DNA of 64,000 bases, taken from Mobula birostris (taxonomy: Eukaryota). Positions within the stretch are counted from its first letter, which is position 1; every line of letters starts with the position of its first letter. This document shows positions 1-64,000 of this stretch, piece by piece. Where the stretch lies: NCBI RefSeq assembly GCF_030028105.1, contig NC_092398.1:15938182-16002181 (forward strand). Reading direction: 5' to 3'. A model generated the notes under the pieces. The model saw only the letters and a list, made by a program, of their open reading frames with translations, ran no database searches and was not told the DNA's origin. A program made the translations under genes and the position numbers.

Positions 1-960
1 ACACGTAAAAGTTGTTGGTGAACGCAACAGGCCAGGCAGCATCCGTAGGAAGAGGCACAGTCGACGTTTCGGGCCGAGACCCATCGTCAAGACTAACTGA
101 AAGAAGAGCTAGTAAGAGATTTGAAGGTGGGAGAGGGAGATCCAAAATGATAGGAGAAGACAGGAGGGGGAGGGATGGAGCCAAGAGCTGGACAGTGGAT
201 TGGCAAAAAAGTATATGAGAGGATCATAGGACGGGAGGCCTAGGGAGAAAGAAAGGGGGAGGTGAGGCATTAACGGAAGTTAGGGAAGTCAATCTTCATG
301 CTATCAGGTTGGAAGCTACCCAGACGGAATATAAGGTGTTGTTCCTCCAACCTGAGTGTGGCTTCATCCTTACAGTAGAGGAGGCCGTGGATAGACATTT
401 CAGAATGGGAATGGGACGTGGAATTAAAATGTGTGGCCACTGGAAGATCCTGCTTTCTCTGGTGGACAGAGTTTAGGTGTTCAGCAAAACAGTCTCCCAG
501 TCTGCATCGGGTCTCGTCAATATATAGAAGGCTGCCTCAGGAGCACTGGACGTAGTATATCACCCCAGCTGACTCACAGGTGAAGATTCATCTCACCTGG
601 AAGGACTGTCTGGGGCCCTGAATGGTAGTGAGGGAGGAAGTATAAGGGCATGTGTAGCACTTGTTCCGCTTATAAGGATAAGTGCCGGGAGGGAGATCGG
701 TGGGGAGGGATGGGGGGGGGGAAACGAATGGACAAGGGAGTCGCGTAGGGAGCGATCCCTGTAGAAAGCAGAGAGACGGGGGGAGGGAAAGATGTTCCTA
801 GTGGTGGGATCCCGTTGGAGGTGGTGGAAGTTACAGAGAATTATATGTTGGACCTGGAGGCTGGTGGGGTGGCAGGTGAGGACAAGGTTATCCCTATTCC
901 TAGTGGGCTGGCGGGAGGATGAGGTGAGAGCAGGTGTGCGTGAAATGTGAGAGATGCATT
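1..960 (-). mobile_element. Penelope-like element 3' fragment (GIY-YIG region and 3' tail), cut by window edge
   Basis: Nearly collinear with the Penelope copy at 31075-32160; same tail, with hammerhead motif at 59-94. Confidence 0.85.
59..94 (-). ncRNA. Minimal type I hammerhead ribozyme motif (C3U variant) in Penelope tail
   Basis: Minus strand reads AGTC-TTGACGA-T-GGGTCTCGGCCC-GAAAC-GTC-GACT: stem I AGTC/GACT, core, stem II, GAAAC-GUC. Confidence 0.7.
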
Positions 961-1011
961 TCAGTGCATGAAATTATTAATGTGGAATATGATCCTAATA
1001 TATCTCTTTCT

Positions 1012-1570
1012 GAGGTGAGGCCGAATCTGGAGTATTGTGTTCAGTTTTGGTCACCAAATTACAGGAAGGACATAAATAAGGTTGAAAGAGTGCAGAGAAG
1101 GTTTACAAGGATGTTACCGGGACTTGAGAAACTCAGTTACAGAGAAAGGTTGAATAGGTTAGGACTTTATTCCCTGGAGCGTAGAAGAATGAGGGGAGAT
1201 TTGATAGAGGTATATAAAATTATGATGTGTATAGATAGAGTGAATGCAAGCAGGCTTTTTCCACTGAGGCAAGGGGAGAAAAAAAACAGAGGACATGGGT
1301 TAAGGGTGAGGGGGGAAAAGTTTAAAGGGAACATTAGGGGGGGCTTCTTCACACAGAGAGTGGTGGGAGTATGGAATGAGCTGCCAGACGAGGTGGTAAA
1401 TGCGGGTTCTTTTTTAACATTTAAGAATAAATTGGACAGATACATGGATGGGAGGTGTATGGAGGGATATGGTCCGTGTGCAGGTCAGTGGGACTAGGCA
1501 GAAAGTGGTTCAGCACAGCCAAGAAGGGCCAAAGGATCTGTTTCTGTGCGGTAGTTTCTATGGTTCTATG
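1012..1570 (+). mobile_element. CR1 LINE 3' fragment
   Basis: ORF2 C-terminus RPNLEYCVQFWSP...GLYSLERRRMRGDLIEVYKI...WNELP; tail ttctatggttctatg. Confidence 0.9.
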
Positions 1571-1619
1571 TCCCTCCATGATTTTCCCTTTTGCCTGTGG
1601 TTGATTTCAGCCTTTGAGA

Positions 1620-2770
1620 AAAGATCAAGTTGAAGAATGATTGTATATCAGTAACACAGGTAGCTCAGTGATATGTGCAAGGCAGACATTATGGATTCTT
1701 ACACTCTACAATGATGGTTCGAAAGATCTAGTGATCTGTTGTTCAGGGTTTTCCGTTTATGTTCCAAAGTTTCAGGTGATTGTTAAGAAGATTATTAGTT
1801 AAAGTATCAGAATTCACGTCTAAGATAATTTTTTTATCATTTTAGCCTTCAAGTGGGTTGAAGAAGTCTGCCCTGATTCTGTACTTCTGTACTTTGATTA
1901 GTTTTTAGTTTTGTTCATGACGTGAGGACATGAATGACATTGGTGATCATGATTGCTCTTTGCAATTTTCTCCACAGAAGTAGTTTATCATTACCTTCAT
2001 CTGGGCAGTGGCTTTACAAGTTTCAGTTTTGACATTGATTAAAACAGGTATATCGAATTATAGGCCAAACATTATTTTTGGTTTCGTTGAGGTTGCAGGG
2101 TGGAGGTGTCTGTATATATCTGTTATGGGTCACTGCCCATGTTGGAGTTGAACAGAATGAAATGGCAGATATTCTAGCCAACCAATCAATTAATTTTAAA
2201 GATATCAATATCATGGTGCCTTTGCATATAGAGGAAATGAAAGCCATAACTAAAAGGTCAGTTTGATCACTGTAGCAACAATCTTTGGATAAGGAAAGGA
2301 AAGGATGGCATTTATAGCAAATTTAGATGATGGTGAAAACTCAACTGGGAAATGGGTATAAAAGAAGGGAAGAAGTTAAACACACATTTACATATTGGAA
2401 GTACTAGGCTGAATAATTCATTGTTCACAATTAATATGCATGATATGAACTTTTGTATGGAGTGCACGTCTCAAGAAACGGTGCAAGATAGATTGTTTGA
2501 ATGCAATTCCCATGAAGTGCAAAGGAAGCAACTAAATTAAGATCTCTGGAACAGACTCAATTTAACATGGAAGGATTGTTAGGATATCACTGCCATTGTA
2601 ATATATACACGTCTGTATTTGACGTTCTGAAAAGCAATAGACCTTTTGATATTTTTGAGGGAGAATTTGATTGGTATTCTTCCTGTCTCTTTACGCCACA
2701 CCCCAGCTCAGGTGGTGGTAATGCACCTTATGTTACTCTGCCAACAGCCATTAAAACTTACAAGAAGAAC
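1620..2770 (+). mobile_element. Nimb/I-group LINE 3' remnant (RNase H, CCHC region)
   Basis: Degenerate DGSK and WVTAHVGVEQNEMAD RNase H motifs, CxxC..ETVQ..LFEC; 3' end ggtggtggtaatgcacc...gccaacagcc...aagaag. Confidence 0.7.
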
Positions 2771-4174
2771 AAAATTTAAAAAGGCTTTTTTCCCCTTAAA
2801 ATCTGATCATCTTGATTTGATTGGATATTTTTAAGAGGTAAAAATATGTACTGATGAGGGTAGTTTCTGAGTTTGACTCAATTACTTAAAAGGGAGTTCA
2901 AGGTAGATGTTTTGATATTATAGTGGAGTAACAGGAATTACAGAAACATAAAAGAGGTGCTGACCAAGTTGATTGAAAGGAGAGATTAGCAGGGATGACA
3001 GTAGTACAGCAACAGCTGGAGTTTCTGGTATTAATTTGGAAGGCACAAGATAGATACATTCCAAAGTTGAAGAATTTTCTTTTCGTTCAGTTTTCTTTTT
3101 TCCCTAGATGCTGCCTGGCCTGCTGAGTTCCTCCAGCATTTTGTGTTTTGCAAGCATGAATAGTAGATTGGCTGATTGGCAGGAGGCAAAGTGTGAATAA
3201 AGGGGGCCTTTTCTGGGTGCCTAACTCTTTTAGTAGTGCTTCCAATTCTGTTAGGAAAATTATTAACACTATCCTTCAAACAGGAAGTTTTCCAGATGCC
3301 TTCAAAACTGCTGCCGTCAAAGCTCTATTAAAAAGCCAAACCTCAACAGTGAGGTACTAGCTAACAGCAGGACTTTCTCAAAACTTCCCATCCTGGGTAA
3401 GATTCTTGAGACAGTAATATTCTAACAACTCAACATTCTGAATGAGAACAATATTCGAGAAAATTTCAGACAGGTCCTCACAAAATCTGTCAGAAACCTT
3501 AGGTTCAGCACTGAGAGAGGAAGAGACTGAACATTTCAGGTCAGAATTTGGAAAGTGAAGCAAAAGCAAGCTTGTTTTAATTTGCAGAAAAGAATGGGGA
3601 GAGATCGATGGGATGAAATTAATATTAGTATAAACCAATGCCAGGTGGAACAGGTTAATGGAGACAATGGTGAATATGATTATCATTCATCAGGTTTCTA
3701 GTAGCAGAGTACGTAGATTCACACTTTCACAGAATGTTACAGAACGAAAACAGGCAATTTGGCCCATCCAGTCCCTACTTTTGTTCCTTTTCTAGAATAT
3801 TATTGTTTATTTTCTGGAGAATTGAGTACAATTCTGAAAAGGTACTGTGTCAGTTATCCATGTCATTCGATAGCAATGTTACTGACTAATCTTAAATATG
3901 AGACGGTAGTAAAAGGGAAATTGATCCAAATCATCTTTCTGGGGAACATTCGAAAATTTTGTAGACACCAGCAAAAAAACTCCCTCCGCTCTGGAAATGA
4001 TTCATCAAACCACCCCCACACATCGACAGAAACAAGTTAAGATACGTTAGTAGGACTTTAGTGTTTTTGTAGAAGGAACTTACTCAGAAACATTTCGCAG
4101 TGACAACGAAACCCGTGTCTTTTACCCCGCGCTTATGGAATCCGCAGAGTTGCTCTTCCACAGAGACTGTGAGC

Positions 4175-4190
4175 GGCTCTGAAAAGAGCC
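4175..4190 (-). terminator. Histone 3' stem-loop of H2A pseudogene
   Basis: GGCTCTTTTCAGAGCC, with purine-rich HDE-like GTGGAAGAGC downstream. Confidence 0.9.
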
Positions 4191-4220
4191 TTTGGGTCAC
4201 TGGGTTCAGATTCTGTTCGC

Positions 4221-4588
4221 TGCACCTGCTGGCACTGCCGGTTTTCTCGAACAACATCACAGCCTGGATGTTGGGCAGCACCCCGCCCTGAGCGATGGTC
4301 ACCTCCTCTCGTTGAGATCGTCGGCGTTGCGGACGGCCAGCTGCAGATGCCTGGGGATGATGCGGATCTTTTTGTTGTCCCGGGCCGCGTTGCCAGCCAA
4401 CTCAAGGATTTCAGCCGTCAGATACTCGAGCACAGCAGATAGACCAGGTCTCCGGCACTCACTCGCTCAGCATAGTTCCCTTTCTCAGAAGCCTGCGAAC
4501 GCGGCCTACGGGGTACTAAGGGTCCAGGGGTCGAGCGAGACTTGGCCTTGGAACGAGCTTTGCCGCCCGATTTTACTCGTCTACTCAT
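4221..4588 (-). pseudogene. Histone H2A pseudogene
   Basis: ATG at 4588 gives [19 protein letters not shown], then frameshifts and deletions; later blocks [21 protein letters not shown] and [14 protein letters not shown] are recognisable; paralog of 17702-18082. Confidence 0.9.
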
Positions 4589-4821
4589 TTTTCATAACCT
4601 TAGCAATTCTTTCGGAGAGAGTGGGGAAATACTGTACTTCCGGCCCTCGACCGTCATATAAAATTTGGGGGAATGCCCTGCGACGTTTATGATTGGTGCA
4701 ATAACGTTTAACTTCATCGGATGATTAGCTGTCTCCAATCGGAGAGCTGCCTTATTTACCAATCAAAATCAAAAGCAAAAGCGCGGAAAACAACGGCTTC
4801 CTCTCCGAAAACAAAGAGAAA

Positions 4822-4841
4822 ATTCAAACAGCCCGCCAAAA
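4822..4841 (-). promoter_or_regulatory. E2F/CDE-CHR-like element upstream of H2A pseudogene
   Basis: Minus strand TTTTGGCGG-GCTG-TTTGAA; also TTTTCCGCGC at 4781-4790 and CCAAT boxes. Confidence 0.6.
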
Positions 4842-5332
4842 ATCTTTGGTTCAGGGCTAATTGAAATCAAATAATTGCAAAGCTACTTGTTGGCTTAATC
4901 TCCACAGTAACAGATTACTGAAGACCGGCACATCTAATCTTTCAGTGCAGCAAATATTGCAAAAGTGTCTTGGGATTTATTTCTTAAACAAGGGAAAATC
5001 GGCAGATGCTAGAAATCCAAGCCACACACATAAAATGCTGAAACTCAGCAGGCCAAGCGGCATCGATGGAAAAGTTTCTCTAGCATTTTGTGTGCTCTGC
5101 GGGGTTGCAATTCACCGATTACTCCACTCAGAACTAAAGTCCATTGTCAGTTGCAGTCCCCGGTCAGTCATTGTGTGAATTGCATATGAACGAGTTGAGA
5201 AGTTGCTCTTCTCAAACTACGGCTGAAGTTTAGCCTGCAATTTTAACATATTATTTGTAAAAGAACCGTCTGGCATTGAAATGGGATTCAGGGAATATGA
5301 AGAAATACAGATCTGTTAATGAAATATTGAGT

Positions 5333-5348
5333 GGCTCTTAAAAGAGCC
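5333..5348 (-). terminator. Histone 3' stem-loop of H2B
   Basis: GGCTCTTTTAAGAGCC followed by ACTCA. Confidence 0.95.
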
Positions 5349-5379
5349 TTTGGGTTTCCAGTTGTTTTGGCAACACTCT

Positions 5380-5751
5380 TCACTTGGAGCTGGTGTACTT
5401 GGTCACTGCTTTTGTCCCTTCCGACACGGCGTGCTTAGCCAGCTCCCCGGGGAGCAGCAGGCGCACGGCGGTCTGGATCTCCCGGGAGCTGATGGTCGAC
5501 CGTTTGTTGTAATGGGCTAGGCGGGAAGACTCGCCAGCGATGCGCTCGAAAATGTCGTTCACAAACGAGTTCATGATGCTCATGGCCTTGGAGGAGATGC
5601 CGGTGTCAGGGTGAACTTGCTTCATCACTTTGTAGATATAGATGGAGTAACTCTCCTTCCTCAGCCTCCTACGTTTCTTCCCAGACTTCCCCGATGGTTT
5701 CGGCAGCGCTTTCTTAGCGCCCTTCTTGGGAGCAGGTTTCTGATCAGGCAT
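5380..5751 (-). CDS. H2B: Replication-dependent histone H2B (123 aa)
   Basis: [10 protein letters not shown]...[26 protein letters not shown]...AVTKYTSSK; intronless; TATA-like CCTATTTAAG near 5805-5814; stem-loop. Confidence 0.97.
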
Positions 5752-7137
5752 TTCCTCCGTCGAAATGAGACCCAGCAATGAGAATAATAACCTTCGGAAC
5801 GCGGCTTAAATAGGCAGTGCTGACAGCGATATGCTGAAGAGGGATAGGAAATTCAAGCATTTTCATTGGCCGCTTGGAGAGACGAATCACTCTTTGAATT
5901 TCACACAACGGATCTTTTCATTGGATAGCAGAGGGAACATATTATAGTCACACGTTCCACCAATGAGAAGCCTCCCCCAGACTGCGGACCGGGACGTTGC
6001 CAAATCGTGGCGGTTCTCGGTCCCATATTTAATACGACAAGAGGGCAGAGACGGGGTTGGGACTGAAATTACACAGTGGGAAACGTAACATACAATTGCA
6101 GATGGAAGAAAAACACGTTCAGATGAGAAGTTAAGCGAACTCATTATCAAAGTACATAATGTCACTATCAACAAGCATGATTCATTTTCTTACGGGCATA
6201 CTCAATAAATCGATAACAGAATATTAGACTTGATAGAATAAATGGAAGACCGATCCAACTTGGAGATTCAACCACTGTGCTGAAGACTCAAAATATGCAA
6301 ATAAAAATATAAATAAAAAATAAATAAGCAAAATATATTGAGAAAATGAGATGAATAGTCCTTGAAAGTGAGACCAGATTGTGGAAACATTTAAGTCATG
6401 AAGAGGAAGTTCCTTTGGTTCAGGAACCTGACGGTTGAGAGATAATAACCATTGCTGACGCTGATTGTGTGAGTCGTGAGGCTCTTCTACCTGTTAGCGG
6501 CAATGAGAAGAGAGCACGTCCTGTGAGGTGGGGGAGGGTGATCCCTGATGATAGCTACCGATTTCCTGAAACATTGTGCTCATTGCAAGGGAGGACTTTG
6601 CCCATGACGGACTGAGCTGCATCCGCTAGGTTTTTGTAGGGCTTTCCATTCAAGGACATTTGGCATTTCCATACCAGCTGTGATGCAGCCGGTCAATATA
6701 CTTTCCAGCACAAGCAGAAGTTTATAGAATATGAAATATTGCAATATTGAACATTAAAGATATTGAACATAGAACAATACAGCACAGGAACAGGCCATTT
6801 GGTCTACAATGTTGTGCCAAAACAGCGAAAAAACAAATTATAAACATGCAAACACTAATTCCTCCTACCTGCACCATGTCCATATTTCTCCATCATCCAT
6901 ACATCCATGTGCCTATCCAATCGTCTATTAAAAGCCTCTTATTTATTTGCCTCCACCACCATTCCGGGCAGCACATTCCAGGCACCAATGACTCTGGGTA
7001 AAAAACACCCATCATATTCCCCTTGAACCTATCCCTGTCTCCTTCAATGCATGCCCTCTGACACTTCAATCCTGGGAAACAGATTCTCTCTGTCCACTCT
7101 ACGCCTCTCATAATTTTGTAAACCTCTTATCAGATTT

Positions 7138-9600
7138 CATAGAAACATAGAAAATAGGTGCAGGAGTAGGCCATTCGGCCCTTCGAGCCTGCATCGCCAT
7201 TTATTATGATCATGGCTGATCATTCAACTCAGAACCCCACCCCAGCCTTCCCTCCACACCCCCTGATCCCTGTAGCCACAAGGGCCATATCTAACTCCCT
7301 CTTAAATATAGCCAATGAACTGGCCTCAACTGTTTCCTGTGGCAGAGAATTCCACAGATTCACCACTCTCTGTGTGAAGAAGTTTTTCCTAATCTCGGTC
7401 CTAAAAGGCTTCCCCTTTATCCTCACACTGTGGCCCCTTGTTCTGGACTTCCCCAACATCGGGAACAATCTTCCTGCATCTAGCCTGTCCAATCCCTTTA
7501 GGATTTTATACATTTCAATCAGATCCCCCCTCAATCTTCTAAATTCCAATGAGTACAAGCCCAGTTCATCCAGTCTTTCTTCATATGAAAGTCCTGCCAT
7601 CCCAGGAATCAATCTAGTGAACCTTCTTTGTACTCCCTCTATGGCAAGGATGTCTTTCCTCAGATTAGGGGACCAAAACTGCACACAGTACTCCAGGTGT
7701 GGTCTCACCAAGGCCTTGTACAACTGCAGTAGTATCTCCCTGCTCCTGTACTTGAATCCTCTCGCTATAAATGCCAGCATACCATTCGCCTTTTTCACCG
7801 CCTGCTGTACCTGCATGCCCACTTTCAATGACTGGTGTATAATGACACCCAGGTCTCATTGCACCTCCCCTTTTCCTAATCGGCCACCATTCAGATAATA
7901 ATCTGTTTTCCTATTTTTGCCACCAAAGTGGATAACTTCACATTTATCCACATTAAATTGCATCTGCCATGAATTTACCCACTCACCCAACCTATCCAAG
8001 TCACTCTGCATCCTCTTAGCATCCTCCTCACAGCTAACACTGCCACCCAGCTTCGTGTCATCCACAGACTTGGAGATGCTGCATTTAATTCCCTCATCCA
8101 AGTCATTAATATATATTGTAAACAACTGGGGTCCTAGCACTGAGCCTTGCGGTACCCCACTAGTCACTGCCTGCCATTCTGAAAAGGTCCCATTTATTCC
8201 CACTCTTTGCTTCCTGCCTGCTAACCAATTGTCCATCCACATCAATACCTTACCCCCAATACTGTGTGCTTTAAGTTTGCACACTAATCTCCTGTGTGGG
8301 ACCTTGTCAAAAGCCTTTTGAAAATCCAAATATACCACATCCACTGGTTCTCCCCTATCCACTCTACTAGTTACATCCCCAAAAAATTCTATGAGATTCG
8401 TCAGACATGATTTTCCTTTCACAAATCCATGCTGACTTTGTCCGATGATTTCACCGCTTTCCAAATGTGCTGTTATCACATCTTTGATAACTGACTCCAG
8501 CAGTTTCCCCACCACCGACGTTACGCTAACCGGTCTATAATTCCCCTGTTTCTCTCTCCCTCCTTTTTTAAAAAGTGGGGTTACATTAGCCACCCTCCAA
8601 TCCTCAGGAACTAGTCCAGAATCTAACGAGTTTTGAAAAATTATCACTAATGCATCCATTCTTTCTTGGGCTACTTCCTTAAGCACTCTAGGATGCAGAC
8701 CATCTGGCCCTGGGGATTTATCTGCCTTCAATTCCTTCAATTTACCTAACACCACTTCCCTACTCACATGTATTTCGCTCAGTTCCTCCATCTCACTGGA
8801 CCCTCTGTCCCCTACTATTTCTGGAAGATTATTTATGTCCTCCATAGTGAAGACAGAACCAAAGTAATTATTCAATTGGTCTGCCATATCCTTGCTCCCC
8901 ATAATCAATTCACCTGTTTCTGTCTGTAGGGGACCTACATTTGTCTTTACCAGTCTTTTCCTTTTTACATATCTATAAAAGCTTTTACAGTCAGTTTTTA
9001 TGTTCCCTGCCAGTTTTCTCTCATAATCTTTTTTCCCCTTCCTAATTAAGCCCTTTGTCCTCCTCTGCTGAACTCTGAATTTCTCTCAGTCCTCAAGTGA
9101 GCCACTTTCTCTGGCTAATTTGTATGCTTCTTCTTTGGAATTGATACTATCCCTAATTTCTCTTGTCAGCCACAGGTGTACTACCTTCCTTGATTTATTC
9201 TTTTGTCAAACTGGGATGAACAATTGTTGTAGTTCATCCATGCAACCTTTAAATGCTTGCCATTGCATATCCACCGTCAATCCTTTAAGTGTCATTTGCC
9301 AGTCTATCTTAGTTAATTCACGTCTCATACCTCAAAGTTACCCCTCTTTAAGTTCAGAACCTTTGTTTCTGAATTAACTATGTCACTCTCCATCTTAATG
9401 AAGAATTCCACCATATTATGGTCACTCTTACCCAAGGGGCCTCTCACGACAAGATTGCTAATTAACCCTTCCTCATTGCTCAAAACCCAGTCCAGAATAG
9501 CCTGCTCTCTAGTTGGTTCCTCGACATGTTGGTTCAAAAAACCATCCCGCATACATTCCAAGAAATCCTCTTCCTCAGCACCTTTACCAATTTGCCAATT
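7138..9600 (-). mobile_element. CR1 LINE, 5'-truncated, relatively young, nested in an older CR1
   Basis: Frameshifted ORF2 pieces: end of APE domain (GKSDHN), RT (KSPGPDG, YLDFQKAFDKV, GVPQGSVLGP, SVDD for FADD); ttctatgtttctatg tail; flanks 6760-7137 and 9610-9970 rejoin as an older CR1. Confidence 0.95.
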
Positions 9601-10019
9601 TACCAATTTCACTTCAGCCTTTAATGCTCCAGAGAAAACAACTCACTTATCTAAACACTCACTACTACACATGCCACCTAAACCAGGCCGCATCTTGGTA
9701 AACCTTTTTTGACCCCTCTACAAAGCCTCAATATCCTTCCTGTAGTGGGGCAACCAGAACTGTAGGCTGTACTCTAGATGCCTAACCAGAGTTTTATAAA
9801 GTTGCAACATAACCTCCTGACTTTTGAATTTGTGCCTTGGTTAATAAAAGCAAGCATTTCATAAGCCTTCTTAATGACTTTCTCGATCTATGTAGCCACT
9901 TTCAAGGAGCTATGAACTTGGATTCCAAGATTTCTCTGCTCAGCAACACTGTTAAGGACCTGTACTGTAAGTTTCTTATTTCATGACCAATGGCAGCAAG
10001 AGACCAATAAAGAAAATTC

Positions 10020-10510
10020 AGATATCAGAGGTACAAAGGGACTCATGCAAGTTTCCAAAAGGTTAATTTGCAGGTTGTATTAGTGGTAAGGATGGAAAAT
10101 GAGAAGTTCATATTCATTTGAAGCAGATTAAAATATAAATGCAAGAAAATAGTATTGAGGCATAATAAGGCATTGGTTAGATGGTACTTGGGATATCATG
10201 AGCAGTTTTGGACCCCTTGTCTAAGAAAGTATGTACTGGCATTGGAGAGGTCCCACAAGGAGCTTCACGATAATTATCATGGGAATGAAAATGTTAATGT
10301 ATGAGGACAGTTTAATGGCTCTGGCCCTATATTCACTGGAATTTAGAAGAATGAGGGGGAATCTCATTGAAACTTATCGAATGTTGGAAGGCCTAGAAAG
10401 TGTTTCCTTTAGTGCAGGAATCTCAAACCAGTGGGAATTAACTCAGCAGAAAAGGTCATCCCTATAGAATAGAAATGAGGATGAATTTCTTTATCCAGAG
10501 AGTGGTGGCA
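10020..10510 (+). mobile_element. Decayed CR1 fragment
   Basis: LYSLEFRRMRGNLIETY motif. Confidence 0.75.
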
Positions 10511-10785
10511 GAACAGAATGCAAGCCCTGTACAGTAACAAGATAAACCAAATCTTTGAGAGCTGGACTTCCCTTTGTGCAGCTTTTCTTTGAGTAGAAGT
10601 TCAGTCAGGCCCCAGTCAAGATGACAAACTGACAGAGACAGTGTGCAGACATAGTACAGTTATCCAGGCCAAACACGGCTCTTGAAAGTCTAACTCTCCT
10701 TTGTACAGCCTTTCTGAACCAATGTCACGAAATATAACAAGATGAAGTTGGAAACAAATGAACCTAGGGTAGTATCTGCTACTGG

Positions 10786-12179
10786 TGTCATACACGGGGC
10801 TGCTGGGAGAGGACCCAAGTGCGAGACACAGACACTGAAGTACTAGGAAGAGGACTTGACTAGAGAGCTGGGACAAGAACACAGACATAGGCTAGGACAT
10901 TGGCTAGGCAAGCAGGACCAGGACAAGGAACTGGGAACTAGGAGCCTGGGCTTGGACTCCGAGCCGGAGACTGGACAAGGACCTAGAACCTGGGCCTTGA
11001 CCCGGGCCCGGATCCCGGAACTAGGCGAAGACATGACGTGACTACAGGACTGGACATGGCCTGGGTACTTCGAGGCGAAGACATGACGAGGCTTGGGTAC
11101 TTCGAGGCAAGGGCATGACTAGGCTTGGATTCAGACTCTGAGCCAGAGCCTGGACAAGGACCCAGAACCTGGATCTTGACTCGGGCTCAGACTCCGGAAT
11201 TAGGCGTAGACATGACGTGGTCTTGGGGGACAGGACTAGGCAAGGACTAGACAGAACGAGAGACTCCTGGGCAGGACGAGGGAACTCCAGCGCAGGACGA
11301 GGGAACTCCAGCGCAGGACGAGGGAACTCCAGCGCAGGACGAGGGAACTCCAGCGCAGGACGAGGGAACTCCAGCGCAGGACGAGGGAACTCAGGATGAA
11401 GCACATGGACAGGACGAGGCACATAGACAGGATGAAAACACGAAGTCTTGACTTGGTACTCAGGAACAGCTGAGCCTTGGACTGGGGACAGCAGGAACCT
11501 TGGAACCTTGGACTTGGGACAACAGGAATGCAGAACACAAAGCCTTGGTATTGGGGAGGACAGGAACACAGGGACATAGAACACAGAGCCGGGACCCTCC
11601 TTGCGAACAGGACTTGGGGCTGGGGCTCGACACAGAATGCTGAACATGACGAGACGGTTCCCAACCCTAGGTAGCGACAAATGGCCGGACCTACCTAGTG
11701 AAGGCGTGGATACAGAGACAGTTCCAACTCAACGATAGACAGTTCCTTACCTTGACACAGCAAGGCTCCGGTCTCGCTCTGGTGGTGGAACTTAACAAGG
11801 CTGCAGGCGAGGCTCCAGACACAGGTTGTGGGCAAGGCTCCAGAAGGAAGGGGAAGGGAAGGGAACAGTCCAGCCTCAGGGTAACAGCAAAGGCAGCCTG
11901 GCTTACCCAATGGAGGCAAAGACACGGAGGGACAAATCGAACCACAAGGTAACAGCCAAGACGGCCTGACTTACCCCACAGCGGCGAGGACGGGATACTG
12001 ATGAGATGAACCAGCAACCACACACGAACCCAGGGTCACTTTTATTACCAGCTCAAGACAAGCATCAGGTGCCTATGATGAAACCCAGCTGAAGCAAGGT
12101 ACAGCCGGAAGACCTGGAGTCTGGAGCCAAGGACCGGAGTGTGAACCGGAATGTGGACTTCATGGACTAGACCATGACA
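10786..12179 (-). mobile_element. Solo LTR (probably Gypsy-type), about 1.4 kb
   Basis: Termini TGTCAT...ATGACA; 5-bp TSD ACTGG/ACTAG; homologous to 35205-36223. Confidence 0.8.
11271..11392. repeat. 21-bp perfect minisatellite within the LTR
   Basis: GCAGGACGAGGGAACTCCAGC x5 plus a 17-nt partial copy. Confidence 0.95.
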
Positions 12180-12509
12180 ACTAGTCTGTTATTTCACTAA
12201 TTCTCAAGCCTTATTGACCTATAGCATGTAGATTTAGTTGATTTTAATACCTGAAATATGTATTATGATTGATACTTAGACAGGAAATTGATGGAATTCA
12301 GAAGTGCAGTATCTATTGGACCAATATCTGTATGTGGCCAGTCAATTTCTGTATAAGAATAGTATTGCTTTATTCAAATGTCAGAACAATGCGGTGACAG
12401 GGGCCAAGCTGTTCCTTTACACAATGAAGGAGAGTGTGACTGAGGAATAATGGAAGGATTCAGAGTCCAGTTAATCATAGAAGAGACTCTCAGTATATCA
12501 TATACTCAT

Positions 12510-12915
12510 AAACAAAAGGGATTCTGCAAATGCTGGAAATCCAGAGCAACGTACACAAAATGCTGGAGGAGCTCAGCAGGTTAGACAGCATCTATGGAAA
12601 TGAATAAATAGTCAGGATTTCAGAACAAGACACTTCTTCAGGATCAGAAATAAAGGAGGAAGATGCCAGCATAAAAAGTGTGGAGATGGGAATGGCTAGA
12701 AGGCGATAAGTGAAACCAGGTCGTTGGGAAATGTAAAGTGCTGCTAGAGAAGGAATCCAATAGGACAGGAGAATGGACCATGGGAGAAAATGAAGGAGGG
12801 GCATCAGGCGGAGGCGATAGGTAGATGAGGAGAAGAGGTAAGAGGTCAGAGTGGGGAATAGAAGAGGAAGGGTGACGGAAAAAATTACAAGAATGATAAA
12901 TTGATATTCATGCCA
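12510..12915 (-). mobile_element. Decayed Penelope 3' tail fragment
   Basis: gctggaggagctcagcagg...gcatctatgga tail and ttgatattcatgcca (end of GIY-YIG). Confidence 0.7.
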
Positions 12916-13187
12916 CATGTGTCGATCCCTGAGTTCATCCAGAGAAAGTAATTCAAAGCATAAGTACTTTAAGGTAGTACAAAAAGGAAAAAAAAAAGAA
13001 ATGCAGAATACATCATTATATATTCAGAGAATGTGCAGTACAAGGACACACAGAGGGAGCTTGGAGTTCAAGCTCACAGCTCCTTGTTGTTGGCTACATA
13101 CCAGGTGGTAAAGAACGTGTATAACACATTTGACTTTATTAGATGAGGTGACTGCAGGAGTCAGGAATTTATGTTGTAGCTTCAGTT

Positions 13188-13527
13188 TGGAGTCTACTGA
13201 GGCTGCCTCTAAAAGTACTGTCTCGGCTTCCTCTGGCATAGAGTCTAAAAGTCCAGTTGGGCCTCCTACAAAGTAGAATCTAAATGTAATTTGACCACCT
13301 CAGGATAAAAAATTAGTTAGGTCATCTCTGGGGGGAATCTAAAAATCTAGTTAGACCTCCTCTGTAGTAGAGTCGAAAGGTCTAGTTAGTCCTACACTGG
13401 AACAGAGTCTAAAGGTTTAGTTAGGCCTACTTTGGAGTACTGTCTAGACCTCCTTTGCAAAAGAGCTTGAAAGACTAGCCAGGCCTCATCTAGAGAAGAG
13501 TTTAAAAACTAGTTAGGCTACCTCTGA
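13188..13527. repeat. Degenerate tandem repeat, period about 35 bp
   Basis: TAGTTAGRCC-like core recurs at about 13314, 13348, 13383, 13418, 13476 and 13510. Confidence 0.75.
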
Positions 13528-13580
13528 AATTCTGCATTCCATTCTGATTGCTGCATTATAGGAAAGAATTGAAGACTTTG

Positions 13581-14040
13581 ACAATAGACAATAGGTGCAG
13601 AAGTAGACCATTCGGCCCTACGAGCCTGCACTGCCATTCTGAGATCATGGCTGATCATTTACTATCAATACCCGGTTCCTGCCTTGTCCCCATAACCATT
13701 GATTCCCCTATCCATAAGATACCTATCTAGCTCCTTCTTGAAAGCATCCGGAGAACTGGCCTCCACTGCCTTCTGAGGCAGCGTGTTCCACACCTCCACA
13801 ACTCTCTGGGAGAAGAAGTTCCTCCTCAACTCTGTCCTAAATGACCTACCCCTTACTCTTAAACCATGCCCTCTGGTACTGGACTCTCCCAGCATCTGGA
13901 ACATATTTTCTGCCTCTATCTTGTCCAATCCCTTAATAATCTTATATGTCTCAATCAGATCCCCCCTCAATCTCCTTAATTCCAGTGTGTACAAGCCCAG
14001 TCTCTCTAACCTCTCTGCATAAGACAGTCCGGACATCCCA
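13581..14040 (-). mobile_element. Young CR1 3' fragment abutting a Gypsy remnant
   Basis: GMSGLSYAERLERLGLYTLELRRLRGDLIETYKI; ctattgt tandem tail. Confidence 0.9.
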
Positions 14041-14510
14041 GTAGTAATGGCTATGTGTGCATTGGGGAGCGGGTGTGCCAGTATGGTCACATTGGAAAGA
14101 GCTTGTCTGGTATCATCAAATGCCCTGTTCATGTCTGCTGACCAGTCAAACACTTGATTACGGGTATTGTCTTTAAGCTCACTATACAGGGGAAGCATAA
14201 ATTCAGCTCCTGTAGCTTTTAGCAGTGCAGGACAGTGGGAAATCCATAATAGCAGCTACTTTGATACAATGGTTGACAACCCAAACTGGCATTTAGCAGG
14301 GTTAATAATCAACCTGTGTTGGCTTAACTGCTCGAAAAGTGTGTGGAGATGAGATACGTGTTTGTATTTGGATACACTGGCAACAATTATGTCATCCAGG
14401 TAAACAAAAAGAAAATCTATGTCTTTTAATACACAGTCCGTCAGCCGGTGGAAGGTCTGTGCTGCATTTTTCAGCCCAGGTGGCATGCACAGAAATTCAA
14501 AGAGGCCAAC
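14041..14510 (-). mobile_element. Ty3/Gypsy pol fragment (RT to RNase H start)
   Basis: MPPGLKNAAQTF...FVYLDDII...INPAKCQFG; LAHPLPNAHIAITT. Confidence 0.85.
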
Positions 14511-14569
14511 CTTGTCCTCTGATGAGCCGACATCTGGAGAGGATTCAAAATAGATTTACACCATAAGAA

Positions 14570-16125
14570 CAGAAATAGGTCATTCAGTCCATTGATTTTG
14601 CTCTGTCAGTCCATCACAGCTGTATTATCCTCGTTAATTCCATTCTTCTGCCTTCTCCCTGTAATCTTTGACATCCTGACTAATCAAGAACCTATCATAT
14701 TCCTTTTTGAATATACTCAATAACTTGGCCCCCCACAGCCCTCCGTGACTATGAATTCTACTGAATAACTACTCTCTGGTTAAAGAAATTCCCCCTCATC
14801 TCTGTTCTCAATAAGCTCTCTATTCTGTTATTGTACCATTTGGTCCGAAACTCACCCACTACAGGAAACATCCTCACCACTTCTACTCTATCTAGGCCTT
14901 TTAACATTCGATATGTGTCAAGAAGATCACCCCTCATTCTTCGAAACTTCACTGAGTCGAGGCCCAGAGCCATCAAATGCACAAAATACATTCACACTTT
15001 CATTCCTGGAATCATTCTTCTGAAACTCCTCTGGACCCTCTCGAAGGCCAGCAAAACTCTTCTTAAATAATAAGCCAAAAACTGCTAACAATACTCCAAG
15101 TGTGGTCTGACCAATGACTTATATAAAAAAAATCCTTGCTTTATGTCCTTGCTTTTATGTTTTTTGTCACATAAAAAATAATGCTAACACTGAATTTGCC
15201 GTCCTTACCATTGGCTGACAGGCAAGTTTATCTTTACAGAATCCTGAACGAGTACTCCCAAGTCCCTTTGCACCTCTGATTTTTTAATCTTCTCCCTCTT
15301 TGGTAAATAGTCTATGCTTTTATTCCTTCTACCAAAGTGCAGGAACACACACTTCTATGCACTATATTGCATCTGCAACTTTTGTCCATTCTCCAAATCT
15401 GTTAAGTCCTTCTGCAGACTCCCTGCTTCCTCAAAACATCATACCCCTCTAACTGTCTATATCATCTATTAACGGCCAGAAAACCATCAATTCCATCAAC
15501 CAAATAATTTACATATAACATGAAAAGAAGTGGTATCAACACTGAACCTTGCAGCATACCTCTAGTCACTGGCAGCTGACCAGAAAAGATTTCCTTTATT
15601 CCCAGTCTTTGCCTCCCGCTAGTCAGCCAATCTTCTATTCATTTTATACTTTTCCAGTAATACCATAGGCTTTCATCTTCTTAAGCAACCTCATTTTCAA
15701 CAACTTGTGCAAGGCTTTCTGAAAATCCAAATAACCAACATCTACTGACTTTCCTTTGTCTATTTGGCGTGTTATTTCCTCAACAACACGCAAAATAGGT
15801 CTCAGGGTACTTGCAGACAAATGATAAAACAGTCCGTAGAGTCAGTATGGTTCCCTCAAGGGAAAATCTTGCCTGAAAAATCCGTTGGAATCCTTTGAAG
15901 AAATAACAAGGATAGACAAAGGAGAATCGGTTGATGCTGTGCACTTGAATTTTCGGAAGACTTTAACGAGGTGCCATACCTGAAACTGCTCAACAAGCTA
16001 CGAGCCCAAGGTATTACAGGAGAGATTCTGACATGGACAAAGCAGTGGCTGCTTGGCAGAAGACAAAGAGTGTGAATAAAGAGGGAGCTTTTTCTGTATG
16101 GCTGCCGGTGAATAGTGGTGTTCTT
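14570..16125 (-). mobile_element. Decayed CR1 fragments (minus to about 15785, then a plus-strand piece)
   Basis: FRRMRGDLLDTY and degenerate RT motifs. Confidence 0.75.
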
Positions 16126-16482
16126 AATATCAGCATTTAATTTTCAGAGAATTGAGCACAAAGCTGATGAGGTTTTGGGTCAATTATCCCAGGGGTTGTG
16201 TGGTAATGTTACAGTTTGTGTTCCCTTGTGGCTAAACCGTTGAAAATTGGCGGTAGCGGATCAGGATACTGAGAGGCCGGTCTCTGCTCTGGCTGTCCCT
16301 CTGACTCTGCCTCTGCCTCCACCCCTCCCCGTCTCTCTCTCTCCCCACACAGTCCATCGCTCTGTCTCCACCCCTCCCCCCTCTCTCTCTCTCTCTTACT
16401 GCGCGTTTCTCGGGCTGGTCGAGGCGCTGTGTATAAAGGAGACAGCAGCGGTCGGTTCGTCACTTAGCAGCGTCTGCGGTGA

Positions 16483-16803
<321 letters not shown>

Positions 16804-16835
16804 GTAAGTCTCCGTTCCCCTGAACACAACACAAA

Positions 16836-16851
16836 GGCTCTTCAAAGAGCC
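16836..16851 (+). terminator. Histone stem-loop of H4 with atypical loop
   Basis: GGCTCT-TCAA-AGAGCC then ACCCA; HDE-like AAAGAGGGAG at 16864. Confidence 0.85.
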
Positions 16852-17656
16852 ACCCACCACCTCAAAGAGGGAGTATTAACCGCACCGGAAAGAGATGTCC
16901 TTTATTTATGAAGCCAGCCGTGTGTTTTTCCGTAGTTTATTTAACACAGGACGTGAGTGCTCTGCACGTTACGACCCGACTTGGGTCGGCTCCCCCTATT
17001 ACACTGTGCTGTTCAATGTAAAGTAGTGAGAATGATACTTAACATGGAACTCCCTGGGGAGCATTCGCACGTTTAGCAGTCTTCCGCAGAAAACTGCCTC
17101 AACTGCGAAAGCGATACAGTAAACTACTGCGCACATCCAAACACGGTTTAAGATAATGAACATTGCAATTTTAAATAAGGTTGCGATAAATTCCATGTTT
17201 CTGCAAAATTAACTTCCTCAAAACCCATTCCCAGTGACAGCGAAATGTTCGGGTTATCCGCAATGGAAACTGTAGCCAATCATTTCGGATTGGCTGAAGT
17301 CCGACTTCCAGTCACACACATCGATACCTAGGCACAGATGATGCTCACCCCACTCCCCCGTCGTTCTGTAAGGGGAGGTGTTTGATTTCGATAGCGGACA
17401 CGAAGCCAACCACACCGCCGGGGCCCTGTGATAGACGTGATCGGGGCGGACATTCAACTACAACAGTCGGCGGAGGACCCCGCTCCGACGTTTCAGACTG
17501 TGCAACCACCGTTAACTTTGTGAGTTGCATTTCGCACCAGTAAGGAATTTCAAAGCACCTTGCCTGCTAATTAGTTCAACAATCTCATCCGAAACTGAGC
17601 CCTTTCCCCCGTGCTCAGCGTATCCGCAGAGCAGCCCTTTCACAGACACTGTGAGC

Positions 17657-17672
17657 GGCTCTGAAAAGAGCT
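17657..17672 (-). terminator. Histone stem-loop of H2A with basal mismatch
   Basis: AGCTCTTTTCAGAGCC (first G replaced by A). Confidence 0.85.
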
Positions 17673-17701
17673 TTTGGGTCACTGGGTCAAATTCTGTCTC
17701 T

Positions 17702-18172
<471 letters not shown>

Positions 18173-18639
18173 TTATGAATGGTGCAACAATACTGATGTC
18201 ATAGGAGTGAAAAAATCATCCAATCAGAGAGCTGTTTTATTCACCAATCAAGAAGCAACACAGCAGAAGCGCGGAAAATAATCACTTACTCTACTAAAAT
18301 AAACTGAAATTTGAAACAGCCCGCCAAAATGCATCTGTTAAACCTTAAATCAAATCATTTCAGGTCTGTTTATCGGCGTATCTCCACATTAACCCATTAC
18401 TGAAGTCCGCCAGATCAAATATATTGTAACAGTGTCTGCGCATTTCTTTCAACAGAAAAAAAAAACTCAAAACAAAAATCGATTCTCAGTGTCTGTTCCC
18501 GGTCGGTCATTGTGTGGGTCGGATCAGGTTATGAACGAATTGTTCTTCTGGAATGGCAGCTGGAGTTAAGCCTACAGGTTGTGCAATGTAAAGGGGCACA
18601 AAGGAAGTCAAAGCCAACGTATAAACAACAGAGAGGTCA

Positions 18640-19500
18640 TATAATGGAGCAAAGATTATTAGGTACAGTACTGCAGCTGTAATAATGTTCGTCTAACTTC
18701 CAGCAAAACGTTTGGAGAACTGTTGGACAGATCCATCTTAAGATAATGCAAAACAGAGAAGGAATCAGAACAGCCAACAATACAGTTCAGCTGTACTTCC
18801 TCTATCCACTGCAATGCAAGAAGGATTGCCACCATTTTAATTGTGTAAACCGGAAAATCATTAGATAACCTTTTTCTAATTGACACTTGAAATTCTGGGT
18901 GTACATAGACTGCTTCACTAGTGTTATGAGATACACGGTCTTTAGAACCTTCTGGAAACAATGGAATCATATTGATAAAGCACAGACAGAATCACCACTG
19001 CCTCTTCAGTCACACGCCGGACACATTTTGACAACCTCCCCGGAAGAGTCAAGTCCACCCTAGGTAAAGCAAATAGCTAGGGAGGAATAATGGATAAAGC
19101 CACGTAAAAGCGTGGGATAGGCTCATGATATCTGCCTGTCCTTTTCTTTCCCACCCAAACCAGCAAATCTCGCGACCATGATATAGCGAAGAAATTTTCA
19201 ATATATTCTGATTTGGATGATCATTCTCACGACCACTGAGGTGCAGTCAATAATTCATTGCCTTCTGCAATCTTCGCAAATACAATGACATCAGACCCAT
19301 TTCCCCCGCAGAACAGAAACAGACCGAACAGCATCACAACACAGACGTAAAGCCTGGACGTGAATAACATCCAGGCATTTCAAAGCTGAGGGGGCAGCAG
19401 ACTCATATGCAACGACATAATTGAAGACTATTCTAACCAATGCATAATACAAAGTAATCACAGATACCCTATTCGTCCTCCAAACGTCTGAAGATCAAAT
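18640..19500 (-). mobile_element. Nimb/I-group LINE remnant (RT end and RNase H)
   Basis: EGSKD...VYTIKMVAILLALQWIEE...CSDSFSVL RNase H motifs. Confidence 0.7.
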
Positions 19501-20326
19501 TCCCATTTCTTCTGATGAGCGCAATAAGACAATCAGAGAGTCGCCTTACTCGCCAATGAACAGAGAGCGGCAAGAAAAGCGACGAAAGTAACTGTCAGTT
19601 ACCCGGATAACCTGAAAATTGAAAAGCCAGCCGAAAACAATATTTATCTACTGATTTAGGAATTGACTAATTACATCACATTTTTTTTAAAAGTAACAGC
19701 CCAAGTGTTATTTCACTCGCTGTTTTAATATTGCACGACATTTAGCTTCCACTGTTTACATTCTCGTTCGGTCTGGCTACAAACGTCATCAGTTTTTGAA
19801 CTTGTCTCTCTTGGCAAGCTGGGGTGTAAGGCGAGTTCGTAACGTGAAAAACAAGCTGTTCTGCGACAGAACCGGGATTCCAGCGTCTACAGACTGTTGT
19901 GTCCCCGTGAATCTATCGTGGATTCGATTAGAACAAGAGCTGGAAAACTGCATTTACTACAACCATTCTCCAAAATAGTAACAACCGCAAATACCTGGAA
20001 ACGTTGCCCACAATAACCAGCTGCACACGGCAGGGATGTGGGACAGGGACACCCCAACGGCGAGGGTGAGGTTTTGTCTCTGGTTTTCGCCCTGCCGTTA
20101 AATCAGCGGCACAGAACTGATCGGCCTTGTTGGCGTTTCTGTGACAAACTGGGTTATCTTATTTCAGCTCTGAAATGGCTGGATGTTATTCACGTCCAGA
20201 CTTAACGTCTGTGTTTTTATGCTGTTACGACACAAAGCACACACAATAAAAGCTGGGGAATGGCAAGTCGTTAATACAAAAGGTTACTGAACAGAAACAG
20301 ACAGCCCTTTCCATTGCCGGATTGGT

Positions 20327-20342
20327 GGCTCTTAAAAGAGCC
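20327..20342 (-). terminator. Histone stem-loop of H3
   Basis: GGCTCTTTTAAGAGCC then ACCAA. Confidence 0.95.
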
Positions 20343-20372
20343 TTTTTGTTGTACTTGGTACCGGGGCCGGAC

Positions 20373-20789
<417 letters not shown>

Positions 20790-21084
20790 TCAGCAGTTCG
20801 AATGCAAGCTCAAATACCAGGATGAGACGATCGGAGCAGGCCCGGGAACCGGATTTTAAAGAGTTGATGAAGGACCACCCCAGTCTCACTGATTGGTTGC
20901 AAGGGAGATAGCCATTGCAGCATCTGAGCGTTGCGATTGGCTGTTTTTCCATCACCAGCTTGAAGCTGGCCGCTGGAGGGGTTGGGGAGAGGTGGTGCGG
21001 ACTATTACCTCTGACCAAATATGGAAATTGGAGACAGAGTCAGAATTCAGCCAGTCTGACTCCAGTGATTGGATGCCGGCTCAA

Positions 21085-21103
21085 TTTCAAATCGCCCGCC
21101 AAT
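21085..21103 (-). promoter_or_regulatory. E2F/CDE-CHR-like element upstream of H3
   Basis: Minus strand ATTGGCGG-GCGA-TTTGAA. Confidence 0.6.
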
Positions 21104-21630
21104 TCCAAGGGCCAAAGGTTTTCTTACAATAAATAGAATCATGAATTCTCAAATTCCACCTTCAACTAAATCGCCGATTTTCTTTCCTCAATTCGCTGAA
21201 CCTGAATGTTTGCATTTTTACTGAACAGGTGAGTGAATTCAGTCCTGCCGGAAACGGGAGGACAAAATTCGATCGATTTTGCTTTACTGTGTTTACTAAA
21301 TGGTTCTGCGGGAAAACAGCCGCAAGAGGTTTTCAAAAGGACCACAGGAACCAACACTGAAATGAAATGTTACTCAATATATCTACAAAAACATTCAATA
21401 CAACCACATAATTAAGTTCCTTATCTTTTCCCGCTCCAAATCGCTGTTCAAAGGCAAACCGACGGCCGCTGTTTCCTTTTATAACATCACCCTGACCTGC
21501 CCGAGACAGACGAAGAAGGAGGTAGAGAGACAGCATCAGAGTAATAGAGCGGAGAGACCTCTATCTTCCAGCTCCCTCCCAACGTTACTACAAATGTAAA
21601 TGTTCTAACTCTTTCGTGGGAGATGTGAGT

Positions 21631-21646
21631 GGCTCTTAAAAGAGCC
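21631..21646 (-). terminator. Histone stem-loop of H1
   Basis: GGCTCTTTTAAGAGCC, ACTCA, HDE GAAAGAGTT at 21607-21615. Confidence 0.95.
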
Positions 21647-21680
21647 GTTGGTTTCAGATGTTTAAAATGTGTATTTTTAT

Positions 21681-22307
21681 TTATTTTTTGGCCGCTGTCT
21701 TCTTGGCTTTCACGGATTTTGCCTTCGATTTGGGTTTTGCCGACTTCTTGGGCGCCTTCGGGGCTGCGATCTTCTTGGGGCTCTTGGTCTTCTGCGCAGC
21801 CTTCTTGGCCGCTGGTTTCTTAGCAGCCGCTTTTTTAGCCGTCGGTTTCTTAACACTTTGTTTCTTGGCGGGAGATTTCTTAGCTGCTTTCTTGGCCGCA
21901 GTTTTCTTGATCGCTGGCTTCTTGGTCTGAGATGTCTTGGCCGCTGGTTTCTTCGTTTTTTTCACGATTTTCGCGCCACTGTCCTTTTTAGCGGCCTTCA
22001 AGGAGCCGGAGGCACCTGCGCCCTTGGTGTGAATCAGGGAGCCGCTTTCCAATTTCCTTTTAATGACCATCTTGATCTGACTTTTGAGCTTTTCCACATC
22101 GACGCCGTTGGCAGCCAACCCCTTCTTTATCGCGACTATGGACACCCCTCGGTGACTGCGGCAATCCGCCACAATCTTGTCGATCTGTTCGCCCAGTTTG
22201 GGACCGGCTGGCTTGGTCCGGGCGGCCGCGTTCTTTTTCTTGGGAGCCTTGGTTGCAGCGACGGGAGCCGGTGGAGGAGCCACTTCAGCGGCTGCGGTCT
22301 CGGTCAT
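21681..22307 (-). CDS. H1: Linker histone H1 (208 aa)
   Basis: MTETAAAEVAPPPAP N-tail; globular domain ending TKGAGASGSLK; K/A/P-rich tail with SPKK/SPAK; stem-loop. Confidence 0.93.
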   Translation of the reverse strand: MTETAAAEVAPPPAPVAATKAPKKKNAAARTKPAGPKLGEQIDKIVADCRSHRGVSIVAIKKGLAANGVDVEKLKSQIKMVIKRKLESGSLIHTKGAGASGSLKAAKKDSGAKIVKKTKKPAAKTSQTKKPAIKKTAAKKAAKKSPAKKQSVKKPTAKKAAAKKPAAKKAAQKTKSPKKIAAPKAPKKSAKPKSKAKSVKAKKTAAKK

Positions 22308-22383
22308 GTCGGCGACTCTGTACAACCTCTCTCAAAATTCAGAACTGAGTGAGAAATGAAGAGAGAGGCGGCGGTGCAGAGCA

Positions 22384-22809
22384 ATTTAAAGGCAGTGGAC
22401 GGACGGGGCGGAGTCATCCTGCTGTCTGCTTCCGGCCACTCTGTCTCTCTGTGTTTCTTTCTCCTCAAAAACTCCCCTATACCAATTAAAATAAGGCACC
22501 TCCATCACCCAGTCCGCTCTCTGTCCGTGTCCGAGGCCGGATTCTTTGCTGTAAATCAAGATTGGTCCGAATCAAAGGGAACAGTTTTCATATAAATCCG
22601 TTTAACTGCTGCTCAGACTTCGTTCTCTCCCGCGATCGCCGGCATGTTCGCCGTTTTCCGACTGAAATATTGAAACCAACTAAAAATATGCGGTAATTCC
22701 CACTTCAGGACTGAGCTGGGGAACTGGGCCATCTCGCGACAGGGAAATCTTTTTATTTTCCACAGGTGGGACGGCGAAATGCGGCGACGTGATCGGACTC
22801 ACAAACACA
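22384..22809 (-). promoter_or_regulatory. H1 promoter: TATA-like element, GC box, AC box, TG box
   Basis: TTTAAA at about 22385; GGGGCGG at about 22405; AAACACA at 22456-22450; TGTGTTT at 22809-22803. Confidence 0.75.
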
Positions 22810-23149
22810 GCCGCATCGCATTCAAAGAGTGACTGGTTTATCTGTTCTGTACCTTGCAATATTTAATTTACGCACTTTATTTATTTACTTATGTGTAATC
22901 CCTCTGTAAATTTCATCCTCTGCACTCTTGTTCGGAGCAACGTTGTCTTGTTTGCTGGTATTTATGTATATTGTAAAATGGCAATAAACTTGACAGAGAC
23001 ACCAGACTGCGCCGTCGAGCCCTTTAACTCTCTCTTTGACACACCGTTCATATCAGCATAGTCACTGCACAAACTGTGGGGCCGGTGCACATTTCACATC
23101 ACAGGTTTTCCTCTCCGCTCGCCTGTTATTTGTAGATTCCCAGCTCAGT

Positions 23150-24435
23150 AACATCTCAGGCGGTGGCAGAGAATTCCTAAGATTCACTGCTCTCTAGCTA
23201 CAAAAATTCCTCCTAGTCTCTGTTCAATTTCGAGTATCTGCCATCTAGTTCTGCATACCCCCAACATAAGAAACATCCTCTCCACATCCACCCTATCAAT
23301 TCCTTTCAATGAGACACCCCGAACCCACCCCCACCCCCACCCCCCGCATTCTTCTATCTTACAGTGAGTACAGGCCCAAAGTTGCCAAACGCTCCGCGTA
23401 TGTTAACCCCTTCATTTCCGGAATCATCCCCGTGAACCTCCTCTGGCAACACATCCTTTCAAAGATATCGGGACCAAATCTGTTGACAATTAAGTGCGGC
23501 CTTAGTAGTGTCTTATAAAGGCTCAGCAATATCTTCTTGTTTTTTTTCTACTCCCCTTGATATAAATGCCAACATTGCATTTGTCTTCTTTACCACAGAC
23601 TAAACCTGTAAATTAACCATCTGGGAGTCTTGTACGAGGAATCCCCAGTCCCTCTGCACCTCTGATGTCGGGTATGTTCTCCCAACTTAGATATTAGTCT
23701 GCACTATAAGAACATAAGAAATAGGAGCAGGAGTAGGCCATGAACACATTCATCGCTGATCTGACCATGGACTCCTCTCCACCTACCTGCCTTTATCTCA
23801 TAACCTTTGATTCCCCTACTATGCAACAAATGTTCCTTCCATTGTTCCTTTTACCAAAATTCAGTATCATACATTTCCCAACACTATATTCCATCTGCCA
23901 TATCTTTGCCCATTCTCCAATATGTCTAAATCCTGCTGCAATTGCATTGCTTCCTCAGCACTACCTGCCTCTCCACCTATCTCTGTATCTTCTGCAAACT
24001 TTCCAACAAAGCCATTATCCAACTCATTGACAAGCAATGTGAAAACTAGCAGTCCCAATGCTGGTCCCTAAGCAACACCACTAAACATTGGCATCCAACC
24101 AGAAAAAAATCTCTTTTATTACTACTCTGTCTCCTGCTTGTCAGCCATTTCTCCATCCAAGCCAGTATCTTTCCAGTAATATCATAGGATTTTATCTCAT
24201 TAAGGAGCATCATGTGTGGCACTTATCAAATGCCTTCTGAAAATCCAGGTAAATGACATCCACTGCCCCTCCTTTATCCATCCTGCTTGTTACTTCCTTG
24301 AAGAAATTGAACAGATTCGTCAGGCAAGATTCCCCTTGACAGAAACCATGCTGACTTTGACTTATTTTATCATTAGTCTCCAAGTTCCCGAAAACCTCAT
24401 CCTTAATAATGGACTCCAACACTTTCCCAAACACT
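23150..24435 (-). mobile_element. Decayed CR1 LINE
   Basis: SQHGFCQGESCLTNL...IYLDFQKAFDK; KFAEDT. Confidence 0.85.
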
Positions 24436-25589
24436 GAGTGGAGGAGAGAGGACCATAGGAAAAAAAGATGGATGGAGGTGATACATAGGTGAGAAGAGGT
24501 AAGAGGCCAGAGTGAGGAATAGAAGATTAGATTATGGGAACACTCAGTCCTCTTTTATTGTCATTTAGAAATGCATACATGCGTGCCACAGCAAACAGCT
24601 GAGGCCAGTTCATTGGCTATATTTAAGAGGGAGTTAGATAAGGCCCTCGTGGCTAAAGGGATCAGGGGGCATGGACAGAAGGCAGGTATAGGGTTCTGAG
24701 TTGGATGATCTGCCATGATCGTACTGAATGGCAGTGCAGGCTTGAAGGGCTGAATGGCCTACTTCTGCACCTATTTTCTATGTTTCTATGATACGATGTT
24801 TCTCCGGAGTGATATCACAGAAAACAGGACAAACCAAAGACTAACACTGAGAGAACCACATAATTATAACATATAGTTACAGCAGTGCAAAACAATACCA
24901 TAATTTGATGAAGAACAAACCATGGGCACGGTAAACAAAGTCTCAAAAGTCCCAGAGTCGATCGACTCCCGAGTCCCCGATAGCGGCGGCAAAAGGGAGA
25001 AACTCCGTCATAAACCTCCAGACACCGTCAACTTGCCGATGCCTTGGAAGCAGCCGACCACAGCCAACACTGAGTCCGTCTGTCCAAAAACTTCGAGCTT
25101 CTGACCAGCCTCTCCAATACAGCTTCCCGAGCGCCATCGTCTGCTGGGTGCCTTTGACCTCGCCCCAGCCGCTGAAACACACAAAGCTGAGGATTTCGGG
25201 GCCTTCTGCTCCAGAGATTCCGGTTACCATACAGTAGCAGCAGCAGCAAAGTGGGCATTTCAGAAGTTTTCCAGATGTTCCTCCATACTCTCAAGTCTGC
25301 CTCCATCAAATCAGGACTGTGCACGGTCCCCTACTTGACAGATTTCAGACATCACCACCGAAGTGGCCACGTGCGCTGCCATCACGCCGCCATTTTCTCC
25401 TCCTCCTGTAAGAGGGGAGATGGAGGGATTTTTTTTTACCAGAAGGGGCAATTGGGGTTCATGCCGTCAGTTTATGAGACTCGTCAGACAGAATATGTTG
25501 CTCATCCACCCTGAGGGTAGCCTCATTGTGGTACAAGAGGAGGCCAGGGAACTGACATGTCGGAATGGGAATTGGAATCATAATTGAAA

Positions 25590-26460
25590 TCTTGGGCCAG
25601 TTTGCTGCTGTAACACCACTCCACTAGTTGGCATATCTCACTCCTGTATGCCTTCTCATCACCACCTGAGATTCTACCAATAATGGTTGTATCATCAGCA
25701 AATTTATAGATGGTATTTGAGCTATGTCTAGCCACATACTCATGGGTATAGAGAGAGCAGAGCAGTGGGTTAAGCACACACCCCTGACATGCGCCAGTGT
25801 TGGTCGTCAGCAAGGAGGAGATGTTATCACCAATTCGCACAGATTCTGATCTTCCAGTTAGGAAGTCCAGGATCCAATTGCAGAGGGAGGTACAGAGGTC
25901 CAGGTTCTGCAACTTCTTCATCTGGATTGTGCGAATGATGGTATTAAATGCTGAGCTATACTCGTTTACAGCATCCTGACATACCTGTAGTTGTTTGTGT
26001 TGTCCAGGTGGTCTAAAGCAGTGTGAAGAGCTATTGAGATTGCATCTGCCATTGACCTATTGTGGCGATAGGCAAATTGCAATGGGTCCAGGTCCTTGCT
26101 GAGGCAGGAGTTCAGTCTAGTCATGACCATCCTTTCAAAGCATTTCATCACTGTAGATGTGAGTGCTACTGGGCGACAGTCATTAAGGCAGCTTACATTG
26201 TGCTTCTTTTGCACTGGTATAATTGTAGCCTTTTTGAAGCAAGTGGAAACTTCCACCCATAGCAGTCAGAGGTTGAAAATGTCCTTGAATGCTCCCGCCA
26301 GTTGGTTGGCACAAGTTTTCAGAGCCTCACCAGGTACTCCATTGAGACCTTCAGCCTTGCGAAGGATCACTCTCGTTAAAGACAGCCTAACATCAGCCTC
26401 TGAGACAGCAATCACAGGGTCATCAGGTGCAGCGGGATCTTCACATTTGTAGTTATTTTC
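25590..26460 (-). mobile_element. Rex1/Babar LINE RT fragment
   Basis: [48 protein letters not shown]. Confidence 0.85.
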
Positions 26461-27779
26461 TCCCTTTCAAAGTGGGTATAGAAGGCATTGAGTTCTAACT
26501 CTCTCTAGCTTTCAATACCTGTACCATGGGTAACATAGCTTGTCTATTTATCCAATCTACTCCACATATCATTCTCCATACCTCTCATGTCACCTGTCTC
26601 CTTCACGACAGCAAAGTCAAACCAAGTTTCATTACATCACGTCTGTAGTGTGACGCCAAGAACTGTACACAATATTCCAAATGCGGCCGAACCAACTCAT
26701 TATACATCTAAAACATGATGTCACAACACTTGTACTCAATTCTTTGGCTGATGAAAGCAGGCAGACCACACACCTTCTTCACAAGCCTGTCAGCCTGTGA
26801 TGCCACTTTCAGGGTCTGTGTAACAACACCTGAGTCATCTGTAAAGGTACTTCAATGGACAAGGCACAGAGTGATATGGAATTAGTGCAGGCCAGTGTGT
26901 TTAGTATAGGTGAGCATGACAGTCAACACAGATGTGATGGGCTAAAGGGCCTGTTTCTGTGCTGTACAACTCTATGACTCCATGATACCCAACCGTTGCC
27001 TGCAGGGACTCTGGCTGCCTTGGACCTCAGCTCTGGAGTTTGTCTCACTGAACCCCATGTCCTCTGAGATGATACAGGCAGCCTTACACTGTAATTGACC
27101 TGTCAGTTCTCTCCCTTAGTTTCCATCTGAACCTTTCCTATTGATCGTTGTACCTATCTCAGTGCCTTTTAAATACTGTAATTGTACCCACTTCTACCAC
27201 TTCCTCTTGCAGCTGGTTCCAGCTACCCACCACCTTCTGTGTAAGAATGTTTCCCTCATGTTCCCTCTCTACTTAAATCTCTGCCCTCCAGTTTTAGATT
27301 CCCCACACCTGGAAAAATATTACTCACATCATCTATTTACTTATATCTGTTTCTGTAAGTGATTCTATACACTTGCAGACTCACTTTGAAGGTCTCTACA
27401 AATCTGATTACCAGATTGATTGATTTGCAGAGTTTCTTTTGCACATGGGCTCTTTGTCAATCCTTGTTTGTGTGTAGTTCTTCATTGATTCTATCGTATT
27501 TCTTTGTTCTATTAGGAATGTCTGCAAGAAAACTGCAGCTGAGTATATGATGACATTCATACTTTGATAGTAAGTTTACCTTGAACTTTTGAACTGAGGA
27601 TTGGGAGATTGTTGACGGAGTAAAGGACTATCAAAGAACAGAGTCTGATATGGATCAGGTAGGAATGGAAGGAGTAAGCTTGGCTTAACTGTGGACATGG
27701 GAATATAGATATAGATGATAGACAGGAGAGCATGTCATACAAACTGGCATCAAAGTTAGCACAATATCAGGGGCCAATC

Positions 27780-28765
27780 ACAAAACAAGAGAAAATCTGC
27801 AGATACTGGAAATCCAAAGAACACACACAAAATGTTGGAGGAACTTAGCAGGCCAGGCAACATCTATGAAAAAAGAGTACAGTCAATGAAGTGTCGGAGG
27901 ATCGCCGAGATCATGGGGGGGAGCAGTGAGGAAGGGTTTCACTGACATTCCTTGTCCATTCATCCCAGCCCACTGATATCCCTCCTGGCACTTATCCTTG
28001 TAAGCAAAAAAAGTGCTACACCTCCACCCTCACTGCTACTCAGGGCCCTAAACAGTACTTACACGTGAGGGGACACTTCACCTGTGAGTCTGTGGGGGTC
28101 ATATACTGTGTCCAGTGCTCTCAGTGTGACCTCCTGTATATCGATGAGACCCGACATAGATTGAGCGACAGTTACGCCAAGCACCTATGCTGCATCCGCC
28201 AAAAGAGGCAGGATCTCCCGGTGGCTACCCATTTTAATTCCACTTCCCATTCAGATATATCAATCCATGGCCTCCTCAACTGTTGTGATAAGGCCACACT
28301 CAGGTTGAAGGAACAACGCCTTATATTCCATCTGGGTAGCCTCCAACCTGATGGCATGAACATCGATTTCTTGAACTTCCAGTAATGCCACCTCCCCTTC
28401 ACCATCCCCCATCCCCTTTTCCCTCTGTCACTTTATCTCCTCACCTGCCCGTCACCTCTCTGGTGCTCCTCCCGCCTTTTCTTTCTTCCATGGCCTTCTG
28501 TCCTCTTCTATCAGATCCCCCCTCTCCAGCCCAGTATCTCTTTCACCAATCAACTTCCCCGTTCTTTACTTCATCCTTCCCCATTCAGTTTTCAGTGATC
28601 AGCTTGTGTTTCTCTTTCCACGCCTCCCACCTTTTAAATCGACTCCTCATCTTTTCTTTCTCCAGTCCTGCCAAAGGGCCTCAGCCTGAAACGTTGACTG
28701 TTTACTTTTTTTCATAGATACTGCCTGGCCTGCTGAGTTCCTCCAGCACTTTGTGTGTGTTGCTT
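27780..28765 (+). mobile_element. Penelope fragment (GIY-YIG and tail) with an inverted tail copy at its 5' end
   Basis: FTCESVGVIYCVQCSQCDLLYIDETR..L..H...EQRLIFHLGSLQPDGMN; 27780-27890 is the reverse-complement tail. Confidence 0.85.
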
Positions 28766-28899
28766 CAATATCAGAGGCTGAATGGCCTGTACTCCTCTAT
28801 ATCTGTTCTGTATTCCAAGAGCTCAAGAAGGGAATGTGAAATATCATAAGGAAGATTAAGAAAAATTCTAATAGTATTTTATACATATATTTAAAAGAA

Positions 28900-29490
28900 G
28901 ATTGTTTCTCTGGAGAACGTATACCTCTCAAGGATAAATGATGGAATTTCTGTATGAAGCCAGAGGATGTGGGTGAGATTACAAATGAGTACTTTCCATC
29001 TTTGTAATGGCAGACAGAATTGAATGCAGTCAAGTGTGAAGTGTTGTACTTTGGGAGGACGGCCCAGGGTAGGACTTACACAGTGAATGGTATAGCACTG
29101 AGGAGTGTGACGGAACAGAGTGATCTGGGAATACAGATGCATAATTCCTTTAAAGTGGCACCACAGGTAAAGAGGGTTGTAAGGAGAGCTTCTGGTAGAT
29201 TGGTCTTTATAAATTAAATGGTTGAGTGCAGGAGTTGGGATGTTATGTTGAAGCTTGTAAGACATTGGTGAGGCTAAATTAGCTGTTCTAATCACCTATC
29301 TACAGGAAAGATATCAATAAGATTGAAAGAGTACAGAGAAAAAGTGCAAGGATGCTGCAAGGATGTGAGGACCTGAGTTATAGGGAAAGGTTGAACAGGT
29401 TAGGACTTTAGAGTGTAGGAGAATGAGGGGAGATTTGACGGAATATACAAATTTATGAGGGGTATCGATAGGGTGAATGAATGCAGGCAT
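28900..29490 (+). mobile_element. Decayed CR1 fragment
   Basis: KCEVLYFGR...DLGIQMHNSFKV. Confidence 0.75.
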
Positions 29491-31040
29491 TGTATTGTAT
29501 TGTGACAAATGTGTTTGATCTTACAGCTATTGCAGGGACATGGTGACAGGCTGTCCGGGACTGAGAACTCAGTATTTCAGCATATTCAGTGTTCCACAGC
29601 TCTGCCATGGACGGTCCTCAGCCCAGTTGCAAAAGGAGCATTGGACAAGGGGCTAGTAACCTCATCTTGTAAAAGCCCACAGCTACAGAAGCTCCAAGGA
29701 CCTCAACCCCAGAAGAGAACGGATCCTCCACAAAAATGGCTTCACCTGAGTACCACGAAAGACTGACTCAGGACAGAGGACTCTGGTGAGCTATTGTCAA
29801 TGGACTCTGTCACAGTAGGGGTGATGGCCTCAACTACCTTACAATGTTCCACGCGGATTGGGATGGGGAAAGGAGGAGGGTGGCCTTGTTCATCATGTCG
29901 TGGTGAGGAGTTATATCAGGACAATGAACAGTCAGAGCCTCTGCACCCTTAGGTGTTACCTCTTTATGGGGTAAAACTAATTGAGCTGCAAGGTAGAGTG
30001 GAAGAGGAATTTGTGGAGTTGTCAGGGACTCTTTCTTATAGCAGTCTGTTACAGAACCTAACCAGGAACAGGTCTCTTTAGTTGTAGCCTGCACAATGAG
30101 TTGAGATTAAATGACAAATCATCTGTGAAGGATCGTTGGCGGAAAATTCCACCAGCCCCCCCCCCCACCACCCCAACGTGACACAGTTTAGACCGTAAGA
30201 CCGTAAGATATCGGAGGAGAATTAGGCCACTTGACTCATCGAGTCTGCTCTGCCATTTCATCATGGCTGATCCAATTTTCCTCAGTCTCAATCTCCTGCC
30301 TTCTCCCCATATTGCTTCATGCCCTGTTCCATGAAGAATCGAGAAACCTTTGCCTTAAATAAAAATAAAGACTTAGCCACCACAACTGCCTGTGGCAAAG
30401 AATTCCACCATAGGAAACATCCTCTCCACATCCAGTCTATCAAGGCCTTTCACCATTTGATTGGTTACAATGGGGTCACCCCTCATTCTTTTAAATTCTA
30501 GTGAATACAGGGCAAGAGTTATCAAACGCCCTTCATATGACAAGCCATTCAATACTCAAATCATTTTTGTGTACCTCCTTTGATGGTGAACACACGTCCA
30601 GAAGCAATGTCGTCAACCTAAATAAGGCCAATTTCACAGATGTGAGGGTGTTGATGTCTGGAGTGGGCGTGGTAAATAGGCTCAGGGATCAGATCAGTAG
30701 GTGAAGTAACAGATGAAGCACACATTGGATGCAATTAGACAGAGGGATCCAGGAGAAAGTTGAACATCTGTGGTCAACAAACAAGGTCAAGGGAAATATT
30801 AAATCAAAAACTAAAGCACAGAGGGTGACAAGGGCTAGAGGTAGACCAGCAGACTGAGAATCCATCAGGAACCAGCGGCGAGAGACTCAAAAGCTAAAAC
30901 TAACAGGGAAATTGCAATAAATTAAATTCCGTACTGTCAATAGTGTTCATATCAGAAACATGACAAACATCCCAAAAATAATATTTGGTTGACATTTCAA
31001 CACTGCAATAGTCACCATCACGAGAGAGAAAAAGAAGTAG

Positions 31041-34032
31041 AAACACGAGGAATTCTGACGATGCTGGAAGTTCAAGCAACACACATCAAAGTTGCTGGTG
31101 AACGCAGCAGGCCAGGCAGCATCTCCAGGAAAAGGTACAGTCGACGTTTTGGGCTGAGACCCTTCGTCAGGACTAACTGAAAGAAGAGCTAGTAAGAGAT
31201 TTGAAAGTGGGAGGGGGAGGAGGAGATCCAAAATGATAGGAGAAGACAGGAGGGGGAGGGATGGAGCCAAGAGCTGGACAGTTCATTGGCAAGAGGGATA
31301 TGACAGGATCCTGGGACAGGAGGCCCAGGGAGAAAGACAAGTGGGGGGGGGGACCCAGAGGATGGGCAAGGGATATAATGAGAGGGACAGAGAGAGAAAA
31401 AGGAGAGAGAGAGAAAGAATGTGTGTATATACATAAATAATGGATGGGGTACGAGGGGGAGGTGGGGCATTAGTGGAAGTTTGAGAAGTCAATGTTCATG
31501 CCATCAGGTTGGAGGCTACCCAGACGGAATGTAAGGTGTTCTTCCTCCAACCTGAGTGTAGCTTCATCTTTACAGTAGAGGAGCCCGTGGATAGACATAT
31601 CAGAATGGGAATGGGACGTGGAATTAAAATGTGTGGCCACTGGGAGATCTTGCTTTCTCTGGCGAACCGAGCATAGGTGTTCAGTGAAACGATCTCCCAG
31701 TCTGCGTCGTGTCTTGCCAATATATTGAAGGCCACATTGGGAGCACCGGACACAGTATATCACCCCAGCCAACTCACAGGTGAAGTGTCGCCTCACCTGG
31801 AAGGACTGTTTGGGGCCCTGAATGGTGGTGAGGGAGGAAGTGTAAGGGCATGTGTAGCACTTGTCCTGCTTACAAAGATAAGAGCCAGGAGGGAGATCGG
31901 TGGGGAGGGATGGGGGGGGCGTGAATGGACAAGTGAGTCACTTAGGTAGCGATCCCTGCAGAAAGCAGAGATGGGGGGGGAGGGAAAGATGGAGGGAAAG
32001 ATGTGGTGGGATCCCTTTGGAGGTGGCGGAAGTTACGGAGAATAACATGTTGGACCCGGAGGCTGGTGGGGTGATAGGTGAGGACAAGGGGAACCTTATT
32101 CCTAGTCAGGAGGCGGGAGGATGGAGTGAAAGCAGATGTGTGTGAAATGGTGGAGATGCGTTTGAGAGCAGAGTTTATGGTGGAGAAAGGGAAGCTCCTT
32201 TCTTTAAAAAAGGGGGACATCTCCCTCGTCCTGGAAGGAAAAGCCTCATCCTGAGAGCAGATGCGGCGGAGATGGAGGAATTGCGAGAAGGGGATGGCAT
32301 TTTTGTAAGAGACAGGGTGAGAAGAGGATTGTCCAGATAGCTGTGAGAGTCAGTTGGCTTATAGTAGACATCAGTAGATAAGCTGACTCCAGAGATAGAG
32401 ACAGAAAGATCTAGAAAGGGGAGGGAGGTGTCGGAAATGGACCAGGTAAACTTGAGGGCAGGGTGAAAGTTGGGGGCAAAGTTAATGAAGTCAACAAGCT
32501 CAGCAAGCGTGCAGGAAGCAGCGCCAATGCAGTCGTGGATGTAGCGAAGTAAAAGTGGGGGACAGATACCAGAATAGGTTTGGAACATAGATTGTTCCAC
32601 AAAGCCAACAGAAAGGCAGGCATAGCTAGGACCCATACGGGTGCCCATAGCTACACCTTTAGCTTGGAGGACGTGGGAGGAGCCAAAGGAGAAATTATTA
32701 AGAGTAAGGACTAATTCCGCTAGACGGAGCAGAGTGGTGGTAGAGGGGAACTGGTTAGGTCTGCAATTCAAAAAGAAGTGGAGAGCTTTGAGACTTTCCT
32801 GATGGGGAATGGAAGTATACAGTATAGGGACTAGACATCCATGGTGAAAATAAAGCGGTGGGGGCCGGGGAACTTAAAATCATCGAAAAGTTTAAGAGCA
32901 TGACAAGTGTCACGAACATAGGTAGGAAGGGATTGAACAAGGGGAGATAAAACGGTGTCGAGGTATGCATAAATGAGTTCGGTGGGGCAGGAGCAAGCTG
33001 AGACTATAGGTCTGCCAGGACAGGCAGGTTTGCGGATCTTGGGTAGGAGGTAGAAACGGGAAGTGCGAGGTGTGGGAACTATAAGGTTGGTAGCAGTGGA
33101 TGGGAGATCCCCTGAGCGGATAAAGTCGGTGATGGTGTGGGAGACAATGGTCCGGTGCTCCTTAGTGGGGTCACGATCGAGGGGTAAATAAGAGGAGGTA
33201 TCCGCGAGTTGTCGCTGTGTCTCGGCAAGGTAGAGGTCAGTAGGCCAGACTACAAAAGCACCCCCCTTATCAGCGGGTTTTATACTAAGGTTAGGATGAG
33301 TGCGGAGGGAGTGGAGAGCAGAGCGTTCGGAACTCCCGATGTGGCTTTCTATGTATTGGCGAGACCCGACGCAGACTGGGAGACCGCTTTGCTGAACATC
33401 TACGCTCTGTCCGCCAGAGAAAGCAGGATCTCCCAGTGGCCACACATTTTAATTCCACATCCCATTCCCATTCTGACATGTCTATCCACGGCCTCCTCTA
33501 CTGTAAAGATGAAGCCACACTCGGGTTGGAGGAAGAACACCTTACATTCCGTCTGGGTAGCCTCCAACCTGATGGCATGAACATTGACTTCTCTAGCTTC
33601 CGCTAATGCCCCACCTCCCCCTCGTACCCCATCCATTATTTATTTATATACACACATTCTTTCTCTCACTCTCCTTTTTCTCCCTCTGTTCCTCTGACTA
33701 TACCCCTTGCCCATCCTCTGGGTTCCCCCCACCTTTCCTTCTCCCCGGGCCTCCTGTCCCATGATCGTCTCATATCCCTTTTGCCACCCACCTGTCCAGC
33801 TCTCGGCTCCATCACTCCCCCTCCTGTCTTCTCCTTTCATTTTGGATCTCCCCCTCACCCTCCCACTTTCAAATCTCTTACTAGCTCTTCCTTCAGTTTG
33901 TCCTGACAAAGGTTCTCGGCCCGAAACGTCGACTGTACCTCTTCCGAGAGATGCTGCCTGGCCTGCTGCGTTCACCAGCAACTTTGATGTGTGTTACTTG
34001 AATTTCCAGCATCTGCCGAATTCCTCGTGTTT
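31041..34032 (-). mobile_element. Penelope-like element with RT, GIY-YIG and an inverted terminal duplication
   Basis: KPADKGGA, FYLLPKIRK..PGRPIVS, GVAMGTRMGPSYA, RYIHD, PFLDL, VYYKPTDS; GIY-YIG at 31470-31796; 33330-34032 is an inverted copy of 31041-31740. Confidence 0.92.
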
Positions 34033-34235
34033 GCGTTCGGAAGGAGTAAGGGAGTAATGGGTCTAAAAGCAAAACGTCACCAGGTCCCAACGACCTGCAC
34101 TCGATGGTTTTACAGGAAATGCTTGGAGAGAAAGTGGAGATGTAAGTTGAATTTTCTCAAAACTCACTGTGTTCCAGCAAGGCCCCGGTGTCTCAATTGC
34201 GTCTCCATTGTTCGAGAAAAATTCATCCCCGCTCC

Positions 34236-34380
34236 GGACTGTTACCACGGAATCGACGTCAGTGAAGGAGCACCATCTATGACGTCAGCGCGCTCCTGGT
34301 AAGGAAAAATCCGCCTTATCACGTGACTGTGAGGCAGTAGCCCGTGAGGTGGGAAAGAGGGAGCTGTCAATCAGAGTAGC
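34236..34380 (-). promoter_or_regulatory. Putative promoter A: PBX/MEIS site, E-box, CRE, X-box-like site
   Basis: CTGTCAATCA 34364; TCACGTGAC 34319; TGACGTCA 34280; GTTACCACGGAATC 34241. Confidence 0.65.
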
Positions 34381-35204
34381 CTCTGGGAACCTTATGAAAA
34401 TTGTAAATAGATCACTGAACTCTTCATGAAAACAAAGAGCGTCGCTGAAAAACATTTGTCAAAGTCAAAGTAAATTTACTATCAAACTATGTATATGTCA
34501 CCATATACGACCTTGAGATCCTTTCTTTGCAGGCATGTGCAGGAAAATAATTGCAATAGAATTATGAAATCTAGAAATGACACGGATTGACAAACAACCA
34601 ACGTGCAAATAATGAGTTGTTGAGAACTTGAAAGTGAGTCCGCATATTGTGGAATCATTTCAGTGAAGTTTTCTGTGTTTCAAAAGCATGATTGGAAGGA
34701 GGCTCCTGCATCTCCTTCCTGATGGCAGCAGCGAAAGGAGAACACGGCATAGATCACGGATGTCCTTGATGATGGATGCTGCTTTCTTATGGCAGAACTC
34801 CTTGTAACTGTTTTCAATGATCGGGACAGCTTTGCCTGGGATGAACTTGGCTGTATCCATCATTTTTTAGAGAACTCCATTCCAGGACATTGGTGTTTCC
34901 AGACCAGGCTATCATCCAACCAGACCAGGCTGTCATCCAACCACTGTGAATCTGTATAAGTAGTCAAAGGTTTAGATGACATGCTGATTATCCTCCAAGA
35001 TAGCTTGCTGATGCTACTTGGGAGAGTTTTGTACAGAAATGGGAACCGAAGCACCAGGTCAGCAAGGGAAGGATCAGAACAGAAAGTCGATGTTAGGGAA
35101 AGAATTGAAAGGCAAAATCAAAATAACAGGTATGATGGGTCAGATAGGTTTAAGACTGTGTATTTTAACAGTAGAAGTATTGTAGTTAAGGGTGATGCAC
35201 TTAA

Positions 35205-36223
35205 TGTCACGTTCCGGTCCGTGAACTCTGCATTCCAGTTCACGGTCTGGTCCATTGATCCTCATTCCAGGTTTTCCGGTTTTCCCTTGTTCTGTTGAGG
35301 TGCCTCTATTGAGGCACATGATTCTTATTTTGGGCTGATACATAAATAGTTACTGGGTTCAGCTTGAGTAGCTGGACTGTTTCCCTCCTTCTGTAGCTCT
35401 TGGCTAAAGTCTCACCTGCTACCTTTCACTTGAAGCCTCGCCTGAGTCCTTGCCTATTCTTGCTGTCAAGTTCTACTGCTGGAGCAAGACAGGAGCCTTG
35501 TTGTGTCTAGATAAGGAACTGTCTCTTTGTGTCCCTGCCTTCGCTAAGTAGATCTGGCCATTTGCCGCTACCTCGAGTTCGAACTGTCTCCGTGTCCACA
35601 CCTTCGCTAGGTCGGTCTGGCTGTTTGCTGCTACCTTGTGCTGGGAACTGTCTTGTCGTGTTCAGCATTCTGTGTATAAGTCTTGGCCCTACGTCCTGTT
35701 CCCAAGGAGGAGTCCCAGCTCTGTGTTCCGTGTATGAGTCCCGGCTGTATGTCCTGTTCCCAAGGAGGGGTCCTGGCTCTGTGTTCTGCATTCCTGTCTC
35801 CCAAGACCAAGGCTCTCTGTTCCACGTTCCTGTCTCCGAAGACCAAGTCTGAGCTTCGTGTCCTCATCCTGCCCAGAAGTCCTGCGTCCTGCCACCATGT
35901 CCAGTCCTGTTGCCTTGCCACGTCTTGTCCTCGCCTAGATCCGGAGTCCGAGCTCGAGTCAACACCCAGGTTCTGGGTCGCTGGCCAGTCTCTGGCTCGG
36001 AGTCCTTGTCCAGGTTCCAAGTTCCTAGTTCCTCGTCCAGGTGCTGCTTTCCTAGTCTAGTCCTAGCCCAGGCCCTGTATCCTAGTCTCGTCCATGCATG
36101 TGTCTTTTCCAGCATCGTTTCTCCCCCACTTCCCTTGCTTTCTTGACACACCTAGTCCTGTTCCTTGTACTTCATTGTCTGTGTCTTCCACTTGGATCTG
36201 CCATCAACGCCCACCTTATAACA
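35205..36223 (+). mobile_element. Solo LTR, same family as 10786-12179, inserted into a CR1 endonuclease remnant
   Basis: TGTCAC...ATAACA; TSD CTTAA/CTTAG; flanks rejoin as YFNSRSIV..GDAL / TWNYNVVAITETWL. Confidence 0.82.
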
Positions 36224-37209
36224 CTTAGGACATGGAACTACAATGTTGTAGCCATTACAGAAACTTGGTTGAGAGAGAGGCAGGTTTTTGAAGTTTTAGA
36301 AAAGATCGATATGCCTACCTTTTTATTTCCAACATGGATCAGTTAATGTTGCATCTTGGATCATTTTCAATCTTGTCAAAATCATAAATTAGTTAGATTT
36401 GTAGCACAGTTTATTTGATCTTATTTCCTTAAACAAGAGATTGGGCGGCTGCAGTGTCGGGCCTCTCCTGTTTTCAGTGATTTGTTACTTATATGAAATT
36501 CATGTTGTGATAATCCCACTGTTTAAATTATAATATTGCAATTCATGTATTTATCTTGCAACTTGTAATTAATCATTGAGCACTGTTACAAGGAGTTCTA
36601 CCTCTTCAAGAACATCCGTCATCAATGCCATATTGTCTTCTCACTGCTGCCATTGGGAAGGAGATACAGGAGCTTTAGGTCCCACACCACCAGGTTCAGC
36701 AAGAGTTATTACCCTACACCATTCATGCTCTTGAAACTGCAGAGATAACTTCACTGAACTGATTCCAGAATCTACAGACTCGCTTTCAAGTTCTCTACAA
36801 CTTATGTTCTCAGTATTATTTGTTTATATAATTTGCACGATTTGTCTTTTTTTGCATATTGGTTGTCAATTTGATTTACTTGTTTATTTATTATTATCTT
36901 ATTTTATTTATTATCATTACTTTTTCTCTCTCTCCTAGATTATGTATGGCATTGAACTGCTGCTGCTAAGTTAACAAATTTCACGTCACATGCCGTGATA
37001 ATAAACCTGATTCTGATTCTGTGCCATTTATAGATTTCATAAATTCTATTGCATTTATTTTCCTGTAAGTGCCCACAAGAAAATTAATCTCAAGGTAGCA
37101 TATGGTTTGATAATAAATTTACATAGACTATGACAAATGTTCTTTAGTGACGCTCTTTGTTTTCATGAAGGGTTCGGTGATTTATTTATAATGTTCACAA
37201 GGTTCCCAG

Positions 37210-37350
37210 CGGTTCCTCTGATTGACAGCTCCAGCTTTCCCTCTGGCCGGGCTGTAACCTCACCGTCACGTGACACCCCGTAATTGCCGACCCTTGGCGC
37301 GTTGACGTCACAGAGTGGGCTCTTCACTGATGTCGTTTCCCCGGCAACGG
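37210..37350 (+). promoter_or_regulatory. Putative promoter B, inverted paralog of promoter A
   Basis: TGATTGACAG 37219; GTCACGTGAC 37265; TGACGTCA 37303; RFX X-box GTTTCCCCGGCAAC 37335. Confidence 0.7.
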
Positions 37351-37989
37351 ACCGGCAGATCCGGGCGGCAAGTACAAAACCAGTGGGCAGGCGGATGGGG
37401 ATTTAAGCTTTCAATAGCTAAAATTCAAATTATGTTTCACAAGAAGGATTAATAGAAATCCTTGAATCAGTCTTAAAACAGGTCATTCTAGCACTTGAAT
37501 TGAAATTATATAGTAGGTACTTGAAGAAGTGTCGGCGGTAATATTTCCAGGCATGTGGATGGATAATAATCGGATGTAGAAGCACCATATCAGCAAAATA
37601 ATTGGTAAATATTAAATATTTAATATTCTCAGGTGTCTATGTGGATATTGTTGGGGTACTACACGAAAATATTTATTGGCAATTTATCTTTGTTTAATTA
37701 GATTTCTTGTTTACGGCTGTGTGGCTTCTGGTCAGCTTTTAGATTATGAGGACATTCACTCCTCGTTTATTGTCATTTAGAAATGCATGCTTTAAGAGAT
37801 GATGCAACGTTCCTCCAGTATGATATCACAGAAATGTCATCGTCAACTTTAAGAAGGTTTGGATGTGATACAAGCAAAGGGTTTAAGATTGTGTTGTGGT
37901 GCAGTAAGGTCGCCCCCTGTTCCGGCTTTACTGGTTGAAATGGAACAATTGCCCTTACAGTTTCAGAGGTTGAAGTTGATATTAACACA

Positions 37990-39245
37990 CTGGATTAATT
38001 TGTCTGGGCAGTGGAATGATCACCCTGTTAAGATGTAGTGGAAACTGTTAGGAACATCAGAAGAAGGGCTTTTAGTTTTGGGTAGTTGGGTTCTTATCAC
38101 GCCAGGAATATGGGTTTGTTGGATTGCACAGTATGTCCTGTAGCTTTCTTGGTAACCCCACCTTGCTTTTTTCCAATGACTTTAGTTGATTTTAGATTAC
38201 ATGTTTTAATAAATTCCAAGGATTCTGTTATGCCCGAGAGTCTGTTGGTTCATCAATATATTAAGAAAAATTATTATGATATGTTAACAATTTTTACCGA
38301 AGGATCAGAAGATAATTTAACTGGGAATGTTTGTGTGGCTGTTATTGTACCTGAATTCCAGGTAGCGTTAACAAAAAACAACTTATTAACCATTTATCAG
38401 TGAAAACCGTTGAACTGGTTGCCATCATCTGCGGCTTACAGTGGGTGGAGGAAATTTGTCCGTGTAAAGTTGTAATTCGTTCAGCTTCCTTTTCAGTTTT
38501 GATGAGTCTTAAACCAGGTCATTCTAGCAGTAGGTCAGATTTACTGTTGGAAGCTCATCAAACATTGTTTCGCCTACTAAGTATTGGTATATATGTTGGC
38601 TTCATATGGATCCCAACATATAGAGGTGTTGAGGAGAATGAGTGGGTTGATAGTTTAGCTGAGAAATCTGTTAAACTTTCAGCAGTGGATATAAAACTCC
38701 CACTTATCAAATCAGAAGGGGTTGGTAGGATTAAGAATTAGGGAGTTATGTCAAGACTTGTGGGATATTGAGCATAAGTGGAGACACCTTTACAGAATAC
38801 ATAATACTATGGGGGAAGACGGTAAAACAAGAAGGGAAGGGATTATTTTGACTTAGAATTCGGCATTCTATGCTTAATTATTCCTCATATCTTGTTGGAA
38901 AACATCACTCTGGGGTGTGTAGGTTCTGTCATCATTATGAAACAGTTGAACATTCTATTCCAGTGTGAAGCATATAAGGTTGAAAGAAATCAAATGAAGA
39001 CTTCATTACAATCTTTGGAGTTCATAGTTTTCATGTAAACGTTGTTAAGTTATGGGAGTGACTTTAATTCTCGATATCATCTTTCGTTACTTAGAATCTA
39101 TCTTTTGGTGGTAATTTAGCTTTCATTTGAAAGAGAAGTTGTAGGAGTTTTGTTTCCATAACTTTCTACACCACAGTCCAGTCCAGTTGGTGATGGTAAT
39201 GCACCTTAAAGTTGGACTGCCAACCGACATAAAAGGTCAGAAGGT
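37990..39245 (+). mobile_element. Nimb/I-group LINE 3' portion
   Basis: IFTEGSED, VELVAIICGLQWVEE, FIWIPTYRGVEENEWVDSLA; 3' end ggtaatgcacc...gccaaccgac. Confidence 0.75.
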
Positions 39246-39519
39246 GAAGTGGGGTCATTCTGTACTTGCTGCATTTCGACGCCACTGTGAGCATCAGCCT
39301 CTTCACATCCTGCCTGCTGCCCCAGGGACAATGAGTATCTGTCAGTTCCTTACTGCCCCAGCTCCCTGCCTCATGTTTCCCATTCTCATCCTCGGGCTCA
39401 CATCCCTCCTTGGTCTTCACCCATCACTCTCTCTGTAACCTCCTCCCATCCTGATAAACTCTCACAGATCTGCTCTCATCCTTCTGTGGCCCTTCTGCAT
39501 CTACACATCTGCTTCCTTT

Positions 39520-42150
39520 TCAGATTGGAGACCTGTGACCAGTGGTGTGCTACAGGGATTGGTGCCTGCACCCCTGTTCTTTGTCATGTACATTAATGAT
39601 CTGGATGTGAATGTTGATAAATAAATTCACTGATGGTTGCAAAGCTGGTAGTAAGGTACAACAGGATGTGGATAAGCTAGATGGAATTTAACTCAGAAGT
39701 TCAAAATGTTGCACTTCTGCAAGTTAAACGAGGATGGGACTTAGGCAGAAAGTGGCAGGACCCAGGGAGTGTTGTAGAACAGCCAGATCTCGGAGTACAT
39801 GGTTTATTCAAAGTGATGATAGTGTAGACTGGGTGGTGAAGAAGTCCGGTGTCATAAATGCTTCATCAGGGAACTGAGTACTAGAGTTGGAGTGCATTAT
39901 TACAAGTGTACAATATGTTGATGAGACTGGAGTTGAATTGTTGCCAAACAATGGAAAGGAAATGATTCATCTGGAGGGGATGCAGGAAAAATTCACACTG
40001 ATGTGACTTGGACTGAGCTCAAAGGAGAGGCTGAAAATACTGGGTCTGTTTTACCCAGAATGTGGAAAGCTGAGCATTGAGCTTATGTAGAGAATGTTGT
40101 CCCTCGTCCCCCTGTTTTAAATATTTCCCCACTCTCAAATCTATGCCCTCAAGTTTTTGATTCTTTTGTACTTGGGAAAGTCTGTGTCCATTCACACTGT
40201 CTATGCTCCTCATGATTTTATGCTCTCTTTAATTTTACCCCTCATCCTCCTAAGCTCCAGGGAAAAAAAGACAAACCTATGCAGTCTCTAGGTATAACTC
40301 AATCCCTCCTCTCCCATGATATCATGGTGAATCACCTCTACAGTGCAATCACATCCTTCCTATACTGTGGCCCAATTCATCTTTTAAAAGTCCTTCCAAC
40401 ACTTCTGTTCTGAACCCCAGCTAATGAAGTCCGGCATTCTTCACTCTATCTATCTGTTTCTGCCACCTTCAGGGATCTCTGTATCCGTACATCAAGATCC
40501 CTCTATTTCTCAGTACTCCCTCAGACCCCACCATTTATGGAATGTCCTACCCTTATTTAACTGAAGATAAGTGTTGTCTCACAACTATCAAGATTAAATT
40601 CTGTGTGGCCATTCAGCACCCCAAAGTCTCCACTGTTGTCACCCACAATAGCCTGAGATATATCTAATCAGGCACTGGGGATTTATCCACCTTTAACCCT
40701 GCTAAGACATCTAATATCGCCTCCTTTGTTAATCTTCACCTGCTCTGGAATTTCACTGCACCAACTGAAATCTCCAAACACAATACCTTTCTCTTGGTGA
40801 ATATAGCGGAGAGCTAGTTATTTCAGACCCTGTCCACTTCCTCTGGTCCCATACACAGGGTGCCACTTTGCTCCACAACAGGCCCCACTCATTCCCTGGT
40901 TACACTATTGTTCTGAGTCTCCTTAAAGCACTCGTTAATATGCATATATTATTAACACTTGTTGAGCATATCCTTAAATTTTCCTTCCACTGGTAATTCG
41001 TGACTTGTCTTTGCCCTTCTAATTTCTCCTTTCAAACTCTCCACACACTCTCTCCATGATCAATCTTTTTCTTTTACATTAGGAGAGTTTTGGACTCCTC
41101 TAAACTTTTTGCCCCTTTCCAGCTTAATGACATTCTTCCTATAAATGGGTGAGTAGATCCACACAAAATATATTGTGGTCTCACCACGAACTTGTATAGT
41201 GACAACATGAAGTCCAAACTTCTGAACTCCAAGCCACAACTGATAAAGGCCATGTGCCAAATGTCTTCCTCACCACCCTGTCTACACTTTCAGAAAACTA
41301 TTCACTTGTCCTCCTTGGTCTATCTGTTCTCCAACTCTCTCGAGTACCCTACTCGTTGCCACAGATACACTTGTGTGTGCCCCTGGCTGAAGAGTTTTCT
41401 GTCTCTGTTGATCACCAAGAACACAGAACAGTACAGCTCAGGAACAGGTCCTGCTTCCCACGATGACTGTGCTGAACACAATGCCAAATGCAACTGAATC
41501 TCTTCTGCCTGCATGTGATTCATATCCTTTCATTTCCTGTCTAAAAGCCTCTTATCATATCTACTTCAACCACTCTCCATGGCAGCCCACATCAGACCCC
41601 ACCACTGTAAATAAAACAAAACTATTACTTGCACTGCCACCACCTTAAACTCTCACCCTGTCATCTGAACGTTATGTTTCCTTGTATTTGACATCTCCAC
41701 CCTGGGAAAATGATTCTGACTCTCTACCTTATCCACACTCTCATAGTTCTATAAACTTCTGTCAGGTCTCCCCTTAGCCTCCTTCACTCCGGGTAAAATG
41801 GTCCCAGCCCATCGGATCTTTCCTTGCAACTCAATCCATCCAGTCCAACCAACTTTCCTGTGAATCTTTTCTGCACTTTTCCAGCTTAATCACATCCTTC
41901 CTGTAGTGTGGTGACCAGAACTGCACAGGGTGCTCTGGATGTGGCCCAATGAATGATTTGTACAACTGTAATGTGATGTGTCCCAACTCCTCTCAGTGCC
42001 TTTGCCGATGAAGGTAAGCATGCCGTGCACCTTCTTCTCGACGTTATCTACCCGTTTTGCCAATTATGTACCTGTGTCCAAAGGTCTCGGTTCATTCACA
42101 CTCCCCAGGACTCTGCCATTCACTGTGTATGTCCTGGCCTGCTTTAACTG
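39520..42150. mobile_element. Mosaic of old CR1/L2-like fragments in both orientations
   Basis: Degenerate GVxQGxVLxP and CR1 3' motifs; no long ORF. Confidence 0.6.
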
Positions 42151-42179
42151 GCCAACATCCATCATTGTAACAGTGATTC

Positions 42180-42910
42180 AAGATTCTAGACTGTTCATTG
42201 TCATTATTCCGTACATGACTGTAAAGTAGAACGAAATGATTGTTACTCCAGATCTGATGCAGCATTAAAAAAAACACAATCAACATCAAGAACACAATTA
42301 AAAAATCTATAAATGTAGAAGTAACTGTAAGACAATGTAACTGTATTATACATTGACTGTGCTCTGTACATAAAGTGACGCTTGGTGATGTGTATGTAGT
42401 GGTAGTGTGTGGGTTAAGGGGTGAAGGTGTTGATCAGCCTCATGGCTTGGGGGATGTAACTGTTTTTGAGTCTAGTGGTCCTGGTGTGGATGCTGCGTAG
42501 CATTTTCCGGATGGGATTGGGACAAACAGTCTATAAGCAGTGTGGGTAGATTATTCATGATATTGCTGGCCTTTATCTGTCACCTTTCTGTATATATACA
42601 GTATGTCCTTGATGATGGGTAGGATGGTACCGGTGATGTGTTGGGTAGTTTTCACTTCCCATTGTCCAGTTCTCCTGTGCATTGCAGTGCAGTATCTGCA
42701 CCACACAATGATACAGCATGTTAGGATGCTCTCTACTGCACGCCTGTTGAAGGTTCTGAGTATTGATGTGTGTAGATCAGTACTCCTGGGCCTCCTCAGA
42801 AAGTAGAGGAATTGGTGAGCTTTTCTGTCTGTGGAGATGTGCACTGGGACCATGAGAGGTTGTGTGTGATGTGCACTCCCAGGAGTTTAAAACTGCTCAC
42901 TCACTTCAGT
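42180..42910 (-). mobile_element. Rex1/Babar 3' remnant
   Basis: KAHQFLYFLRR...AVESILTCCIIVW. Confidence 0.75.
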
Positions 42911-43564
42911 ATTTGTCTGCACCAACCAGCCAGCAATGAATGTCAATGCACCGTTCACTTTCCAAACATCACACAGCTCCTGTCTGCTGTTTTGTTGTGC
43001 AGGACAACACCTGGATCCCTCTCTAATTCCCTCATTCACAATTTCCTTTTACATAAATAATAGTCTGCCTGTCGATTCCTCCTACCACTGTATGTGCCAT
43101 CACACTTTACCACATAAAGCTCCATTCAGCAAGCTTTCACCCACTTTGTATCCGATTGTAGAGACCTCGGACACTTCCCATCCTCCCTGCCTGAAAAAGG
43201 ACTGTTTATTCTGTTTACATCTTCTGTATTCTATGTGATAACCAGTCTTCTTTCCATATTAACGCACTTACCTCAGCACGATGCGCTCTGGTCTTGTGCA
43301 CCAACCTTTTTTGTAGCATCTTGAAAATCCAAACACACGACTTCTTCAGCTTCCCCTGTAAAGTCTTGAAGATCTCTGGCACATTTGACAAACGTACTGG
43401 ATGAACCTTTCACCAAACCAGCTGACTGGTTCTCAAACCAGGTCGCAGGAAGACAGGGTGGTGAAGGAGGTCTTTGGAATGCTGGCTGTCATTGGTCAGG
43501 ATACCGAGTATAAAGTTGGGATGTAATGTTACGGTTGTGCAACATGTTACTGTGGCCACATTTC

Positions 43565-44770
43565 AAGATTCAAGCTTGTTTAATATCATTTCCAGTACAC
43601 AAGTGTTAGGGAAAACAAAATCATTGTTACTCCGGATCCAATGCAGCAAAAAATGCAATAATGAAAAAAATCAAATATAAATACACAAATAGTTTATAAA
43701 CACAGATTGATTGTATGTCCATAAAGTGGCGCTAGGCACAGGAGTGTCTGTACATAAGTAGATTGACAGGAAATGATAAAGTAGTGGTGGTAGTCTGGGT
43801 GAGCAAGGGTGGGCTAGTGGGTGGATGTGTTGATCAGACTTACTGCTTCGGGAAAGGAACTGTTTGTGAGCCTGGTGATTGTGGCATATTTGCTAGGTAG
43901 CCTCATCCCTGATGGGAGTGAGACAAAAAGTCCATGAGCAGAGTGGCTGGTATCCTTCATGATATTGCTAGCCTTTTTCTGGCACCTTTCTCTGTATACA
44001 CTTGAGGCTGGGTAGACTGGTACAGGTGATATTTTGAGCAGGTTTGAATACCTATTGCAGTGCTTTCCTGTCTGCCGCAGTGCAGTTTACCTATTATGCA
44101 GGTTAGGATGCTCTCTAATACACATCTGTAGAAAGTCGCGAGCATTGGTGTGCAGAGTCCAACTCTCTTCAGCCTCCTCAGAAGGTAGAGTTGTTGGCGA
44201 GCTTTCCTGATTGTATCGGATGTGTTCTTTGACCATGAGAGTTTGGGCAAGATGTGCACTCCCAGGAGTTTGAAACTGCTCGCAGTTTCTACTATTCTGC
44301 GGCCGATGTAAGGAACAGTGTGAGTGATGTGACTTCTGAAGTCGCTAACCATCTCCTTTGTCTTATTGACATTGAGGAACAAGTTATTTGCCTGGTAGCA
44401 GGCCTTCAGCTCTTCCACCTCCTCCCTGTAGACTGTCTCATCATAGTTGGTAATGAGCCCCTCCTCTGTTGTGTCATCAGCAATCTTGACAATGTGATAC
44501 CTTGCATGTTTGGCCATGCAGTCTCTTGTGAGCAGAGTGTACTGCAATGGGCTCAGCGCACAGCCTGGGGGTGGGAGGGGGGTCACGTGTGTTGAGGATG
44601 ATGGGAGATAGGGGCAGTTGTGCGTTCTGATGATCTGAGGTCTGTGGTTAGGTAGTCCAACACCCAAATGCATAGTGATATATTTAAACCTAAGATTAAG
44701 AGTTTATTCACCAAGTCTGAGGAACAGTAATGTTAAATACCGAACTGAAATCAGAAACAGCATTCTGACA
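43565..44770 (-). mobile_element. Rex1/Babar 3' portion
   Basis: GCALSPLQYTLLT, KIADDTT, NNLFLNVNKTKEM, KARQQLYLLRRL. Confidence 0.85.
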
Positions 44771-44819
44771 TAAGTGCCCTTTGTGTTTGAAATATGGTAA
44801 TATAAGTATTTGGAATATG

Positions 44820-44993
44820 GTAACACATGCAAAATGCTGGAGGAACTCAGCAGGCCAGGCAGCATCTAAGGAAAAGAGAACCGTCAACGTTTCGGGCCGA
44901 GACCCTTCAGCTGGACTTGCCTGCTGCGTTCCTCCAGCATTTTGTGTGTGTTGCTTGAATTTCTAGCATCTGCAGATTTTCTCTTGTTTGTGC
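44820..44993. mobile_element. Mini fold-back element built from two inverted Penelope tails, with 11-bp TSD
   Basis: TTTGGAATATG at 44809-44819 and 44994-45004; arms caaaatgctggaggaactcagcagg / cctgctgcgttcctccagcattttg. Confidence 0.75.
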
Positions 44994-45144
44994 TTTGGAA
45001 TATGCTGTTAAGTTCGGGTTACCCTGCTGGAGGACAGGGACCATTAAGCTGGAAAGAGCCCAGAGGGGATTTGCGGATATTGCTGGATCTTGAACAACAT
45101 TTACAGAGAGAGTTTCAGCAGCTTTGGATAATTTTCATGGGAGT

Positions 45145-46470
45145 GTCAGAGAATGTGTGGTGATATTATAGAGGTGTATAATATTATGAGGGGCCTAGAT
45201 AGGGTCAGAAAACATGGTCTTTTTGCCAGGGTTGGGGAATCAAGAATTGGGGGGCATTGGTTTAACATGAGAAGGGAGAGATTTAACTGGAACCGGAAGG
45301 GCAATTTTTCTACACAGAGGGTGGACAATGTATGGAATAATCTGCCAATGGAAGTGGATGAGGCAGGTATACTAATGATGCTAAGAAGGTATTTGGACAG
45401 GTAGATGGAATGAAAAGGATTTGAGCAATATGAGCCTGGGGGTGGGACAGGCTCACATGGGAACCTTGGTCGGCTCGAGCATTTGAACCATTAACTCAGG
45501 TTGATGACATTAAACTATTCTAAATGACTTGCTATTTCTTCGTAGGTCAAATATTCCAGTACATTGCCAGTAACAGATGAGAAGTTAACAGGACTTCAGT
45601 TACCTACTCTTTGTCTTCCACTCTCAAATGGAGTCAATTTCAGGTTTTCCAACTCACTGGGACCTTCCTGAAAGTGAATTTTGACAATCTTCAAATAATG
45701 TCGCCACTTTCTCTCCAAACCCTAGGTTGCAGGTCATTTGGACATTGCGATGTTTGTTTTAGATTTTCCCTTGAAGTAGTGATTATTGCCTAGTGTTGAC
45801 ACATCACTTCTGAGATATCTATGGCAAGTTTGCTGTGTCCATACCATGAACATTCGTCAAATTACTGAGTAAACTTATCTGCCTTTTCCTAGTTAGTTTT
45901 ATTTTTTTGTCTCTTCTCGCTGCTTCTTGAAATATTCTCTATACTGTGGCCTACTACCAGCCCTTACCTCTTTATGTACTCTTTGATTCTATATTTACCT
46001 TGATGATTTTCATTGACCACAGATGGTTCACCTTTCTGTCTAATTGGATCCCTCTGTCTAATTGGAGTCAATGTCTTCTGAGCATTATCAACCAACTCTT
46101 TAAATGACTGCCCCTGCTCATCTACTGATCTGTCCATGAGTCTATTTACCTTATTCACCCCAGACAACTCCACCGTCATACCGTGTAACTGCCCTTATTT
46201 AGGTTGAGGATATCGGTTTGGATGTAGGTATTTGTTCTTAAATTGTGTCTGGAATTCTCCGATGTTGTGATCATTTTTTCCTCGGGGATCCTTCACCACA
46301 ATCTTTCTTATTATTCTGACTTTATTACACAGAACTACATATGAAATAGCCTGTTCCTGGGTGGGTTCTGTAACATACTGCTGTAAAGAACCTTCCCCAA
46401 CCATTGCATGAATTCCTCTTCCTTGTACCTTGCCAATTTAATTAGATTCATCAATATACAAATCAAAATC
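45145..46470. mobile_element. CR1 remnants (plus 45145-45480; minus 45560-46470)
   Basis: GDIIEVYNIMRG..WNNLP; QYVTEPTQEQAI..GKNDHN. Confidence 0.7.
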
Positions 46471-47159
46471 AAGTTGCAACATCACTGTTGATGTATTGTC
46501 TTCACTGTCATCCTTACTTGAGTCACTGGTGGCCACGGTACAAGTCCCTGTCGTGTCTATCCTGCGGTTCTTTGGATTTCACATGGTGTCGCTGTCTCGG
46601 AGAATTGTCCGATGTAGGCTGTAATTCCACAGAATTCAGATAGTGTCACTGTTTCCAGAGACTGTTTGATGTAATTCTATGGAGCTCCCACAGTGGCAGT
46701 ATACAGGGGGACTATTAGTTTCCCAGGGCGGAGCTTGAGAAGTACGTCGAATACGAGAAAATCTGCAGACGTGTGTCCTGGTGAAGGGTCTCGGCCCGAA
46801 ACATTGACTGTTTACTCTTTCCCATAGATGCAGTCTGGCCTGCTGAGTTCCTTCAGCATTTTGTGGGTGTTGCTTTAAAAAGTAGCTGCTGCCCTGGGTG
46901 GAGCACCAGCAGCGGTGTTCTGGCAGCGTCACAAGCAGGATTGTCCACTTGAAGTCACGCCTGCGCTTTTAAACGTTATTTCCATTTGTTTCTGAGCGCC
47001 AAGCAATACACATTGATTGAATTAAAAACACAAGATTCTGCAGATACTGAAAATCCAGAGCAACACACAAAAACACAACTTCAACTAAATTACCACCTTT
47101 GTCTTTCGCTCATTTGGTTAATGCAAAGATTTGCACTTTAAGCATGTTCGTCGTAAAGA

Positions 47160-50100
47160 AATACAGCATAGAAATAGGGCATTCGGCCCATCTTCTCCAT
47201 GCCGAAAACCTTTAAACTGCCTATTCCCATCAAAGTGCACTGGGACTGTAGCCCTCCTAACCCTTACCCTTCATGTAGCTATTTAAACTTCTCCTAAACA
47301 TGGAAATGCACCGCTTGTGCTGGCAGCTCATTCCACATTCCTACAGCCCTCTGAGTGAAAATGTTTTTTCCCTCATGTTCTCCTTAAACTTTTCACTTTA
47401 CACCCTTAACCCATGACCACTGATTGTAGTTGCACACAACCTCAGTAGAAAAAGCTTACTTGCGTTTAACCTGTCTATATCCCTCATGATTTTGTATACC
47501 TCTATCAAATCTAGTAGTCTTCTACATTATAAGGAATAAAGTCCTAACCTATTCAGTATTTCTTTCTTACTCTGGTCATCCAGACCCGGCAACATCCTTC
47601 TAAATTTCCTCTATACTCGTTCAACCTTATTTACACCTTTCCTGTAGTTAAGTGACCAAAACTCCACACAATATTCCAAATTAAGCCTCACCAATGTCTT
47701 ATTCACCTTTAATATAATATCCCATCTCCTGTACTCAGTACAATTGATTCATGAAGACCAATGTGCCAAAAGCTTTCTTTATGACCCTATCGACCTGTGA
47801 CACCACTTTCAATGAATTATAGACCTGTCCTCCCAGCCTACACTCCTCAGTGCCCTATTATTCACAGTGTAACACCTACCCTTGTTGGTCCTACTGAAGT
47901 GCAACACCTTGCATTACTCTGCATGAAATTCCGTCTGCCATTTTCAGCCCACTTTTCCAACAGATGCAGATCCCTTTGCAGGCTAGCATAGCCTCCCTTG
48001 CTGTCCACTACATCCCCAATCTTGGTTTTATCTGCAGATTTGCAGATCGGGTTAACCACATTATCAACCAGATCATTGATATAGATGAAAGACAACAATG
48101 GACCCTGCACCAGTCCCTGCAGCACACCAGTACTCACAGGCCTCCAGTCAGAGAAGCAACCCTCCGTGACCACTCTTTGGCTTCTCGCACAAAGTCAATG
48201 TCTAATCAAATTTGCTACCTCATCTTGAATGCCGAGTGACTGAACCTTCTTGACCAAACTTCCACGTGGGACGTTGTCAACCTTTCTAAAGTCCATGTAT
48301 CCAACAGCCAGTGCCTTGCCTTCATCTACTTTTCTGAAAACTTCCTCAAAACCATGACCCACACACATGAAGCTATGCTTACTACCCTTAATTAGTCCAT
48401 GTCTATCAAACTTCTTGTATATCTGGTCCCTTAAAATAACTTCCCACAAGTGATGTCAGACTCACTGGCCTTTAATTTCCTGGTTTATGTTTAGAACCTT
48501 TCTTAAAAATTGGCCATCATTGGCTATCCTCCATTCCTCTGGTATCCCCGCCGTCACTAAGGATGATTTAAATATCTCTGCTGGGGCCCTGGCAATTCTG
48601 CACTTGCCTGCCAAAGGGTCTGAAGGGACACCTTGTCAGATCACACTAGTGATTTATCAACCTTGATTTGACATCTGTAAACCTAATCTGTACCGGGTCC
48701 ATGAAGTTGATGTCACTTTCACTCACTTCAATAGACTCTGGCCGTCTCCTGAGTAAGTGCAGATACAAAATATTTATTTAAGGTCTCCCCCCATCTGTTT
48801 TGGCGTCACACATGGATTACCATTCTGATCTTCTAGAGGACCAATATTGTCCCTTGTAGTCATTTTGCTCTTAACATATCTCTAAAATCCCCAAGAATAT
48901 ATCCTTCACCTTCTCTACCAGAGCAACTTCAAGCCTTCTATATGTCCTCCTGGTTCTTTTTGAAGTGTTCTCCACTTGAATTTCTTATACTCCTTAAGCA
49001 CCTCATTTGTTCCGACCTGCCAATATCTATGCACCTAATTTTTTTACTCAATATCGCTTGAAAACCAAGATCTCTAAACCTGTTATCTTTGCTTCTTATT
49101 CTGAAAGGCACATACAACTTTTGTAGTCTCAAAATTTCACTTTTTAAGTTCTCCCACTTACCAAGTGCGTATTAGCCAGTAAACAGCCTGTCCCAATCCA
49201 AACTTGCCAGAGCATTTGTGATACCATCAAAATTGGCCTTTCTCCTATTTAGAATCTCAACCACAGACCAGACCTATCTTCTTGCATATTTACTTTGGAA
49301 CTAATGCTATTGTGGTCACTGGATGCAAGGTGTTCCCCTACACAAACTTCTGTCACCTGCCCTGTCTCATTCCCTAATATCAGATGTAGTACTGCACACT
49401 CTGCCACTGGGACTTCTACATACTAATGAATGAAACTACTCTGAACACACTTGACAAATTCTATCCCATTTTATTCTTTTACAGTAGGGGATTCTCAATC
49501 AATATGTAGAAAATTAAAATCACCTACTATAACAAAGTTATGTTTCTTACAACAGTCTGTGGTCTCTCTACAAACTTGTTCCTCTACATCCCTCGAACTG
49601 TTGTGTGGTCTGTAATATAACCCCATTAATGTGGTTGTACCTTTCTTATTTCTCAGTTCCAGCAGGCTGAGGGTAGCAGAAACCAACAGAATCAACAAAC
49701 TCATTCGTGAAGGCCAGTGATGTTGTGGGGATGGAACTGGACTCTCTGACGGTGGTGTCTGAAAAGAGGATGCTGTCCAAGTTGCATGCCATCTTGGACA
49801 ATGTCTCCCATGCACTACGTAATGTACTGGTTGGCCACAGGAGTACATTCAGCCAGAGACTCATTCCACCGAGATGCAACACAGAGCGTCATAGGAAGTC
49901 ATTCCTGCCCGTGGCCGTCAAACTTTACAACTCCTCCCTTGGAGGGTCAGACACCCTGAGCCAATAGGCTGGTCCTGGACTTATTTACTGGCATAATTTA
50001 CATATTACTATTTAACTATTTATGGTTTTATTACTATTTATTATTTATGGTGCAACTGTAATGAAAACCAATTTCCCCTGGGATCAATAAAGTATGACTA

Positions 50101-50620
50101 CAACGATGACTACTATGACTAATAGCTCACTAGAAGAGTTCTCCAGTCTGTCCCAAGGGAGCACTGCCGTGATATTTTTCCTGACTAGTTACTTCACCCC
50201 TCTTCCTTTAATCCCTCTCACTCCTTCACATCTACAACAACAGAACCCTGGAATATTGAGCTGCGAGTCCAGCCTGTCTTGCTACCAAGCTACAATATCA
50301 AAATTCCAGGTGTTGATCCATGCCCTGAACTCGTCTGCTATTCCTACGATATTCCTTGTATTGAAATATACACAGCTCAGGACACCAGTCACACCATGCT
50401 CAACCTTTTGATTCCTCACTTCTTCTGAGGTCTTCCCAACATCTGTCTCTGCAATCTTTTCAATAACTCTTCTGGCACTCTGGTTCCCATCCCCCTGCAA
50501 CTCTAGTTTAAACCCCACCATGCAGCATTAACAAACCTTCCTGTTAGGATATTAGTCCCCTTCTAGCTCAGGTGGAAACTACCTCCTCTGCACAGTTCCC
50601 AATTTGCCTGGAAGAGAGCC
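47160..50620 (-). mobile_element. Long decayed CR1 (APE to 3' tail) interrupted by a Rex1 fragment
   Basis: CVYFNTRNIVGIADEFRAW, GLYYRP..IVGDFN, GVLQGLVQGPLL, KSADKTK. Confidence 0.85.
49660..50120 (+). mobile_element. Rex1/Babar-like 3' end inserted into the CR1
   Basis: STFSQRLIPPRCNTERHRKSFLPVAVKLYN; AATAAA followed by atgacta-type tandem tail. Confidence 0.75.
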
Positions 50621-52713
50621 CAGTGATCTCATAACTGTCTTGCTGTTTTTGTAGTTTATCACAAGTTTCATGTTTCTTTTGATTCGTAAAAGATTTTTCT
50701 TGTCCTGTTAACTCTTTCAGTCGCTCACACATTCGATCAAACTGACCACACGGTCTTATCACTAAATCAGTAGCAGTCATTTCCTGACAATATCATCAGG
50801 AGCCACATTTTATTAGGTTCATCATTGATGGTATATTTCAATAACCTTATCAAACTTAAATGTTTCACAATTTTGCCCACTGTTTTAATTCAATCTGAAG
50901 TATGTACGTATGTACTTTGCCCATGATCTCAAAATTTTAACAGGTTGTCCTGCAACTCAAATTTAATTATTTTCCCCATGCTCTACCAGTTTGCCTGAAT
51001 TTAGTAGCTTTTTGAATCTGTGCTCCTCTGCTTCTATGATTTCAATGTTTTGATTGCTCTGAGCTCTAAATCATGCCAACTACATCATTTGACATATTTT
51101 GGTGTTTAAGTCCAACCTCCTTTTAGAAGTCAGGAATGAGGCATAAAACTGGTTGCTTCACAATTGTTTTATTAAAAGTTAATAGAACAGGAACAGAACA
51201 GTGACAGGGGTCTACTACTTGAAGGAGAGAGAGAAAAACAAAAGATGGCACCCAGCAAAAAGCAACTACTTCTATACCCAAAGATAAGAAAAATTCCATT
51301 CAGATCTATAGATAATGATCCAATTAGAATGTACTTGTCAGTGCTGCAGTAAAACTTAACCAGTGAGGAAACACTTACTCACTTAATGAATTGCAAAGAA
51401 GCTCCAGAATTCTACTTTGTACAACCATTAGAGACATATTAAACTGTTAAGCATACAAAGGCTACTTCAAATACAAGTAGATAATTATTTGTTAAACTGC
51501 AAATAAAATGACAATAAAAATTAAACAATTGGATCCAACAGATTCTCGGCACCTGCACACTCAATTCGTAGCAATAGTACATTCTAAACCTCTCAGGGTT
51601 CTGGGTAAGAGCAGTGCCATTGAAAGGGGGCTTCCTGAAAGGTCTTAGCCCAAAATATCCACTGTTTATTCCCATCCATAGATGCCGCCTGATCTGCTGA
51701 GCTCCTTCACCACATTGTGTGCATAGATTTCCAGCATCTGCAGTACCTCCTGTGTGTATCAACCAGTCAATATTTTTACGAGAACACAACAACCAACTTA
51801 AAACAACAAGCTCCCACAAGCAATATACCCTCTATCAACAGGCATAGTGTGTCAAATTTCAACCCAGTTCTTTACTCTATCAATCGGCTTCCAGAAGTCG
51901 CTACTCTGCCATTCATTGCAACACCCCCCACTCCCACCGGCTGTTTCCCTGCTCATCATTATGTGCTCTTACTACTGTCCAAAGTCCCAAACTCTGCCCT
52001 GTGCTGACCTGCCTCTGGCTTCCAACTCTACTCCATTGAACGTCCAACTAATGATTCCCCAATCTGCTTTCAGACTTTGGAGAGCAGTGGTGTGTTCTAA
52101 CAACCCAACTGTGTGAGACAGAGTCCTTGAGGAGCTGTGAAGATGGCCCATAATGTTGAAAAGAGCAGGGAAGTAGGAGGTTAGCTGTCAATGTCATTCT
52201 TCCTTGGCCCAGAAATATGCTAAATGAAGAACATATCAGACATAACTACAGTCAGCTCATCTTCTTTCATTCTGCAAAAAGTCGCGCAGGAAATTCAAGG
52301 GAAACCTCACCCACAGAGTGCTGATTATTTGGATCCCATCACCACAGGAAAAGGCAGAGGCGAACAGCAGGGATGGATTTAAAAGGACTGTCAAGGTAGA
52401 GAAAGTCTGGCAGGGAGCAGCTGGGCTGAGTTGATTCCCTACTGTACATTGTAGGTGTTGTAGTTTCACCAGGTACCTGAGACAGAGCTTAAAATAGAAC
52501 TGATTTATTAGTCACAGATCCAGAATATTAAACTCCAATCCCATTAAAGGCAAACATCAACAGAGGAAACTCCTTTCATGCCCAGTGACAAGAGTGCAGA
52601 ACTGGGTGTGATGAACAGCAGCAATAATTGCAGAGTTTGACACCAACAGTCATTTTTGAACTTACCTCCGGATTCAGCAATCGCAGTGGTTAAATATCCA
52701 GAATGCAATTTAT

Positions 52714-53562
52714 TTAAACTTTTCCCCCAGTGTGAACCCGGTAGTGTGTTACAAGGTTGGATGAGTGAGTGAATCCCTTCCCACATTCAGAACAGGTGAA
52801 TGGTCTCTCCCCCGTGTGAACCCGGTAGTGTGCCACAAGGGTGGATGACTGAGTGAATCCCTTCCCACAGTCAGAGCAGATGAACGGCCTCTCTCCAGTG
52901 TGAATTCGGTGGTGTATCTGCAGACTGGATTGCTGAGTGAATGCCTTACCACAGTCTGAGCAGGTGAATGGCTTCTCCCCAGTGTGAACTCGCTGATGTA
53001 TCTTCAGTTGAGATGACCGAATAAATTTCTTCCCACAGTCTGAGCAAATGAACGATCTCTCCCCAGTATGAACTGACTGGTGTGCTAACAGGTCAGAGGA
53101 TCGAGTGAATCCTTTCCCACAGTCTAAGCACGTGAACGGCCTCTCCCCAGTGTGAACTCGCTGATGTAGCTTCAGATGAGATGACCGAGTGAATCCTTTT
53201 CCACAGTCTGAGCAGATGAATGGTCTCTCCCCAGTGTGAATTGACTGGTGTGCTCGTAGGTCAGATGACCAAGTGAATGTCTTCCCACAGTCTGAGCAGG
53301 TGAATGGCCTCTCTCCAGTGTGAAGTCGCTGGTGTGTCTGCAGGCTGGATGACTGAGTAAATGCCCTACCACAGTCCGAGCAGGTGAACGGTCTCTCCCC
53401 TGTGTGAACTCGGTGATGTAGCTTCAGTTCAGATGGCCGAGTGAACCCCTTCCCACAGTCTGAGCAGGTGAATGGCCTCTCCCCAGTGTGAAGTCGCTGA
53501 TGTATCTTCAATTGATATGAGTCAGGAAATCCCTTCACACAATCTGAACAAGTAAACGGCAT
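52714..53562 (-). CDS. Tandem C2H2 zinc-finger protein, 10 fingers, no effector domain seen (282 aa)
   Basis: Ten 28-aa repeats CxxC-x12-HxxxH with TGERPF linkers from ATG 53562; in-frame TGA at 53646-53644 upstream. Confidence 0.85.
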
Positions 53563-53998
53563 CTCCACAGTATGAAAACACTTGTGTGTCAGAAGACCAG
53601 ATGATGGTGTGAATCTTTTCCCACACACACAACAGTTGAATGGTCACTCTCCCTTGGGAACTCTCTGGAGCGACAGCAGGTTGCCTGAGTGAGTGAATCT
53701 CTTCCCAGACATGGGACAGGTGAACAGTCTCTCACAGGTGTGAATTTTCTGATGTATTTCCAGCTTGGCTGACAAAATTAATTAATTCCCGCAGACAGAA
53801 CAGGTGAATCCTTTCATATATGGTGTCAACGGGCTAATATTTCTTCAGGCTGGATAACTGAGTACATTCCTCACCCACACAGCAGGTGACTTGCCTCTCT
53901 CCATATTAAACACACTGGGGTGTCTGCGAACCGGCGGCTGCGTGAGTGAACTCCTTGTGTTTGAGATTCCCAGATACAAATTCTTTGCTGTTTCAATC

Positions 53999-54603
53999 CT
54001 GTAAAAAAAATTACAAAAGACATTGATGGGTGAAGAACATTCCAGATGAGATAAGTATAGTCTCTATGGTGAGCTCTGATAGCACATTGTTACAACGAGG
54101 TAGAACAAAGGTGTTTTTTTTTCCAAGAACTAAAGCAGATGGAGGAATTTTGTTTCTTGTCCATGCCTCACTGACATTTTCCTAGACTGGAAGGTAGAGA
54201 GAGTCAGAATTATAATTTTCTCAGACTTGGATTTAGATAGCTGGAGCCTGGCAGTGTCTGAGAGATCCGTTTGATCCCATTTGCTCTACCTGCGCTTCCA
54301 AATACATCCTACAAAAAGTTGGGAAAGCGTTGGTAGTGGTATCCATGGCTGTCTCTGTACCCAGAAACCCCCACCAAGGGAGAGCCCCCTCTATCCTACC
54401 ACTGTTGCAGCGATGCGCATGTGCTGCAGACATGACGGCAAACCTTCGCTCATCAGCAGAAACCTGGGACTAAGAAAATTGGAATAAACCGAAACTGTCT
54501 CGGGGTGCAGAGCTACGGTGTGTCCGGCCTCACAGAAATTGCTTCTCAATTGCGGTGCTCACGCCGATACCAATGAAACCCCCAACCGGAACACCGTTCT
54601 TAC
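53999..54603 (-). other. Predicted 5' UTR intron of the ZNF gene
   Basis: Donor AG|GTAAG at 54604/54603; acceptor ttttttttacag|G at 53999/53998. Confidence 0.6.
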
Positions 54604-54710
54604 CTAAGACCGATTCCGCAGACCTTTTTCTCCACTGAGCGCATGTGCGAATTCGGAGCTGTCTGTGACCCTTACGCCTGCGCGTTTTATCGTTGGGTCT
54701 CGCCGGCGAA
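54604..54710 (-). promoter_or_regulatory. Putative ZNF exon 1 and CpG-rich promoter with NRF1-like sites
   Basis: GCGCATGTGCG at 54639; CGCCTGCGC at about 54675. Confidence 0.55.
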
Positions 54711-55439
54711 TTGTGCATCACAAAGGTTACTGGGTAAGCAAGGTTCAAAGTGCATTTATTATTAAAGCCTGGAGAAATTATACAACTTTGGGATTTATCT
54801 GTCTACAGATAGCCACAAAGCGAGAAACCCGAAGGAATCTAATTAAAACTCAGAAAGACCAACATTCATTGCGCTTAGCGCCGAACAGTTTACTGAACCA
54901 GACTGAGTTATTAGATCCGAATCCCTGGAATAGGCCCGAGCCTTGGTCTCAGCTCATCATATTAGCGGTGGAAACCGCCAGTAAGCTTGCAGAGAGGAAG
55001 CGCAACAGCCTGGGGTTGACTCATAGCCCCAGCGTCGCGGAATGAACATTGCGAGAGAGCGTGGGAAATCGGCCCAACCCTCCCCTCCGGTCCCGATACC
55101 CTGCCTTTGTAGGCTATCTGGGCCGTTTTTTTTTTATTGTCCAAACAACTGATTGTGCCTCACCGCAGCAAAACGATCCGGGCCAAGACCACGGCACCAG
55201 CCCGAAGCAACGGGCTACCAGTACGGCTCATCCCTCGAAATCGCTCACCTCATCATTGTTTGCCTTGACAATTTACCACGATTTACTGCATAATATGTTG
55301 TTATATGCTTTACTCAAATTTCTTTCCTTTGGGACTAGCAGTAAGCTGTCACTCACCTTCAGGAACATGATCTTAAACCGAAAATTCTGCGAATAGTGTC
55401 CATAAGCACAGGGTCCACACCACATGCCGCAAAAATATT

Positions 55440-57720
55440 CAGTTTTTATGTAGAGTACTTTGCAGCTTCTTTAACGCAGGAAGCTCCCACAAACAATCCT
55501 GCCCTTGTTTAACATAGCAAAGTGCAGTACCTTACACTGTCCAAATTGCAATCTATCCGCCATTCTTTGTCCATTGCCCCATTTCATCGAGATCCCATTG
55601 TAACCTTAGATAAACATCTTCACTGTGCCCTACATCCCCAGTTTTAGTGTTAGCTGTGAACTCATTGATAATGTTAAAAAAAATGTTAATATAGATGGCA
55701 AACAACAGTGGGCCCAGCACTGATCCCTCTAGCGCATTAGTCACAGACCTCCAATTCTCCAACATCAACTGCCGTCTCCTTCCATGAAGAGAAATTTGCA
55801 CCCATTGGCTTGCTCACCCCGGATTCCACGTGAACTGAGCTTCCAGACCATTCTACCTTGCAGGACCTCACAAAAGGCCTTGCTGAAGTCTGTGGAGACA
55901 ATGTGTCAATCCTCTTGTTCACCTCTCCAAAGAAAAAACTCAGATTGATGAGACACCATTTCCCGTATGCAAAGCCAGGCTGATGATCCCTAAATAGTCT
56001 TTGCCCTTTCATTGTTGGAAACATTCTTGTGAACCTCTTCAGGATTCTTTCCAATTCTACCGCATCCCTCAGATGAGAGGCCAAAACTGTTGATAATACT
56101 TCCAAGTGCATTCTGCTCCTCTCAAAAGGAATACTAGTGTTTCATTTCCCTTTAATACAAACGAATCAATGGCTGCAGGGAGTCCTGCAAAGAATTTGCA
56201 AGCGTCATATCAGATTGGAATTCTGGTTTGAGAGGGCGCTGATGAAGTACAGTGATTACTTGCTAGCGGCGAATGAAACAAAGAAAACAATTAAATATTA
56301 ATCATACTTTTTCTGGTAAGTGGCCATTGCCAACAATATACTAACTTCCCTGTAAGATTGGTGCTGTTGAGTTGCCTGTAGCATCTGGTATTTTTGCAGT
56401 GGGAACTGAAGTCCCAAAGGTGCAGAACGATTGCTTTGTGGAGTGTGAGGGACCAGTCGAGATGGCGAGGTCTGGACTGGTGAGCGGGGAATTGGCCAAG
56501 TATGGCCATTGCTGGTGCGGACTTGGAGGCAATGAGATCCGGCAGAACCGTGTCGAGGTTGATGGATTTCTTTAGATTTAATGGGATCTATTGGGGTTTC
56601 TTTGTTTTGTGGCTGCCTGTAAGGAAACAAATCTCGAGGTTGTATATAGTATACAACCTTGATAATAAATGTACTTTGCTAATATCTGTGGTTGATTAAG
56701 CATTCTTATTTGTTTAAATAACTGTAGGTGACTGCAAGGGTAAAAAGACCCTGGTGGGCGTTCTTTACTGGCCTCCGAATGTAGCCACAATGTGGTACAC
56801 AAGTTACAATGGGAAATAGAAAAGTTGCGTCAAAAAGGAAAAGTTATGTTAGTCAAAGTGTAGGCAGGTTAGGAAAAAAGTAGCGTTTGATGCTGGATCC
56901 CAAAGGACAGAATTTGAAGAATACCTGTGAGATGGCTTTTTAGAGCAGCTTATCATTGAGCACACTAGGAGATGGGCAATTTTGGATTGGGTGTTATGTA
57001 ATAACCCAGATTTGATTAGGAAGCTTCAGGTAATAGAACCCTTGGAAGACAGTGATTATATTTTGTAAGAATTCACCCTGCTGTTTGAGAAGGAGAATCT
57101 AAAATCAGACATACCACTATTATTGTGGAGCAAAGGGAATTACAGAGGCATGAGAGATTAGTTGGCCAAAGTTGATTGGATTCTATCAATGATGATGTCA
57201 GAACAGCAATGGTTGAGTTTCTGGGAGAAATTAAAAAGGTGCAGGTAAGATGCTTGCCAGAGATAAAGAAGTATTCTAGAGGACATCTGAGGCCACTGAG
57301 GCTGCCAACAGGTCATAGACAGCATAAAAGTAAATGGGAGGCATATAATATCACAAAAAGTCATGGGAGGTTAGAGGTTGGGAAGCTTATAAAAAGTAAC
57401 AGAGTTTTACGGTTTCAAGGTACTTGGAAGTGCATGAGAAACTTTCAGGGTGCTTGGAGGTACCTGAGAAAATAGTCCAAAGTCAGCATGGTTTTCTAAA
57501 AAGGAAGTATTCCCTGGCAAATTGTTAAATTCTTTGCGGAAATAACAGGCAGGATTGACAAAGGAGAGTCATTGGCTGTTGTACAGTTGGAATTTCATAA
57601 AGCCTTTGACCAGGTGCCACATGTGAGGCTGCTTAACAAAATATGAGCCCGTGTTATTTCAAGAAAGGTACTGGTATTGAAGGAAGATTGGCTGACAGGC
57701 AGAAGGCAAAATGTGGGCGT
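55440..57720. mobile_element. CR1 remnants in both orientations plus a Rex-tail element
   Basis: EGSVLGPLLFAIYIN; VELERILKRFTRM; degenerate APE/RT at 56750-57720. Confidence 0.65.
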
Positions 57721-58297
57721 GTGGAGCAAAGGTGGCATGAGAGAGCATCTTGTTTGGGCTCATTTGTGGAAATGTCCCTTTAATGTCTCTTTTTTTTTTG
57801 CTTTTCAATGTGGATGGCATTCTGGCAGTGCTGTTGTTTGGAGGTCAGTAAAGAACTTCCAACAGGGTCTTTTTTCACTCTTGCAGTTTCTTCTCTTATA
57901 AAATCTACAGGATTTCACATCTTCCTATACTATGTCACCTCCTTCCAAAGATTTGATTTCATTTTTTTTAACCAACAGAACTACCCGCTTCCTCTTGCCT
58001 ACCTGCCCGTCCTTTCGTTACAATATCTGTTCTTACATGTCAGCTCCCAACAATGATCTTTCAGCCGCAACTCAGAGATGCCCACAACGTCTTACCTGCC
58101 AGTCTTTAACTGGACCACGTGGTCATCTACCTTATTCCCTATACTTGGTAATTAAAATATAACTCCTTCAGTCCTGTATTCATCATCCTTTTTTATTTTG
58201 CCCTACACTTTAATTCATCCCACTGACTGTAATTTTTCCCTATCTTCTGTCTGCCCTTCCACACATTCTGACTGAACAATGCATCTAGTTGTATACC

Positions 58298-59092
58298 TGT
58301 TGACAATTCATCGACTAAACTAGGGTAGACGATTCACTACTCAAGTCTTGATTAACCAAAGCTGGCTCTTTATTGTCTCTGCACAAACAATATCAAAACT
58401 ATATTGACCCCAGCCAAAAATTTAAAACATGAATTTGACAGAGCCCTCGGTACCAATACTCAGTGAGTCCATTTCTCTGATTTATAACAATGAAATAGAA
58501 TCACCTGTTGACCAGACGATTGATCCTTTCTTTTTTCAGACCTGGGCATGGGGTCCTTGCAATAGTTTGTTTGTGGAATTCTTGCCACTTTTCATTTGAA
58601 GTTCCTGACTTTTAACACTTTTTATCAGTTCAAGTGTTGCGCGTCAATCTTGTTGGCTTGAAGTTGCTTGACTGACCGTCAGATTCCCATTGGATGTAGT
58701 CCAAGGGCTGCATGATTTTGTGCCATAGGTAACTTATTTTGTTTGTTCTATTCAACTCTGGTTCAAACCAGTCAAACGGAATCACCTAAACACTGGACCA
58801 AAATAACAAATTTACTTCTGCACGCATGCTCTTGTATACAATAACAGCTTATCTGAGAATGATTTCATGTTTAGCAGATCAATAACAGAAGTTCCTGGTG
58901 TCCACGTTCAACTGCTGTGGTTACGTTATCACAGAGCAAGAATTAGTTCTTCAAACCATTCACAAAATGGAGGCTACAGAGCAGTTTCACAAAATGGTAA
59001 CCTCTATTCCTTCAAGCAGAATGCAAGAACAAAGACAATTTGCCTACTTCCACTGTCCTTGATTCATTAGACTTCATTGTTTTCTTCCAACA
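58298..59092 (-). mobile_element. Putative 3' LTR of the provirus
   Basis: Minus strand TGTTGG...TCAACA; AATAAA about 70 nt before the end; homologous to 59770-60598. Confidence 0.65.
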
Positions 59093-59769
59093 TTCACCAA
59101 TGCAAATTTCAGGAGTGTCCTGTTATTGACAGGCAAAATAGGCAGAACAATTATCGTATGAAACAAGCCCACAATCTGTTAACCTGTTCTTAAGTACATC
59201 CTCCAGACAAACCCAATATTCTGCTTTTGAATGACTGGAAGTCAAACTTACTCTCTTTGCACATCCTTGCTATTTAGTAGCATAAGTATGTGGATTAGTA
59301 AGTGAAATGCAGAGTCCTTTTTGATATTTCCCAACATTATGAACCAAAATGTCCAAAAGCTCCTGGAGTCTTTTTCCATGCTGGTGAGGAACTTGTGGTG
59401 ATGTCAAGTTGAACAGCACTTGCAGAGGTTTATATCCTGGTACCTGCATAATTTGTCCTTCTGTTTCTTCTAGTGCAAGTTTGTATCTGTCTGAAACTCA
59501 TCACACTAGTGACTAGCAACAGTTGTCACTGCAATGGTTGACACAGCAACCGATTCCACCATGGCGTAAGCTATACACAGAAGACTTTGATGCTCCAGAG
59601 CAACTGCGATTGAGTTACCTGGGTCACATGATCTCTCTTCTAATTTGTCCACATCGCCAACACCATTACATTTGAAATGAACTTGTACATGAGTTATAAG
59701 CCCTCTTTCTCTTCAGGCCGGACCTGCAAAACACGACTTACCACTATTAGCATTCTAGCCAGAAAGAAC

Positions 59770-60598
59770 TGCAGTCTACAAATCAGTGAATTTAAGTGAA
59801 ACAAGGACAGTGGAAGTAGACAAACCAGTTATCTTTGTTCTTTCCATGGCCAAAGGAATGGCGGCTGCCGCTGTGTGAAGCTGCTCTCTATTCTCCATTT
59901 TGTAGACCAATTTTGTTTGACTGAATCAATATTTTAAAGTAGACACAACAATGCATCAGGTGATCTATTGTGCTAGATCATTTCTAAATAAGTCAGTTGT
60001 TTGTGAGATGCTATTTGCTGTGATATAACATGCAGGTTTGTGAATGGTGGGTTCTGTGTCTGCCCTGAGTCATTTGTGCTGAGTACAGGTTTGGTAACTG
60101 ATTTAGAACAAAGAGCCATAAGTTACCAGTTGTCACTTCTGGAAGAGAGCAAAAAATAGATACTGACTTGGATCTAAAGTCCCATAGGTCACTCAGGTGA
60201 CCTGGAGCAACATGTGAACCGATAAGAAGTGTTTAAAAGCAAGGAGCTTCAAATCCAAAGCAGCGACAACTCTCCAGGGACCAACTATCATGGATGTGAA
60301 GTACCCACAGACACGTTGCGATCGGATCGGGACCATAAGGAACACTTGGCCAGCATAAACTTATTTTCTAGGTATTACCTTTCCTGTGGTTTGACAGGGA
60401 AATTTAGTAGTTGGACACACAGGCATGCAGTTCTGTAAATTCACAAACCTTTCAGCTGAGATAATGAAGGATATTATCAGTAAATTAAGATTCTCTATAT
60501 GCTTAACTGATTATTAATACTAACGGGTAATCCTTGTAACAACCTTAATCCTCTAATCTTTTACCCACATTACCATTACTTGACCAGGATTATCAACA
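59770..60598 (+). mobile_element. Related solo LTR inserted antisense inside the provirus
   Basis: Shares blocks caaggacagtggaagtag, ctccattttgt and ataagttacc with the 3' LTR; ends TCAACA. Confidence 0.6.
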
Positions 60599-62282
60599 AA
60601 CATCGGTCTCATTTCCTTTATAAGGCTTCATCTCAGGTTTTCATGAATTTGTATTACCATTTCACTTCCCTCTTCCATATAGTCTACTGTTACCACGGCA
60701 TCTGATGGAATCCAAAGAGACTTCTCCATGAATGTTGTGAATAGCCATCCACCGCCATCCTAATCTTCATATCTTGCATTTGTCCAGATGAATATACAAT
60801 TGACACAATCTCCCTTCTACATCCCTCTTTCATTGGCTCCACCTTTGTTTAGGCGACTGCAAAGATTGTCTTGCCTTAACACTTTTTTTTTTATGTTGAG
60901 CATGAAGTGAACGATCTTTAACCTCCAGGTGCGAACCAGAAGTGGTTGCCCAACTCAGTGAGGAGTCAACTACCCCTTCATCCTCATTGTCATCAGTTGC
61001 TTGAAACATAAATCTCAGAGTATCACCATTGTCAAACAAGGCATTCCTTTGACAATGCTTCTGATGGACCTCGGCTACGAGTGAACATTGACCAACTCCA
61101 AGAGGTTTAAGATGGTTAATATGATACCAACTTGCTTATTTGGAGCTGTCTGGGTTTGATAACATGATAGACTGGCTTTGTCACTGACATCATATGGTCC
61201 AATAAATCTTGGATATGTAAAAGGACCCGGATAATGAACTGAGATCATACCTTCTCTACTCTTTCCAACTCTCTTGGTTTTATTCTCACGTCAAAATAAG
61301 CTTTAATTTACCATTTATTCTGTTTCATATTATGGGCTGCAACATAATTGCTTCATCAATAGTGTTAATTGCTATACAGTACTCTATTGTCCTTTACAAT
61401 GCCATTATAATCAGGCTCTGATAAATCCAGTGAAACCAAGAATTCTAACCATCTCATTTCTCTCCAGTGGAAAAAGCTTCAGTGTTACAGATTATCATAA
61501 GGGTAGAGGAAAAAAACAGTGACCCGCATGGTCCTGGGCTGTTTAGCCATTTTAGCTGACATTGATTTTAAAGTCCTGTTCATCTGTTCAACAATTTCAC
61601 TGGATTGGGGTCAGTAAGGAACGTGGAACCTTTGTTTTACCTCAAACAGTTTCATCAGATTTTGTTTCACCTGTGCAGTGAGGTAGGGACTTGCCTTCTT
61701 AATTATAAACTTCCAGCAAGGCTGCTGATGGTAAAAGTGTACCATCTGCTGAGACATAGCCTCCAGCTTCCCATAATGGTAAAGATTTGGTTCAACAGTT
61801 ACAACAGTACGTGCTACCTGAGCATATGACTGCTCCTGAGGGATATCGGTCTGGATAGTTGACAACAGAAGTTATAGCGTCACGCTCTGCCACTTCTACA
61901 CACATTGTTTCAGGTAGTTTGATTGCAGCACTTTGCAATCCTCTTTTTTTGTCCTGTCCATATATACCACATCCTGTAAGTCTCTCTCCATCCTGAACTG
62001 ATGATGATCCATCAACAGCGATCCTTAAAGAGGAAATTTCCTGTTGCATGACTTTATTTTCCACTCCTGATTTTAAGATGGGGATGAATGGTCCATTCAG
62101 AACTTGTACTACTGTCACCTGACATGCATGAGGGTCACCCTGATTAGATAAATTGTCAGTGGGCATAGTTGTGCTGTTAATTCTCTTAACTGCAGCATTG
62201 CGGCCCAATAATAGCTATGTCTATTGGACTAGTTGAGTTTTGCTGACATTCCCATCCTTCGTATGATCATCCAATTTTGGAA

Positions 62283-62560
62283 GGCATGGTAGTGTTGTGG
62301 TTAGCACAAGATTTACAGTACCTTGACCTGGGTTCAGTTCCTGCCACTGTCTGTAAGGAGTTTGTACGTTCTCCATGTGATTGCATGGGTTTCCTCTGAG
62401 TGTTCTGGCTTCCTCCCACAGTCCAGAGAATTTCTGGTTTGTAAGTTAGTTGGCCATTGGAAATTGTCCTGTGCTTTGGCTGGGATTAAATTAAGGGAAT
62501 ACTGGCAGCACGACTGAAGGGCTGAGAGGGCATATTCAACACTGTACCTCAAAGAAAAAA
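62283..62560 (+). mobile_element. tRNA-derived V-SINE (HE1-like) inserted in the ERV pol
   Basis: A/B-box head (gtggttagcac...gggttcagttcc) and V-domain ggagtttgtacgttctcc...tgggtttcctc...ttcctcccacagtcca. Confidence 0.8.
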
Positions 62561-62571
62561 AACTGAATTGG

Positions 62572-63013
62572 AAGGATGCTTCGGCTCCCACTTTGTCACA
62601 ATGGTTCTCTCAAGTGATGCTATGTCGTAGTTTGGAGAACATTAGAAGTTGAACCTTTGAACCTATGTTTGATTTTGAGAAAAGATGGGGTTCGTTTGCT
62701 CGTTATTATCATTTGAGTTAATTGATAGATTTCCTCCACGATCTAGTTGTAAATTTTTGGTACTTTTTTTTCTTGCTGGCGGTTTGATATTTATCTTAAG
62801 AAGCTTTTTGTATGATGCATGGCTCCGGGGTTGAACACCTAATGGGGACTTTTCCCCCACTTTTTCTTGCTTAATGGGGTTTTTTTAATCACCAAAATTT
62901 TTTCAATCTTTAAAATAATGTTTTTTTTCTTGAGGCATTGTAAGTGTTGCTTACTTCAATGTACTCATGTTAATTTTGGATAATAATAATAAAAAGATTT
63001 GAAAAGAAAAAAT
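62572..63013 (+). mobile_element. L1-clade LINE 3' fragment inserted at the SINE tail
   Basis: WKDASAPTLSQW..SLENIR..FEKRWGSF; AATAAA and A-rich tail; TSD ACTGAATTGG at 62562 and 63014. Confidence 0.75.
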
Positions 63014-64000
63014 ACTGAATTGGTGTATGATCTGTTTAAACTGGTCAGTGGATTAAGACCGACAACATAAGTGAGATGTTTAACTGACGGAAACAATGCT
63101 AGTGGATAATGCTAAAAGTTGTGCACGTAAGCGATCAAGATGCACGTCCTAATGGCTCCAGTCGACCATCTGTTTCTTGGAGTAACACGGCTGATATCAT
63201 GTTGCTGGTGGCAACCACCGCCAAAGTGAATGACCCGGAGGGTCTGGGGTGCTGAGAACAGGTGCTTCTGCAATGCTAGTTCTGCAATGCTAGTTTTATG
63301 AACTGAAACTGCCTTAGTGTTGCTGTGGTTTCCATTCCCATGAAACACCTTTCTTCAAGATCTTTATTTATTGGATAAGCCTTGGCATCTATGTGGTCTC
63401 TACAATAGCCCAGCAATCGGAGAAACAAACTCACCTCAGTAGGAAGAGTTAGTTTCACCACTACATCCACATGCTGTTTATCTATCTCTCTCCTCAGGAG
63501 TTATGACCACTTCCGAGAATTTGACCCTCTGCATAATGATTTGTACTTTTATTGGGTTAACCTTCAAAACCATCTCCTGTAACAGTTATAGTAGTTCTTT
63601 CAGTAACTCACAATGCTCCTCTACAGTATTCTGCTTAATCATAGTCTCAGGAATTGTGGTTACAATAAGAGTTGAAGGGGTAGCTTCATTCAAATATCAG
63701 TAATCTAGGTCAGTCTCCAACTCACATCATATTTCTGAACTGACCATATGGGTGAATTATTTGTGGATGTTATTTCTCCCGAAACTCCATGTGTTAAACA
63801 ACTCTGAATAATATTCTCCACATCTGCCAAATGGAAATCCATTTTACTGTTCGGGTTCAGGTCAGGAATTTGTATTCACTCCTGTCCTTGCATCCTGCCA
63901 CATTTGTGTTATGTTTTGCAAATACTGCATGGAAATCTGAAGTACATTGTCTGGCCTTTGAGTCCTCGGTCATATCTTCTGCCTTCCCCCATGTCTCTCC

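Follow-up and report, generated by a model that had tools for sequence, protein, structure and literature searches.

The minus strand at the far end of the 64,000-nucleotide stretch of Mobula birostris DNA that we analysed (the window) carries a defective endogenous retrovirus (ERV), represented here by its 3' part. We hold it very probable that this element lies inside canonical Retroviridae, likely in the grade related to the snakehead retrovirus (class III, "clade Huo"), and that its family likely extends across sharks and rays. The family itself is probably unnamed, inside an already known deep clade. What survives of this ancient retrovirus is broken and heavily deleted.

Structure of the element

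Remains of reverse transcriptase (RT), tether, second RNase H, integrase with a GPY/F motif and a long terminal repeat (LTR) follow one another on the minus strand (Table 1). Motifs, Pfam, tblastn, hhalign and a motif scan all bear out this order, which had been proposed in the original prediction from the sequence. The element continues past the window edge, a contig of run X1 extending 1691 letters beyond position 64000. The 5' LTR, gag and protease lie outside the window.

Table 1. Features of the retroviral remnant, listed from the pol end to the 3' LTR.
Feature	Position	Strand	Evidence
Protease-RT linker (its end) and N-terminal part of RT	63708..64000	-	tblastn to P0024
RT remainder with internal deletion, then palm end and thumb	63323..63705	-	RT-alignment fragment mapping, tblastn
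Tether (degenerate first RNase H), N-terminal part	63009..63274	-	Pfam RT_RNaseH_2; tblastn to P0023/P0024
A/T-rich high-copy repeat, inserted	62573..63015	.	sequence; contig depth
SINE-like repeat, inserted	62284..62565	+	sequence; contig depth
Tether C-terminal part, linker, second RNase H	61693..62274	-	protein search; RNase H tree
End of integrase core; C-terminal domain bearing the GPY/F motif	61100..61692	-	hhalign, tblastn
Internal stretch where env would begin	60599..61099	-	position only
Antisense LTR-like copy, inferred second insertion	59778..60598	+	homology to 3' LTR
Putative env remnant with hydrophobic stretches	59093..59777	-	hydropathy only
3' LTR (about 795 bp, taking 59092 as its start)	58298..59092	-	motif scan, antisense-copy homology

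The RT N-terminal motif lies in ORF 63705-63875 and the thumb motif in ORF 63276-63500 (both minus strand), and tblastn within the element aligned the N-terminal part to P0024 (E=1e-9; 41% over 70 aa). When the fragments were mapped onto the RT alignment, a deletion of about 83 codons became visible, covering the catalytic core with the YxDD region, and the RT remainder contains several frameshifts and stops. The tether ORF (63135-63275) matched Pfam RT_RNaseH_2 at E=4.5e-4, under the curated cut-off. Linker and second RNase H share ORF 61792-62214, for which the best of 5 matches among 1.84 billion proteins reached E=1.8e-29; the catalytic set of this RNase H is incomplete and its C-terminus is deleted. 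About 260 codons are gone here: the end of RNase H, the zinc finger of the integrase and the greater part of its core, while the end of the core and the C-terminal part were recognised by hhalign (probability 98.1, E=8.5e-14), with tblastn support for the GPY/F motif. The loss of the YxDD core and of the integrase N-terminus, already noticed from the sequence, is therefore confirmed.

Other searches were negative. Queried with the RNase H frame and the RT frame, word-index protein searches matched none of 2252 and 1126 candidates, PDB sequence searches with the element frames returned nothing significant, a viral-contig scan with P0005 gave no match and Rfam had 0 matches over positions 56000-64000. 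Among metagenomes, the RNase H alignment against 72 stretches confirmed no relative; the pol alignment led to 80 loci, none of them close (best segments 24-41% identity) and none matching the element's 3' region.

The anatomy, together with established retroviral biology, suggests that the ancestral virus likely integrated into germ-line DNA by means of enzymes of its own (RT, RNase H and integrase). What is left is an old, dead copy: with the RT catalytic core and most of the integrase lost, and with stops, frameshifts and inserted repeats present, it would be unable to replicate on its own. The deletions may date from reverse transcription or from after integration, and the copy has likely been inherited as neutral DNA.

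3' LTR and env region

The motif scan detected TG..CA ends, TATA and polyA signals in the 3' LTR, namely (minus strand) TATAAA at 58486, AATAAA at 58374 and a terminal TCAACA ending at 58298. Its 5' border is inferred, with TGTTGG at 59092 as the start candidate and 59336 as the alternative. Depth of run X1 over the LTR is patchy, at 300-1100. On the plus strand, an LTR-like copy that the original prediction had overlooked terminates in TCAACA at 60598, and the LTR's homology to it starts at 59085. After shuffling, a 1.1-kb inverted alignment was reduced to two significant blocks of the copy, 59778-59903 and 60205-60294, either of which was reached in 0/300 shuffles, and the inner and outer extensions were not significant.

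The inverted repeat at 58554-60294 could instead belong to a DNA transposon in its own right, bounded by long terminal inverted repeats, leaving a shorter LTR (about 58298-58616) and making the rest foreign. The two colinear inverted blocks with 74-81% identity would suit such a transposon, as would the summed depth, high in both arms and low between them, and LTR borders that lack a clear polypurine tract or target duplication. We nevertheless consider it unlikely: both arms run towards a terminal TCAACA, and the two termini (58298 and 60598) are nearly colinear, the homology begins 7 bases past a TGTTGG, TATA and polyA signals follow downstream in LTR order, and no transposase match was found on either strand. 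Moreover, the LTR of CmiERV lineage I from the elephant shark is similar, with TGTT..AACA ends and about 830 bp counted by eye. An LTR with an antisense copy from a second insertion thus remains our reading of this region.

About 1.2 kb between pol and the 3' LTR, where env is expected, gave no env match. The env-like stub proposed in the original prediction was not confirmed: Pfam found no match in it, it did not convincingly resemble the env of snakehead virus, of foamy viruses or of the gamma type, and much of it is LTR DNA, including the antisense copy. Only 1/21 frame-by-env comparisons beat all 100 shuffles, and this score (59, to foamy L009, within the antisense LTR-like copy) was treated as chance. 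The element's scores with a gamma-type TM profile built from 10 loci were equalled by 36, 105 and 145 of 200 shuffles. In this decayed region, PF00523 (paramyxovirus F) had no match at E up to 1.

Phylogenetic placement

The RT-only tree held 49 rows and the RT + tether tree 37; three Loki references, all from fish, were included, and none of the rows represented Odin, true ERV-L, CmiERV I or the foamy-like ERVs of fish. In the RT-only tree the element fell inside the canonical retroviruses (100/100) and paired with P0026 as its sister (87/90); Loki, foamy and Gypsy stood apart, each at 100/100. The RT + tether tree repeated the canonical placement at 100/100 and grouped the element with P0026 and the frog/coelacanth pols (90/98). 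Class I (gamma/epsilon) rows formed a separate clade without the element in both trees (100/98-100/99). The element's RT fills only 188 columns and has a long branch (about 1.0), and no starred branch below half-tree size in the RT trees contains it. The RNase H tree united the element with P0001, the basking shark (P0002), white shark (P0006) and whale shark (P0004) proteins and P0026 in a 100/99 clade. All named species among its nearest RNase H relatives, three in number, are thus sharks, in keeping with a cartilaginous-fish host. P0001 and the three shark proteins are 41-53% identical to the element; P0001, P0002 and P0006 retain an open RNase H and none of the four supplies RT. Judged by these trees, the element groups inside canonical Retroviridae and not with the spuma/Loki lineage. 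The RT position there also argues against Odin retrotransposons.

Among full-length pols, the frog and coelacanth "NYNRIN-like" proteins (P0005, P0021-P0025) and P0026 gave the top RT, tether and RNase H scores, and the highest summed tblastn scores among 139 proteins all belonged to the frog/coelacanth group. Their identity to the element is at best about 43% over aligned RT columns, and they are open reading frames, whereas the element copy is dead. The snakehead retrovirus (L001/P0043) and the clade Huo or SnRV-like ERVs (PMC6001957, PMC4977317) have the same PR-RT-tether-RNase H-IN order. Between snakehead virus and element, identity is 35% over 71 aa of the RT N-terminus and 29% over 93 aa of RNase H. 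The snakehead virus lies outside the element's RNase H group; in the retrovirus tree it sits in an open basal fork and was not recovered as a supported sister, and its env similarity to the element was not above chance. Approximately unbiased (AU) testing did not reject P0026 with the snakehead virus (p=0.38). Because of that open fork, we apply the label "snakehead-related" from motif likeness, the best scores and the literature label of CmiERV lineage I, which clusters with the snakehead retrovirus (Han 2015, PMC4422223). By eye, the motifs of CmiERV I in the RT N-terminus, the tether and the linker are of the element's type and match those of P0024, and CmiERV I shares with the element a cartilaginous-fish host, a short purine tract and an LTR of similar length with TGTT..AACA ends. 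It differs in an RNase H start nearer to Xenopus P0024, in an LTR sequence without obvious likeness (both by eye) and in a gamma-type env (LQNR motif, CX6CC), none being detected in the element. A literature search joining ERV4 and snakehead found no paper.

An improbable alternative is a foamy-like ERV of the fish type (clade Tu, as are CmiFLERV and the catshark ERV-Spuma.0-Sca). The best PDB match of the RNase H frame is 2lsn "RNase H" (E=1.1) and Pr125Pol chains occur among the 10 RT-frame PDB matches (E=0.39-0.7), both presumably foamy virus proteins, but these scores are not significant. The thumb motif also resembles fish foamy-like RT rows by eye, and uniting the element with foamy viruses scored worse in the AU test yet was not rejected (p=0.22 and 0.14). 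Foamy-like ERVs have been reported from catshark (PMC10699275). On the other hand, the best trees never join the element with foamy viruses, whose rows form a 100/100 clade excluding it in the RT and RNase H trees; for the full-length relative P0026, the union with foamy had p=0.042. Furthermore, the RT N-terminal motif is of the frog/coelacanth and snakehead type rather than the foamy-like type, and 13 foamy pols score far below the frog/coelacanth pols.

We give even less credence to the lokiretrovirus reading, under which the element would be the first of its kind from cartilaginous fish. Lokiretroviruses share with the element a tether with a similar C-terminus and a second RNase H, the element's close relatives are annotated NYNRIN-like while Loki integrase is reported near CGIN1, and the finding of lokiretroviruses in 0/6 chondrichthyan genomes (PMC7947760) leaves a host gap that a true one would fill. 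However, the same tether features occur in the snakehead virus, and the AU test rejected union with Loki for both the element (p=0.0035) and P0026 (p=0.003). The RT and RNase H trees exclude the element from Loki, which forms a clade of its own with foamy in the RNase H tree (96/96); Loki proteins reach about half the scores of the frog/coelacanth group, and neither a PF00523 match nor any other F-like env was detected in the element. This reading was therefore rejected. A variant treating P0005 as Loki-Rca was dropped: the P0005 motifs do not occur in the available text of the Loki supplement, and the trees exclude it. Finally, an ordinary Ty3/Gypsy retrotransposon, for which the Gypsy RNase H motifs kept in the tether, the GPY/F motif and the lack of a detected env might speak, is scarcely credible given the second RNase H and two 100/100 branches that part the RT from Gypsy-type rows and Loki; the RT and RNase H trees in this respect uphold the predicted retrovirus with tether and second RNase H.

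Of the deep-branching lineage with spuma/Loki-like pol that was originally proposed, the deep position in the class III part of the tree has stood, and the spuma/Loki label has been lost to the AU result for Loki and to the lack of any foamy grouping in the best trees.

Inserted repeats and age

The tether is split by about 730 bp of foreign repeats, a SINE-like one and a second repeat, which were absent from the original prediction. The A/T-rich repeat is bordered by a 10-bp direct repeat, and its summed contig depth in run X1 is 20,000-60,000, compared with about 7 for single-copy contigs. The SINE-like repeat, which may resemble V-SINE/HE1, is probably flanked by an 8-bp target duplication; its depth reaches 100,000, and loose contig ends are numerous at 62324-62396. 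In run X6 (organism C), contigs with about 91-93% identity span the SINE junction and the point where the antisense LTR-like copy ends. As these two short contigs bridge locus-specific junctions, the insertion is likely older than the divergence from at least one further sequenced species, organism C. Junctions shared in this way could be used as an orthologous marker of minimum age.

Implications

The original prediction regarded lineages of this kind as poorly described in elasmobranchs, a view at odds with the published CmiERV lineage I (PMC4422223) and with clade III making up the majority of ERV RTs in cartilaginous fish (10.1101/2023.10.17.562709). Nesting within a catalogued ERV group is found at the level of the clade and probably not at that of the family. 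Decay has gone too far in this copy for it to decide the deep phylogeny or the type of env. It is rather doubtful that the element represents an unnamed, elasmobranch-wide deep lineage, distinct from CmiERV I and the snakehead virus, with an RNase H nearer to the Loki/foamy type than that of the snakehead virus and with a paramyxovirus-F-like env; if true, such a lineage would be a bridge for tracing the exchange of RNase H and env at the root of Retroviridae. On the favoured placement near the snakehead retrovirus, the poorly resolved class III grade gains, with this element, a probably uncatalogued family from sharks and rays, an addition of modest importance.

Structure and decay of the element

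The minus strand carries degraded pol fragments arranged in retroviral order from 64000 to ~61100. Their layout was established from ten pieces mapped on the RT-tether alignment (the tether being the degenerate first RNase H) and by tblastn against three relatives. Alignment mapping, tblastn, Pfam and hhalign bore out the pol motifs of the original prediction and both deletions it had claimed, and the element has a retroviral pol anatomy with two large deletions. Eight stops were counted in 457 codons over six measured pieces, frameshifts being additional, and the decay appears to be neutral. A short tandem duplication of ~14 bases (63280-63310) lies at a thumb-tether frameshift.

Features of the pol region and of the repeats within it.
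Feature	Position	Strand	Basis or remark
RT N-terminus	63908-63708	-	alignment mapping, tblastn
Short RT continuation	to 63640	-	alignment mapping, tblastn
RT deletion, ~83 codons, catalytic core lost	after 63640	-	alignment mapping, tblastn
Palm end and thumb of RT	to 63323	-	alignment mapping, tblastn
Tether	63274-63009	-	Pfam RT_RNaseH_2, E=4.5e-4, below cut-off
Foreign DNA within tether, ~730 bp	between 63009 and 62274		mapping
A/T-rich repeat inside tether	62573-63015		sequence; 10-bp direct repeat on both flanks
SINE-like repeat inside tether	~62284-62565	+	sequence
Tether end, linker, second RNase H	62274-61693	-	alignment mapping, tblastn
Deletion, ~260 codons	between second RNase H and integrase core end	-	mapping, tblastn
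Integrase core end and C-terminal domain	ends ~61100	-	hhalign probability 98.1
GPY/F motif	near 61200	-	in integrase C-terminal part

Two repeat insertions, both overlooked previously, interrupt the tether; their summed contig depth in sequencing run X1 was 20,000-100,000, against ~7 for X1 single-copy contigs. The SINE-like repeat may be of the V-SINE/HE1 type. The depth of the A/T-rich repeat was 770-3,500 in organism D versus 12,000-60,000 in A or C, a contrast that suggests lineage-specific amplification.

Relatives and phylogenetic placement

A search of one minus-strand frame against 1.84 billion representatives returned five matches, all of them within the RNase H region. Two are unnamed proteins (P0001, P0003); the others come from basking shark (P0002), whale shark (P0004) and bullfrog (P0005), with white shark P0006 as a cluster mate of P0002. 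The element has relatives in sharks, a result that favours a cartilaginous fish as its host. P0002 and P0006 are annotated as stand-alone "ribonuclease H-like" frames of its retroviral family; they share 93% identity across 180 aa and keep the acidic catalytic positions intact. They may represent orthologous remnants, members of a younger family or an RNase H that was co-opted.

Querying with P0005 drew 547 pols, 120 of them listed. The best summed scores among 139 proteins (228-284 bits) belonged to coelacanth P0023, frog P0022, P0024, P0021 and P0005 and the unnamed full-length pol P0026, and the top Loki-type (lokiretrovirus) protein among them reached 152 bits. The metagenome contig L026 (7.2 kb), in which both a retroviral pol of 1185 aa and a gamma-type env are open, shares only 32% identity with P0026. 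P0043/L001 was recognised as snakehead retrovirus because it is identical to the RT row of that virus in the PMC7947760 supplement, against which P0035, P0038 and P0042 were judged by eye as Loki and from which the motif marking L002-L014 as foamy viruses was taken; P0057 carries the name walleye epidermal hyperplasia virus 1, and the labels "Gypsy" and "ERV-L-like" were inferred from domains, motifs and tree position.

Trees drew on 90 sequences, 82 from the 120 listed proteins and 8 viral pols, the RT-tether segment being recovered from 87 of them; redundant rows were dropped for run time, leaving 48 of the 87 references for RT only and 36 for RT+tether. A single model (LG+G4) was used with three Loki rows, fish foamy-like, Odin, true ERV-L and CmiERV (elephant shark ERV) rows being left out; the element fills 188 RT columns on a long branch, and the tree base is unresolved. 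With RT only, the element fell within canonical retroviruses (100/100) as sister of P0026 (87/90), and with RT+tether it grouped with P0026 and five frog/coelacanth pols (90/98). In the RNase H tree, the domain being recoverable in 36 of 41 references, the element, P0001, P0002, P0006, P0004 and P0026 formed a 100/99 clade, apart from a 96/96 clade of Loki and foamy RNase H. The element therefore lies inside canonical Retroviridae and outside Loki. The earlier "Loki-like" label is not supported: grouping with Loki is rejected by the AU test for the element (p=0.0035) and for P0026 as full-length stand-in (p=0.003). Grouping with foamy viruses was not rejected for the element (p=0.22, and p=0.14 for RT+tether) and gave p=0.042 for P0026, for which grouping with snakehead virus gave p=0.38. 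We infer that the element belongs to a snakehead-related grade. A 90/90 branch of the RNase H tree placed shark, frog and ERV-L-like rows on the Loki+foamy side and snakehead virus outside; as a lead from this tree, which is without host RNase H outgroups, the RNase H of these rows might be nearer that of Loki and foamy viruses than the snakehead virus RNase H is.

The 3' LTR, a probable antisense LTR-like copy and the possible env region

At the 3' end, a motif scan found TATAAA (58486), AATAAA (58374, the sole minus-strand AATAAA within 58200-61100) and terminal TCAACA (58298) in LTR order. The 3' LTR ends at 58298, and contig depth marks the flank beyond as a high-copy host repeat. Plus-strand 59778-59903 and 60205-60294 match minus-strand 59085-58962 and 58642-58554, respectively; these two inverted blocks are colinear, with 74-81% identity, and were reached by 0 of 300 shuffles. 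The middle block between them is weak (2/300 and 28/300 shuffles reach its scores), and the inner and outer extensions were without significance by shuffling. The plus-strand copy points to a TCAACA at 60598, 36 bases off the colinear position. These blocks probably reflect a 3' LTR of ~795 bp (59092-58298, with a putative start) and a second, antisense LTR-like insertion. A transposon with long TIRs remains a rival, because neither a clear purine tract nor a target duplication was found at the proposed LTR borders.

Between pol and the 3' LTR, ~1.2 kb remains as possible env space. This space gave no match to Pfam or to a gamma-type TM profile, and its best tblastx hit against all 105 loci had E=0.29; of 21 comparisons with snakehead and six foamy env proteins, one beat all shuffles and was wrongly located. 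The env-like stub proposed originally thus found no support in these searches.

Copies, probable orthology and surrounding sequence

Summed over X1 contigs of at least 80% likeness, depth was 123-199 at four positions in pol and 555-1121 at several in the LTR (single-copy contigs ~7; summed depth is not copy number), which suggests that the family is multi-copy and that its LTR copies outnumber the internal ones. In organism C (run X6) the junction between RNase H and SINE is bridged by one contig (record 23), and 60598 by another (record 20); in organism D (run X7) pieces with few differences were found, none across such junctions among the matches listed. The insertion is probably orthologous and older than the A-C split. 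LTR-like stretches related to 58843-59089 and 59995-60172 (~80% likeness) occur in contigs of X12, a run guessed to be RNA, so that other LTR copies may be transcribed.

Elsewhere in the window, an open 309-aa C2H2 zinc-finger array (52714-53643, minus strand; 12 Pfam stretches in a wider frame) lies ~4.7 kb beyond the LTR end. Two inverted stretches of ~700 bp (31041-31751 and 33325-34032) are 90% identical and have a third counterpart near 1-553; they are likely young repeat copies, and 11242-11409 is a tandem repeat of near-identical 21-bp units.

Relation to described retroviruses

According to the accessible parts of the published accounts, Loki, whose defining features are the RT position, a dual RNase H and an F-like env, were found in none of six chondrichthyan genomes (PMC7947760), cartilaginous-fish ERV RTs belong mostly to clade III (10.1101/2023.10.17.562709) and the catshark carries a foamy-like ERV (PMC10699275). 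SnRV-like (snakehead retrovirus-like) ERVs are described in coelacanth, frogs and anamniotes (PMC4977317, PMC4131045, 10.1101/2021.11.23.469661), the snakehead-related clade Huo occurs in all major vertebrate lineages (PMC6001957), and CmiERV lineage I groups with snakehead retrovirus (PMC4422223). The RT, tether and linker motifs of that lineage, compared by eye, are of the type of frog P0024, and its env appeared gamma-type. No shark data were found in the accessible parts of PMC9040795, PMC8278194, PMC10435555 and PMC12440569. The literature searched, with few subscription papers, yielded no published name for the family, which may nevertheless be catalogued in Repbase or Dfam. The element is a further example of an already known kind of retrovirus.
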